A stretch of 64,000 bases of DNA from Sphaerodactylus townsendi. Lineage: Eukaryota. Of the stretch, positions 1-64,000 are shown one piece after another. Both the position numbers and the translations under genes were made by a program. Under the pieces are notes generated by a model. That model did no database searches. It was not told the origin of the DNA and saw only the letters and a program-made list of their open reading frames with translations. Within the stretch, counting starts at the first letter, position 1. Each line of letters opens with the position of its first letter. The DNA is taken from assembly GCF_021028975.2 (NCBI RefSeq), contig NC_059436.1, positions 25,668,001 to 25,732,000 on the forward strand, given 5' to 3'.

Positions 1-3000
1 ATCGTCCTGCGGTGTACCCTTACAGTGCGCCTCTGAATGTACCACAAGGCGTTTTTTGAAAGTCCCAATGCGGGCAGCCAACCCAAAGTTTTTCTAGCAC
101 CCGGCCAGAAGCCTCCAAGAGCCCTATGCTGAGTTTGGCGAAGACAGGCTCCAGGAGGCCCTCAAGAACGGAGTTGACAACGAGGAGGCCCAGAGGCCCG
201 AACTCTCCTTAAGCATGCCGCCAGGAAGGCATACTCCGCTGAGTGCCATAAGCGTCTACAGGCAGGAAGGAACCCCGAGCTGTACGACATGCTCAAAGCT
301 TGCCAGGATATGGTCTTTAAGCCCATCAAGCCAACCTTCTAGTCGCCCTTCCTCTCTCCCATGCCATGAGGCAGCCCGAAACGAGATGTTTCAGTGCGGC
401 AAGCCAGGACATTTCGGAGAATTGTAGGCTGCCTTGGCCGGAGACCTACAACCCTGGCGGAGGTCTCTCCCCAGAGGCGAAGACCCCAGGAGAGTCTAGG
501 GCGGCTCCCAATGCCGCTGGGGAGGCCAGCCGGGCATCTCCCAGCCGGAATAGATCGCACCTCAAACCCCTTCCCGGAGCTCCCCACTTAAGGATCTTAG
601 CTGCTCCAGCTCAGTATAGTGATCCCATCCCCACGGGGAGACCATTAGAGCTGGTCTTGCCAAAGCTTCGCCAGCTGGTGGGGTTGGAAATTTCATCATC
701 AGGGGTCGCCGACCCCAGCCACCAAGGAGCCATCACATCCAGAGTATGGACAAACGTATCCTGCAGAAACTGCCAAGTTCACGGAACCCTGCCTCTATGC
801 TCTCACTTGAGTCTAATCTAAGTTCAGCTAATCTCTAAATCTCGTTGCTCGCTCCCCCTCTACGTCTACTTCTGCTCTGCTAGCCTTCTACTTCAAAGTC
901 ACCATGCCTCCGCCAGTGCCCCAGTAGCATTTCAAAATCTCTGCAGAGTCCACAGTCACTGAATTGCAGCGAAGGAATGCTGGCGGAAGAAGGGACTGCC
1001 GTTTGAGCCCTCCTCAGAGAATGCCCATAGCCAATCTACAGGACAATGAGGCATGGAAAGGGGAAGATGCTACTTCAATGTAAGCCAAGTCCTTCGTGAA
1101 AGAAGAAGCCCCTTGGCCCTCTCCAGCTGTAAGGTTCAAACCAGATCACTTGTACCTCTGAGCCTGTGCAAAGCCCTAAGCTCAAAACTCCCCAGTGGCA
1201 GCAAAATCGTCAGCACACCTCAAGAGCAAAATCTCAAATCAGAGTTACAATCCTCCCTCGTTACTTTATATGTGCTCCTGTATGCCTATGTATGTTCTGT
1301 ATGTCTTGCCCCTTTCAAAGAGACCCTAAAGTTTTCCCCTCATAGGGGATTTTTCCATGGCTCCTAACCGATGCTCTTATGCTTCAATTAAAGTTTTTCT
1401 CCCTTCTGATTATGTGTTACTTAATGCCTTGAAGGCTTAAGCCCATTACAGCATCCGCCTTAAGCGGGACACAGCTCGTCGTGCTCCCCAGGATACGATG
1501 GGACCTGCTTCAAGCAGCCTCCACATCTCTTAGTTTAAGCCTTCAAAACTTTTCTTCAAACCTCTCCTTGAGAACCTTTTCCTTAGTCATCTGAGCCTAC
1601 ACTGCCACACTGGTGGTATGGGGTTACATATGAAGCCAAAATCATTTCATGCTCCACATTCTCTGCTGGGGGGCTCCCTGGCTAGTCACAGTGCCAAAGG
1701 GGTCTCTCAGCCACACCTATCTTACACAGCCTCCGCTGTGAAGGTAGAAGCGACTCAAACCGGCAAAGTCCCCTTACGGAGGGAAGGTAGAGCTGACTTC
1801 CAAACCCCTTCCCCTGCCTTCCTTCTGCACCACTCCCACTCTTTCTAATGGGCTGACGCACCCCCACCCCTCTAGATCTAGGATCCTGATAAAGGGCTTT
1901 GCAAACCTCTCAATTTGCTCCTGTGATCAAACCTCAAGCCCAGGAACATTTTCTTTGCATCTTCTCTATATACTTTCCCTATAGGCGGCTATATTACGAT
2001 ATGACTATAGTGTGAATTGTTCAAGTTGCTTTGCAAAAAAACCCCACACCTTAGACGGTGATTGGGATTGTTTACAAAACAAACATCCGACCTGGATATG
2101 ACCTCTCCCTTCTCCCTAAGCCTTGAGGGCAATTCCGTATCTCTTAGCGCCTTGAATGTTGCAAGTGATGGATTTGTCGGAATAGACCAGCTAAGCCTAA
2201 CAGCTTAGCCCAAAACAAACAGAAAAAAAGGGGAGTAGTTCCCCTATTGACCAATCAAGGTCTCATCCAGACCATATCCAAAGTACTCTTATATTTCTCT
2301 ATCAAAATTGCCGCCCCCCCACTCAGATACGGGCTTTCCATTGTCATCTATAAGAGCGAATTAACTCAGCCAGCCGCCAAAGCCTGGGAAAAGCGTCGCT
2401 TACTTTCTCTTCTATACAGGAGTCCAGCTAGCCATGCCAGACCAGCCCATCCCGGAATGGGCGGGGCCTCCCCTGGAGAATCGACCCGCCCAGCCCTGTT
2501 GAGAGAGAGCCCGATCACCCTCAGCCTGGGCAGCCAGATGGGAGGGACACCCATTCTTGCGGAGATCGCAGCAGGCTGCCATTTGGGGCCAGCTATGGCT
2601 CAAGGTTGACGCTGTGTGTAGCTGCTCCTCATCTACAGCCATTCTCTCCCTCTCTGCAGCCCCTGGCTGAAACTTGGAATTACGGCCAGGAACATTCCCT
2701 GATAGATTAACCATGGAACTCTCAGCTGTTTTCCAGCCTTGAATAATTGTTGGAACCGCCTTCTCTCACAACCTTATAGAATCACTGAACCTGCAATGCT
2801 AAAGACTATCAGTAGCTCTCCCCTAAGCTCTTGAGAAATCCATGGACTCTAGCGTCGTAGCTCTGTAGCTTTGGTGGCAGTCAGGCAGCAAAGAGTATTG
2901 CATTGGACAATTATACAACCAGGGTTTGCCTTCCTTCCATCCATCATCCAGCCTATGTGTCGTTTAGCCATGTTTTGCTGTTTAAATTTATTGCATGCCC

Positions 3001-4141
3001 TAGTTTTGAAGTTATGTTATTTGTTATTGCCATTCATACTGTCTGTCTGGGGTTTCTACCCAGGCTCCACCCAGAACTGACGCCCGCCCGCCCGCCGCTC
3101 GCTCTGCGCTGAAGTCCCTCACCAGCCGGCTTGGCCGGTCGCCCTCTCAAAGCCAGACCTGTCCCCTGTAACTTCCTTGGTAGGAGCCCCGGACTTGTTT
3201 CCTGTAACACACCAAGACTATTGGCGGCTGGCCTGTGCCCTTGCGAAGCCCATCAATTCTACCTCCATTGCTCTGGGCTCTGGCCTCCGAGCAGCAGAAG
3301 ACCGTCAAGCGACCCTAGACAATGCGTGCAGCTATTGATTACTTATTGTTATTACATCCCCACCAAAGGTTGTGAATGTACATAATATGTGTTGTTTAAT
3401 CTTTCTGATATTGAATTGATTCATATGAAGATGCATTGAGCTGCAAAGTTGTATCTAATCTGAAGTATGATGTTTTGCCCCATTGGTGGTCAGCCCTCTG
3501 GTGGAGCTGGCTGCCGGGAGGAGATGGTTGAGTGTTATTATTTTAGCTCTGCATTGGTTTAATTGTGTGCCACCGTTATCCGGATCTTGTTTAGTTCAAT
3601 GTGTGTCTAATATTGCCTGCTTTGTGCAAGAAGCCCCTGAATTTCCCTTACCCCGCAGCCAAGTTCTAATGTTACACACAAGCAGCTTGGTCAGCTTGAC
3701 CAGATGAAGCGGAGGAGACAAGCGTCCCCTTCATCGCCCCTTAACATTTCGGTCCCCTTTTTTTTCTAAAATGCTTAAAGGAGGAGATGTAGTGATGCAC
3801 TGCTGACCCAGCAACACACCGTGGTGGAAACGTTGGGGCGCTAATGGACCTGGCTTGCTGGTGCGCCGCACCCCCACTCCTCATCCCCCTATGAGTCACG
3901 GGTCATGAACTGTCTGGCTCAGTCACCGGGCGCAGGGACAATGGTCTTGCCCCCAGGTGAGGATTAGGCTCAGACGCTTACGCTCCTCTCCGCAGTAGCC
4001 AGGTGAGATCATGCATCACATGATGATCTCCAGGTCTCCCGGTCTCCAGCTCATCTCCTACCCACCTCCTTTACCGCCCACAATGAAACCCTAATAAAAA
4101 AAAGGTGCGAGAGACCAGCACAGGTAGAGTTGTCAGGATCA
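1..4141 (+). mobile_element. Heavily degraded Ty3/Gypsy-type LTR retrotransposon (gag zinc knuckle, RT remnants, PPT and 3' LTR); 5' part lies outside the window
   Basis: About 384-425 encodes a frameshifted C-F-x-C-G-K-P-G-H-F..C CCHC knuckle. ORF 1053-1367 (V.QVL...LSSCK...NLKSELQS) resembles the Gypsy RT thumb motif LSKC.F...P.N.KELQSFLG. A purine tract AAAGGAGGAGA (3777-3787) is followed directly by TGT at 3788, with AATAAA at 4093-4098 and a possible CA end near 4141. Many indels; no intact ORF. Confidence 0.6.
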
Positions 4142-4395
4142 TGAAAACCCGCGCTTCCTGTTGCTGACGCTCTCCGCCAGATGAAACCTCCTCCGCGTCT
4201 CGCCTATTCCTTAGCGACGACCCTGCGGGGTTGACAACACCCCCGAAAGTAAGACGTAGCAAAGTTTTTGTTTGGAAGCATGCCTGACGAACAGAACACA
4301 GAAAAATAAAGACATCCCCTGAAAATAAGGCATAGCGCATCTTTGGGAGCAAAAATTAATATAAGACACTGTCTTATTTTTGGGGAAACCAGGTA
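4142..4395. mobile_element. Terminal fragment of a Tc1/mariner-superfamily (Tc2/pogo-like) DNA transposon
   Basis: Ends in ...gagcaaaaattaatataagacactgtcttatttttggggaaaccaggta. This resembles the reverse complement of the TA-CCGTGTTTCCCCGAAAATAAGAC TIR of vertebrate Tc2-like elements (recalled), and the aaaataag subrepeat recurs internally. Left boundary is approximate. Confidence 0.5.
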
Positions 4396-5102
4396 GATGG
4401 GGGCAGCACCTCAGTGGTGGGCTGATGAGATGGGTGGCGCACCACCAAGTCTTTGCCCCTTGGTAGGGGAAAAGGCAGGCAGACTTTGAGGCCAAGGGTG
4501 AAAGGGAGAAGAGTAGAATCCACCACCCCTCACCAAACAGGGGGGAATGCACCCTGCACTGCTAACTCTCCCCACGTCTTCCTCTCATCCTCCCCAACCT
4601 GGGTGCACTAGTCCAAGACCACGCTGCCGCTATACACGTCTTCAGGCCGCAACTCCAAATGGGACCTCCACCCAAAGGCAGGGAGCCTCCAGCCAATCGG
4701 TGCAAGGACACTGCACAGTCCACGCAGGGCAGCGGAATGGAAACAGCCTCTCCCTCCCCCAGCAACTGCTCTTGAGCCTGGCACTGCAATGTGGGCAGCG
4801 AGGCTTCACCTGGTCACCAGAATCCGCCTTAGCCAGCTAAAACTTCTGGCCACTGTGGCAGCCATCCGGTGAGTCCCAAAACTGAAACAGTCTTCATATT
4901 AGCTGTCCTGAAGCTACTGCCCATCAATTTAATCGGGTGCCCCAAGGTCTAGTTTTTTGTGAAGTGGGACTGAAAGTTATACACACACACACCCGGCCAT
5001 GATTTATGTGGGAAGAACAGCTTCAAAAAGCCCAGTGTGGTCAGGATGCTGAGTTCTGCCCACATTCTTGGATTAGGCTTTTTTGCATGGGCCACTGATA
5101 GG

Positions 5103-5826
5103 CAGAGGCGTACCTAGGCAAACTGGAGCCCGGGGACAAACCCTGAGCTTCCCCCCCCCCCCCCCCCCGGCATAGGTGGCCACCCTCCTTCACGACGACC
5201 AAACAATTATTTTTTGCACCAGCTCACAAAACACCCCCCACCCCCAACAAAACATACATGGCTCTCCCCGTTACTTTCCTAATTGTGTCCTCACACCAAC
5301 CCTATGAGGTAGGCTGCTAGCCTGAGAAACAGCTCCAAAACAGTGCAAAGGGAATTAACTTTTAAGCATGTAAATCTCTTACAAGTCACCCCCATCTGAA
5401 GGTTTGCCCAACAAACGTCAGCATCATCTTCAGTTCTGCTGCTGCTGCTGGGCTCCCTGCTCAGCTTGCCTTTTCCTGTGCCTGCCGGTGCCTGGCTGCC
5501 GGGGAGAACGCTTCTGAGTAATGCCACACTTAATTTAAGGCGAATAAGGCACACTGGGTCAGAGGGAGGGGAGGCGGAGCTCCCCAGTCCTGCTCCTGGG
5601 AGCCCAGTGGGATTTCTCCCCCGCCCCCTGGACACTCCAGGCCACTGTACAGAGTGGGCGGGGCTAAGACAGGCACTGGGAGCAGTCGGCTGCTTCAGTG
5701 CCTGCTTGCTAGGGCTTGCTCAATCCCTCCCTCTGTAGGAGGATGTTTTGGCGCCCCCCCACGTGACCTCAATTGATGCGCCCGGGGACAAGGGGTACCC
5801 CATGTCCCTAGGCAAGTAGGCCAGTG
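5103..5826. mobile_element. Non-autonomous hAT transposon (MITE, 724 bp) with an 8-bp target-site duplication
   Basis: Exact direct repeat CTGATAGG at 5095-5102 and 5827-5834. Imperfect TIRs: CAGAGGCGTACCTAGG on the left, and CACTGGCCTACTTGCCTAGG as the reverse complement of the right end. Subterminal gcccggggacaa occurs near both ends. Confidence 0.75.
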
Positions 5827-5989
5827 CTGATAGGGGCAGGCCAGCACAGTCCACACGGCAGCTTCCAGGGGCCACATTTACTTGACAGACAGTGTCAAAG
5901 CCACCCAGCTGGCTCCTATGCAACATTAGTGTAATAACACACACACACACACACCCCATCAATCCCAGACACCATCTCTTAGAATATTC

Positions 5990-5995
5990 TTTATT
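5990..5995 (-). terminator. ARCN1 polyadenylation signal AATAAA
   Basis: tttatt on the + strand, about 890 nt past the ARCN1 stop. On the - strand it is followed by a GT-rich (GT)n element (5936-5953), typical of a downstream element. Confidence 0.7.
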
Positions 5996-6882
5996 CGATC
6001 AAGGGGCTGGGATTCTTGTGTACATTGGAATGTGTTATTTCCTAAGTCATTATTTTACAGGGTTACAAAACCTCCTTTAAATATCACCCCACCCTGCTAT
6101 TTAAGGATGAACCCAAAGCCTCACTGGATGGTGAAACTTGCTCCCAGTTAAAAATCAAACTGACAGTGTGGGAACACAGGCAGATCAAAAAGATCCCTGG
6201 CTACTACCAACAGGACAGGGCCCCCCACCCCCAAAAAAAGGTCTCACCTGGCACCCTGGGAGAGGCTGGCGACTTCTTTAGCATGCAAGCAGGGCCCCTG
6301 CAAAAGCCCCGAGGACAAGTGCCCCTCCCCCCTCCCTGGAAGGCAGGTTCAAGGACATGTTCTTCCTCTGAACAGGAGGCAGCTTCCGTGGAGCCACGGT
6401 GGAGTCTTCAAGCCGGAGTCCAGAAAGTCCACGAAAGAAAGCGCTGCCTGCGTGCCCTCCCCTCCAATTCCCTGGCAAGGGCTCCCCCGCCACACAAGGA
6501 AAGGAAGGAAGGGAAAGCACCCAGGGGTGCGTGCGTGCGTGCATGTGCTCTGCCTCACTGCCACAGCAGAGTTTGGCCACCGGTCCTGATGGGAGTGGAA
6601 AAGACATTTCCCCCTTTTCCCTCAAAGCAGAAGTGGCCAGCAGTACAGGAGATACCAAGGGGTGGGCGGGCGGGGGAAGAGAGCCGTCCCAGGGAGGAGT
6701 GTGCCCAGATCCAGGGAAAAGGAGGCCTCCCTGGTCGGCGATGCCAGAGAAGCAAGCAGCCTCTCCCTGCCTGGCTGTGACTTGGAAAAATGGAGGTGGG
6801 CAAACTAGGATGTCAGGTCCCCTGGCAGTCCCCGAACCCACAGCCTCTCAAAGTCTTCCAGGCCGCTCCTTGGCAGAAACGG

Positions 6883-9800
6883 CTACAGGATCTCGTACTT
6901 GTCCACGAGGAAGGTGGTCTCTGTAGAGAATCTCACAGGGCTGTTCCCATCTACCTGGGTCACTTTGGTAACCTGCAAAGAGAAGAAGGGCACAGAGTGA
7001 ATTGCAAGGAAGCATGGCCTGGAACAGTTCACTGGGCACGTTATGGGGCAAGACCACAGGGTGTCATTCGCCAAAGCAGACAAGACTCTAGCGATGCCAC
7101 ACCCAGTCTGGAGAATGGCCATCAGAGGGGGGCAAAGTCCAAGCACAACTTTTATGCTCCAGCGTGTGTCCGGACAACCCAAAGCAGGTTTAGGGGGTGC
7201 CAGCCACGCAGCACCGAGTCCCCAGCTCAACCTTGGCCATTCTCAAGTAAAAGCATCTCCAGGAACAGGGCTGGGAAAAAGCACCCGAGACCCTGGGACA
7301 AGCACTCCCGAGGGCCTGATTCCAAACAAGCATCTCGGGGGGGAAAATCCGTCCAATTCCAAAACGGGCTGCCGTGTTGCCTACAGGGGACGGGCGGGGC
7401 CAGCACCGCTCTAACCTGGATGTTGCAGTAGTTCTTCTTGGACAGGAAGGAGACGTGCACAGGGAAGAAGTCGTTGGGCTGCCCGGCAATGCTGAACTCC
7501 AGGCTGCCGCTCTTGTTTTTGGCATCGATCACGGGCAGGCACCACTCGAGGAGGTTCCTTCGGCTATCGTGACGGTACTCACCATCGATCTCACCAATCA
7601 CGGGCATGCCCACACCGGACCTGCACAAGCAACCGCAGCTTATGCCCAGGACACGCCCCCGCGCCCCACCCTGTGCCTAAAGAAGAGCATCTCTCTGACC
7701 TGGAGCCAGAGATCAGTGTGCTGGGGAAGCGGGCAGAATGGGAGCCCACTGGCGGGAGCCCACCACGGTCATGTGACTCACGGCAAGGGAATGGTGATCA
7801 CCACGTCGCTCAGCTCCAGGCTCTCCTCCTGCAGCTCATACTCAATGTTGACATCGCAGCCACTGCCGCTCTCCGATGGCCAGCAGTTTACTGAGGCAAA
7901 GAAGAATTGCCACACAAACACACACACGTGAAACAATGGTAACAAACAAACTGCAAAAGGGGCAGCAGGACCGGCTCCCCACCCTCCCAGCACCTCCACA
8001 AGACCCCTCCCCACCAGGGCAACCCCAGCTGCACTCACTTGTCAACGGGATGAGAGACTCTTCCATGGTCTGTAGCCGCCACTTCAACACCCCCACGTCA
8101 CTATTGATGGGGAAAGACTTTTCAGGGTTCTTCAAGCCAATCAAGGACTCTGTTGTAAAGAGCTTCTTGTCAACATTGGGATGAGTCTGAGAGGGAGAAA
8201 GGAAGCACCAGAGCAGGGGGTGAAAAGTCACGTGGCACTTCTGGGCAGATCAAGCACTTTTCCCTAATCGGTGCCACAGCTTCTGGACATCAAGCAGGGG
8301 TCAACAAGCCAGGTGCAGGAGATGCAGGCAACCACCAGTTTTCTAGCCACGTTTGTAAGGGGAGGGTGAGATGAAAGAAAGGGCAACTCTTCACTCCCCC
8401 CTGCAGAAAGAAAGAGCCATAGCGTAGCCTACAGATCCGCCCACAGGTCGAAGGCTGTGGGCCTCGCTCTAGCACAACTCCGGGCAGCCTGGTGGCAAAC
8501 AGCCAGAGTCCAGCTGAAGACATCCAGGCCCTCGCTCCGGACTGGTGCCTGCAGCTGCCTGCAGCTGAGGCCACCCCAGCTCTCCTTGCAACAGCCAGGC
8601 CTGTGTACCTGCAGTTGAGCACCCTTCTTGTCCTCGTTCTCAACATGGATCCGAATCCGGGCAAACTTTTCATCCTGGACCCGCAGCATGATCATGCCGT
8701 GCAGCTCCATGTTTTGTAGCCCCCCATCACGGCCACAGGTTAACGTGATCTTCTCCTCGATTTTCATGTGCACGCTAGAGACAATGCAGCACAGCAGAGG
8801 CTTTACAGCGCTGCCATTTTCTGTGAAGGCAAGCCACCTCAGTGGGGGGAGACCAGTTGGCCTGGGGGTCTCCTGGCTACTCCCCTTGGGGTATTATACC
8901 TTTGCTTACAACCCTTGCACTGAATGTGTCTCTAAGCTAACCTTCTCACCAGAACAAATCATCTCATGCTATCTGCAGGATCTCTATTCCTTGTTCTGTG
9001 CAAGTCCAGGCAGATATCGAAAAGAATACCTCCCGGGGACCCACATACTTGAGTAAGAAAAAAAGCACCATCCAGCTGGAGGGCACCTGAAAACCCCCAA
9101 GACACTCAGAAGTGCACTGCAGACTTCCCAGCGATGTGTCTGTTTTCCACTCACCTCTCCATGTTAACAGGTGGAGCAAACACTGTGGCTGCTTCAGAGG
9201 ATCGTTTGCCAACTGAAGAGGTTATGATATTTTCTCCTTCAGATTTTAACTTGTCCACAAAGTTATCGACTTCTTTCCCCTTGGCACCCAGCTTGAGTGC
9301 CTTATTCGATCCAGACGGCCTAAGAAACAAGCAGGATACTCTCAGCCTAATAATCACACCAGGCAACAACGTGGCTTGTCAGAGCAGACAGAGGGCGTGA
9401 GCAGGACCACTGCTGTCCCCTGGTTGCAGCACCATGGACAGTAGCAGAGCCTCAAAGCACTTGCGGCTGAAGAGATCAGCTCACACCAACTGCAGCTCAG
9501 GAACACAGGTTCCCTTCACTGCCTCACAGCACGCCCTGGCTTGGCCAGCAGGGACTCCTCTCCCCAAACATACTTTTTACGTGTATGGATGTGTGTTGTC
9601 AAGTCACAGCTGACTTATGGCGACCCGTGGTGGGTTATCCAGGCAAGTGATCTTTGGAGGTGGTTTGCCACTGCATGTCTCCACGCTGTGACATTGGGGT
9701 TCCTTGGAGATCTCCCACCCAAATACTAACCAGGGTGGACCCTGCTTAGCTTCCCAGATCTGAGGAGATCAGGCTGGCCTGGGGCTGTCCAGATTACACA

Positions 9801-11562
9801 GACACACAACAGTAAAGCTGCTTTCAGACCTCGTTGGCGCAGGAGTCACTTTTGGCTTTTCCGTCTCAATGATCGTCTCTGTGATCATGGCAGCTGTCGT
9901 GCCTCCTGACAGAGCGGAACTTCCAAAGCCACCAAAACCAGGTGCTTTTGTGCCCCGTCGCTCAGCATCCCTCCGTGCCTGCTGCAATTCCTTGGCTTTT
10001 CGGCGCATTTCAGCTTTAGCCTCACGTTCTTGTGTCTAAGAAACAGAGATGCTACCAGTTATTAAAAACAAACTCAGTGCAACAAATCAAGGACCCCATA
10101 ACAACAGCAGGCCACTGACCCCTGCAGTTTAGACAGTAGCCAAACAGCTGCCCTGGAGGGCATCAGAGGAGAAAGAGGGAAGGTCTTGCATTCACCTCAC
10201 GGACAGCTCTGAAGACTTTCTCCTCATGTGAGTCCATCTCTGTGAAAGTGCGAATCTGGGCCAGGTTGACATTCTCCCGGTACCCGAGGGCAACGATCTC
10301 ATCAAAGGCAAAGATTAGATCAAAACAGTGATCAGAAATCTCATTCTCTTCCAAGGCTCTGCAGTACTCAGGGATCTGGGTGGAATGAAAGAATAAAACG
10401 GCTTCTGAAAACACGAAAAAGTTGCCATTCTTTTAATTTACCCTGTTCGTACCCTCCTTTTTCCACCATGAGATTGGCAGCCCAAAAACCAAATATCTGG
10501 CAAGGATAGCTCTGACCCCCAGATGGGACAGTTGTAATGAATCTTACGTAAAGCTGCCTTTGAAAACACACTGAAACCTTCAGTCAGTACAGAACTGGTT
10601 CGACTGGAGAGGGCACAGAGTGTCTTGCTAAGAACTGGGATGCCCAAGGTTCAACCCCCCTGCCTGCCCCTGCCATGGGAGACTTCCCTCCCTCTAAATC
10701 ACCCTGTGGGACTTGTGTGGCAGTGAGAGCAAGGCTGGAAACTACCTTAAGTGTTCAACGGGAAGCAACACGGCGCAGGAACCTCTACGCAGGCCGGTGC
10801 CGCAGCCAGAGCCCTGTCTGGGGCTGGTTGCTCAGCGGACCTCGCTGGCCGGGCGGGCACCGGGGCTGCTGCTGCCTCTGCGTGTGAGTGCGCGCGTGTG
10901 CCCCCTCGCCCCCCCTCGCTCACCACCCTGGAGAAGAGGCGGAGGGTCTCGAGGTCCTCGAGGATGTTGCTGTTCTTGGTGGTGATGAGCACCATGTAGA
11001 GCTTCTCCATGGGCTGGTAGACGTAGCGGACGCTCTCCGTCTCCACGAAGGTGTGCTGCTTGCCCGTGTTCATCAGCTTGGGGAAGGCGGCCAGCAGGCC
11101 CTCGATGCGCGTGCGCGTCATCTCCACGAACTGCCGCGACACGATCGCCTTGCCGGCCTTGGTGCACACGGCGGCCGCCAGCAGCACCTGCAGAACCCCG
11201 GGGAGACAGAGCAGGCGCGTCAGAGCGGACGCTCTCCGTCTCCACGAAGGTGTGCTGCTTGCCCGTGTTCATCAGCTTAGGGAAGGCGGCCAGCAGGCCC
11301 TCGATGCGCGTGCGCGTCATCTCCACGAACTGCCGCGACACGATCGCCTTGCCGGCCTTGGTGCACACGGCGGCCGCCAGCAGCACCTGCAGACCCCCCC
11401 CCGCCCCCCCGGGGGAGACAGAGCGGGCGCGTCAGGGCGGGCGGGCGGGCCAGCCCCCCCCCCTCCGCCAGGTGCGCCCCTCGCGCGGCCGGACCCCTCC
11501 CCCCGCCCCCCCCCCCCAGGCCGCCCCCTCCCCTCCCCTCCCCTCCCCTCATGACCCACCAT
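6883..11562 (-). CDS. ARCN1: Coatomer subunit delta (archain 1), 511 aa, 10 coding exons
   Basis: Exons (-): 11560-11562 (ATG only, gccgccATG|gtgggt), 10924-11187, 10196-10375, 9830-10035, 9155-9319, 8609-8774, 8039-8186, 7782-7890, 7416-7620, 6883-6972. All GT-AG; total 1536 nt. The protein [40 protein letters not shown]...[15 protein letters not shown] is unmistakable delta-COP. Confidence 0.97.
9590..9792 (-). mobile_element. 5S rRNA-derived SINE (5S-Sauria-like) in ARCN1 intron 4
   Basis: The reverse complement reads gcctgatctcctcagatctgggaagctaagcagggtccaccctggttagtatttgggtgggaga, a diverged 5S rRNA A/C-box region. A Sauria-type body (ggcaaaccacctc...gtcgccataagtcagctgtgacttgac) follows. 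A second copy lies at 60780-60990. Confidence 0.75.
11224..11435 (-). repeat. Tandem duplicate of the ARCN1 intron-1 branch point/acceptor plus the first 54 codons of exon 2
   Basis: 11224-11392 matches 11025-11193 at a 199-bp offset with one synonymous change (g11080/a11279). The intronic parts differ in C-run length. Confidence 0.92.
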
Positions 11563-11846
11563 GGCGGCGGCGGCGGCGGCGGCGGGTCTGGCTCCTGCTC
11601 CGCTGCAGAGGCTGCCACACAAGATGGCGGCACCGAGCCACGTCTGCCAGGCGGAAGCGACGTCAAGACGCACGCGAGGGCGACGTGGCCCGACCTGCGC
11701 CACGCCCACCCCGCGAGCCCCGCCTCCTCCTCCTCCGCCGCTGCTCTCGCGATGCCCGCGGGGCCCGCCCCCCGCGTCTCCTTGGCGACGGCGGCGACGT
11801 CGGGGAAGGGAGGCGGCCGGACTCGCCCGCTGCGCGCTGCCCCCGG
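11563..11846. promoter_or_regulatory. Bidirectional CpG-island promoter shared by ARCN1 and IFT46
   Basis: Divergent start codons at 11562 (-) and 11847 (+) in CpG-dense sequence. YY1 consensus CAAGATGGCGGC at 11620-11631, ETS-like GCGGAAG at 11651-11657 abutting CRE-like CGACGTCA, and RFX X-box-like GTCTCCTTGGCGAC at 11776-11789. Confidence 0.75.
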
Positions 11847-14331
11847 ATGGCGCGGCCCTCCCCGCCGCCCGAGGCCGGGCTGCTGCAGGCGAGCGTGGGC
11901 GGCCCGCGGGGCTCGGGGGCGGCGCTGGGGGTGCCGGCGGGGCCGCTGCAGACGCGGCTGGTGGAGAACCAGCCCTACGACGAGAGCCTCGACGTCGCGG
12001 AGCCCGAGGACGTGGCCAGCCTCGACGCCCCCAGCCCCGCCCCCGCCGCCCCCCGCCCGCCCCGAGCCGCAGCAGGGGCCCCGCCCCGCCCGGACACCAG
12101 CGACGACGACGACGACGACGGGGAGGACGGGGAGGACGACGGGGCGGGGGGCGCGGGGGGGCGCCTGAAGCAGGCCGGGGGGGCCCCATCCCGCCCGCCG
12201 CCCGCCGGCCCCGCCGCGCCGGGGAAGAAGGGGGGGGCGGCCCCGCAGCGCCGCTTCAGCGAGAACGAGGTGGAGGACGAGGACGAGGACTCCTCGGAGA
12301 CCGACTCGGAGGACGAGGACGAGGAGCACGGAGCCCCCCTGGAAGGGTGCGTGGCTGCTGGGGGCGGGGGGGGGCGCCCTGCTGCGCCCCCAGGCCCTCC
12401 CGCCCTCCGCCCTCTTCTCCTGGGCGGGCAGCCCGTGGGGCACCAGCTGCCCACCATAGCCCCCCTCCCCCCAGGAGCCCGCCACCTGCCCCTTTGAGCA
12501 CCCTCCACCTTTCCTCAGGGCTTACAACCCAGCGGAATACGACTGCCTGACCGTCTCTCTGGAGGTCAAAGACCTCTTCCAGTACATTCGCAGGTGAGGG
12601 GGGAGGGGGCGGCTGGGGGAGGGGGCCGGGCAGCCCCGGGGCTGAGCTGACGGCCTCTCTGCCTCCCAGGTATTCTCCACAAATGATTGACCTTGAGCAC
12701 AAGCTGAGGCCTTTCATCCCGGACTTCATCCCTGCGGTGGGGGACATTGATGCTTTCTTAAAGGTGAGGGGCTGGTTTGTGGCAAGGGATCCCAGCCAGC
12801 CAGCCAGCCAGCCTGTTTCTCACCAGGGCAGAGACTCCTGTGCCCCCCTCCTGGGGGTGGGGGGGGGAGGTCCCTGTGGCAGAGGAGGAGGGCTTCTCCT
12901 TCTGACTGCTCTGTGCCTGGTCTGCTGCTTCGTGCTTCCGGGGAAGGCCCTCTCAAGCAGAAGAGGCAAGGCCACCACCACCGTCTTGGCTCCTGAGCTG
13001 CCTGTTGCAGGTTCCTCGCCCAGATGGGAAGCCAGACGACCTGGGGCTGTTGGTGCTGGATGAGCCCTCCACGAAGCAGTCGGATCCCACTGTGCTCTCT
13101 CTCTGGCTTACGGAAAATTCCAAGCTGCACAACGTGGCTGTAAGTAGGCAGGCAGGCAGGCAGGCGGTGGAGGCTCTGTGGACCAAGGAGCAGGAGCTGT
13201 TGGGGGAATTCAGCCCGGGGAAATCTGGTTTGCATTCCAGCAGCAGGTAAAAGTGAAGAGCTTGGAGAATGCTGAGAAGAACCCCAGAGCCATCGACAGC
13301 TGGATCGAGAGCATCAGCGAGCTCCATCGCTGCAAGCCTCCAGCCTCTGTCCACTATGCCAGGTGGGCCGGCCGGCCGCCCCCCCCCTCCCCAGCCCTAC
13401 AGGGAGGCCCTTCCTCATTGGGTGCTCCTGTTTAGCGGGCAAAGGGCCTTCCACACTCCTGCTCCACCAGGAAACTTGGCTGGCGGCAGGGCCACCTTAA
13501 CACTGCCCTCCTTTGTCCTTCTTTGTCCCTTGCAGGCCCATGCCTGACATAGATACGCTGATGCAAGAGTGGTCCCCTGAGTTTGAAGAACTGCTTGGGA
13601 AGGTAGGCAGGCCCACTGATGAGAAAAAGTCAACTCCCCTGGTCTTTGATGGGGAGGAAGGTAGGCTGAGGGATGGGTTTCCACAGAGCTGCCTCAGGTG
13701 CCACTGCAGGTAACCAAGTGGCTGCTCCTTCCCTTCATCCTGCTCAGGTGAGCCTTCCGACAGCAGACATCAGTTGCAGCCTTGCCGAATATACAGACAT
13801 GATCTGTGGTGAGTCCCCTCTGGGCCTCCCTGTGTGGAGCTCTCCAGTGGCACAGGGGCAATTCCTGCCTGGTTCTGCTTGGGAGCAGGTGTGGGCTGGC
13901 TGTTGCTGTGCCAGGCAGGGTGACTCCTCTGGCGTGGCGCTTGTTTTCCACAGCAATTCTGGACATTCCTGTCTACAAGAGCCACACGCAGTCCCTACAT
14001 ACGCTGTTCTCCCTTTACTCTGGATTTAAGAACTCTCAGGTACAAAGAACCCCTTGGCTAGAAGGGGGGGGGGAGCGGGGAGAATCAGTTTGGTTGTGGG
14101 GAAGAGGAGGAGCACGGACTCCACGTGCCAGCAGCCTCCTCCCCCAGGGACCTGGTCTGAGTTTGGGCAGAAATCAGGCTCCAGAGTGAAGCTGTGTAAC
14201 GAAAGGGCATTGTGTGGGAATGTTTTACTTTACAGCACTTCGAGGCTTCAGCTGAGGACAAGAAGGCAACCAGCCCTCCTTCCAACACCCCTTCCCAGTC
14301 TGGAGAGACGGATGTCCTGAGTTTCCCCTGA
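11847..14331 (+). CDS. IFT46: Intraflagellar transport protein 46 homolog (IFT-B), about 409 aa
   Basis: Exons (+): 11847(ATG, start uncertain)-12346, 12519-12593, 12670-12763, 13011-13139, 13241-13362, 13536-13602, 13748-13808, 13954-14039, 14236-14331. Total 1230 nt, in frame. Peptides RLVENQPYDESL, HGAPLEG, KLRPFIPDFIPAVGDIDAFLKVPRPDGK, DEPSTKQSDPTVL and PMPDIDTLMQEW match IFT46. Confidence 0.93.
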
Positions 14332-15779
14332 CCCACGCAGAGGAAGCGCCTCCCTAGCTGGCCCGGAAGCCTTCCTGTGGGGCCAGGACTGAACTGGAAT
14401 GCACGAGGGAGCTGCTCCTGGGCACGAACCCCTTCCCCAGCCCCCAGAGGTCCCACACCTCCTCTGGGCCTCCCTTTTGGGCACCAGCACTTCCCTGCAC
14501 TGGCTCTGGGCCAGTTCGGACCCTTGTCAAGGGCTTGGCCTTGAGCCCCCACCCCTCCGCATGACTTATTTCCTTTGTTGTGTGCTGTGCAGGGAGGGGA
14601 CGGGGCCAGTGCTCAGCAACCCAAAAGCCTCAGTTTTTTTGTCCAGTGGCAATATCCGAATGCGTATAAATTCAGTACAACCCAGAACTCCTGTGAGCTG
14701 CTGGTGGTGTGTCAGGGTCTTGCTCTGCGTGGCATTGCGTTCGACAGCACTTCTCTGAGCCTGGCAGGCTCTCGCTCTCGTAGTCTGCCTGAACACAGGC
14801 AGAGGAGGCCTGTTCTCGTTGGGTCACAGGGGGGGAGGCAGCGGAGGGCCCCCGGCAGCAGAGAATCTTTCAGTGTGAGCCTTTTGAGGGCAAGGAAAAG
14901 GCTACACATTGATTATGGATTGTCCTTATGGAGCACAGGAGTTACATGGACATAGTTCATGCCTTTGTTTTATTTATTTAGATTATTTATAGTCCACCTT
15001 TCAGGGGCTCAAGGCAAACTGAGTGCATTCAACAGGACGGGACACTCAAGAAACCACACGCTAGGGTTGCAGATGTCTGGAGCTAGCCAGAAATGAAGCT
15101 CAGCAGAAGTATTAATGTGAGAAACTATGTGATGATGGAAACGTTGCTTACAGTAACCTGTATGCAGCAGTATTGACCACAGTCTTTGATCATTTATCCA
15201 AGCAACTTTGCCAGCCACTGCAGCCCCACTGCCTGTGCACCAAGGCCCTCTTGGAAAGTTCAACTTTGCACAGTCTACGGAAAGCCAGGACAGCAGGAGC
15301 CTTCCGGACCTCATCGAGCAGCCTGTTCCATTAGGTGGGGGTCACAACAGAGAACACCTAAGTACGGACGGTCGTCGACTTTGCCCCCTTGCAGGCCGGC
15401 ATCTGTGGCTGCTCCCCCCGCTGTCCTGTTCTTGGTGGGACTGGCTGCCACTTTCCCCGCCCCAAACACATGCAGGTTGAGTCGAGGCCAAGCAGTGGTG
15501 CGAGAAAGCGTGATCCATGCATAGAAGAAACACGGCTGCCGTGCTGAAGGGAAGACTGACCACCGTGCCTATAGGGCAACGGTCTAGAGGTGCCGCTGGC
15601 TCCTTGGCCCCACAAAGAAGGGAGGGGGTGGGGCTTATTGCTTTGATGGGACAACTTGGGGGGACCAGGCTTGGAATGGGCCTTTCTGATTTCCCTCTCG
15701 GGTGCCAGGCGCAGAGGGGGAGGCGTCCTCAGAGTGTCAACAGGGGTCCTTCTGTGCTTGCTCTGTGCTGGTGCTTCCC

Positions 15780-18595
15780 TCACAGCCAGATCTCTTCGCT
15801 GCTGACGCTCGAGGCTCTGTAGATGTACCCGACCATGGGGAAGCGGCTGAAACCTGCAAGTGCAGAGAAACCCCTTCACGGCCCTTGCCACCAACAGGCT
15901 GCCCATGCTGCAGTGGCCCCTTCCGAAGCAGAGTCCTGGCTTGGAGCCCGGTGGCCCGTCCCTGCTGCCCTCAGCTGCTGCCCAGTCCCCCACGGCAGCC
16001 TCCAAGCAAAGATTTCCTACCCTTGGGGGTCAAAATGGTACATGCTTCCCTCTTCTTCCTGTCACCAGCAGAAGTAAAAACTTCGTAAACCAATCTGCAT
16101 AAAACCCAAGAGGGCTGCAGCTTGTGCAGATTCCCCCCCCCTGCCCCCCCCATGTCCTTTTCCCAACAAAGCTGGCCGGCAGAATGCCCCGTCCCCTGGC
16201 AGAGCCCGAAGCAGCAGGCTGGCCCTGAATGCCGGAGTTCCTTTGCCAACTGCCCGCCACGCCCTCACTCGTTGGGCAGCCGGCTGTGGCATGTCTTGGA
16301 GCGAGGGAGCCAGGCCTTGAGGTTCCAGGGCGAGGGGTGGGGCCCCGTCTTTCTCCTCACTGTTCACGGGCTCCAACTCGGAATGTTCTTTGCATTCATC
16401 AGAAAGTTCCCTCACAAGCCCCTCTCTTCTGGCAGGGAAATATTCCGCAATGAAAGAAGCCCCCTCCCAAGTCTGGCACGCCCACCCAGTCTGTGTGGAG
16501 TAACCAGGTCTGTGCTGGCCACGCACCAGTGCAGTGAACCCAGTGTGGGCCGGGTGTGGTGGCTGGGATGGGGACAGCGTGGCTGGAGCGGCTCCCTGGG
16601 GGGGGGGGCATCCTTTATGGGGAGCTCTCTCTTACCTCTGTCCTCCAAGGCCAGGCTGTCCTCTGGTTCAGAGAGGGCCCCTTCCTTGTCCTCCGCACCA
16701 CTGGCTGTAAGGGGGGGGGGAGAATGCTTAGCTCTTCTGGCAGAACCTCCCCTTGCAGCACCCTCTGAAATCAGGACATTATTCCTGGTGCCCTGCAAGG
16801 CTGGCCGGTGGGGAGGGGGGTGTGCGTGAGGAAACTGGGCCTGGCCCGTACCTTTAGGCTCCGGCGTGAGGTCGTTGAGCTGGAGGTTGATGGGCACGGA
16901 CATATTTGCCCGTGGCAGCCGAGGTCCTTGAGGCATCAGGTGGTTTGAGTCTCTAGGGCAAGAGCAGAAGGCAACTGAGCAGGGGCTGCCCCCGCCCGCC
17001 CACCCAAGCTGTCAAGCCAGGCCTGAGGCCACCTTCCTGAGGGGCCCTCTTGAGGCCTCTGAGGCCACCAGCACCAGGAGTGGGTGGAGCGGTCCGAGTG
17101 CCCTGTTGCCGCCAGGACAGGAGCCTGTGGCTGGGAAGGTTACCTGGCAGGTGACGGCGCTGGCTGGGTGAGTCCTGCAAAGAGAAGGCAGGGACTTGGG
17201 TTAGCCAGAGGGCGTGCCACCTGGCCCCCGCCCCCCTCTGCTGGCTGCACCACCTCCTACCTGCCGCCTTCTTTCCTTTCTGGTATACCAAGTAGCTGAG
17301 GAGTGTGCCCAGGACCCCAAGGACTGCCAGGGCCCCAGCAGCACCCACGACCAGGGCCAGGAGGGGCAGCTCAATGTGGGTGTCCAGGAAGCCTGGGGAG
17401 GACAGAGAGGCCAGTCAGGTCACCCCACCCCCCACCTGGTGCCAGACGTGAGCGCGTTGGAGTGGAAGGGATGAAGCGGGCAGAGAGGAGGACCCCCCCC
17501 CACCAGCTCCAGCCCAGTCTTCTTGCCACGAGAGGAAAGAGGAGCCCCCCCCCCGCTTTGCCGGCTTGCACTCGCGCTGCGGGGGGGGGAGGGGGCCGGG
17601 GCTTCCTAAGGGGCATCGTCTCTCTCCGCCACCCAAAAAGCCAGGGACAGCCAGCCCCGCGGGACGCCTCCCTGCCTTGCTTCTCCCCCGTCGGGTCTGC
17701 GGCCGGGCATCCCCCTGCCCGAGTGCCCCGCCTTCCCTCCGGCCTCGGGGTCTGCTGGGGACCCCCTGAAGGCCGCGGGCCTGGCGGAGAGCGGCTCTGG
17801 CTGCAGCCCTGCCCTGAGCGGCGGGCGGCGGGGCCCTTACCCGGCGGCAGCACGGAGGCGTTGACGACGGCGGCGCCTTCCCGGGAGAAGTTGCGGGCCC
17901 AGGCGCGGAGCTGCAGCTGGACGGCGTGGCGGCGCAGGCCGGGGAAGGTCCGGGCGTCCACCAGCACGAAGCGGGAGGCGTTGACGGCCAGGCGGCCGTC
18001 CGGGGCCAGCCAGGTGAGGTGGGCCGGGGGCCGCGCCTGCACCAGCAGCACCACCAGCAGCATCAGCAGGCCGCCCTCCCGCCCGTCTTCCGAGCCGGCC
18101 GCCGCCTGCTGCGCCACCTCGGGGGCCACTGCGAGGCAAAGAGGAGCGTTGGGCGAGGGCGCCGTCGGCCAGGAGGTTGGGGAGGAAGGAGGGCCCCCCG
18201 CCCCCCGCTCACCGTGCAGGTGGAGGACGACCGTGGCGCTGGACTCGTGGCCGGTGGCCGGGTCGACGGCCGAGCAGTTGAGGCGGCGCTCCGCCACCCC
18301 CCAGGCCCCGCCGCCGGAGCCGCTGCCCTCCTCGCCGTCCAGGTACCAGGCCAGGGTGGGCGCGGCGGCCACGCACGTGAAGGTCTCGGGCCGGCTGCTG
18401 ATGAGCTGGGCCTCGGGCTCCGCCGCGCCTGCACCGGGGGTGGGGGGTGGGGAGGGAGAGCAGAGCCGAGCCGAGCGCCGCTTAGGAGGCGGGCGGCGGG
18501 GGAGGGGGGGCGGCCTGCCTTGCCTGCCGCCCCCTCCCCTACCCACCTGGTCGGAGCAGCGCCGGGAAGAGGAGCAGGAGCACGGGCGGCAGCAT
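15780..18595 (-). CDS. TMEM25: Transmembrane protein 25 (Ig-superfamily type I membrane protein), about 319 aa
   Basis: Exons (-): 18547-18595 (signal peptide MLPPVLLLLFPALLRP), 18213-18428, 17841-18128, 17261-17392 (TM), 17144-17174, 16852-16952, 16636-16704, 15780-15853. Total 960 nt. Motifs FTC..LAWYLDG..LNCS, RLPRANMSVPINLQLNDLTP and C-terminal GYIYRASSVSSEEIWL*. Syntenic position between TTC36 and IFT46. Confidence 0.88.
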
Positions 18596-19200
18596 CACCT
18601 CCACCCGCCGCCGCGCCAGGCGCCTGGCTCGGGCAGGGCCGAAGTCGCCGCCGGCTGCAGGGACGGAGGGAGGCAGGGAGCGGCTGCCGGTGCGCGCGCG
18701 GGAGAGAGACGCAACCGGGCGGGCCGTGGGGCCTGAGCTCCGCCGCGCGCGGCCAGTGCGGCTCTCGGCCGCCTCGCCTGGCCACTGGCAGACCTCCCCC
18801 GAGCGCCCGGACGGGGCTGCAACGGGGCCCTGCGGAGGGGGGGGCATGGGCAACCCACGGCCGCCCAGCACCGCCCGCCCGCCCGCTTGCATCCCCGATG
18901 GCCGGTAGTCGCCTCCCTGGCGGAGAGCGCCCCCTCGGGACAAGGCTTCCGTGGGCGAAGAAACGCCTGCCCGGCCGGGTTGTCTCCTGGCGCACGGCTG
19001 ACAACCACCGTGGCGGGCGAGCCGCCCTGCCGCATCACGACGCCGCTGCCGCTGCAGGGCTCCTCGCTGGGCTGGCCGCGCTGACCGGGAGGGGAGAGCT
19101 GGCGGCGGTGGGGAGGGGGCGGAGGGGCCTCTGCTGGTCGTGCGGGCCCCGTCAGCGCTCCGGTGGGCTCGCATGGGGTGGGGGAGAGCGCGTTCTCTGC
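17800..19200. promoter_or_regulatory. CpG island covering the TMEM25 promoter and first exons
   Basis: Visibly very high GC and CpG density spanning the TMEM25 5' exons and upstream region. Confidence 0.6.
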
Positions 19201-19399
19201 CTCCCACCCCGGAGCAGCAGCAGCAGTGCCAGTCGGGCTACTCCGGACAGACGTGGATGGGGGGGAGGGGTGTGTGTGATGCAATGTGGGGCAGTCTCAT
19301 GTGGGTGGGTTTTATAAAAACACAAGAAGTCCACGCTCTAAAAAACCGGACACAAAAAGGAGGGGTGGCCAGTCTTCCCAGGGAGAGGGGGGGTGTCAA

Positions 19400-19830
19400 G
19401 CAAACACCTGAGTGAAGAGGACAGTCTTTGCCAGAGGCCAGAATGCCAAGCAAATCTATGGAGGGAAGGCCTTCCACAAGGTAGGAGCCGCTGCGGAGAA
19501 GGCCCTCCAGGCTGCTTCTGCCCCCCTCCTTACCTCTGACAGGGGGAGTTCTCGGCCAGCCCAGCGGCCAGCCCCCTATGATCTCAGTGCCCAGGCAGGA
19601 ATATGGTGGCAGACCTGTTCTCTCCGGTGCCCAGGACCATCCAAGCCATTATAGGTTGACACCAGCACTTTGAACGAACCCCATCAGTGGTGCATCAGAA
19701 GGTAGCCCATGTGGCCGACTCACAAGAGTGATCCTGGTGTAACCCACCGGTCAGCAGACGAGCTGCTGTATTCGTGACCTTCTGGACTTCAAAGGCTGCC
19801 CCACACATGGTGTGTTGTAATGCCCATTAC
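19400..19830 (-). mobile_element. Degenerate L2-like LINE fragment
   Basis: ggagggaaggccttccacaaggtaggagccgctgcggagaaggccctcc resembles the antisense of the L2 ORF2 C-terminus (RAFS.AAP.LWN.LP). Boundaries approximate. Confidence 0.5.
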
Positions 19831-20069
19831 CAGAGCATGGATCACTGGGCAAGTCATCCAGGTCCAGGATAAAGTGGAGCGACGTTTGATGGGCCCTCCT
19901 CCTGGTCATTGCTGCCACCTAGTATTTTGGGAGCGGGAGGAGAAGTTCCATGACCGCTTCTTCCACCCCCTGCATCTCCCTCCTCCTGGCTGTTTAAAAC
20001 TGAGCAGCCCCCAACTCTTTAACTGTTCCTGGTAGGAAAGGGGCTGCAACCACTTGAGCAGGACAGATT

Positions 20070-20640
20070 CCCGTCTTCTGAATTTTCCCCAGCTTGCAAT
20101 AGTCTTTCTGAAAGGGCGCGGCCATACCTACAGCAGCAGTCGGTATTCCAGAGGAGGAGACCACGTATGGCACAGATCTGTACAGGGGCAATAGAATCTA
20201 GACTATTTTCGAGCCCTTTCCTAATAATCCCCAGCCATAGAGTTTGCTTTTTCAGCTGCTGTTGCATATTGGGTAGACATTTTTATCAAGCTAAGACAAC
20301 CCCAAGGTCTCTGTCCTTCTCAGTGTCAACTGCTGCTCTGACTCCATCAGTATTTATTTAACATTAGGGTTTTGTGTCTCACTCTGCATCCCCGAAGTGT
20401 TACCAACAGGAGGAAACTTCCTTGGCCGTGAGGCTGCTGCTGCCCACCCTGAGACAACTGAGAAAGATCCTCCTCCTGCAGCTCTGCACAAGTTGGTTTC
20501 CACCATCCTGAATAAGGTGGGCCCCAGGAGCCTCTAGAGCGCAGGGCTGCTCACCCCACAAGCTGTGAGTAAACTACATAGCATCAATCTTTGTGGGACT
20601 CCTGGGCTAACTTTCTTCCATTGAGAAAACTGCCCTGATA
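20070..20640 (-). mobile_element. Degenerate CR1 LINE fragment
   Basis: Minus-strand translation ..LGIIRKGLEN.. and ..FQKD..KLGKIQK matches the CR1 RT C-terminal region and is similar to the younger CR1 at 54550-56835. Confidence 0.55.
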
Positions 20641-20717
20641 TTCCTAGTCTCCCGTGCTCTCGTGGGCCCCAGTAGCCTCTAGAGTGCAGGCCCATTTCTG
20701 TGGCTTCCAGCTTGCCC

Positions 20718-20770
20718 CCTCCTCCTCCTCCTCCTCCTCCTCCTCCTCCTCCTCCTCCTCTTCCCCCTCC

Positions 20771-20806
<36 letters not shown>
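20718..20806. repeat. Compound microsatellite (CCT)14-(ATG)12
   Basis: Directly visible: CCT run 20718-20760, ATG run 20771-20806. Confidence 0.95.
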
Positions 20807-21145
20807 GGGAGGCAGAATTCACAGCCAACCCATCAGCTTCAACTCTTCCCCTTAAACCTATCACTTTTCCCTTGGCAGAGATGTATGGCCTGCCTGCCGG
20901 CCTGCCTGCCCAGAACTGTCCCTGAAAGCTCCAGCACTCCTCCCTGCCTGCAACATCTAGGCAGATGCATCTGGGGTGGGCATCAGAGCTGTGCCAGGGG
21001 GAGAGGGCAAATTGGCCCTGGATAGAGCCGGGCTTTTATGCAGGCAGGGGCAGCTTCTTGTGCAGATAGTGAGAGTTGGTACCCATCTTTCGCCCAGTAG
21101 AGGTTTTGAACTGGAGAAGCTAATCGGCAGCAAAAATAACTTCAT

Positions 21146-21151
21146 TTTAAT
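21146..21151 (-). terminator. Probable TTC36 polyadenylation signal ATTAAA
   Basis: tttaat on +, about 160 nt downstream of the TTC36 stop, followed on - by a T-rich tract. Confidence 0.5.
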
Positions 21152-21308
21152 CACATTTTCCATGCAGGCGAGCGAGCGAGAGCCCAGCCTGGCGAGTGCC
21201 TCCTCCAGCTCGATCTGGCCGTGGGCTGCATCTGCTCAGCTGTGCTGGTGGGATTCATGGCTTTGAGAGGCCTTGTCAGGGAGCTGCTAGCCAAGCCAAG
21301 GGTGGCGC

Positions 21309-22771
21309 TTACACTGTGGCTGCCCCCTCACAGGACTCCTGCCTGGAGCCACCGGGGCCTCGCAGCTGCTTCATTGCTGCCGCCAACATCTGGTTGCAGA
21401 GGGCTGCGTAGGGGTTCATGAGCACCAGCTGCTGATGCGCAAAGTGGCTCCCCAGCCGGGCAGCTTGGGCAAAGTCCTTCCGGGCAGCCTCGTCGTCCCC
21501 CTGGAGCCGCTGAATGAGCCCACGCTGCACAGCCGCCTGGCGTGCCACTCGGCCAGCCCCCTTGCTGAGCTGCAGAGCAGCCTCCAGGTCCTTCAGGGCT
21601 CCTGAGGGGATGGAGAAGAGGAAAGACTGCTGGTTCAGGGGGGAGGGATGGGGAGGAGCCGCCCTCCCCCACCCCAGAACTGTCACACCTTCCCAGGAAG
21701 CACCTCTATTGTTCTGGGCCGCCTTCCACACACAGTTGGGAGCATTCGTCCACAACCACTGATGTTCTCAAGGAGCCCCCGCCCCACTCCCACTGTGGGG
21801 CCAGGGCGCCCCTTCAAGCCTGCTTTGGGGCTTTGCAGCTCAGGGTGGGCTCAGTCAATACGGGAGGCCTTCTCTGAGGGAGGGGCTCCGCTCCACCCTC
21901 CCAACTCTGAGCACCCAGTGGGGGAGGGGGAGGGCCCCTGCCCGGCCTGCTCACCTGCTGCGTCCCCCTTGAGGCGGAGGGCCTGGGCCCGGTTGTTGTA
22001 GGCAGAGGCTCGCTCCGGGAGCAGCTGGATGGCTCGGCCAAATCTTTCCAGGGCCTCGTCCACCTTTCCTGCCTCCGCTGCTGCAATCCCCTGGATCTCC
22101 AGTTTCACGGCTTGTTCCAGCAGCTCTGGGGCGAATGCTGCAGCGGGTGTGAGAGGAGAGCCCTGCCCTCAGAGCCCTGCTGGGCAGCCAGCTGTCTGGC
22201 CCCGACAGGGCCACGGGGTCAGCCAAGCCACCCAGACCCTCCTGGGGAAGAAGGGGCTCCGCACTGGTGCGGCAGCACACCCTGCTCAGGTGTAATGCAA
22301 ACCAACACCCCCTCCCCACCACACTTCCTGGTGCCTGTGCTGCTCACTGCCCTTGTAACTGGAAGCTCAGCTACAGCAATGCAGAACACACCTCTGTGGA
22401 AAGGTGACAGTCAGGGGGCAGGATCCTGCGGCCTTGGAAACAGCCCCCCATCCCCCGCAGCCCTCCGCTCTGCAGCATTTCCAGAGGTAAACCCCTGCAA
22501 GCCCTCGGCTCTGCCCCCAGCTGCCATAGGAATAGCAGGCAGGTGAACTAGCTAAGCCCGGAAATCGGGCAGCTGCAGGGGCAGACTTTGCCCCTTTCAG
22601 ACCCTTGCCCTGGAGAGAGTGACCAGCGTCCACAAGGCCCCTGCCTGGCTCACCTGCCTCTGGAACTGGGGGCGACGGCTCGTCCTCAGGGTCCTCCGCG
22701 CTGGCTACCCCCAGTGGGAGAAGAGGGTGAAAGATGTGTTGCAGAAGGGCCCTGGCCTCGGCTGCCTCCAT
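21309..22771 (-). CDS. TTC36: Tetratricopeptide repeat protein 36 (HBP21), 197 aa, 3 exons
   Basis: Exons (-): 22654-22771, 21955-22137, 21309-21601; GT-AG; total 594 nt. The sequence [65 protein letters not shown] matches TTC36. Confidence 0.93.
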
Positions 22772-23764
22772 GCTGAGCTGCACTCCAGCTTCTGGAGGGC
22801 TTGCTCCTAGGGATGAGGGAGGCGTTAGGGGGCGGCCCCGCAGACAGCCAATGGCAACCAGGGAGGAGAGAGGCCCGGAGGTCATGAGACAGGCGGACGG
22901 GCGGGCGTTGTGCAGAGAGGGAGATCCTGTCCTCGGCTGTGGCCTCTGGAACTCCAGAAGGATGTCATGGAGCTGTGAGAGGGGCTGGCCCCCTTTGCCT
23001 TCTGACATCCTTCAGTTGCAGCTAGCTGCAGTCTCCTCTCCACAACCCTGCGAGGGAGGCGAGGCTGAGTGAGTGTTGGGTGGACCAAGGTCATCTGGGT
23101 CCTTCAAGGAAAGCACCCAGAACTTTTCATTGAAAACAGAACCATTTCAAAGTTCTGCTGAGGATTTCCGGCTTATTAATTGTTGCAAACTCTATGTAGT
23201 TTGTGTTCTTACTATGTTTTACTTAGCAGGTTCTCTGGAGTGGCAGCCCGGAAATGGTCTACAACCAAACCACTCTTTGCCTCTGAAAGGCACGCCAGTC
23301 GCACCCAGTGGAACAGCTCCACGCTGGACTAAGCACCTGCCAAAGAACTTGCTCCAATTCACCTGCCGGCCAGCATTTGCCTTCCTGTTTGGGCCTGTTC
23401 CTGCTTTGCCCATCTGGGGCAAGGAAACCACCTTGGGCCAAGTCAAAGCCAGCCTCCTTGCCACCTGGGCCCCAGGTGCCAGGACTTTGTTCTTGGCTCA
23501 CCCTGTTGTGGGGAAGCCTCCTGGATCTGGAGGGTCTTAGCTGGCCTGGGATGAACGTAATACCCCCCACCCACCCACCCACTTGGGCCCACTGTCCAGA
23601 TGGCAGGCTGTGTCTATGTCAGGGTGGGCCCCTCCAACTGAGCAGAAGCTGGGAGTGAGGAAAACTGCCTTCGGGTGGGTGGGGGGATTTTTCTGGAAAC
23701 GAGAGGCTTGTAAGGAGAGCCAGCAGGCACATATGACAACCCAGGGAACACACAGGAACCGAGA

Positions 23765-24785
23765 GCTGGAAATCACCTCGAGGGTCATCTAGTCCTACCT
23801 CCTGTACAATGCAGGAAACTCACAACTGCCTTCCCTCCACTCCTCCTCCAGTGATCCCTCTTCCGTGCCTGAAGGAGAGCAAAAAATCCCGCAGATCCCT
23901 GGCCAATCTGGCCTGGAGGGAAGTTCTTTCCTGACCCCAAAGTGGCAACCCGCATTGCTCTGGGCATGTAAGGAAGGGCCACAAGAGCAGAACTTTGGCT
24001 CATTTCTTTCCCCCTCATGATCTGCCTCAATTCACAAAATGAGCCCTGCCGTCAGATGGCCCTCCGCTGTCCTCTGCTTAAAAACCTTTGAAGGAGAGCC
24101 CACATCCCTCGGAGGAGGCCTGTTCCACGGAGGAGCAGCTCTGTCAGGAAGTTCTTCCAAAAGTTCAACTGAAAACTCTTGATTTCGACCTGTGGATTCT
24201 GGTCTTACCTTCTGAGGCAACGGAAAACCACTTCGTCCTCCATATGACAGCCCTTTAAGCTATCAGATCATCTCTCAGTCATCTCTCTAAGCTAAACATC
24301 TCTCTCCTAACAGACCTTGGTCTTTGGACCCTCACGACCTTCACTGCTCTCTTCTGGATGTGTTCCAGCTGGTCTGCCTCCTTCTTTAACTCTGGGGCCC
24401 AAAACGGAACACAATTCTCTAGGTGAGGTCTAACACAGCAGAGTGTATGGCGTTACCGTCCTTTTGTGTGAACTGGACACTACCTCCGTTGCTACAGCCC
24501 AAAATCACGTTAGCCTTTTCAGCTACTGCATAACACTGTTGAGTTCAGTATACTGCCAGACTCCATGATCCTTTTAGGATGTGCCTCTGCCAAGCCAAAT
24601 GTTCCCCATGCTCTAATCATGCATTTGATTTTTGCTACGTAAATGAAGAATAAAATTCATTTTGTCAGTTTTGGCCCAGTTTTCCAGTTTGTCAAGGTCA
24701 TCCTGTATCTGGACTCTGCCTTCTCCTATATTTGATAGTTCTCCCAATTTAGTTTCATTAAATGTTATGAGCATCCCTTCATCCA
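23765..24785 (-). mobile_element. 5'-truncated, degraded CR1 LINE (3' UTR plus RT end)
   Basis: Minus ORF includes ..ETKLG....EGRVQIQDDLDKLENWAKTDKMNF, a CR1 RT signature. The antisense CR1 3' end gagggtcatctagtcc lies near 23780. Confidence 0.65.
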
Positions 24786-24984
24786 AATCAGACTGAGAGG
24801 TAAGTAGAAAATGATGGGTCCAGCTGAGGCTCACAGCTGAGGGGCAATTGGAAGTCCCATCTCCCAGAGTGGCACTCTTGTACGTCTTCGGCACACACTG
24901 GGTCATGGGGTGGCAGGGGGTGCCTCCAGTGTCCCTTCCAATAAATGAAAAAACACCGTTCTCTGAAGCAATAAACTTGACATG

Positions 24985-24990
24985 TTTATT
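24985..24990 (-). terminator. KMT2A polyadenylation signal AATAAA (3' UTR about 2.3 kb)
   Basis: tttatt at the end of an AT-rich, UTR-like block (about 24960-25350) downstream of the KMT2A stop at 27293. Confidence 0.6.
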
Positions 24991-27292
24991 AATTAAACTA
25001 TCACTTAAATAAAAAAAGTGCATAGAAAATAAACATGTTTAAAAACTCCTTTTTTTTACAACTATATACACTTTTTTTTTACATTCAGTCATTTCTTGAA
25101 CCATTAAAAGAACTTCCTTCATCCCTGGGATGGCAGGGAATTAACACTGACGCACTAGAGACACGTTTCCTCTTTTGAAAGAAAAAAAAATCCAAGTCTG
25201 GAAGAACAGAAGAAAACAAAACTGAAGATTGTTTTGACATAAGTTGCATTTTGTTTGAAACAGAACCCTGTGTTTGCAGCAGAGCGTTTGCACGGCTTGA
25301 AACAAGTACTTACTACCGACACTGAATCAAAGGAACACCACAAGGACAGCTCTTGGCCGAGAGGCAAAGCGGCAGGGTCGGCTCTTCAGATACTAGGAAA
25401 GCACATGACACGGCTGAGGCACCCCGACAAGGACGGGGCCCTGAGGAAGAGAAACAAGTTGTACAAGTATTGACTGGTCACACGGAAAAGCCAGGATAAT
25501 TCCTTGCAAAGGATCCTCTCGCCAGCAGGCTCAGGCAGGGGAGCGGCCCTCACCCCCCTTGGCTGGCTGGGCTGCCTGCCTGCCTGCCGGTGGAGCAGTT
25601 GCAAGATAACCTTGATCTATAGTGTTAAAGAGAATTCAAAGCCAGGCTTCAAGACACGGTGCATTACAATAGTAGTTCCTATATATACCATATTTATAGT
25701 TATAAAACCTTGCAGGTGTGTGTTTGGGGGAGGACGTGGGGTGGGCGGACCAGCAGTCAAGGGGCAAATGACTTGATTCTGCGCAAAGGACATCTGGCAG
25801 AAGAACCCAGTATTGCTTTGCAACGGAGGAAAGACCCAGCCCTTTGCAATGACCCGCTTTTCCTTTAAAAAAATAAACACCTTAGAGGTTTGAGTCTTCG
25901 TATTCTCAGGTTTCATGATCTCTGTCAGTCCTTAGAAATATACATTCATATCGCTGGGAAGCTGCGAGGAGGGGCCCTCCTTCTGCCCCTCCCCTTGTGC
26001 AGAGAAGCCAAGCCAGTTGGAGCAACTGGGACCCCCCCCCTCCCAGGGCAGCAACCCTCCTGGCTTCCTCAGCCAACAGACAGTTTAACTGGCCACAGCA
26101 GCTGCCACTGATGGCAGCAGGGCAGACCTAGAAGCAGCAAGGGACAGTGAGTTCCACTGACTCTCCCCGGCCCCTGGGATCACGCTCAGAGTGTTCTCCA
26201 GGCAACGGGACAGGCTGCCTCCCCTGTGCCCAGGTCTGATGGGTCCCCTCCCTCCAAGTTCCAGCCGGGAGAAGACTGATGGCCAGAGAAGGAACACTGT
26301 GCCCCTCCTCCAGGCCAGGTGGGGCTTTCCGTGGTGCTGGACGGCTCATTCCAGGCGGATGGCAGGTGGGGCAAATGTATGGAGTGTGCTTGTTGGCCTG
26401 GAAGGCACCTGGTGCCAGGAGATGCTCAGCTACCAAGGCCGGGAGGGGCAGAGGGAAGGGCGGCAGGGACCTCCTCCCTCACAAGGCAGAGTCCTTCCAG
26501 GTCCAACCAAAGATGTCTGGCAAGGACCAGCGGCGACCGCAAGGCTCAGCCCCTCCTCTGCAGGAAGGAGTCAACAGCGCCCCTCCCCCCCCCAGCTCAA
26601 ATCAGAAACAGAGTCTCTTAAATTAGGATGACACCACAGTTGAAAAAATAGTCTCATAAGTGCTCCTCCCTATGAAGTGCTTCTCATAGAAAAATATACA
26701 AAATTATTTACATTTACAAAATTTTAAATACTAAAACTGTAAACAGAACCAAGTAAAATCTAATGATGCAATTCGAGAGGCGGGAACCGAACGGGCGGAA
26801 AGGAGATGCTCTCATGGGGGTGCCAAGCTCCGCCCCCTCCATCCGGTGTAATCACAATCCGGCTTTCCTATTGGCTCAGAGACTTTCTGGTCTGATGGAG
26901 GCCGTCCCCTGCCTAGAACCCTCGCCCTGGGCATGCTCACAGTGAGGGAAGGGCACCTCCTCTCTGCAGGTTCTGCACTGGCAGGGGAGGGGGCTGGGGC
27001 CTGGCTGACTAGCAGCACCCCTGCCTCCTCTGCTCCCGCACAGGTGCTGCTTCAAGGGAAAGCCACCAACAGGCCCACCAAGGCAGGAGGACAGCTAGGC
27101 CAGGCACAGGTGAGGCTCCCAGCCCCCACACTCAGAGCATCCTCCGTGGCACACGGCTCTGCGTCTCTGGAAAGGCTCCCGCTGAGACCCTGCTCCACGG
27201 GCTCATCTCCTCGACGACCCTCTTCTTGGGAGGACCAGGATGCTCGGGAGGGGTGCCCCCACCCCACCTGCCAAGCCAGCCCCCAGGCCCGA

Positions 27293-28155
27293 TCAGTTGA
27301 GGAACCGGCGGCATTTCTTGGCGCCACAGTTGCAGGGCAGTTTGTTGCTGGCGTCCTCAATGGGGAACTTGTAGTCATAGGTGAGCTCCTCGCCACGGTA
27401 GATCTTGCGCATGGCGAAGATGACGATGTGCTTCTGGCCGTCAATGTTGATGACCCGGGAATAGCAGTTGGGCTCGCAGGAGTGGTTGATGAAGCGGGCA
27501 GCGTTCCCGTGCATGGTGGCATCCACCACCTCCGAGTCATCGATGCGGAACATGTAGCAGCCGATGCCCTGGGCAGGGGGCAGAGAGAGGGCAGCTTATC
27601 CCTATGCCAGAGCCCATGGGTGCCAACAGCTCCTCAGGAAGTCCTCCGAGAGCAGCCTCATCCAGGGCTCCAAACGCATCAGGAATGCCTGAAAGCACAG
27701 ACCTCTGCAGGACTGGCCTGGCGGTACCACTGTCATTTGAGCACTTTGATCTGTGGCCCACGGACAACATCAAGTTATAGGCAGGCTGCCAAAGAATCGG
27801 CAAGCTGTCCTGCCTGGAAGCCCAGCTCCTGACTTTGGTACCTTCACGAGACACCTGTCTGGACAAGCCGACTGCCCCAAGCCTTGCTCTGAGATGGTCC
27901 AGAGGGCGGCTTGTAAGTCCCAGTCCCAGACCTGTGTAGAGGCTGTCCTACTTGCTCTGGGGGGCCCCGCCCCACCCCACCCCACCCCCGACCCCTGCCA
28001 GAGAGGCTCCTCTGCAGGGGCTCACCTTGCCATCATAGTATTTCTCCCGCTTGTCAGTTAGGATGGAGCGGATCACATTGCCAGCATATTCAATGACCAT
28101 CTCTCCCGCATCGATGTTTCTTTTGCAGAACAAGCCCCGGCCATGGATGGGGGAC
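27293..28155 (-). CDS. KMT2A: KMT2A exons 35-36: SET and post-SET domain
   Basis: [43 protein letters not shown]|[35 protein letters not shown]...ELTYDYKF...[13 protein letters not shown]. Confidence 0.98.
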
Positions 28156-31100
28156 CTAGCAAGGGAGAGCGCAGGACAACCAGTAGCATCAAGCACGACA
28201 CCCAGAGAAATCCCACCCCCCACCCGTGCCTTCCTGAGCAGGCTCCCGAACCCCCTCCTCAGCTTTTCCAGGCAGCCTCTACAACAGCCCCTCTCCTGCC
28301 AGGCTTGCTTTGACCAACCTCTGTTACCTCCACCTGCCAGCCTTTCATCTGGGCCAGACTGTTGCCTCTCACCAACCTGTAAACTCCAACAGCCTCCTTG
28401 GAGGTCTTCTCCAAGTGTCGGAACCGCATAGGCATCGGAAGGTCCATGCTGGTGGCCCTCCTGGAAATAGATTGCCGGCTTCAGAGCCTGTTGCACTGGG
28501 GCAGTGGGAAGGACCCCATGCCCCCCTGCCCCTGGCAGAGCAAGCTCAGTGCTGCTTGGCTCCCTGCAAACGGCAGAGGGGCTGGCCTAGAAGGCAGCTG
28601 GAATAGTTCTGCTCTCCAGGCCTGCAGCCAAGGTCTACTACGGGAGTCTCCCAGCCTCCTGTCCCCCTACCCACCGGGCAGACTTCAGCTGCACTTCCTC
28701 CTCCTCCTCCTCATTGGGGTTGTACTCAGGCGGCTGGCGGTGCTTGGAAGCCAGGAAGTTGAACATGTCGAAGGCAGACTTCCTGAAGGTCCAAAGAAAT
28801 GGGGCTCAGAAGCCACCAAGACGCCCCCTCCCCCCCCCCGAGGTTCCAAGTGCCTCACGTAGCCAGAATCACTTCTTTCAGCCTGGGGTGAGTGAGCCCC
28901 AAGACCCCGCCCCTCTCTGTGCACCCGCTGTGGGGGTGGGGCTGGGGGAACGAAGCCTCCGCTTGCCTCCGGTGCACCTCTGCCCTGGCACAGCCGTGTG
29001 GGTTGACTGGCGGCTCCTTGGCTTCCTCGGGCTTGTGGAACCGGAACTTGTAGTTGCGGCAGTGCTTTGCTCCAGAGAGCTGCTCGATCAGGAAGACGAC
29101 GGCATCGTGGAGGATGCCCAGCATTCTGAGCCCACTCACGCCTGCAAGGAACACACCTCGTGCCAAGGCAGGAAGACTGGCAGCTGCCCAGACTGAGCGG
29201 GGATCTGCCTCAGATTCAAGGAGGGGTGGGGGCAGCAGTGCCCTGCTTGGGGATCGCCAGAGCTCTGGTACAAAATGACCCCACCAGCAGAGGGTGACAA
29301 ACGGACCAGCCTCCACAAGGGAAGGCAGGGGATGTGTGTCAAGAGCGGCTAAAAGCCCCGATCCCTACTCGGATGTGTCAGCTCTGGGAAGCACCACAAG
29401 CTTTGTGACAAAACCAGTCAAGGAAGCAGCCCCCTTGAAGACAGAAGGATTTGCTTAGGAAATGAACCTGAGTGTCGGGAAAGGGGAATGCCCCTACCTG
29501 TGAAAGACAGCTGCTTCAGGCGAGCGTTGGAGCGGGCCTCCTGGACTCTGTCAGTCAAGCACTTCCAGGCATCTGAGACGGAGGAGAAGGAACACAAAGA
29601 CTGACGAGCCACACCGACCGCAGCTTCCCATTCCCTCCTTCCACAGTCAGAAAACCACTGAGACAAGCTCCGGCTGCTGACAGGTGGGGCCCTCCTGCAG
29701 CCCCTGAAGGGATCTGGGAGGGGTCACAAGTTGGCCCAATACAAGTGAATGCTGCTGCTGCTGCCGCTGCCACCAAAACACCCCCCACCCCCACCCCCAC
29801 CCCCACCTTCAATACTTTCGGAGCAGATCTGAAAGCCGTCATCACTTGAGATCTCAAAAATCAGTCCTTTCTTTGGCTTCCTCTCTGCCAGGCTCTCCTT
29901 CCTCTTCCGTTCTTGCTGCAGCCAGAAGATGAGAGGGGAGCTGAAAGGGCCCTCCTCCTCCTCCTCTTCCTCTTCCTCCTCCTCCTCTGCAGTTTTGGCA
30001 TCTGGAATAAAAACAGGCCCCTCTGCAGTCTGCAGTCCTCAGCCATGCCAAAGAGTTCTGTCTACATCGCTGCAGGCAGAGACTGGACTCAGCCAGGAGA
30101 GGCTGAAGTTTACATCTCCCACTCAGCCAGGAAGCTGGGGGGAGGGGCGGGGCTTAGGGGCAATAACACGACTTGCAGCTCAGTTGTGAGAAAAAGGCAG
30201 GCAGAGGAGTGCGGTTTCAAGGACACTCTCCTGGGCTCCTTGGAAAATGTGAGAGTTGCCAACCCTCTCATCCTTGGGGTTTTGAGGCAGCCTCACAGTT
30301 GGGCCAGGAAGTCCGTGTCTTTCACAAGAGCTGGAGTCCTGGCCTACGGACTGGCCTACTTGTTTATCTCGTGAATTTAAAACTTTTAAATGATGCCTTT
30401 CCCCCCAGTCAGGGTCCAAAAGGAAGCGAACATTAAAACATTGAAGCAATTACAAATCAAGTTAAAATGATTTTTAAAAATCCACTGAAAATGCAATGCC
30501 ATTCTTGGGTGCATGCCAGACACAACAAAAAGTTCTTCACATGGTAGTAGTGAAAGGCACCAATGGGAGTGAGACTGAGGAATCTCCCCAGGGTGGGAGC
30601 TCCAAAGTTCAGGTGCTGGGACAGAGGAGGCCAACCAAAGCTGGCACCGCGGAACAGAGCTGAACGTCATCTGCATACTGGTGGCAACTGAGCCCAAGTC
30701 TCCAGATGACCTCTGCCAACAGCTTTACACAGATGATGAAAAGCACAGGAGACAAGAGGGAACCTTGGGGGACCCCACATGCCAAAGGCCGAGAGGGGCG
30801 GAGCAGCAGCAGTCCCCCCGCACCACACTTAAAGGGCAGGACTGGAGCCGCTGCAGAGCAGGGCCTCCCAGTCCCAACCGAGTGGGGACATCCAAGAGGA
30901 GAAGAGAGGAGAAACGAACCTGCATTTTCTGACTTGCTGGCAGCATTCTGGGCAGGCTGTGATTCTGGGGGAGATGATGGAGTTTGCCTGTGGAAAGACA
31001 GCCAAGGGGGAGGAGAGAACGTGAGAACCCATTCTGGTTTAAGTTTTCGCATTCTTCACGGAGGCCAAAGCTACAAAGGCAGGTCAGGCTGTGGAGAAAA

Positions 31101-34100
31101 GACAGCGGGGGAAGAGGCTGCCACTTTAACGCCCGGTGACCAGCAGTCTGCCCAGACATGGAGCCCGGGTGCCTGAGCCCCACACAGGGAGAAGGCTGCA
31201 AAGCAGGAATGTTCCCGCACACAGACAGGATGCCCCCAGAAAAGGGGTGCCCAATGTCTACAGGTGAAAGCGTGTACTTTGGATTGTGCCCATAGAGGAA
31301 GCTGTTAGAGCAGCTTCTAACCTGGGCGAAGAGATGCCACCTCACTTTGTCATCCTGCTGATGGGGCTCCCACCTGGTGCCAACCTCACTCTCCTTCAGG
31401 GACCATTTTTAAGGGGTGGGGGCGGACCTTCCTTTCGCTGATTTCCTGGCATGCTTTTAGCCTGAGGATTGTTTTCATGCCTAGCATGGGAGGTTTCTGC
31501 TGTCTGTCTCACTTTAGCTGTGAGCCACCTCAGGTAGCCAGCACCGTGGGGAGGCGACACACACGCGTTCTATTTTTAAAATGAGAATAACCACCCACAT
31601 CAGGTGCCAGGCACAGCGGGAGGAGCCATCGTACCCTGGAGCCCTGGGCCAGGGCTGCTCCCCGTTTGTTGTGCCTTCAGGGCAGGAATCCTCACGTTTG
31701 AATGCAAAGCTGGCCGAGGTTGGCTTTCCCTTGTGGGCAGGCCTGGCCTCTGGGTGGTGTTTCTGGACAAGAGGCAAAGCCCTGCCTCTTGCTCAGGGCT
31801 GCCAAACCCAGACAGAGCCTGTGCAGGGCAAGGCTGGCAACGAGCAAGAGGCAGGGCTCTGCCTCTCGTCCAGAAACACCACCCAGAGGCCAGGCCTGCC
31901 CACAAGGGAAAGCCAACCTCGGCAAGCTTTGCATTCAAACGTATGGACTAAAACAAATAGAGGTGATCTGGAATCAGACAGGAGCCCCCGACTGACACGT
32001 AGCACCTTTGAACCTAGCACAGATGCTCCTCAGTCCCACCCCACCCCTGCTAGCTCTTTTTCCGTCTGGCATCCCCCCCCCCCGTACCCCCACTACAGCT
32101 GACAAAGCAATAAGACCCAGAAAGAATCCCCCCTCCCGCTCAGGGGTGTTGGAGGCCATCCGCTGGGCCCTCCGGCCCTTTCATTCTCCTGGCTGTGGAA
32201 CAGCCAAGCGGAAGGGCAGAAGCGGAAGGGCCGCGGAGGGGGCTCTCTCCTCTTACCCGACACACGAGGAATCCTGGGCTGCTGCACAGGCCCCTCGGTG
32301 GGACACGTGTTTCTCCTGCGAAGGGCCCCAAGGGTGAGAGGGTTTGTGCTTCTTCCCGGACGCTTTGCTGTCTGAGGAGGGCTGGAGCCTCTTCACTTTG
32401 AGCTTGGCTTTCAGGGAGCCTGGCCCAGAGCAGGCGGGGGCTGGCTGGTCAGCAGGTGGGGCAGCGGAGTGGGGATGGGCAGCCAGAGGGGAAGGTGGGC
32501 TTTGTTCTGGAGCTGCAGCATCAGCAACGTCCACCAACGGAGGGAAGCACGAGAGCGAAGCAGTCTGTGTAGGGACGAGGTCCTCCTTGGACAGGACAGT
32601 CCCGGTTTTGCTGCCTGGTCCGGGTGTCACAGGCTGGTAAGACCCTTCTGGGTCTGTGGTGGTGATGCCCACAGGCTGTGCTGAAGGCAAGGCACAGGGG
32701 CCCGAGGCTGCAGCCAGTGCGGAGGTGGGGCCAAGCTGTGAGAACAACCCCGAGCCAGTGGCTGGCCCACCCGCATGCTGCTCTGGGAGGCCCAGGCCCT
32801 GCTGGGAGGCTTTGATCAGCAGGCTGCTGAGAGAGCCGAGGTCTGGGACGCCCTGCAGTCCAGGGCTGCCCAGTGCCACTGACCCAGGTCCCAGCACATG
32901 CCCAGGAGCCGCTGTGCCCGCAGAAGACACTGCTGCTGATGTCTGCATAGGGACCACGTTCAGAACAGACGGCGTGGCACTGAGGCCAGCCACAGGTCCC
33001 GTGGCCAGGTGTCCTGATTCCTGCCCAGCCGCAGGAGGGGGGGTCCCAACCCCAGCTGCTGCAGCCTGGGGCAACAGGGTTGCCTGCTCAAAGTACATCA
33101 CCCCCGCCTTGGAGCGCTTGATGATGTTGGGGAGGGTTCTGTGGGGGGCAGAGTTGCTGCCTGTTCCCAGATCCAGCAGGCCCGAATGGCTGGGGAGCTG
33201 GGAGGGGGCGAAGTTGATTAGTGTCATGTTTGAGACCAAGTCAGGAGAGGCGGCAGAGGAAGGGGCCACCTTCTTATGCTTCCGTGACGGCAGGCGAGCG
33301 ATAGGCCTTTTCTTGACCAGGCCAGCAGAAGGGGTGGTGGCCGCAGGGCCAGCATCCGCCCTCTGAGTGGCTTCTGGCTCGGGTGGCTGCTGGACACCAA
33401 TCAGCAGGCCTGGGGCAGGGCTGCCAAGAGCGGGCGCGAAGCCACTCTGGGGCGCTGCGGAAAAGGAGTGCAGGTGCTGGTGATGCGGCAGAGGCAGCAG
33501 ACCTTTACTGGCCGGAGGAAAGAGCGGCTGGGACGAGGGCAAGCCGGCCAAGGCCAGCCCGGCACCCATGGGCCCGAGCACAGAAGGGCTGGCCTCCATC
33601 ACGCCCTGCGCAGAGCTGACGGAGGAGGTCAGCTGTATCTTCTGGGTGACCCCGTTGGGAAGAGTCTGCAAGACGTAGAGCGGCTGCATGTTCTGGTTCA
33701 CCACTAAAAGCTTCTCGGCAGCCGCCTTGAGATGGTGGGGGCCAGCCTGCGCAGCAGCACTCGAGATCTGAGACGGGCCCGGGCTCTCTGCTGAGTTGGG
33801 ACCGTATTTGGGGCTCTGAAGAGGGAGGGAGGGCGAAGCTGGGACCGGGAGAGCAGGTGTCCCGCTGTTCCTGGCCAAATCTTGGCTGGCTCCATGGCTT
33901 TGCTCAACTTGCCCACAGGGCGGGCTAGCAATATGGTCTGCCTCCAGGTGACCCTGAATGAAGGGGTCAGGGGTCATATGTCCTTCTGGGCTGGGGTCCA
34001 CTGGTGGGCTTAGGAGAGCTGGCTCTCCTTCACTCGTGGCAGGTTTCTCCGAGCCCGCCACTCTCTTTTCCGCAGAATCTCCGGAAGACAAAGCTAACAT

Positions 34101-37100
34101 CGATCTCTCCCCAGACGATTCTGAAATGACAGCCAGCCTGCTGTGGTTCTGGCTGGGGACCGCAGGGCTTCGAGTGGTTAAGACGGAGAGATCAGAAGGA
34201 AGTTCCAGCGGCAACTCAAACTGCTCCTCTGCAGATATTGATGACGAAACGCTGCTGTCCACTGGTTCTGTTGTTGGCAGTTGTTGAGAAAACACTTCAA
34301 AGAGGCCCATATCCTTGCCCCGGTTGCTGTCAAGACCCAGCCCCTCCCCCAGTGTCAAGAGTTCGGAGGAAGAAGACTCGGGACTCTCTCCCAGGGCCTG
34401 CATGGAGGGGGTATTTTTCAGGACAAAGTCCATGATATCCGAAGGGAGAATGTTCCCGCAGTCATCACTGTTGTTGTTGTCGGAGTCCGATTTCAGGAGC
34501 TCGGTGTTGAAGGTATCCAAAAGAGTTTTGTCCGAAGGAGTACTCGCACGAGGTCGGCGACCTGCATCCAAGGAGCTGAGCTGAGCTTCCAGTGAGTCCT
34601 GGCCCTGAGGTTTGACCCGGCAGTTCTCCATCTTTGGGTCGGTGCTTTTGGAGCCAGCTGAGGTCTTAGTGGCAGGAGCTTTCCCCCCACTTTCTTCACT
34701 CCTGTCAAGTTTTAGGTTTTCTGTCCCGTTCTCTTTGCCACCCCTTTTGGCCACTGGATTAACTTTCCTTGTGGTCACTGTGATGCTCGCATCACTCTCT
34801 GAGCCGTCATCCACACCGTCGAGCTGGGAGATTTTGGGAAGTCCACACTGCTCCTCTTCTCTGAATAAGCTGTGGGGTGCCAGGTGCTCCCCTGTGCTGG
34901 ACACCACGGTCCTGGCAAAGTTGTAGTAGTAGAGATCTTCTTCATCGGATGTGCTGACATCATCTGCACCGTCCACTTGCCCTTCAGCAGACCTCTTGCC
35001 TCGCTTTTTCCCAGTGGAGTTGCTGAAGAAGGGAAAGTCTTCTTCGCCATAAGACCTTACGCCATACAGGGGAGTCAGCCCAAAGAACATGTTGGATCTG
35101 GCCCGGGCGCTGCGCCGGGGGTACCGCCGCTTGTAAGCTCCATCTTCCTGTGCTTTAGCCCCGTCCTGGAGTATCAAGTTGCCATCTTGTCCGGGAAGAC
35201 CCTGGTAGGCATCTCTCTGGGACTGGGGAATGGAAGTGTCACCTGGTCTGTCCTGGGCCTCAGGCCCCGCTGCAGAAGAAGGCTCGGCCACAGAAGGCGG
35301 CTTGCTGTCCTGAGACACAGCGTCGGCATTGCTCTCCCTCGGCACGGTTCTGGGCTGGTTCTCCCCTTCCATCTTGAGGGGAGTCAGGGTGACTTTCACC
35401 GTGCGCTTCTGCGAGGTCTGCAGGTCTTTTGATGGGGCCAGTTCGCCATGGAAAGCAGGGGCCTTGGAGGTCCTCTGCAGAAGCGCGTGACTCCCGGCCG
35501 CCTTCTCCGCCACAGCCCTGCTGCAGGGCTCGGGGGCTGCTGGGTAAGCACATTCCAGCTCTGCGCTTCCTTCACTGCTGGCCGGGAGGAGGCTGGAACT
35601 GGAGAGGCGCTTGCTGGGAAGCCTCTCCTTCGTGCCCTTCTTGCCTGTCTGCCGCTTCTCTCTGCTCACGAGGGGAAGAGGCTCGCTGCCTGGAGGAGGC
35701 TTGCTACTCCCGTCAGGTGTCTTGGAGGCCTTTGCTTCCGCCTCCACAAAAGCCTTGGGTGTTTCTGGCTGGGGGGCGTCCGCCTGCTGGCTCTGCTCCT
35801 TCTTTGGGGCTCTCTGGTGGCAGAGCGGAGGGGCTGCCATGTCTTTGGGGGGAAACAATACGGGCAGAGGGTCCAGGAGCTTCTCTGCTGGGTTGGTGCT
35901 GGGCTCAGGACCAGCCATGCCTGCCACCGGAGCACCTTCCTGAGAACTCCCAGGGGGAGCGCTGGAGTCTTTGCAGCACAGGAACTTGGCTTTCTCGGCA
36001 TTTGCAGGGATGGCCCCTCCAGGAGGTGCCGCTGGCAAAGAGACGGATCCCTCCAGAGAAGAAACTTTACTTCCACTTGTCATGGCTGATTTCTGGGACC
36101 GAGGAGAGGCAGAGCTGCTCTGGAGAGCAGCACAGGAGGCTGCTGAGCCCTGCAGTGGTTCTGCTGGTGGTGTGCTCCAATCCTGCTGATCCTGGGAGGG
36201 TGCTGGGGACATGCTGGGCCTGGAGTGGGTGGCCCTGGCTCTGCTGGCAGACAGCAGCCAGGACCTGAACTGCAAGGGGAACAGAGGAGACACACTGTGC
36301 CTCCTGGAGCCAATTCTCCGGAGTCCAGATGAGAGCAGCGGATCTCCCACAGTCACGATCTCGTGAGTCACGGGGGTAGGACTCCCTGGAGGAGGAAGGG
36401 GCAGAGGAGAAGGAAAAAAAGAGAAGAGTTACAGAACTGAGGTTAGCAGGGGTCAAAGAGCAAGTCATCCCCTGAACATGAACACAGATCCAGCCAGGTG
36501 AGGGATAATGTATCATTCCAGCTCCCACAGACAACCTTTTCTTATATACGGCTGAGCCCTACTCTTCTTTCCCCAAGATGACCACAAAGGACACACAGAC
36601 AAGTAGGAGAAATGACACCAGACCGTCCACTCTAGTCCATTCAGCAGTTTGCTGGGCAGTGGCTCTTTAGGGTCTCAAGAACATGAGTCTTTCTACCTAC
36701 TAATTTTAAGGGGACACGCTACGGGGGATTGAAGCAGGCTTCCTCTGCTTGCAAACAGGTGTTTTACCACGGAGCCACTGCCCACGCCTAAGCGGAGCTG
36801 CTTTCTGCTGCAGTGGCCTCTCGAGGTACAAACTGCCCATTCTGTAGGCAAAGCTCTCTCTCAGCACCCCTTATTTTAAAAAAAACCATTATTTTTGCCA
36901 AGACTTATGAACAACAACAACAACAGTAAAAACACATTATTCAGAACATAAATAAAGCAATTTACTACGAAGGAAGGACCAATCATGGCAAAACCACCAG
37001 TGGTGTTCCAAACAAGGCCTTCTAGGACCAAGGAGTGTTTATCTACTCACACCTGATAGAATCTGCCTGCTGAGTGAAGTGTTTCAAATACTCTTTGACT

Positions 37101-40100
37101 ACGTAATGAGACAGGATGGAATGAGATTTCAGAGGCTTTCGGTGGATTTACTGGTTAGATTTTCCAATGAATTAAAAAAAGGCTGCCATCTATTTGTGGG
37201 ATTAGTTGTGTAAGGTGATCAGTATCGGGAGATGCCAGGAACTGAACTCAAGCAGACACTTGGCCACTCAGAGTAACTCCCCAGCCCAGTTCATGACACG
37301 GTGGCTTGGGACTGCAGAGCACAGAGCTGGGGCTTGGCTGCCGTTGGGGTTCTTTCCAATTCCCATTAGACCACATCACACGAGCCCACAGGAATCGAGG
37401 GTGAGGAAGGAGCCTGCGGAATGCAAGAGCTGCATCTGGAATCGGAGACGCCAACATCCTGGGATGCCCCCTGCCCGCCGTCTGCTAGTCAGCTGTGGTC
37501 TCAGATGACACAAAGCCTCTCTGGGTTGGGACAATGTGGTTTTGTCAGGTGGTTGTTCCTGGGTGGAGCTTTCCACAGAGCAGCATCTGCTGGCATGAAC
37601 GCTGCTGGTCAACCACCAAGAACTGTTTAGATGACCAGCGCAGGTAAAAGACAGCAGCCATAACTGTTCAGCAGCCACGCCCACGCCTTCTTCCCAGGTG
37701 CATTTTTCAAGGTAGCATGGCGTCCCCTACATGAATCTGAGGCACAGGAACTCATCTGGGAACAACAGTGTTGAGAGAACCTGGCAAGTATCTGACTTGG
37801 TGGGGAGAGAAAGGAAGAACAGAGACTGACTTTGAACAGCAGCTCAGAGAGATGTGATATGGGCAAGGGTTAGCAAGACTGAGCAGCTGAGCCCACAATA
37901 TCTCCCCTGCTGGCCCTCCTGAGTGTCAGATCCTGAGAAGAAGCCCCCAAACCCCCTGAAATGTGGAAACGGAGGTTGCCTGTTCCCCACCTGTACATAC
38001 CCGAGTCATGACCATCAGAGGACGCCCCTCAACCTGCCTGCCAGCACGAATGTGCTTTACAGTTCTCCACCCCCTCCCCTGGCATTTCCCAGGTCCACTA
38101 GATTTGGGAAATTGCAGAGGAGGGGGAGGGGATGCTATTTCCGGGTCCACGGGGACTTGGGAATGGTGGCAGGAGGAGGGAAGTGCAAGCATCAGCTCCA
38201 GCTGGAACTCAATCACATGAGGCTTTTTGGGCACTATGGTTTTCAGCTCTAGCCGATCTGGCTTTTTTTGGTGATTCGATTTTACTGAATCACCACCCCT
38301 ACCTAGCAGGTGCCTTCACCTAGTGACACAGCAGAAGGCACACTGTTAGACGCACCTCTTACAGTGGCTGTACTAGCAAAGGTGGGTTTGTGGAGGCTCA
38401 CAGCCACCAGCAGCAGCTTGGAGAAATACTGGGCCTGAGAAAATAGCAGGCAGTTTAGAGACCAAAGTTTATCAGGTCAGACCTGCAGAGGGCAGCGGCC
38501 TTGAACCAGGGGATCGCTGGACAGGGGCAAAACTTGGCCTTCTCATCCGCAGGGTCTTGCAGTTCTGCAGTTGCGCTGGAAGGTCTGAACACACCGGGCT
38601 CACAGCTGCAGAGACTTCTTTAGTGAGGATTTCTACTGCAGAAGAAAAACAAGGAATCAGGGGTTTGACATAAGAGCACAGAAGCAGCCATGCTGGACTA
38701 AGCTTGCACAGAAGACCACTCGAAGAACTTCAGCCACAGATAAGCCCAACGCTGTTTTACCTCCTCGTGACCTTTTGTGCAGTCCCACACTGGGAGAGTC
38801 GCAAGCTCATTCCAAATCAGGCGATGGGTGTGAGGCTGTGACGGAAGCACTGACCACCACAACAAAGAAGAGTGAACGTGCTTTATTAACCCAGTCATTT
38901 GAACAAAGGACGCAGATCTGCCTTCCCCACACCAGCATTGCAATGAGATCCAATGTCCATGGCATAATGACAAATAAAATACAGGCTAAGGGCTTGTCAG
39001 GCCTGCCCCATGCTTGGCCTGGCAGCTCGCACGTACACAGCCTTGGCGCAGATGGCCCAGCTATTATCATTGTCCAAGGCCGTGGGGCCTCTTCTCGCTT
39101 GCAAGTAACTAGCTCAACAGTGCTTAATGGCTACTCCTTATCGGCCTTCCTGAGGGAGTGGCCTGCCTGTCCCCAAAACAAGGTCTCTTTCTCACTGTCC
39201 TTTCACATGCTGATGTTTGGGAATGCGAGGGGGGTGGGTGGGTTCTGGGTTGAGTAAAACTGTAGCTTACAGGTATATACCAGGGGCCAGAGAGCCAAAC
39301 CTCAGTTTTGGCTATCTGGCCGTTGGGCTGGCACAGTTCTAATAAAGCTCTTGAACCACTCTTGAGACTTGTTATTGACTGGGTTAACCTAGACCCTTAC
39401 AGGACTATGTCACTGCTTTGCAAATGTCCAGGATTCTGAAAGCGGAATGGAAGGTGGCCGAAGCAGCCTGGCAGCGAGTGTAGTGAGCATGAACCGGAAG
39501 GGAGCAGTCCATCTTTGCAACAAAATAAATCTGAACAATGGCTTGAGAAACCTACCTGGACAATGTTTGGGTAGAAACTGGATGACAAACAGACAGGTGA
39601 CTATCTTTGTGGAAAGGTGCTGGGCAATCGAGCTAAAACAACAAGCACCAACAAATGCAACGCCCTGTCCAAGTCAGAGGAAGGGTGAGGGAAAAACACC
39701 AGGAGGACCATGTCTTGCCCCAAATGGAAGAGACACACCACCTTAGGGAGGTGATCCAAACTTTATCCCCATGGATCTTGAGGAACGGTGGGCCTTCTTC
39801 GGAGACCCTTGATGCCTTCATCTTGAGTCCCTGCGTCGATGAGAAGAAGCCGGTGAAGCGGACCTACTAGGATGACCGTTGGTGGGCCACCAAGGAGGGT
39901 ATTGAGGAAAATATGGCCAAGGACCATACTGGAGCCTACTGGAAGAGGCAGGTGGGTGATCAGATGAAGGTCAAAGGTACTCGTAGGTCTGGAAGGAGTG
40001 CTCAGGTCTTCCTGAACAGTGGGTGGTGGGTGGGTGGGTGTTCAAAGACACTTTGACAACCTTTTGTCCCTCCTTTCTGCATACTTTTGTCACTCAAAGG

Positions 40101-43100
40101 ATCTTCTGTCTCTGGCAGAGGCTTGGATCCCTCTGGAGGAATAGTAGGTACCAGTGGGAAAGGATCTGAACGCGGCCACTTAAGCATCGAAACTTCTCAT
40201 GCAGGCAAGGGAAGGTCCTGGTAAAGGGTTGAAAAATCAGCCGTTGACATTGGAGGCATCTGCGCTGACAATTGTCTTGATGGCGAGCATGTCGGCGTTG
40301 ACAGGTCTTGGTGTCAAGGAGACGTCCCGGGGCTGGAATCAGCGGAAGTGTCACGGCCCAGCTTTGAAGAAAGGTGGTTGATGAGTCTTGACGATGGTCC
40401 TGGAGCTGAGGAAGAGGATCGATGCCGACGCTTTGGGGAAACGGAGGGAGGTGAGGAGTGATCGGTTGAAAGAGGTTCGACATTGAAACGGCCCAGCCTC
40501 TCAGAAAGCGATCCATGCAGAGCCTCCAAAAGACCGCCCTTGGTGGCGATAATATCCATTGGCATTGAAAACTGTCGGCAACAGGGGCTGTGCCCGTGAG
40601 CCTCAGAAGTCCGCGGGGAGCATGATGGGGAGTGGCGACATCGGGAGGACTTTTCCCTCCTCCTTTGTTCCATGCTCTGATGACCTGGAGCACTTAGAGG
40701 CCTTCTTGTTCGGTGGTTCTGAAGACATCCCAGCCTGTGCAGAAAGCTCAGCCCGTTTGGAGGAAGGGGCCACGAGGGAAATGACAGAGGGGGATTTGGG
40801 AAAGGTCTCCCCATGAAGCCCCTCAGGAGCAAGAGATTTCTCCCACAGAGAAGTCTTCAGCCGAGAGGCTCTTACAGCCACAGTCTTGGGAGTGAGGAGG
40901 GCACGGAAGCGGCAGATAGAGAGAAGGTGGCCTCCATCCAGGCACAGGAGGCAGTCCTTGGGGTTAGGGTTAGGGGGCATCATTCTTGGCCGTTTCAGTC
41001 CCCCCACAAGTGGAGCACTTCTTAAATAGTGCCTCTCCCTTCACAGATATAGTGAAAACAGAGAGGTTCTACCTCAGAACATGAAGTAAATGGGTTGAGG
41101 AAATTCCATAGAACAGAGCTAGAGAAACTTGCCACTGCTTTCCGAAGAGGCGGCCGTAGGAGAGCAGAGGGGAGAGCTCCTCCCCCCCCCTCCCAGCCAC
41201 CTGACCTTTTAGGTGGGAAAATCTGCCCCGAGGGTCCTGGGGGTTGGGAGGGGGAGAGTTCCAATCTTCACAGACGCTGGGCTCTTCACATCAGGGCCCT
41301 GAGGGATTTGATGCAATTCCGCAGGGACTGAAAGGCAGAGCTGTTCCGCCAGGCCAAAAACTAGAAACTGAAATCGAAATCGTAATTCTATTAACTGCCT
41401 TTGTTGCCTGCCCAAACCTTAATTCCCGACCTGCTTTAAATGGCACCTGTTGCCAGCCTTGTTTTAACTCTGATCTGAAATTAGCTTTTACTTGATTTTA
41501 ATTTAAATGTATTTTAATTAGATCAGATTGGATTTTAATTATTATAACTACCTGTTTCAACTTTTTTGACTGTTTTAATTGTTGACTTCTTTATTTAAAC
41601 AGGTTTTATGTGTTGTTTATTGTTGTCAGCTGCTCTGAGCCCTTGTGGAAAGAGCGGTGTACAAATCAAACTAGATAAACAAACAAACAAACTGCCTGGC
41701 TGGCTTGCACCCAGGTGGGACTGCACAGAAGGCCACGAAGGTCAGTTCAGTCCTCTCAGAACTCTCTCAACCTCATACACCTCACAAGGTGTCTGTTGTG
41801 GGGGGGAGGGGATGAGGAATTTGAGACTCTTTCTGGTAGAGAAAGTGGGGTTTGAAAACCAACTCTCCTTCTTCTTCTTCTTCCCCTGCCCACCCTCTTC
41901 ATCAGATGCCCCGCAAGTCCTAGTATTTTGGGAGGAGAAGCAGGTCTCTCTGGCCACACATTCCATGCATAATTTCATAAATCTCTTGCATCTCTCTCCC
42001 CTTCGTCAACTTTCCTCCTAAATGAAAAGACCCATTTAAAAGGTTTTTATCCAGCTCTGAAATGTTCTAACAGAAATGGGAGAAGTATCTCATTCTGCAA
42101 ATGAAGCATATTTTTACAGCCAAGAGAAAGATCCTGTATTTACCAAGGAATCCTCGGTTGTCTTTCTTTTCCGTGGACAGTCAAGTCCAGCAGGCTAGCA
42201 CCTGATCCTGGGCATCCTAAACGGAAAGTTATCAGCACTCGACATGGCGCACATGACCGTAGGCTGTCCATGGAAGAGGAAGAAAACACAGTGCATCTCT
42301 GCAGCTGCAGCCTTGGCATAGAGCAGAACTCACCAGGGGGTGGCATGGGGCTATGAGCGATGGTTCTGTTGTCATCGTGGTCCACGGTGCTATTGATATC
42401 TAGCTCTGAGTTGGAAGGGCGGCACTCCACAATCTTGCAAGTGTACACACAGCGCTTCCTTGCATCTGTTGTGCTCCAGTACACCCGAGAGCACCTGGGA
42501 AATATTGTACACAGATGATCAACAAAGGTTCAGGGACATGGCTGTGCATATGGAGCATACAAGACTGACTCCAGGCTGCAACTCCTCCAGAACTGGGGAG
42601 AAAAAGGCCTTCCCAAACAATTGAGTGGGTTCCCAAGAACATTTTCCAGGGTGAAATGAGGTCTGTTTAGTGGTCAGCTGGTACGTACTGGTAGCCAATA
42701 GGGAAAAGTTTATCTTCACAATCAGAAAGATCATTCAGAATTCCGAGGCAGTCGACAGTCATGGACCCTGCATGGAAACAGAACAGGTAAATTGCTGTGA
42801 AGGAAAGCAACAGCAGTGAGTAACACCCCCTGCCCCCACCGATGCCCAAAGCCAGCAGCCGAGGCCTTACCGATCATCATATGGATGTTCTCTGGCTCCA
42901 GGCCACTGAAAAACTTCCGCCTCAAATTAATCCCTTCAAAATCCACAAAGACCCTCCTCAGGACCTCAAAACCATCCTCAGGCACCACCTGCAATGAGAA
43001 CAGAAACAGGATCGCTGTGGCCAGAGCCACGGGCACACGGGGGAGGGAGGGAGGGAGGGAGGGAGGGAGGGAGGAGAACAAGCAGGCCAGGGCCTCTCAC

Positions 43101-46100
43101 CTCCCCTTGGATCAGGTCCCGGTGCCGCTGGCAGTAGACTTTCTTGTCCTCCAGGAAGAGGCAGTTTTGAGCCCGAGAGCACATGAAGTGATAATTGCTT
43201 GTGCAGGAAGCCAGGCAGCACCCCACCGTGGCCCCTGACTTCACGCAGGACTCACACCTCTGCAAGACAAACGGATGCGTCACCCTCTGGTGGCATTATG
43301 AAGGGTGAAATTGACTGTCCAAAGCTATTGGCGGCACTACTTCCCCTCTGGCACATGCAACCATCCGACCACACAACACAGCACAACAACACAACACAGG
43401 TGAGCACCACCCTGCAAGTTCTGAATTGAGCAAACCCAAAAGTTGTCACTAAATGGGATTCATTGTGGATCTTTACAAATGGGATCAGAGCAGACTTTTC
43501 CAGATTTCTCATGTCAACAATTCAGAGGAATAGTGGAGAAGCCTGGCTGCCTGGAAAGTCACACGCTCAGAGCGGGCCACAGCAACTCCCTCGTAAGTTC
43601 CAGGCAAACCAGCAGCTGCAGCCAGGCCCCTTGTGGAGATTTGGGTGCCCCCGTCAGAGGCCACCCAGGCCACGCTCCCTGCTTCACTCACTGTACAGGG
43701 AGCTGTTTGCACGAAGTCAACAATGGAATGCACAACAGTTTATGTGAGCAGCACTTTACAACTCAAGTGCTGCTTGAAGCAAGATTCACTGTATCATTTC
43801 GTTACCAGCAGAGAGAGGAGGGGACTCCATTCCACAAACTGGGGCAAATTAAGTGATATGAGGCCTCTGCATGCTAACAAACCATATCAAGATGCACAGT
43901 TGACTTGTCAAAACTCTTCTTGGCTCTGGCAAGAGCAAGTGAGGAGAGCTTTTTGCATAGAGCAATGTCATTTTTAAAACCTACCTCCTTCTTCCCAGAA
44001 AACTCTTGCCCCCCCACCCCCCGCTCACTTCTACCCACCAGCTGTTTTCCTCGGATCACTGCCATGTGCACATTCTTCAAGGAGCCATCATCATCCTCAA
44101 AGACCTCTGCAGACCACAGGGCACAGTTCACGTGTGTCCACTCATTCTGGCCAATGTAAAGAAGACGTCCTGCGTCCTGCAGAGAGGGAGTCAGGCCGTC
44201 AAAGGCACCCATAATACAGCCACATGAAAAGAGCCCGAGGAGGGAGGGAGGGAGCCAAAAGAGGGCCCACTGATGGGGAGGAAGCAGGATGCTCGGCTGT
44301 AGGGAGGCTGGGCGGGGGCTGCTGGTCAGAGCCCAAAGGGGGCCAAAGAGCTCCTCCATCACGTGCCCCAGACCGCATTCTGCCAGAGCCACTCACGTTT
44401 GCCCCATCATCGCCATATTTCAAGCAAAGAGCACACTGCCGGTTGTCTTCCACATCTGGGGGTGGGACAAGGTCCGGACTGTCCTCTCTGCCTTGGTCAG
44501 AACCTCCGAGCAAAAAGAGAGGGAGCTGTTCAATTTTGACAAGCAGTATGTGGAAGAACATGCAGGCAAGGAACAATCATCCCCCCTCCGACGCACAAAT
44601 CCATCAACAACCTGCTGGAGGAATCAATTTGCCAGCAAGGCCCCCAGCATTCAACTGGCTTGAGCAGAAGCCCCGTCCAGCCAAGGAAACAATGAGGGGC
44701 CGGGCAGTGGAGGCGCTCCAGCAAGCTCTGCACCAGAACTCCAGGCATCTGCTCTATCTGCCGCCCCCCACCCCCCTTCCCCCCTGGCAGCTCATCTGCA
44801 GAGTTTCTCCCCAGAAAAAGACAAGGCTCTGTTGCTCACTGGACACGGGCGCAGCGGGCAGAGGCTGTGGTGTCGGGGAATCTGGTTCTCCAGGGCCTTT
44901 CGGTTTGGGAGCAGGAATTATTTTCTTCATCAGTGGGGGCTGCTGAGCACAACTGTTTTCTTCACGTTCCTGCCACTGAGCATAGTTATGGTCGAGGGAC
45001 GGAGGCAAGACTGCATTTGGCAGCATTCCGCTACTGAAAAGGCAAGAAAAGACAGGGCCAAGCATCAGGCAGGGCTGCTTCGGCTGCACCTGTTGTGGCA
45101 TCCCCCAGCCTGCAGCCAATGGACACACTAAGGCCCAACACAACAAGGTGTGTGTCACACCCAGCACTTCAAGACAGCTGACACCATCTCTGCAGGCACT
45201 TGTGTTGCAAAACATGGCAGCCAGTTTAACAACCGAATTCCTGTTTTCTTTCCAGCCTGCCACAGCTCAGGCCCCACCTTGGAGCAACTGCACAGCACTT
45301 ACTTACTTGGGTGTGACTTTATTAGGTTCCCAAAATCTAGATTTCTTTACACTGAACCATGGAAAAACTCGTTCCATTTGCTAAAAAGAAAAGAAAAAGA
45401 TTATTATAAACATTGTCTAAGGCAGAACTAAACACTTGGAGAAAGTTCTCCAAATTCACAACTGCAAAGGATTTATTACATGTTTCAAACATGCCAAGTC
45501 AAGACACCAATTTGTTGCAGAAAGCCAGGCAAGAATTGAAGAGAAATATGAGCCCCTTTGGGAGTCTTTAGGATGTAGCACCACTGCGCCGGAGCCATCA
45601 CCCAGCCCTGAGAATGGGCAAACTTGACTTACCCGAGTAAAGAAAGACTTCACCAGGCTGTTGGCTTTTTTGAGTTCTGGCTGCCCTCCGTCAGCATTCA
45701 TGGCTGCTTGAATGATCTTGACAATATCATCACTCAATTCCAGCTAGAAAGGGCACACAGATACACACGGTACTCACCTTACTGCTGCCTTCTGCAAGGT
45801 CCCGATAGGTGAAAGACAGCCCTCCCTTCCAAGAGAAGTGGGGGCCCTTGCTTTGTCAGCCCCTGGAGTTCCCTGCCCTGTTCTCCAGAACAGCAGCAGG
45901 CCCGAGGCTAACAGATGACTGCCTAGGATGACCAAGCATGTCAAGGTGCAAAGGTGGAAGGTCTTAGCAGAGAGGCAGCATTTGAAGGCTCCTTTCTTTC
46001 CATGCCGTTCAGAAACAGCAAAGTGTTTCCACTCTTTCCAAGCAGCCGCTGCCCTGCCTTCTATGATGTAAGAGAGCCCGACCGTCATCCTGAAGGGCAA

Positions 46101-49100
46101 CGTACCACGGAAGAGTAGCCTCCTTGGTCCAGTTTCCTTTTCACACCCTCCAGGTCCAGCGGGGACTGCTCCTCTTGCTTGCTGACTTCGGTCAGCACTG
46201 GAGGGTCTGGACCTTCTGGAGAGGTCTGGGACGGAATGCTTTCCTCGGTCTCAGGATTCAGATCAGGAGGCTTGGCTGCCTGGACACAGACAGGAAGAGG
46301 ACAGGACCTTTTCTGACTCTGAACTGGTCAGGCCACAAGATGACAAACAAACCATCCATGCATTAATGCATCTATTGTCAGGATACTGTGGAGACCCTCG
46401 AGCATATTATGTTGTCTTGCCCGAAGTATGCATCACCTAGACTCTCCCTATTTGTCCCGGCTCTAGGGAATAAAAAAAGTTGTTTGGCGCATACAAAGAC
46501 AATTCACCTGCTAAATAATAACAACGGCAGGATAACTGGAAAAACCGCTGAGTTTTTATTAGCGCAAGTCAAAGACTTAATGGAAGCTTGATCACCTCTT
46601 CCTTACCAACCTTACGCGCTTTGTCCAGTTTTATGTCCTGTTTTAACACCCACTCTGTCCTGCATTTTGTTTTATTTTTACTAATATGCCTAATAAAGGT
46701 CTGCTGAAGTTGTATTAATGCGTCAGTGGTCTACTGATGCATGACTGAGGAAAACTGAAGGGGGCAGCCCCCACTCCCAAACCGGGGCATAGGCTGGGCC
46801 AATACTAAGTGCAGGGCCTTGTGTGGCACTGGCCAGGAAGCCCAAACGCCTCCCAAATCAAGGACAGACATCTCAGTGGGCAGGTGGGCACTGCCCTGGA
46901 GGCACACAGCAATACACACCTAAGGCTGGGGTCTCCCCCAGACTGTTCCTGAAGTTGGAAGGATTTCTGACTGCCTCATTCCTCCACCTCCCTGCTCCTA
47001 TTTGGGGAGCTTTGGAGGCTCTAGGGGGCTTCCTGGGCACAAATTCTTCTGCCCAAAGAAACATTCTGAAGGACTCAAGCTCTGAAAAGGGTCACGGGCT
47101 CAGCAGGCCAACAATCCCTGGCCCCTTCTGTTCAAAGGACCACCACTTCCCGATGGGAAAGGCCTCGGAGAGCCATTGTCAAAGACCCTCTTGTACTGAA
47201 TGGAGCACCGTCTGTAAACACAGGACCCAGGAGCCGCCCCTTTTCCACCCCCAAAGACCAGCATGGCCATCCCTGTCTCCTTCACTGAGACCGGAAACAC
47301 AAAACTGAACCGCTTGCCCTTCTGCCAGGGTTGCCAGCAGGCAGGCAGGCAGGCGAGCCGGCCAGTGCCCGGCAGGTGAGGGGAGCAGGCCCACCTGTCT
47401 GTAGCGCAGCAAGTGGCTGGTGGTCCGGGAGCCAAGCAGGGCTGCCACAACCTGCTTCAAGGACAGCTGCAGCTCGTTCTCCAGGGCCAGGCGCCATTCG
47501 GGAGGATGCTGGTCGGTGCAGTTGCTGCACGTGTAAGCCACACTCTCTGGCAGGCTGGAGAGGATCTCATACATCTCATCTGAAGGGGGAGCAGACAAAC
47601 AGTAATGATGCCGGGGTCAGAAGGATCTGAGTTGGACTAAACATAACGGCATATCCTGGGTGCTAGCAGTGCATGCTGGGGGGTTTGGCACAGGAGTCTC
47701 CACTTCTGGGAGCTAGAGAATACAGCACGATTCTGACTAGCTGTGTGACTGTCTTTCTGCCTGCCCAACTGAGGCTCTGGAGCAGGGCCCAGATGCCTCT
47801 GAGTCCAGGTGCAACAGCTGCCAACCAGTCTTCTCCAGTCACCAAAGTGATGTAGGGTGGACCCAGGGCAGCATCTCACAGAAATATGGACTAGACAGGA
47901 AGAGAGAAGTCATGACCCGCTTCTCCAGCTGCAGTCACTGGGGAGAGCCCACTGAGAACAGTGGCAGGGACTCAAATCCTTGTTCAGCCATGCAGCTCCC
48001 TGAGCGGCTGTGGACCAGTTACCCTTCACTAGCCTAACCTACCCCACAGAGCTATTGTGAGGACAGGATTTGTCCCTGAAAGTAGGGAGGGTAACGGACA
48101 GGCCGAAGACAGCCCCCCCTCCTCCTCCCCCCCCTCCTCCGGCAGGCCTCACCTGAAAGGTTCTCACACTTGGAGTGGACCCAGTGGTCACATTTCCCAC
48201 ACTGCATCATCTTGCTCTCGTAGTCATCATCATCGTAGCACTTGTCGCAGAGCGGGCAGAAGTTCCCTGCAAGTGGGGGCAGACGTCTGCTCCAGGGGGG
48301 CACGGCCAGACCCCTGCCTGCCAGCCCACTGCTCAGAAAAGACGATTCCCCAGCCATGAGAGCCATTTGCTTCGCCCTTCTGGCCCCACCCACCTACACC
48401 AAGGACCGCATCCGTCTACAGCTGGAATGACTACATGTCTGCAGTGCGGATGGAATGCACCTGCAAGGTGGCCTTCTGCCCAGCAAACTCCCAAGCTCCC
48501 AGTACCTTTTGCAAAGAGCTTGGCACAATCGTGGCACAGCGAGAAGTCATGAGACCACTGGGCATCCCACCCTTTGCCGGGCGTTGTTGCACCGCAGCTT
48601 TTGCATCGGACACACTTGGTGCAGATCTGGCAAGACAAGATGGCCTTTTGCTCAAGACTCCTGGTTTTCATTCACACCAGCTTCCATGCTAAACACCTTC
48701 CCCAGAATTATCCCCCTTCATTCTCACAGCTACTGTGGGCTATCAAGGCAAGGGCACTACCAACCCACTACATGCCACTGTTCACACCACACACCCCCGC
48801 TGTTTTTCAGAGGTCACTTCTCAGACTTGGAACAAAAGTGCACCGCTGGCCTGTTCAGGGTGCTCTGGAGCCCCTCGCAAGAGGAAGGCTTCTCAAGGCA
48901 AGCCACGTGGCCAGGGGCGCAATGCCGACAGGTCACCTTCCCACAGCACTTTTGGACAGTACTTGAGCTCCAGCATCCCTACTCAAGGGGAGCCAGAGCT
49001 GTCCGGGGATGCTGTGGCTAGAGGAGAAACGGACCAAGCTCCTTCCCCCTACTTTGGAACTGCGCAGGCACGGTACAGGACAAAAGTTTATCTCCATTCC

Positions 49101-52100
49101 AGGTAGTAATCAACAGGTGAAATAATGAGGGTAATTAAAGAACTAACTGAATAGTTCTGTTGACTGCCAGGAAGTTGCAATTCTAAGCACATTTTTACAT
49201 GCCACAGGATGAGCACCCAGAGGGAGGGTCTCTCTTGCAGTTGCTCCCCCCCGGGTTGTGACGGCTGCAATGGGGAGTAGGGAGTTCTGTGTGGGGCTCC
49301 CCCAGCTGATTGGGCTCCTTCGCAGGAGGCTCTAGTGTGGAAACAACCCCCAAGAAGCCCCGAAGACTCTTTCTCTGGAGCAGAAGACGTGCCCCCCACT
49401 CGCAGGAATAGACTACTGGTGCATCAAGACAACCCAGACAGGCAAAGAGGGATGCCACCACGTGTTGGCTGCTCTGCAAAGTGGCCTCATCAGCATTCTC
49501 CCCTCTGCTGTGGAAACTCACCCAGACCTTCTTCTTCTTGGTCGGCTTGGTCGGGTAGTTTGGCCCCAGGCACTCCGGGTGGAAGCTGTTCCGGCACTTG
49601 TTACACTCCAGCAGCTGCTGCAGGAAAAGGGAGAACAGCAGCAAGGTTGGCCAGGTTTTCCTACTGTCCTTCAGAGAGTGCAGCGAAGTCAAGCAGCTGC
49701 GGATTCTGAGCAGCCACGCGGGACTTGCAAGGCCATTGGGGAAGAGTCCCAACTGAGCGGCGGCTCCTGTGCCCTACCTTGGCGGCCCGATGCTGCCTCC
49801 CGCACACATGGCAGAACCTGCAGCGGCGGCAGCACCAGTTCTCCAGTTGGTCCTCCAGGGGGCGCTCACTCTCCTCGAGGCAGAATTTGTGGAAGGGTTC
49901 ACAGCACACTTGGCAATACACAAACTGCAGAAGAGGAGAGAAACACACGGCAGCGTCCCCTCAGCAGCATCCTGTGATCCCCTCACGAAACCCAGCTGCC
50001 CTCTGGGCAGCTCAATTAGCAGGTATTTCACTGTGAGGATCTGGACCCACAAAACCCGTTTTCAAGTAGCCATCAGGGTCCCGCAGGGAAGAGCAAAGGC
50101 TAACCATTGAGGAGCACAGTGCACTGGAATTTCAGCAGCTTCATTCCAAGAAGCTTGAAAACATTCCATTTAGCAGCTGGAATAATACAGAAGTCAATAT
50201 TGCTATTTCCCAGACAGCTTATTGAGAAAGCCCTGTGCTTCTAAGGACTTCCAAGAAAGCTGACAAACAAAACTATCCATAAAAGCCTACAGCAATAAAA
50301 ACCAACCACATGAGCAGCAATCAAAACGGCAACAGCTTCTCAACTGATCTGTTCCCAGCTCTGCCAAAAAGACGGTCTTTGCCCAGTGCCTAACAGGGCC
50401 TTATGACACCACGCAGGAGGCTGCAGGAAAAGCATTTCAGAAGCAGGCCACCTCCCTTTCACCTCTGAAGGCAAAGAGCATCCAGGGAAGGACTTCCCAT
50501 GGCATAGTTCAGTCGATGAGCAAGTCTGCATGAGGGGAGAATATGACTCTTTGCACGCTCTGGTCCCAGCTGTCCGAGGGCTAAGAGGCCAAAGCCAGCT
50601 CTTTGAACTGTGCTCAGAAAACAAGACACCTCCCAAGCGGCACTTTCAAAACCTGATCCCTGATTGGGAAATCTGGCTGATGTGTTTTGGACTATCTGAA
50701 GATTTCAAGCAACCTTCAAAGTCAGCCCCACTACAAGGTACCCTGAGAAAACATGCCAGGAAGGCTCTTGGCTGATGCTACAGATGCCGCCACACACTGA
50801 GAAGAACTGCCAGCTGTGCGCCTGTTCCTTAACAGGAACTGCAAACCCATCAAGGATATGCTCCCCAGTCTAGGCAAACCCACAGCCAGCAGACCAAGCC
50901 AGCTGACCAGCCTTCCCCTTGGCATCTGGGGAACACATCACTTGCCACTCACACTGTGAGAATGCACCTCTCAATGCACAGGTGATCCTCCCGGCCAGCT
51001 TCGAATCACAGCTGCTGAACAGTATGAGGGACAAAACACAGCCCTGCAGAAACCCAGCTGCCTCTTCTGAACTATACTTGCCCTTCCTGCCTCTGATCAC
51101 ATCCCAGCTTCCTCTGGGCCATGAATTTAGGGGCTCTGTGCAAGGAGTCGCCCTCTTCCAAGTCCTGCACCTGCCTGGCCCACTTCTGCTGCTGGCTTTT
51201 TCCCTCCTTGTGCCAGCTAAGCCCCCCCCCCGAAAAGGTGACCATTTTCCTAGCAGCCCCAGGGCTGTACCTAAGGGCAAGGCCAGACTGCCACCATCAG
51301 CAGGAACACCTGGGTCTTGGTGGGACACGCCTGCCTCTGGCCGCTTCCCTTTCCTAACCTTTCCCACTTCCCCTTTGCTTTTGGGGCTCCCTTCCAGTCC
51401 AGTGTGCCCCACTCTCCCCTCCTCCTTCAAATGCGTCCCCAGTCACACTCCACCTTCTGCTTGCCCTGGAATTGCAGCCCTGTCACACAGGAAGCCTCCC
51501 TTGACCTTTCCCGCTCTCTGTCCCTCCCTGATGCCTAGCTCCCCCCCGCCCACAGCTGCTGCCTTCTCTTCCAGAGGCTGCTCTTCTTCCCACTCACCTC
51601 CCCCCAGTGGCCACAGGGGTCATTTGGGCCTCCTTCTCAAATCTTGTTATTCCAGCCCCATCTTGCCTGCTTCCCCACCTTCGAAGCCCTTGGCCTCTCT
51701 GTGTAGCAGCCGCCGCCACCCCATTCCTCAGCTCTGAGCTTCACTTCAGTCCTCTTGGAGGAGACTCTTGGTGACCCTCCCCTCGAATTGTGCTGCTCTT
51801 GAGCTCCCTTCCATCTTTTGCTCTCTTCTGTTGGGCTGACTCCCTCATGGACACTGCTTGCTCAAGACCTCTTGACTGGGGAAGCGCTCGCACCGTCTCT
51901 AGGCCTCTTGCCCCTTCCATCTAATGACAACAGCATCTGGCCTTCTTCCTGTCACCCCTCTGGCTCAACAGCTGCAGCCACTGCCACAGGCCCAGCTCTC
52001 AGCCTTCCCTCTAGTCAGCACTTCCCATACACTCGACGCTCTTCTGCTGCTGAGCACTTCTGGGAGAGGGCAAGAGAGCCGTCATACATTCCTCCTCCCT

Positions 52101-55100
52101 CCCTCCCTCCACTGGGCCAGCTACCACTGATGCCCAGCGCCATTCCTCCAGCTGCACAGGCCACTGCCCCCTGTGCACTAGGCGTGGCCTCCTCTTCCTC
52201 TGGCCTTGGCCAACACATCCTCTGCAGGCCCAGCGTGGGCCCATCCCCTCAGTCCTGCACTTTGCCTCCCATCTTGCTTGCCTCTCCAACCTACTGACTT
52301 TCCTTCTGAAATCCTTACTCTGCCTTCCTCCTAGACCTCCTAGCACAACCCCCTGCTCTTGTCCCTTCCCAGCCTTGCCTTCCTGCACAAGGCACCCCCT
52401 TTTGCACTGTCCCCATCTCTGCTTGAAAAGAGGCCTCAGCACGTGGAACTGGGAAGCATGCAGATTCTTCCTCAATCCCCACCCCCCACCCCCACACTTC
52501 CAATCTCAGACTGTAAGATACTTGGGGCAGTGTCCTCTGTTTGTGCAGCTTGTAAAGTGCTCTGTTGCTACACAAATAAATGACAGACAGCCCTGCCTGG
52601 GACACGTCATGTGATTTTTTTGGTCTGGATTTGACACGTCAGAGCTGGGCCAGGAGGTTCAGGTGCCACCCACACAGCTAACCTTTATTTTCAGCATTTC
52701 AAGCAACATTTCAAACAGCAGCCTGTTCTGCAAAATATTGATAGCATTTATTGAATGTTACAGTCCAGCTTCAAATTACACTTTTCTATAGATTACAGAC
52801 CACTCCAATAACTGCTTGACAGACACTGCTGGCATCAGCCTCCTTACCTCCAGGTGTCCACTGCTGGCACAGAGAAAGCAGACCACTCTCGGAGTTATTG
52901 GTACAGAGGTCAGAATGCCCAAACCGCCCATCTCCCAAACATTCTCAGATTCGCAGTCCTCCTAAAAACCATTAAAAGGAGCATGTGAGAAGGGAAGCAC
53001 TCTGACACTTGATCCAGCTACAGCACTAAGTCAGGCATCAAACGGCGCCCTACAGATCCTGCAAAATGAGCCATTAAATGGCTCCCGGAGCCAACGCTCC
53101 CCTCACCTGTGGTGCTTTTTGTTAGGGAGCCCCTGCAACCCCAATTTTCTCACGCTAAGGACTCCTGCAGAGTTCCACAGAGGCCTGCCATGGGATTCTC
53201 CAAGGGGCGAGGAAAGTCTTTCCAATATTCAATGCCCAACTGTCCTTGAGCATTAAAAGTCACTACAGACTGAAGTGACTCTAAGCAGAACAGACCCCAC
53301 CCAACTTAGCCTTTTACCTTGAAGTCCACTCGGATCCTGTGGACTCCGTCTGCAACAGACTTCTGCTTGGAACTGCTGCTGTTTGACAGAGTGCTTAACA
53401 AGCTGAGCATGCTGTTTTCTGGCTTGCTGGCTGGAGGGGGCTTTTCCTGGAGAATTAAGGCAATTTGTAAACCCTAAATTCTACACTCTGAATCCAAAAG
53501 CAGAAGAGCTCTCATTGATTTCTAGACTGTGAGAGGAACTTCATAAGGAACAACCCGCCAGAATCTGGGCACTGCCTGGGCAGTTCTCAGCCTAGAACTG
53601 ATTCCAGCAGCTAGAATTAATACATGGATTTGATTTATGTTTTCCAATTTGTACCCCTCCCCTTTCCCAATGAACCAGGCTCAGAGCAGCTGACAACATA
53701 CAGACACAATATGCATAAATTAAAAATTACAGACATCTAATCTGACTAAAACATACTCCTATCCTGTGTACGGATGGTGCCCTCTAATAAAACCTAAAGA
53801 ACGAGTATTCCCACGTGGTGGCAAGCCAAGATGCTGTTGCTTATCACTAAAAAACCCACCTCTCTTGCTTGCCCTGAAGTCCAGGGAGGGGCCAAGGCTC
53901 AATGGCGGAATATCTGCTCAGCACACAGAAGGCCCCTGTTCAATCCCTGGCATCTCTGGTTAAAAAGGTCAAGTGGAGGGGATGTGAAAGACCCACACAG
54001 CAACTGCCAACCTGAATGGGCATCGGCCTCATTTCATGCAAGGCAGCTCCTTGTGCTCCAGTGTGCGGCCACACGAAAACAGAGTGAGGATGTGAAAGAA
54101 AGAGCAGGAGTCCCACCAAAGGCAGCCGACACGCGAGTGCCAGTTTCGGAGAGGGAGGCAGAGCTGGACGCCATTCTGAATCTACGTAAACTCACGGGCT
54201 CCTGAAGAGCCTGCACATCTGCACAGGAGCAGCCAATCGTGAAAAAACTGGAGACAAAACTCAAACAGCAGGTTACCTTTTCTTTTGGCTTCTGTTTCAC
54301 TGGTAAGCTTGGACGAGGAGGGATTTTCTTTTGTTTGCTTTGCTCTACACCTAGGAAAAGTATAAGCACACCTTGTCATAACCTAAGAGTTGCCACTAGA
54401 AACCAAGAGGAGTCTGGAACTTGAGGTAAGATCAGGTTATATGTGGACAGCAGAAGACAAGTCGCTCTTTTGCAAATGGAGAGAGTAACCACCTTGTGCC
54501 CATGTTGGGGGGGTTGCAGTCCGACTGGTATCAGCTGTCTCCAGAAGGCATAAGAACATTAGAACAAGTCTGCTGGATCAGACCAGAGTCCATCTAGTCC
54601 AGCTCTCTGCTACTCGCAGTGGCCCACCAGGTGCCTTTGGGAGCTCACATGCAGGAGGTGAAAGCAATGGCCTTCTGCTGCTGCTGCTGCTCCTGAGCAC
54701 CTGGTCTGCTAAGGCATTTGCAATCTGAGATCAAGGAGGATCAAGATTGGTAGCCAGAGATCGACTTCTCCCCCATAAATTTGTCCAAGCCCCTTTAAAA
54801 AATATCCAGGTTAGTGGCCATCACCACCTCCTGTGGTAGCATATTCCAAACACCAATCACACGTTGCGTGAAGAAGTGTTTCCTTTTATTAGTCCTAATT
54901 CTTCCCCCCAGCATTTTCAATGAATGCCCCCTGGTTCTAGTATTGTGAGAAAGAGAGAAACATTTCTCTCTGCCAACATTTTCTACCCCATGCATAATGT
55001 TATAGACTTCAGTCATATCCACCCTCAGCCGTCTCCTCTCCAAACTAAAGAGTCCTAAACTCTTCAGCCTCTCCTCATAAGGAAGGTGCTCCAATTGCTC

Positions 55101-58100
55101 AATCATCCTCGTTGCCCTTTTCTGCACTTTTTCTATCTCTTCGATATCCTTTTGGAGATGTGGTGACCAGAACTGAACACAGTACTCCAAGTGCGGTCGC
55201 ACCATGGCTTTATATAAGGGCATGACAATCTTTGCAGTTTTATTATCAATTCCTTTCCTAATGATCCCCAGCATAGAGTTTGCCTTTTTCACAGCTGCCA
55301 TGCATTGAGTTGACATTCCCATGGAACTATCAACTAAGACGCCCAAATCCCTTTCCTGGTTTGTGACTGATAGCACTGACCCCTGTAGCGTGTATGTGAA
55401 GTTTGGATTTTTTGCCCCTATGTGCATCACTTTACATTTTGCTACACTGAACTGCATTTGCCATTTCTTAGCCCACTCACCTAATTTACCAAGGTCCACT
55501 TGAACTCTTAGGCAATCCTTTTGCGGTTCTCACCTCACACTACATAATTTGGTATTATCTGCAAACTTCGCAACCACGCTACCCACCCCTACTTCCAGGT
55601 CATTTATGAATAGGTTAAAGAGCACTGGTCCCAAAACGGATCCTTGGGGGACACCTTACATCTCCATTGTGAGAACTTCCCATTTACACCCACTCTTTGT
55701 TTCCTTGTTCCTCAACCAGTTTTTAATCCACAGGAGGGACTTCCCCTCCTATTCCTTTTGATTACTGAGTTTTCTCAATAGTCTCTTGTGAGGAACTTCT
55801 TGTCAAAAGCTCCTTTTGGAAATCCAAGTAGACAATGTCCAACTGGTTCCCCCCTTGATCCACACATGCCTGTTTACACCCCCCTCAAAGAACTCTATAG
55901 TAAGTTTGTAAGACATAGATTTGCCTCTGCAAAAGCCATGCTGACTCTTTCTCAGCAGGTCTTGCTTTTCTACATGTTTTATAATTTTATCTTTAAAGAT
56001 AGATTCTACTAATTCTACCAGGAACAGATGTCAAAACTGACTGGCCTGTAATTTCGGTCCCCCCTAGATCCTTTTCTTTAAAGATTGGTGTGACAAGTAT
56101 TGGCCATCTTCCAGTCTTCGTGATGGAGGCAGATTTCAGGGATAAGTTGCATATTAAAGTGAGAACATCAGCAATTTCATGCTTGAGCTCTTTCTTGGGT
56201 GAATGCAATCTGGGCCAGGGGATTTGGTAGCATTTGTTTATCAATGGCTGCCAGAAATTCTTCCTTGTCTACCACTATCTTCACTAGTTCCTCGGATTCG
56301 CCTCTCCCAAGAAGCACACATGGTTCCAGGTGCAGGAATGTTCCTCACCTCCTCTTGGGTGAAGCACAGGATGCAAAGAATTCATTCAGCTTCTCTTGCA
56401 ATCTCCTGTCATCTTTAGCAATGGCACCCATTGTTCCTTTTGTCACTCCTAACTGGCTCTACCGCTTCCCTTGCTGGCTTCCCTACTTTTGATATATACT
56501 TTGGAAAGAACTGTTAGTTGCTGGTCTTGATGTTTGCAGCCATGCGTTCCTCATAATCTTTTTGCTTCCCTTACAGCTAACTTGCTTCTCTTTTGCCACC
56601 ATTTGTGTTCCCTCTCATATTCTTCATTAGGCAAACTGGACTTCCATTTTCTAAAAGACATTTTCTTTTTTCTGATCATTTCCTCAACCTCTTTTGTTAA
56701 CCATGGGGGCTTTCTTTTGGACTGGGCGCTGCCTTTCCTAACCTGCGGAACACATTCCAGCTGGGCTTTTATTACTGTGTTTTTAAATAACCTCCAAGCA
56801 TCTTGGACAGTTTTGACTCTCTTGATTTTCCCTTTCAGCTCTGGAAAGGCAGCTCTGGAAAGCTGTGGGAGGATCTGAAATATGGGGTCTGGCAGCAACC
56901 CCCGCCGGCCATCATGCAGGATGTGGCTCAACAGCCGCATGAAGCTCGCAGGGAAGACTGCCTGAGTACCCCGAGTGAGGTCGCATCCATATGCAGGTGA
57001 CATTCAACTCTGCTTCTTTTTCCCCAGCCATCAAGCTAGAGACAGCGCCAAGCCATGGTCTGAGTCAGTCATGTGCCAAGACTGAACAGTCACTCGTCAG
57101 CATGGCCAGGAGGGACCCGTGGAATCAGCTTGCTTTGGCTGGGGCTGCACTTCCTCTGAAGGAGCAGTTGGGAGCGCTGCCAGATCTAGTCTAGCTGGTA
57201 AAAGCATGAATCTCCTCTAAGGCAGCCTCTTCAGTTTTGACTGGTGCGCCAGCCACAGCACTTCCTCCAGACAGGATCTGTCCACAGGCACACATGGACT
57301 ACTACAATGCACTCCACACGGGGCAGAGATTTCCATGGCTCAGAAGGTGGTGGGAAAGGCTGCCGCCGGGCGTACCTCCCTTGTTTTAAGAGTCCCACAG
57401 TGGCTGCCAGTTTGCTCCGAAGGGCATATCAGAGTGTGAATGACCTACTAAGCCCTGCACCGTCTGGGACCAGGAGGCCTGAAGGAAAACCAGCAGAGAA
57501 CACCAGAGGCCCTGCTGCGTGCCCCCTTCCCTTGTCTGAGTGAGCCCCAGCGACAGGGACTTCCCTGCCGGGGGGAGGAAATGCCTTTCTCACTGAAATT
57601 CTCCTGGAGTCCAAACTTCCATTGTTTAGGTATCAGGCAAGGAGTTTAAGATTTGTTTTCATTCCTCATTTCAACTGAGCTTCCGGCCAGTTTTCATTCG
57701 GCCAGCCTTGCTGCTTGTTCTCATTCCCACTTTTTATTCTGTTGGTTTGATCACGCCTTTAGCTCACCGGACAGGGCTGCTTTTATCCCATGCTGTCATG
57801 GCTGACTTTATGCTGCACCTGTTCCTTCCCATGGTTTATTGTTATTGGCTCAGGCTTGTGAGCAGCTTCTGATGCTGCTGCTGCGAGTGGGTGATCCAAA
57901 GGCTTTTAACCCATCACAACAGCCAGCACTGTATCTGGCTCAAAGGGAAGCTCTGACCGGAGAAGACTGTCTGCTTCTCAGGGGACAGCTGACCGGTATC
58001 CAAGGAAGGTCCCAAGCCCTGCCCCACACCCACCCCTCTGCCCCCTTCCCACCCTGACTGCCCAGGCAACAGAGGTCTGGCCTTAAAGAGGCCACTGGTA

Positions 58101-61100
58101 GTGCCTGATGCAGGCAGTCAGGCCGGCACCCACCTGCCTCTGGAGGCGGAGCAAGCTTCTTCTTGGGCTCAGCAGGGGTGCTTCGAGGGACTTCCTTTCT
58201 GGGTGGGCCTGAGCTAGCGGGTGGAGGGGGGGGCCCCGACACAGGAAGCAGGGCCTGTTTGCTGGCTTTCCTGACAGCAGGCAGAGGGGCTTGCTTGTTG
58301 TCTGGGGGAGATGGCTGCGGCCCCTCCTCGTTCTTCTCCTCGCTGGGCTTCCGGGCAGGCTCACTGCCTTTCTTTGCAGGGGGGTCCTCTCTCGTCAGGA
58401 CAGGCTGGGAAGCAGCTTTCTGCCCGGAGTCGGACTGGCTCTTCCCAGATTGACTCTCTTTCTTGTCGCCAGATTTGGATTTCTTCTCTTTCTTTTTCAC
58501 AGCTACAAAGCAAAAGGAGCCCCTCAGATATCATGCTTGGTGGTGCTCCCCCAAGGTGGCAAACATGCTCAGGGTACGGCTGCTGCCTCTGTGTGGCCTT
58601 GCTCCGGGGCATGACAAGGACCACACCTTCCCCATCCCTCCCCAACAGGAATCCCTACCTTTGGCTTGCTTCTGCAGAAAGGCTTTCGATGGCATCCATT
58701 GCAAGTTCTGACACTTCCTCATCCTAGGATGAAATGAAAAAGAAGGGAGAGTAAACAGGAAGAGACAGCAAGGCTCACCTGGCAGCACAAACCTCTGGCA
58801 TCCCACTTCTAGCACTGCAGGCTTCTTTGGATTCCAGGCATCTGTGACAAAGGGCTGCCTTAAGAATTGGAAGCAGAAACACCGGAGGCTTCCAGCCATG
58901 CCATGCCTCCCTCCCTTGGGAGTCCTCTCCAGACCAATCTGGGCAGCATCAGGAGAGGAAAGGGCATCTGCAGAAGGGACTACTGAGTCTACCCTGGACC
59001 AAAAGCCTGTTGTGGCGTTCAGATGCTGACATTCAACTTGAGGAGGAGCCATCAATGTTGGACTCTTTGCCCTGACATTCAGCTGAGCTCCTGTGCAGAA
59101 GAGCACTCAGAACAAGCTTCCTGCGATGCAGTTTCACACGCAGTGGCAGCTTCTCATAGCTGTTTTAGAAAGAGATTTTAAACCAAGGAGACGACCCAAA
59201 GTCTGGAAGGAGGAGGCCGAACAGAGGGCAGGGCAAAGCTGGAGCCCTCTCTTTCCTCCCAAACCTGCACAGCCACCCACTACTTTGAGTCACTGCCTGC
59301 CCCTTCCAGCTCCATGAGACAGGATACACTGAGGTCAAGCTGATAACGAGGCAAAGTCACCCGGCTTAGGATCCTTAGCTCTTTTTTGACTGACAGACCC
59401 AGGCTAAAAAGCAAAGTCTGCCCCCCCCCCCATCCCGCAGGCCAGGAAGCCTATACCCTGACCTCCAAGCAAGGCCCCCACCCCACACTTACTTGCAGCA
59501 CTGTTTCTTAATGTTACGCCCCCCAAACTTTGGCTTATCCAGGCAATTGGTACAGACACCGCAGTCCTCCGGCACCTGGCAGCCCGGACACTGGCCACAG
59601 CGCCTGGAGCGCCGGCCTTTCTTTACGGGAGGTTCTGGGGGGGGCTTGTGTCTGGTCACGGGCTTGATGGGCTTGATGGGCGGCACCTGGGGCTCAGCCT
59701 CTTCTGAACCAGCAACAGAGGACTTGTCTGTTAAACAAAACATCGGCTGTGAATTCAGCAGCCAATAAAAGAGAATAACTTCAAGTACTGCATTCCCCCA
59801 CCCCGAGTGTCTCTTGATGCCTCCCTACAAGGGAATTCACTGGCTTCGTTTATAGTCTCCCTTTCTCACCAAGACTCAAGGCAGATTACAAAATTTAAAA
59901 AAAAAACACAACAGAAAGCCCCTCCAGGTTTGCTAACAGCAGAGCTTGGTTGTCCCTGCCTCCTCTGCCTTCCATCACCCCACCGCAGCCAAGCATTTAC
60001 CATCATTCCCCATGGCAGACAGTATCTTCTCCCTCTCTTCCCACGGCAAGGCACTCAGAGTGGGCATGTCATCTGGGAAGACGGCTCGCTTACGCCCAAG
60101 TGCAACAGCTGCTCTCCTACAGACGTGCTTGATGCGTGGCCCTCTCACCGAGGCCTCTGAGGAGTCGCTCTCTTGACCCTGCATTTCAAGGAGGTAAGAA
60201 CACAGGAATCAGCCAGAGGAACCTCTCCCAGAGGCAGCTGGGCATCCCAGTTGCATGCAGATTTCTAAGCACTTGCATCTAATAGGCACCAGAAACACAC
60301 CAGTGAGAGTGGAAATATCCAGTGGTGGTCTCCAGTATCCAGCCCCGTGTCTTTTGGGAAGGGGTCGGGGAGGAAAGGAGAACTACTGTAAACAATGTTT
60401 TAAAACATGTTTGGTTAAAATGGAAAGGAGGTGGTTTCACTCTGGGAACATGACACCCGCTGTGTGTGTGTGTGTGGGGGGGGGGGGGGCTGCCACATCT
60501 ACCACCCAGTTTATTGGAGGAGCCACATCCCATGCTTCCATAGCTAGCCCCCCCTCCCCCCCCGCTAGGCCATATGACCCAGCTGACCTCTGCTTTAGAG
60601 ACAAAGAGGGGCCTGAAGCAGCCCTTGGCCACTGGCAGGCAGGTGGGTGGTCTTGCTGGCTCAGGAGCCACATAGCACACAGACGGCAAGAGGAGGCAGA
60701 ACCGCTGACCTTCAGGGACACCCACTCTCGTGTTCAACTTCTTACTCTTTGAGGGGGACTAGTCCTATGCTGGTCCCACCTGGATGGCCCAGGCTGGCTT
60801 CTCATGAGACTTCAGCAGCCAGGCAGGGTCCATCTTGGTAAGTATTTGGATGGGAGACCACCCAGGAATGCCAGGAGGGTTGCTATGCAGAGGCAGGCAA
60901 TGGCAAAGCACAGCTATTAGTCTGTTGCCTTGAAAACCCCCTAAGGGGTTGCCATTTCAGCTGTGAGTTGACTGTCCTTTACACACACAGAGAATGTTAT
61001 ACAGAAGGTCATCACCATCTTTTGGGGCAAACACAGTAGTTGTTCTGACCAACAGATAACTGGAAAGACAAGGGAGGGGAAACTGGGCAGCAATTTGAAA

Positions 61101-63849
61101 GGGAAAGACCATTTCTTCCCATCAACCTGCCGCCAGATCTATCCCTTTCGTTCTAGACCTCATACCTGTGCCTTTGGCTGATCCACCTGCTTGAGCGACT
61201 TGCTCTTCTCGATCTTGTACAGCTGGGCTTTTGCTTTCTTGAGGAGGCTGGCCACCCTCTTGTCAGTCATGGGCAGCTTGTCTGCATGAGCCAACATAGA
61301 GCTGATTGAGGAAGCTGCAGGCAGCCTCAGAGCATCCTCCTTTTCCACCAAAGGGGCGGAAGGGCCGAGGTCTGGGCTGGCCTTCTCCAAGCCTCCCCGA
61401 CCCCTCTTGGCCATCTTGGTCTTGATGGCTGTTGCTGAATCCATCAGAACCACGGCAGGCACACCAGCCACGGGCTCAGCAGCTGCGGATTTCTTCCGCC
61501 CCGCAGCTTTTTTGACAGAGGAGGAAATGGTGGGGTCTTCATGGACGACCACCCTCCCTTTTGAAACACGAGCCGCGGGGAACAACGCAGAGCTGCTCTG
61601 AATGTCAGGGGCCTTCTTTCGCCTCTCTTTCCGGGACTCCCGCTTGTTTTCTTTCTCCCGCTCTCGGTCTCTCTCTCGGCCCTTCTCCTTCTCAACACTC
61701 CGGCCGCTGTCTTTGGACGGCTCCTCAGAGGTGTTGTCTCTGTTCTTGCCCCTCTCGGTCTGAGAACTCGGGGTGAACCACGGGAAGAGGGGAGCAGGGC
61801 TGCTGGGGGAGAAAGGCTCTACCAGCGGGACTCCTGCCTGCTTTCTGGGCCTCTGGCTTTTCTCTGCTGACTCTCCAGGCTGGGAAAGGGAATGGGCAGG
61901 GAAAGTGAAGCTGGCATTTAAGGCACTGGTGGTCAAGGACCCCACGGAAATGCTGGCAAGCGAAGAAGAGCCTGACGACTGGGGCGGGAGAGAAGGGAGC
62001 TCTGAGCTGCTCAGCCGCCCGCTCCTTGTTCTCATGGAGTGTGAGGGAGATCTGGGCTCTGATCGAATCGGGCTGAACACTCTCCTCTTTCGTTTCCTCA
62101 AAGTGACGGATGCAGCAGCGCCTCCTCCAGCAGCTCGACTCACAGAGGAAGGCAAGGTGACGGATTCAAAGATGCGGGAGTGGGCCTCGCTCGGAGTGAA
62201 TCTCGGCGCTCGCAGCAGAGGGCTCCTCTTGTGCACATCAAACCTGGTCCCAGAGTGCAGAGGGGAAAATAAGCGTGTCGGAGCCGGGGCGCCAGCAGCT
62301 GAGAAACTAGAAGCAAAACCAACATCCTCAGGGGTCAGTGGGGGAGGCCGGAAGTTATCAAATATGGGTTTGCGGATAAGTCCTTCTTTGGCATATTTTG
62401 CTGAGGAAAAGTACTGAGGTTCAGACCTGGAGTGCTTCAGAGAGGTCCACCGGAACGTTGGCTCTCGCAGAATGGACTTCCGCTTCTCCTGCATGGGTGC
62501 AGCAGAAGAGGGTAAGAAGGGTGAAGCCAAAGGGATTGTGGGGGGCATGAGCCAAGGGGCGTGCTCAGAGATGCTGGCAGCTGGTTGAAGGGGCGGGGGT
62601 GGGGTCAGGAGGGGCGGGGGTGGAGAGGCAGAGGAGGACTGCTGCTGGGAGACACTCTGGAGGCTGGGCAGCTTTTTGGCTATCTTGGGTCCAAAACTGC
62701 GCTCTGCCACAGAAAACCTCCTCCTCCTCCTCCGCCTCCTCCTCCTCCGCCTCCTCCTCCTCCGCTCACCACTCTCATTCTCAGGGGATGGGGAGTCAGG
62801 CAGGGAAGAGGGAACTACCTCCGGAGTGTTGCTGCATTCTTCAGACAGTCCTTGCACCTCTTCTGAGGCCTGTGTATCAGTGGACGTGTCAACGCTGGGG
62901 CTGCTGGACCGGGAGGAATCCGACGATGCCTGTGAGGAGTGACGGGAGGCCCCGCTGGACTTCTCACTGGATTCACAGGAGGTGGCACTGAACCGGGTGT
63001 TCGGTGTCGACTCCAAGCGGGCGATTTTGACGGGTGGGTCGTAGTCCTCATCTTCAATGAAGCGCTTGGGAGTTTTAATGATTCGGGAAGAGATGGCGCT
63101 CACCACTGGCATGATGAACTGGCGGATATTTTTGAGCTGAGTTCTTGCCTTGCGTCCCTGCAGCTTTGCTGCTTCTTTCTCAATCTTTTTCTGGGCCCCC
63201 TTTTTTGCCTTCTGCAAGAGTTGCTTAGCAATGGTGGCGTCTGTTCTCTTGGAGGAAGGGATGATCCTCACGGGCTTGATCCTGCGAGGGCTCTGCCGGA
63301 CTGCAGGCTTTTCTTCTTTGGGAAGCAGCGACACGCCGTCTTTCTCCTTTCTGATCCGCTGGGCTCTGTCCAGCTGAGAACTCTCCGCTGTAGCCAGAGC
63401 AGCATTCAAGCGATCGGAAGATGGTGGCCGGCCTCTCCGACGCACCAGCTGTACACTTTTTCTTCCAAGGTGGAGCTTGCCAGATTTGAATTTAGACTTC
63501 AGCGGAGAGAGCTTGCCTGCTCGCAGCTTCTTGATTTTTGTTGCATGCTGAAAGGCCGTAGACGGTGCCCGCTTCACTTTCTTTAGATTCTCCTTTTCCT
63601 CCTTGCCCCTCTTTTGAGCATCTGCTGTGCCCTTCATGTGTCTGATTTTGAACTTCATGCTGCCAAGGGCAGGAGGCCTCCCTCGTCGTTTTTCTTCACT
63701 TTTCAGTTCGTTCTTCTGTACTTTTTCTGTGGGTGTGAGTTCTGGTCTGTTTGAAGGGGAATAAGTTGTGGAGGACTCGGAGAGCATGGTTGAACTTCGG
63801 TCCAAGCTGTTTCTGGGTCTCCCACGTGGCTTCCTTGTATTAGACTTGG
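27293..63849 (-). CDS. KMT2A: Histone-lysine N-methyltransferase 2A (MLL1), exons 3-36; 5' end lies outside the window
   Basis: Exons (-): 61166-63849, 60001-60178, 59493-59727, 58659-58723, 58134-58502, 54277-54350, 53318-53446, 52848-52961, 49778-49924, 49522-49617, 48506-48626, 48153-48266, 47395-47579, 46106-46279, 45633-45743, 45307-45380, 44840-45033, 44397-44503, 44039-44176, 43101-43259, 42871-42988, 42689-42767, 42334-42494, 38483-38635, 32257-36385, [exon 28 unresolved, about 31635-31947], 30920-30987, 29807-30001, 29498-29572, 28967-29141, 28675-28782, 28377-28460, 28026-28155, 27293-27568. Total 11219 nt with continuous frame. AT-hooks, CXXC, PHD1-3, bromo, ePHD, FYRN, taspase sites, TAD, FYRC, Win, SET and post-SET are all recognisable. 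Confidence 0.98.
30655..30790 (-). mobile_element. L2-type LINE reverse-transcriptase fragment in KMT2A intron 29
   Basis: Minus translation [14 protein letters not shown]...[10 protein letters not shown] (RT motifs PQG and YADD). Confidence 0.8.
31694..31942. repeat. 101-bp near-perfect inverted repeat with 47-bp spacer (foldback/MITE-like)
   Basis: Arms 31694-31794 and 31842-31942 are reverse complements with 3 mismatches. Both ends carry ACGT. Confidence 0.95.
32257..36385 (-). CDS. KMT2A: KMT2A exon 27 (4129 nt): both Taspase-1 cleavage sites and the transactivation domain
   Basis: 1372-aa open frame containing QVD/GADD (34959-34979), QLD/GVDD (34806-34826) and the CBP-KIX-binding [11 protein letters not shown]. 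Confidence 0.97.
36700..36785 (-). mobile_element. tRNA-derived SINE head
   Basis: Reverse complement gggcagtggctccgtggtaaaacacctgtttgcaagcagaggaagcctgcttcaatcccc shows A-box and B-box-like motifs. A related copy lies near 53890. Confidence 0.5.
39100..39401 (+). mobile_element. Probable solo-LTR fragment
   Basis: TATATA (about 39274), AATAAA (39341-39346) and a terminal ...cccttACA at 39401. The 5' end is not defined. Confidence 0.35.
39402..41691 (+). mobile_element. Highly degraded L2-like LINE in KMT2A intron 25
   Basis: T-rich 3' UTR and a ...gctgctctgagcccttgtggaaagagcgg...(AAAC)n tail at about 41620-41691, typical of squamate L2 3' ends. Upstream coding remnants are badly frameshifted. 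Confidence 0.45.
46373..46710 (+). mobile_element. 5'-truncated non-LTR retrotransposon 3' end (RTE-X/L1-Tx1-like)
   Basis: ORF with a CCHC-type [14 protein letters not shown], then a T-rich UTR and aataaagg. TSD-like flanks tgcattaatgcatc (46359-46372) and tgtattaatgcgtc (46711-46724). Confidence 0.6.
47950..48062 (+). mobile_element. Degenerate squamate SINE fragment
   Basis: tcaaatcc..cagccatg..gctc..ggaccagt..agcctaacctacccacagagctattgtgagga resembles MIR/Squam-type SINE bodies (recalled). Confidence 0.45.
53885..54050 (+). mobile_element. tRNA-derived SINE
   Basis: gggccaaggctcaatggcggaatatctgctcagcacacagaaggcccctgttcaatccctggcatctc shows A/B-box spacing. Confidence 0.5.
54550..56838 (-). 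mobile_element. 5'-truncated CR1 LINE (about 2.3 kb) in KMT2A intron 7
   Basis: Antisense 3' tail cataagaacattagaac at 54550. Intact 234-aa RT C-terminus 54795-55499 ([40 protein letters not shown]). [13 protein letters not shown] at about 55620-55655. PPWLTKEV region 56551-56838. Confidence 0.92.
59493..59727 (-). CDS. KMT2A: KMT2A exon 5: CXXC zinc finger
   Basis: [43 protein letters not shown]. Confidence 0.97.
60780..60990 (+). mobile_element. 5S rRNA-derived SINE (second copy) in KMT2A intron 3
   Basis: ggcagggtccatcttggtaagtatttggatgggagaccacccaggaatgcc (5S C-box region), Sauria-type body and (CA)n tail. Confidence 0.7.
61166..63849 (-). CDS. KMT2A: KMT2A exon 3 (2684 nt): three AT-hooks, SNL regions, poly-Arg tract
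   Basis: [21 protein letters not shown]; [27 protein letters not shown]; acceptor ctttaacctcag at 63850, donor CAG|gtatga at 61165. Confidence 0.97.
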
Positions 63850-64000
63850 CTGAGGTTAAAGGAGGAGAAGAAGGACAAAGGGAAGAGTGAATGTTAAGCG
63901 TTTCTACATCCTGCCACAGGCTCCTTCCAGGAATGCCTAAGTGTCCTGCATTGATAAGTCGCACAACACAGCCCACTGCAAATGAACTACTGTGAGGTAA

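Follow-up and report, generated by a model that had tools for sequence, protein, structure and literature searches.

Assembled vertebrate genomes contain false exon gains, in which read depth falls away between the copies and which arise from incorrect gap filling or from error reads (PMC9516828), and homotype false duplications, which lie at contig boundaries and are about as long as a read (PMC8081667), as far as the available portions of these two sources describe them. Genuine systems with duplicated or competing splice sites are also known. The IVS7 minisatellite of F7 is presented, in the part of the source at hand, as a real multi-copy VNTR with a 37-bp unit that lies over an exon–intron boundary, duplicating splice sites at the donor as silent pseudo-sites (PMC1557585). 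In SYNGAP1, a haploinsufficient gene, an upstream acceptor adds sequence, shifts the frame and leads to an early stop, according to the accessible text on this NMD-coupled 3' splice site (10.64898/2026.08.26.745682).

The ARCN1 locus analysed here shares traits with each of these systems. Like the false duplications described in the available parts of PMC9516828 and PMC8081667, it holds a read-sized tandem copy of part of an exon within a gene, is unsupported between the copies, coincides with a contig break, and carries private letters that are missing from the read-derived contigs. Most false duplications in the portion of PMC9516828 consulted are separated by gaps, whereas the ARCN1 junction has no N; the copied segment, moreover, measures only about 200 nt. 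The geometry on paper is that of SYNGAP1 as outlined above, but the second ARCN1 acceptor lacks support from DNA or RNA contigs and the unproductive isoform was not found in the listed contigs. In contrast to the repeat reported for F7 in the text available, the ARCN1 repeat has two copies, covers an acceptor and is seen in the assembly only. A non-exhaustive search of the open-licence literature returned no report of a duplicated exon 2 or a second acceptor choice in ARCN1. Taken together, the data described below indicate that the extra copy is very probably a false exon duplication, produced when overlapping pieces of the assembly were joined without being merged, and not a real feature.

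ARCN1 lies on the minus strand of the window, the term used here for the whole stretch of 64,000 nucleotides that was analysed. The translation of exon 2 (11187-10924) is identical to residues 2-88 of the coatomer subunit delta chain PDB 5a1u_H (87 residues, E 2.7e-51), and the named matches from the protein search are coatomer subunit delta, which identifies the product as delta-COP; with the 88-aa exon 2 piece as query, the Pfam Clat_adaptor_s match fell under its cut-off. Ten ARCN1 exons, positioned by their borders, give an open frame of 511 aa, the length of the 5a1u_H chain; the protein is ordinary in comparison with coatomer subunit delta provided that exon 2 is counted once. In all probability, the underlying locus holds one copy of ARCN1, whose first intron is short and rich in GC (Table 1).

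Table 1. Features of the ARCN1 region, with their positions in the window, strand and the observations bearing on them.
Feature	Position	Strand	Observation
Coding part of ARCN1 exon 1, consisting of the ATG alone; GT donor next to it at 11559	11560..11562	-	Exons 1 and 2 are joined in RNA contig X4-17
ARCN1 intron 1, 173 nt, 85% GC, 59% G, 13 runs of at least 3 G	11387..11559	-	X1 contigs fragment inside it
Copy A acceptor region: CTGAC branch-point-like motif (A at -46), pyrimidine tract, G7-C-G9, CTGCAG; likely the true acceptor	11387..11435	-	Intron form found in S2 contig
Copy A of exon 2, covering its initial 163 nt (54 codons + 1 nt) and lacking a donor; likely spurious	11224..11386	-	Private letter 11279 absent from listed contigs
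Copy B intron piece, 36 nt, G-run shorter by 13 nt, two substitutions; likely an error-laden piece end	11188..11223	-	No read-derived support, junction 11223/11224 included
ARCN1 exon 2, complete, 264 nt, 88 codons, GT donor 10923	10924..11187	-	PDB 5a1u_H match; RNA joint 10375-10924 at depth 738; contig X4-17
ARCN1 exons 3-10	6883..10375	-	Open 511-aa frame with exons 1 and 2; RNA check covers the exon 3 acceptor only

The repeat itself is unambiguous in the assembled sequence. A direct repeat of 175 nt (11025-11199 and 11224-11398) has 99% identity and a spacing of 199, and a looser intronic pair (11196-11231 and 11408-11443; 36 nt, 89%) has a spacing of 212. Tandem repeat analysis with TRF gives a period of 199, 1.9 copies and a score of 734. 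Self-BLAST with a word size of 20 recovers the repeat (E 2e-85) as the sole direct pair within the 64 kb, and chance can therefore be set aside as its origin. Each copy has a CTGAC motif (11435 and 11223) and a CTGCAG acceptor, with exon starts at 11386 and 11187. The repeat search, TRF and self-BLAST thus bear out the earlier note, made from the sequence alone, which had described two copies 199 bp apart with these motifs. Its list of differences between the copies holds in kind (a synonymous SNP, an intronic SNP and the G-run length) and falls short in number: there are three substitutions, one more than listed, at 11080/11279 (synonymous), 11195/11394 (position -8 of the acceptor) and 11213/11425, together with a 13-nt indel in the G-run. 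Three of these four differences lie within 36 nt. At the junction, 11223/11224, the window has no N, and the joined sequences share a 4-nt CCGC microhomology.

On paper, the two acceptors have very different consequences. Use of the second yields the in-frame exon of 264 nt, whereas use of the first yields an exon of 463 nt with a frame shift of +1, as the earlier arithmetic had it. The stop that had been predicted at 10832 (10834-10832) applies only to a message that still contains intron 2; once this intron is spliced out from the 10924 donor, the 463-nt form stops in exon 3, at 10370-10368. A premature stop more than 50-55 nt upstream of the last junction generally exposes a message to NMD, and this one lies 1171 nt before it, a distance that would suffice on paper only. 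Two ways of restoring the frame were considered and rejected. By eye, none of the nine GT dinucleotides in the exon part of copy A has a donor-like context, which agrees with the earlier statement that the upstream copy has no donor of its own and leaves no internal donor to rescue the frame. Nor would another AG do so, as none of the 13 listed AG sites upstream of 11187 (11462 to 11231) is in frame.

The acceptors also differ in quality, with 14/20 pyrimidines in the tract of the second as against 4/20 in that of the first. The first is the likely true acceptor of intron 1; a G-run separates its pyrimidine tract from the AG, which accounts for the 4/20 at positions -4 to -23. Intron 1 is nevertheless spliced out in the RNA contig of sample S3, which does not itself contain the S3 intron allele, and the acceptor is likely to be odd yet working. 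The G-run reads G7-C-G9 in the window and probably G7-C-G11 in S2, and its length seems to be variable; the X1 contig ends in a longer, pure run, which may be a sequencing error.

Public sequencing data were searched for one copy or two. The search listed 14 runs, all in the form of Logan contigs, that is, simplified contigs and not raw or long reads. Four runs from three samples of organism A contain 0.73-0.93 of 247 words sampled from the window. The runs compared with the window were X1 (sample S1), X3 (S2), X4 (S3) and X5 (organism B); X2 (also S1), X6-X8 and X9-X14 (X9-X14 sharing 0.05-0.06), with organisms C-G, lay outside this comparison. X1 and X3 were taken as DNA because their introns are evenly covered, and X4 as RNA because a GT-AG joint spans intron 2 at depth 738. 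In these data each contig has a single flat depth value, contigs that fit both copies are placed once, the list of contigs leaves out 702 pieces, and one X5 joint at a repeat was dropped; a hole in depth alone proves nothing. As described in the available portion of the source, Logan contigs are lossy by design and collapse minor variants (10.1101/2024.07.30.605881). At six sites where S2 or S3 differs from the window (10483, 10485, 10490, 10789, 10861 and 11784), X1 has the form of the window, and S1 therefore carries the haplotype of the window. The assembled animal may differ from S1 and may lie outside the sampled set S1-S3.

Contigs from all three organism-A samples pass exon 2 once, at depths of 76.8 (X1), 48.2 (X3) and about 700 (X4). 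The most direct evidence comes from two contigs that span the site. In S2, a genomic contig of 1583 nt (X3 contig 9) runs from 9830 to 11196 and continues from 11394 to 11488, skipping 197 nt and containing a single exon 2; its continuation has no differing letters and is the copy A form of the intron, with the long G-run. In S3, an RNA contig at depth 693 (X4 contig 17) runs from 10924 to 11188 and resumes at 11596, with 32 letters between. These 32 letters are exon 1, and therefore leave no space for another 199 nt; the contig represents exon 1 spliced to one in-frame exon 2 of 264 nt. For S1, X1 contig 1 is unbroken from 9830 to 11199, through 11054, and ends in 17 loose C. It stops in the G-run without bridging the site, and the intron beyond consists of pieces of 47-50 nt. 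In organism B, X5 is unbroken over 10768-11147 at depth 13, in a contig that does not reach across the site.

What is specific to the duplicated form is missing from these data. The bin that contains the unique junction, 11206-11291, has a contig depth of 0 in 4/4 runs; the adjacent bin, 11292-11377, also has depth 0 in 4/4 runs and is uninformative, as contigs fitting both copies were placed once. The private letter of copy A (11080/11279) is not represented, with no alternative letter at 11080 in any of the four runs, and the copy B intron letters occur in no listed contig of the four. One mismatch in X1 and one in X3 are unlisted; each is probably the copy A intron letter at 11195. The 463-nt exon form was not seen among the listed RNA pieces, and no X4 piece covers 11206-11377; this concerns one sample without NMD inhibition, in which a rare form is possible.

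A real duplication should also leave a mark on assembly graphs. With k=31, the form in the window would break contigs at 11054, 11079, 11110 and 11194 and give a junction unitig of 89 nt (11165-11253). All four runs are continuous through 11054, and neither a break at 11054 or 11194 nor the 89-nt unitig was seen, although X1 pieces as short as 46-51 nt are listed. Bubble removal could mask the breaks at the SNPs, but should not join sequence across 11054 beside a junction path of half or full depth. Weak paths do survive in these data: X4 keeps an intron-2 contig of depth 51 next to a spliced form of depth 738, and X1 keeps pieces of depth 10-22. The word counts are compatible with a single copy and not diagnostic: 90/2432 of the 31-mers, or about 9 sampled words, are unique to the duplicated form, and X1 lacks about 17/247.

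Two testable marks of a false duplication are thus present, namely unsupported sequence between the copies (the junction bin, in contigs and not reads) and spanning sequence with one copy (X3 contig 9 and X4 contig 17, S1 contributing the missing branch only). Two testable marks of a splicing switch are absent, as the bridging genomic contig has one acceptor with the junction missing from the runs examined, and the listed X4 RNA has the single in-frame contig in place of a frameshifted isoform. For these reasons a false duplication is favoured. The earlier note had named single-copy spanning sequence as what would refute the duplication, and the S2 genomic and S3 RNA contigs are such sequence. 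Its artefact reading is therefore supported, while the particular version it gave, a merge of haplotypes, is not borne out by the listed contigs, in which the private letters do not occur and which collapse alleles.

A simple model would explain how such an error came about. One assembly piece, coming from intron 2, would cross exon 2 and end in a degraded read-through of the G-run, which would be the 36-nt copy B piece. A second, from the promoter side, would cross the G-run and end 163 nt into exon 2. Their overlap of about 212 nt would be discordant at four places and so remain unmerged, and the piece ends would be butted or gap-closed on the 4-nt CCGC match, leaving a read-sized tandem repeat without an N. 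The site of the duplicate is the G-rich intron 1, in which the read-derived contigs fragment. Apart from one letter in copy A, the unsupported letters appear to cluster in the 36-nt copy B intron piece, as would be expected at a poor piece end. Read errors (homotype) are favoured over a second haplotype (heterotype) as the source of the discordant letters, and fit at least as well because the private letters of both copies are absent from the listed contigs.

Against an assembly error stand the junction without an N gap and its microhomology, which fits real replication slippage as well. These same features would also fit a real, private or heterozygous tandem duplication in the assembled animal, formed through microhomology slippage or unequal exchange at the G-run, an origin we regard as improbable. 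G-rich introns are plausible replication stall sites, which counts in its favour. Contigs of the kind used here also drop minor alleles, as the part of the source at hand indicates (10.1101/2024.07.30.605881), and the better tract of the second acceptor would make the allele tolerable. On such an allele, part of the message would be lost to the frameshifted 463-nt exon, with its stop in exon 3 and predicted NMD, unless the second acceptor wins; that the assembled animal carries a private ARCN1 allele of this kind, in which two acceptors 199 nt apart compete and the first, interrupted by the G-run, loses to the second, whose own G-run is collapsed, is marginally more doubtful again. S1, which has the haplotype of the window, shows neither a branch at 11054 nor a junction piece at a depth of 77. 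A new event should moreover give identical copies, and these differ at four places, three of them within 36 nt. Three substitutions and one indel per about 212 nt exceed the density between S1 and S2, where 4 listed substitutions and 1 indel fall in 1367 nt. This density argues against a biological origin, because a new duplication should be identical and an old one shared by other animals. ARCN1 is also haploinsufficient in humans according to the accessible text of PMC13761915, which weighs against an allele that loses message.

The same haploinsufficiency makes attractive the switch envisaged in the earlier note, a fixed, built-in arrangement of two competing acceptors in which the upstream one leads to NMD and tunes delta-COP dosage, yet it makes a fixed NMD leak less likely. 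The geometry in the window permits such a switch, with its 463-nt exon and distant stop, and NMD-coupled alternative 3' splice sites exist in dosage-sensitive genes, as the available text on SYNGAP1 illustrates (10.64898/2026.08.26.745682). A fixed switch requires the duplication in every animal, however, and the bridging S2 contig and the S3 RNA each have one copy, with no branch in S1 or organism B. In a search with the read-through frame as query, the junction peptide or a doubled core occurred in 0 of 120 of the 474 protein matches, and the native continuation in 112/120, a weak point in that the matches are mostly from other species. With its junction in no run examined and no 463-nt form in the listed RNA, the frameshifting competing acceptor finds no footing in these data, and a fixed switch is extremely unlikely. 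It is also very improbable that a fixed or common duplication was erased from every run by simplification of the Logan graph. Lossy contigs and the use of one pipeline for all four runs would allow such an erasure; a junction path of half or full depth would, however, form a loop and not a small bubble, and weak paths were kept (X4 at depth 51 beside 738, X1 at 10-22). An assembly error thus remains the preferred explanation.

Several other features of the window were recorded. The neighbour of ARCN1, in head-to-head arrangement, is IFT46 (Pfam IFT46_B_C at 12671-12763, E 1.1e-14); the two start codons diverge and are 284 nt apart (11562-11847). This gap is bridged entirely by one RNA contig at depth 693, which links ARCN1 exon 2 with IFT46 exon 1 and may point, in contigs that are unstranded, to a two-way promoter with overlapping 5' ends. 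Compared with the window, this S3 contig lacks 9 nt at 11784 and, at 11561-11595, where a GCC repeat precedes the ARCN1 ATG, seems 3 nt shorter in that repeat (32 as against 35 letters); both differences are ordinary length variation in the shared promoter or UTR. ARCN1 intron 4 holds a short interspersed repeat, recognized by eye on the minus strand at about 9620-9790, with a putative head that we take to be 5S-rRNA-like. Comparison of the window with Rfam yielded 0 matches at gathering score. Downstream of ARCN1, positions 1-4400 look by eye like a decayed retroelement-like stretch, with no ORF above 151 aa and 5 ORFs of 100-151 aa. Finally, 31694-31942 is a near-perfect palindrome of 249 nt that folds as DNA into a single long hairpin (-142.7 kcal/mol; z -23.3 relative to 200 shuffles). 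Judged from its sequence, this may be a transposon of the foldback or miniature type, or else a further artefact of the assembly.

As an artefact, the duplication matters for curation alone, since automated annotation of this assembly could report ARCN1 as broken or as having a duplicated exon. Similar tandem copies of read size, where they lie at G-runs within first introns rich in GC, need a check against reads before they are interpreted. If the duplication were nonetheless real in one animal, it would set two acceptors in natural competition within a haploinsufficient housekeeping gene, and such a private allele would offer a natural test of 3' splice-site competition where dosage matters, an NMD switch in the course of being born.

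Follow-up and report, generated by a model that had tools for sequence, protein, structure and literature searches.

Short-range template switches, described by a four-point model, replace a short stretch of DNA by a reverse-complement copy of a nearby one, and the type 3-2-1-4 together with its mirror is reported for 31 % of the human-chimp events (PMC5453318, PMC7954356). Copied lengths in great apes are given with a median of 12 and a maximum of 128 (PMC7954356). In KMT2A itself, the human variant c.10835+1G>A leads to a heterozygous in-frame loss of exon 28 (81 nt) and was reported with Wiedemann-Steiner syndrome in one family; that report blamed a broken contact of the N-terminal fragment with the C-terminal one, argued without protein data (PMC5473876). 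The same variant was described in a child without Wiedemann-Steiner syndrome, whose father had passed it on and had no medical history (PMC7039996). Intronic hairpins created by template switching (PMC10710096) and exon skipping after an inverted duplication (PMC6549551) are already known from the respective reports; what sets the gecko locus described here apart is that KMT2A has lost a coding exon.

A literature search found no report of this gecko locus, supplements being outside its scope and one query with "gecko" being confounded by the GeCKO CRISPR library. The window, i.e. the whole stretch of 64,000 nucleotides of Sphaerodactylus townsendi DNA that was analysed, contains a 101-bp hairpin next to exon 28 of KMT2A. 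With a probability of about 0.8, we read it as the scar of one short-range template switch: the pyrimidine tract of the exon was replaced, the exon remnant is frameshifted, and the mRNA observed skips in frame from exon 27 to exon 29. Of ten runs listed, four (X3, X4, X5 and X6, the last from a relative) were compared with positions 29940-32600 at 80 % likeness. The features of the locus are:

32257-36385, minus strand, KMT2A exon 27, a large exon with a phase-2 donor after 32257; placed by tblastn and junction search, with an RNA joint to exon 29

31948-31967, minus strand, acceptor-like intronic TAG named by the original prediction; not the exon-28 acceptor, its use leads to a stop within 4 codons

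31842-31942, minus strand, template arm, older single-copy sequence of intron 27, present once in X6

31795-31841, minus strand, spacer of 47 nt, not inverted, with 5 extra letters in X6

31694-31794, minus strand, new arm, reverse-complement copy of the template arm

31691-31693, minus strand, ancestral exon-28 acceptor (GAG), now without pyrimidine tract; placed by orthologue alignment, the AG at 31691-31692 is retained

31635-31690, minus strand, exon-28 remnant of 56 nt, frameshifted, donor intact; placed by contig comparison and orthologue alignment

30920-30987, minus strand, KMT2A exon 29, 68 nt, in RNA spliced without intermediate exons to exon 27 and exon 30

The affiliation to KMT2A, encoded on the minus strand, was established by homology. 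The best homologues of exon 27 were gecko proteins, Euleptes europaea with 79 % and other geckos with 72-77 %, and the remaining exons found, through FYRC and SET, mapped in order at high identity (tblastn). Exons 28 and 29 are too short and too diverged for tblastn; exon 28 was placed by orthologue alignment. Gene, exon number and the damage to the exon had been named correctly by the original prediction, and exon 28 does map to this place. According to the prediction, the hairpin separates the exon from an acceptor of its own at 31948. The start of the orthologous exon, however, is 31690, with the AG in place; the TAG 31948, in a region also covered by X6, lies there far upstream in the intron, ahead of exon 28, and the part that was lost is the pyrimidine tract. 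Orthologue matches are split between two frames, IPALKAQ in one frame starting at 31690 and a match of ten residues in another frame ending at the donor 31635, thus the remnant is frameshifted. Its G run (31660-31663) is one base shorter than in X6, and the X3 and X4 contigs have the same gap-free state as the window. If the 56-nt remnant were spliced in, translation would end at a stop in exon 30; the direct joint of exons 27 and 29 keeps the frame open. In four gecko proteins exon 28 comprises 63-69 nt. Further protein searches yielded no more gecko proteins reading past exon 27, with P0121 ending at the donor. The gene model of Heteronotia binoei (P0006) carries unrelated sequence over exons 28-29, either an annotation error or another disturbed locus.

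Elsewhere in the window, an open stretch on the minus strand within a KMT2A intron (54798-55529) presumably resembles a LINE reverse-transcriptase fragment. A tandem repeat of 199 nt (1.9 copies, 98 % alike) is located at 11025-11398, in a gene which we take to be ARCN1. With it, a partial copy of a minus-strand coding exon, acceptor included, lies immediately upstream of the complete exon; it is either a real micro-duplication or an assembly slip.

The two arms of the hairpin are identical at 98 of 101 positions, the three mismatches being 31712/31924, 31769/31867 and 31777/31859. In KMT2A-sense RNA two of them become G-U and one U-C, so that 100 of 101 positions pair; recount and folding confirmed the geometry that had been predicted. 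Among the 22 inverted repeats of at least 25 nt in the window the hairpin is the sole long pair. Its fold has an energy of -285.8 kcal/mol (z = -22), and none of 100 shuffled sequences was as stable. A small self-matching palindrome (31847-31866) at the inner end of the template arm adjoins the switch point, with both G-U mismatches in or beside it; it may be a polymerase stall site or an older switch.

The hairpin is real and not an assembly artefact, which the original prediction had named as a possible refutation. Run X3 originates from a different sample of the same organism as X1, the run that best represents the sequence. One X3 contig (29995-31768) crosses the outer junction with one difference and no gap, another (31739-31897) crosses arm, spacer and arm with no difference. 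Since both junctions recur in X3 DNA, hairpin and frameshift are not assembly errors; the differences between the arms are also present in X3, which runs counter to a foldback artefact of the assembly. No pile-up was observed over the arms at 80 % likeness (X3 0-57, X6 9-47), while true repeats nearby reach a depth of 4451, thus the arms are not a multi-copy element. Intron 29 harbours repeat fragments (30385-30473 and 30652-30918) on which many contigs pile up in all four runs. Coverage by run X5 (organism B) is patchy, and its contig 31809-31968, which matches the window, crosses neither junction and is therefore uninformative on the hairpin. Another X5 contig, 778 nt long, aligns with the tail of exon 27 (32272-32456, 185 nt) at 33 differences, beside contigs identical to the window; this points to a diverged copy or to a second organism within the run.

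The state without the hairpin was found in X6, DNA of a relative that differs by 90 substitutions over 2477 aligned bases (about 96 % identity). A single contig of 8113 nt spans the locus on one strand, with collinear flanks on both sides. It joins 31695 to 31792 and is without 31696-31791 (96 nt); nine other letters stand there instead, which form on the sense strand a pyrimidine-rich tract ahead of the exon-28 acceptor. The arm 31842-31942 is kept once, together with the spacer, so the history was indeed not a clean insertion, as the original prediction had cautioned. An extra base after 31659, in the G run of exon 28, yields, as far as the listed changes go, an exon of 57 nt in frame. The 57-nt frame aligned better than the predicted 75-nt frame with six of six lizard exon-28 peptides (scores of 27-55 vs 12-34); the latter (REDSCPEG...) is not orthologous at its 5' end, and its agreement with the orthologues is confined to the final ten residues. 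The in-frame orthologues agree with a single-arm ancestor. By parsimony and protein orthologues, with one informative relative, the hairpin most likely arose after the single-arm state; the X6 allele is approximate, being rebuilt from the differences listed, beyond which the comparison counted 112 substitutions, 7 indels, 339 loose ends and 530 pieces. In addition, 30406-30438 (33 nt) is missing from X6, which has 24 letters more after 30627.

The product of the switch can be read from the comparison with X6, and a template switch is the most likely event behind it. On the sense strand, synthesis would have run up to the GAG ending at 31792, which then paired with the CTC 47 nt behind it (31842-31844). 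From there 96 nt of the older arm, present today as the inverted copy, would have been copied backwards. The return probably took place 9 nt further on, just before the acceptor, via a 2-nt match (5 of 7), and would have deleted the tract. With its tract gone and the foot of a 101-bp duplex 2-3 nt away, an already weak acceptor would have left the exon unused, and the 1-nt deletion seen in the remnant may then have accumulated in the unused exon; the one RNA run has exon 27 joined to exon 29. Switch first and deletion second is the order suggested by X6, because its exon is in frame and has the tract. The microhomologies at the edges, 3 nt and 2 nt (the latter 5 of 7), are short enough for chance, and in a DNA fold of the X6 allele the priming stem was not part of the minimum-energy structure. 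Switching within a strand and between strands would both fit, since the spacer is not inverted. If the copy dates to the species split, 3.7 mismatches are expected between the arms and three or fewer have a probability of 0.5. The three mismatches in 101 positions therefore fit neutral decay, and selection for pairing is not apparent from them; the duplex is probably a by-product without function. A G-U bias as sign of selection was considered and rejected, two G-U pairs from two transitions having an estimated chance probability of 0.25.

A rough splice model was built from this gene with 26 acceptors and 25 donors; of 30 junctions four doubtful ones and one more donor were left out, and the acceptor of exon 30 was set from RNA. 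True KMT2A acceptors scored -1.3 to 12.6. The ancestral GAG acceptor of exon 28 had -6.2 in the window vs -1.4 in the approximate X6 allele. The donor 31635 scored 5.8, with 5 of 25 true donors lower. The TAG 31948, predicted to be a strong acceptor, is middling in this rough model (7 of 26 true acceptors score lower), although it was correctly located, as were the donor and the early stop on reading through.

Run X4 was classed as RNA by its depth pattern (exons about 215, introns about 8) and a GT-AG joint; it is a single run with library and tissue not on record. Among the joints listed, only exon 27 to exon 29 occurs (30986->32256), with GT-AG ends, a depth of 215 and in frame; this is the skip that the original prediction had offered as one rescue of the frame. 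A loose end at 30920 agrees with the beginning of exon 30. In X4 the remnant of exon 28 is seen only in a contig at intron level (30959-31686, depth 7.85), which continues across the donor unspliced. Of five X4 records with a likeness of 99 % or more, four are among those listed, and judging from the bin depths a further one would not fit over exon 28. The uncovered stretch 31687-32255 was not counted as evidence. Skipping from exon 27 to exon 29 thus dominates in this one run; contigs drop rare forms, so a minor or tissue-specific inclusion may occur. The animal likely lives without exon 28.

A tentative alternative, which we consider somewhat improbable, concerns the causal order: exon 28 would have been fully skipped in an ancestor already, and switch and frameshift piled up in a dead exon. 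Hairpin origin and present state are the same as in the template-switch reading and only the order differs, so the two overlap. The acceptor of X6 is already a GAG at the bottom of the range (-1.4), while all 26 true acceptors are CAG or TAG, and the exon is already down to 57 nt vs 63-69 nt in the four other geckos. Against an early death of the exon, the changes reported for X6 keep it in frame, with tract and donor in place. The closest homologue among those listed, Euleptes P0001, is without exon 28, and so are 9 of 107 scoreable proteins (120 compared, 13 without anchors), of which seven skip it cleanly and two are aberrant bear models; exons missing from gene models can, however, be annotation misses. 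The clean skips are the models P0001, P0038, P0039, P0057, P0099, P0107 and P0109, from gecko, tinamou, turtle, whale, bat, newt and echidna. The distribution is hinting at an exon that is optional across vertebrates. Exon 28 was probably weak before the switch, given the GAG acceptor and the Euleptes model, and for the same two reasons the switch may not be the cause of the silencing.

It is improbable, though compatible with a template-switch origin, that the intronic duplex serves as source of small RNAs (a de novo miRNA or hairpin siRNA) or as heavily edited dsRNA. A near-perfect 101-bp stem in an expressed intron would be suited to this, and template switches are reported to create intronic miRNA hairpins; the preferred stem in that report has, however, about 35 bp vs 101 bp here (PMC10710096). 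An Rfam search of the whole window at gathering score gave no match, and there is no sign of conservation. No T>C changes on the plus strand were present within the part covered by X4, the arms being outside the coverage.

Even less credit can be given to the splicing switch controlled by RNA structure that the original prediction had proposed. The duplex would gate a rescued 75-nt exon via the cryptic CAG 31710-31712 and the 1-nt deletion, and inclusion would follow the opening of the stem by ADAR or a helicase. As predicted, both the 75-nt frame and the alternative of 7 plus 128 nt are open; the former is a multiple of three only thanks to the deletion, the sole non-wobble mismatch of the arms falls on the C of the CAG, and the donor 31635 is still plausible. 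The acceptor 31709, however, is scored lower (-10.5) than any of the 26 true acceptors; it lacks a tract and lies within the stem. The donor of the microexon scores -2.8, below all 25 true donors, and neither rescue joint occurs in X4, one run of contigs. Open in-frame exons result from five AGs between 31787 and 31643; chance alone would therefore be expected to supply one. A usable acceptor with an open orthologous frame was not found, the 56-nt remnant being frameshifted and the in-frame cryptic acceptors scoring -7.8 to -10.5. The structure gives no sign of being conserved or kept by selection: the hairpin is absent from the 96 %-identical X6 and decays at a neutral rate, with three mismatches vs 3.7 expected at most, and the two G-U pairs are those that chance would give with a probability of 0.25. 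A variant of slightly lower probability still is that after the loss of the acceptor a new 75-nt exon was rebuilt inside the hairpin, with a substitution creating the CAG of the new arm and the 1-nt deletion setting the frame, and is gated by opening or editing of the duplex in other tissues; if true, a splicing switch would have been born in one step in an essential chromatin gene.

MITEs and foldback transposons have long inverted arms around a short spacer. Despite this resemblance, the insertion of such an element with an ACGT target-site duplication, as the original prediction had it, or an inverted copy made by the assembly is hardly credible, as X6 holds one arm and the spacer and not an empty site, no target-site duplication exists, the arms show neither a multi-copy pile-up nor another copy in the window, and both junctions are present in the DNA of the second sample.

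Under the template-switch reading, the gecko protein would be about 19 residues shorter than that of the relative, within a variable linker about 60 residues before FYRC, and FYRC and SET would be intact. This position follows from P0060, where exon 28 (3613-3640) ends about 60 residues before the Pfam FYRC domain (3700-3779). With a mean identity of 0.36 over 22 proteins exon 28 is the least conserved of four scoreable stretches, a fifth being mis-anchored and left out; exon 30 has 0.85. A vertebrate whose main KMT2A mRNA lacks exon 28, outside the Pfam FYRC domain, suggests that the exon is dispensable or its loss compensated, and the gecko makes the dispensability directly testable. The human variant c.10835+1G>A concerns the same exon and the same junction of exon 27 to exon 29 (PMC5473876, PMC7039996). 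It is reported in the heterozygous state, while the skip in the gecko is the dominant mRNA in the one run seen.

The locus is therefore seen as a template-switch scar at a retired exon rather than as a regulated switch, and we claim no new regulatory device. The mechanism is known; the example is unusually complete, with the states before and after in close species, the lost splice signal, the frameshifted remnant and the skip joint in RNA. Its setting is a dosage-sensitive gene, where it shows how a single local copying error can retire a coding exon. From MITEs and foldback transposons the gecko hairpin differs as a single copy with no target-site duplication and no empty site in the relative. 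With the short-range template switches of type 3-2-1-4, as far as they are characterised in the reports (PMC5453318, PMC7954356), it shares the reverse-complement replacement of a short stretch and the resulting inverted repeat, as well as the uninverted spacer, the close points 1 and 4, the order 3-2-1-4 and flanks collinear with the relative. It differs in the copied length of 96-101 nt, near the top of the reported range but within it, and in its landing site, precisely the pyrimidine tract of a coding exon which is skipped today. The template-switch-born intronic hairpins share the birth of a near-perfect stem in an expressed intron in one step; the gecko stem is about three times as long as the 35 bp given as preferred for the miRNA hairpins (PMC10710096). 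The inverted duplication in human MANBA is described as a microhomology-mediated template switch, as the gecko copy may be, with a short gap at the return point and with in-frame exon skipping, there attributed to a hairpin in the pre-mRNA (PMC6549551). According to that report, it comprises 13.1 kb, is Alu-mediated and pathogenic, and has the exons inside the duplex, whereas the gecko copy has about 100 nt, is common to several samples and leaves the exon outside the stem with its tract deleted.
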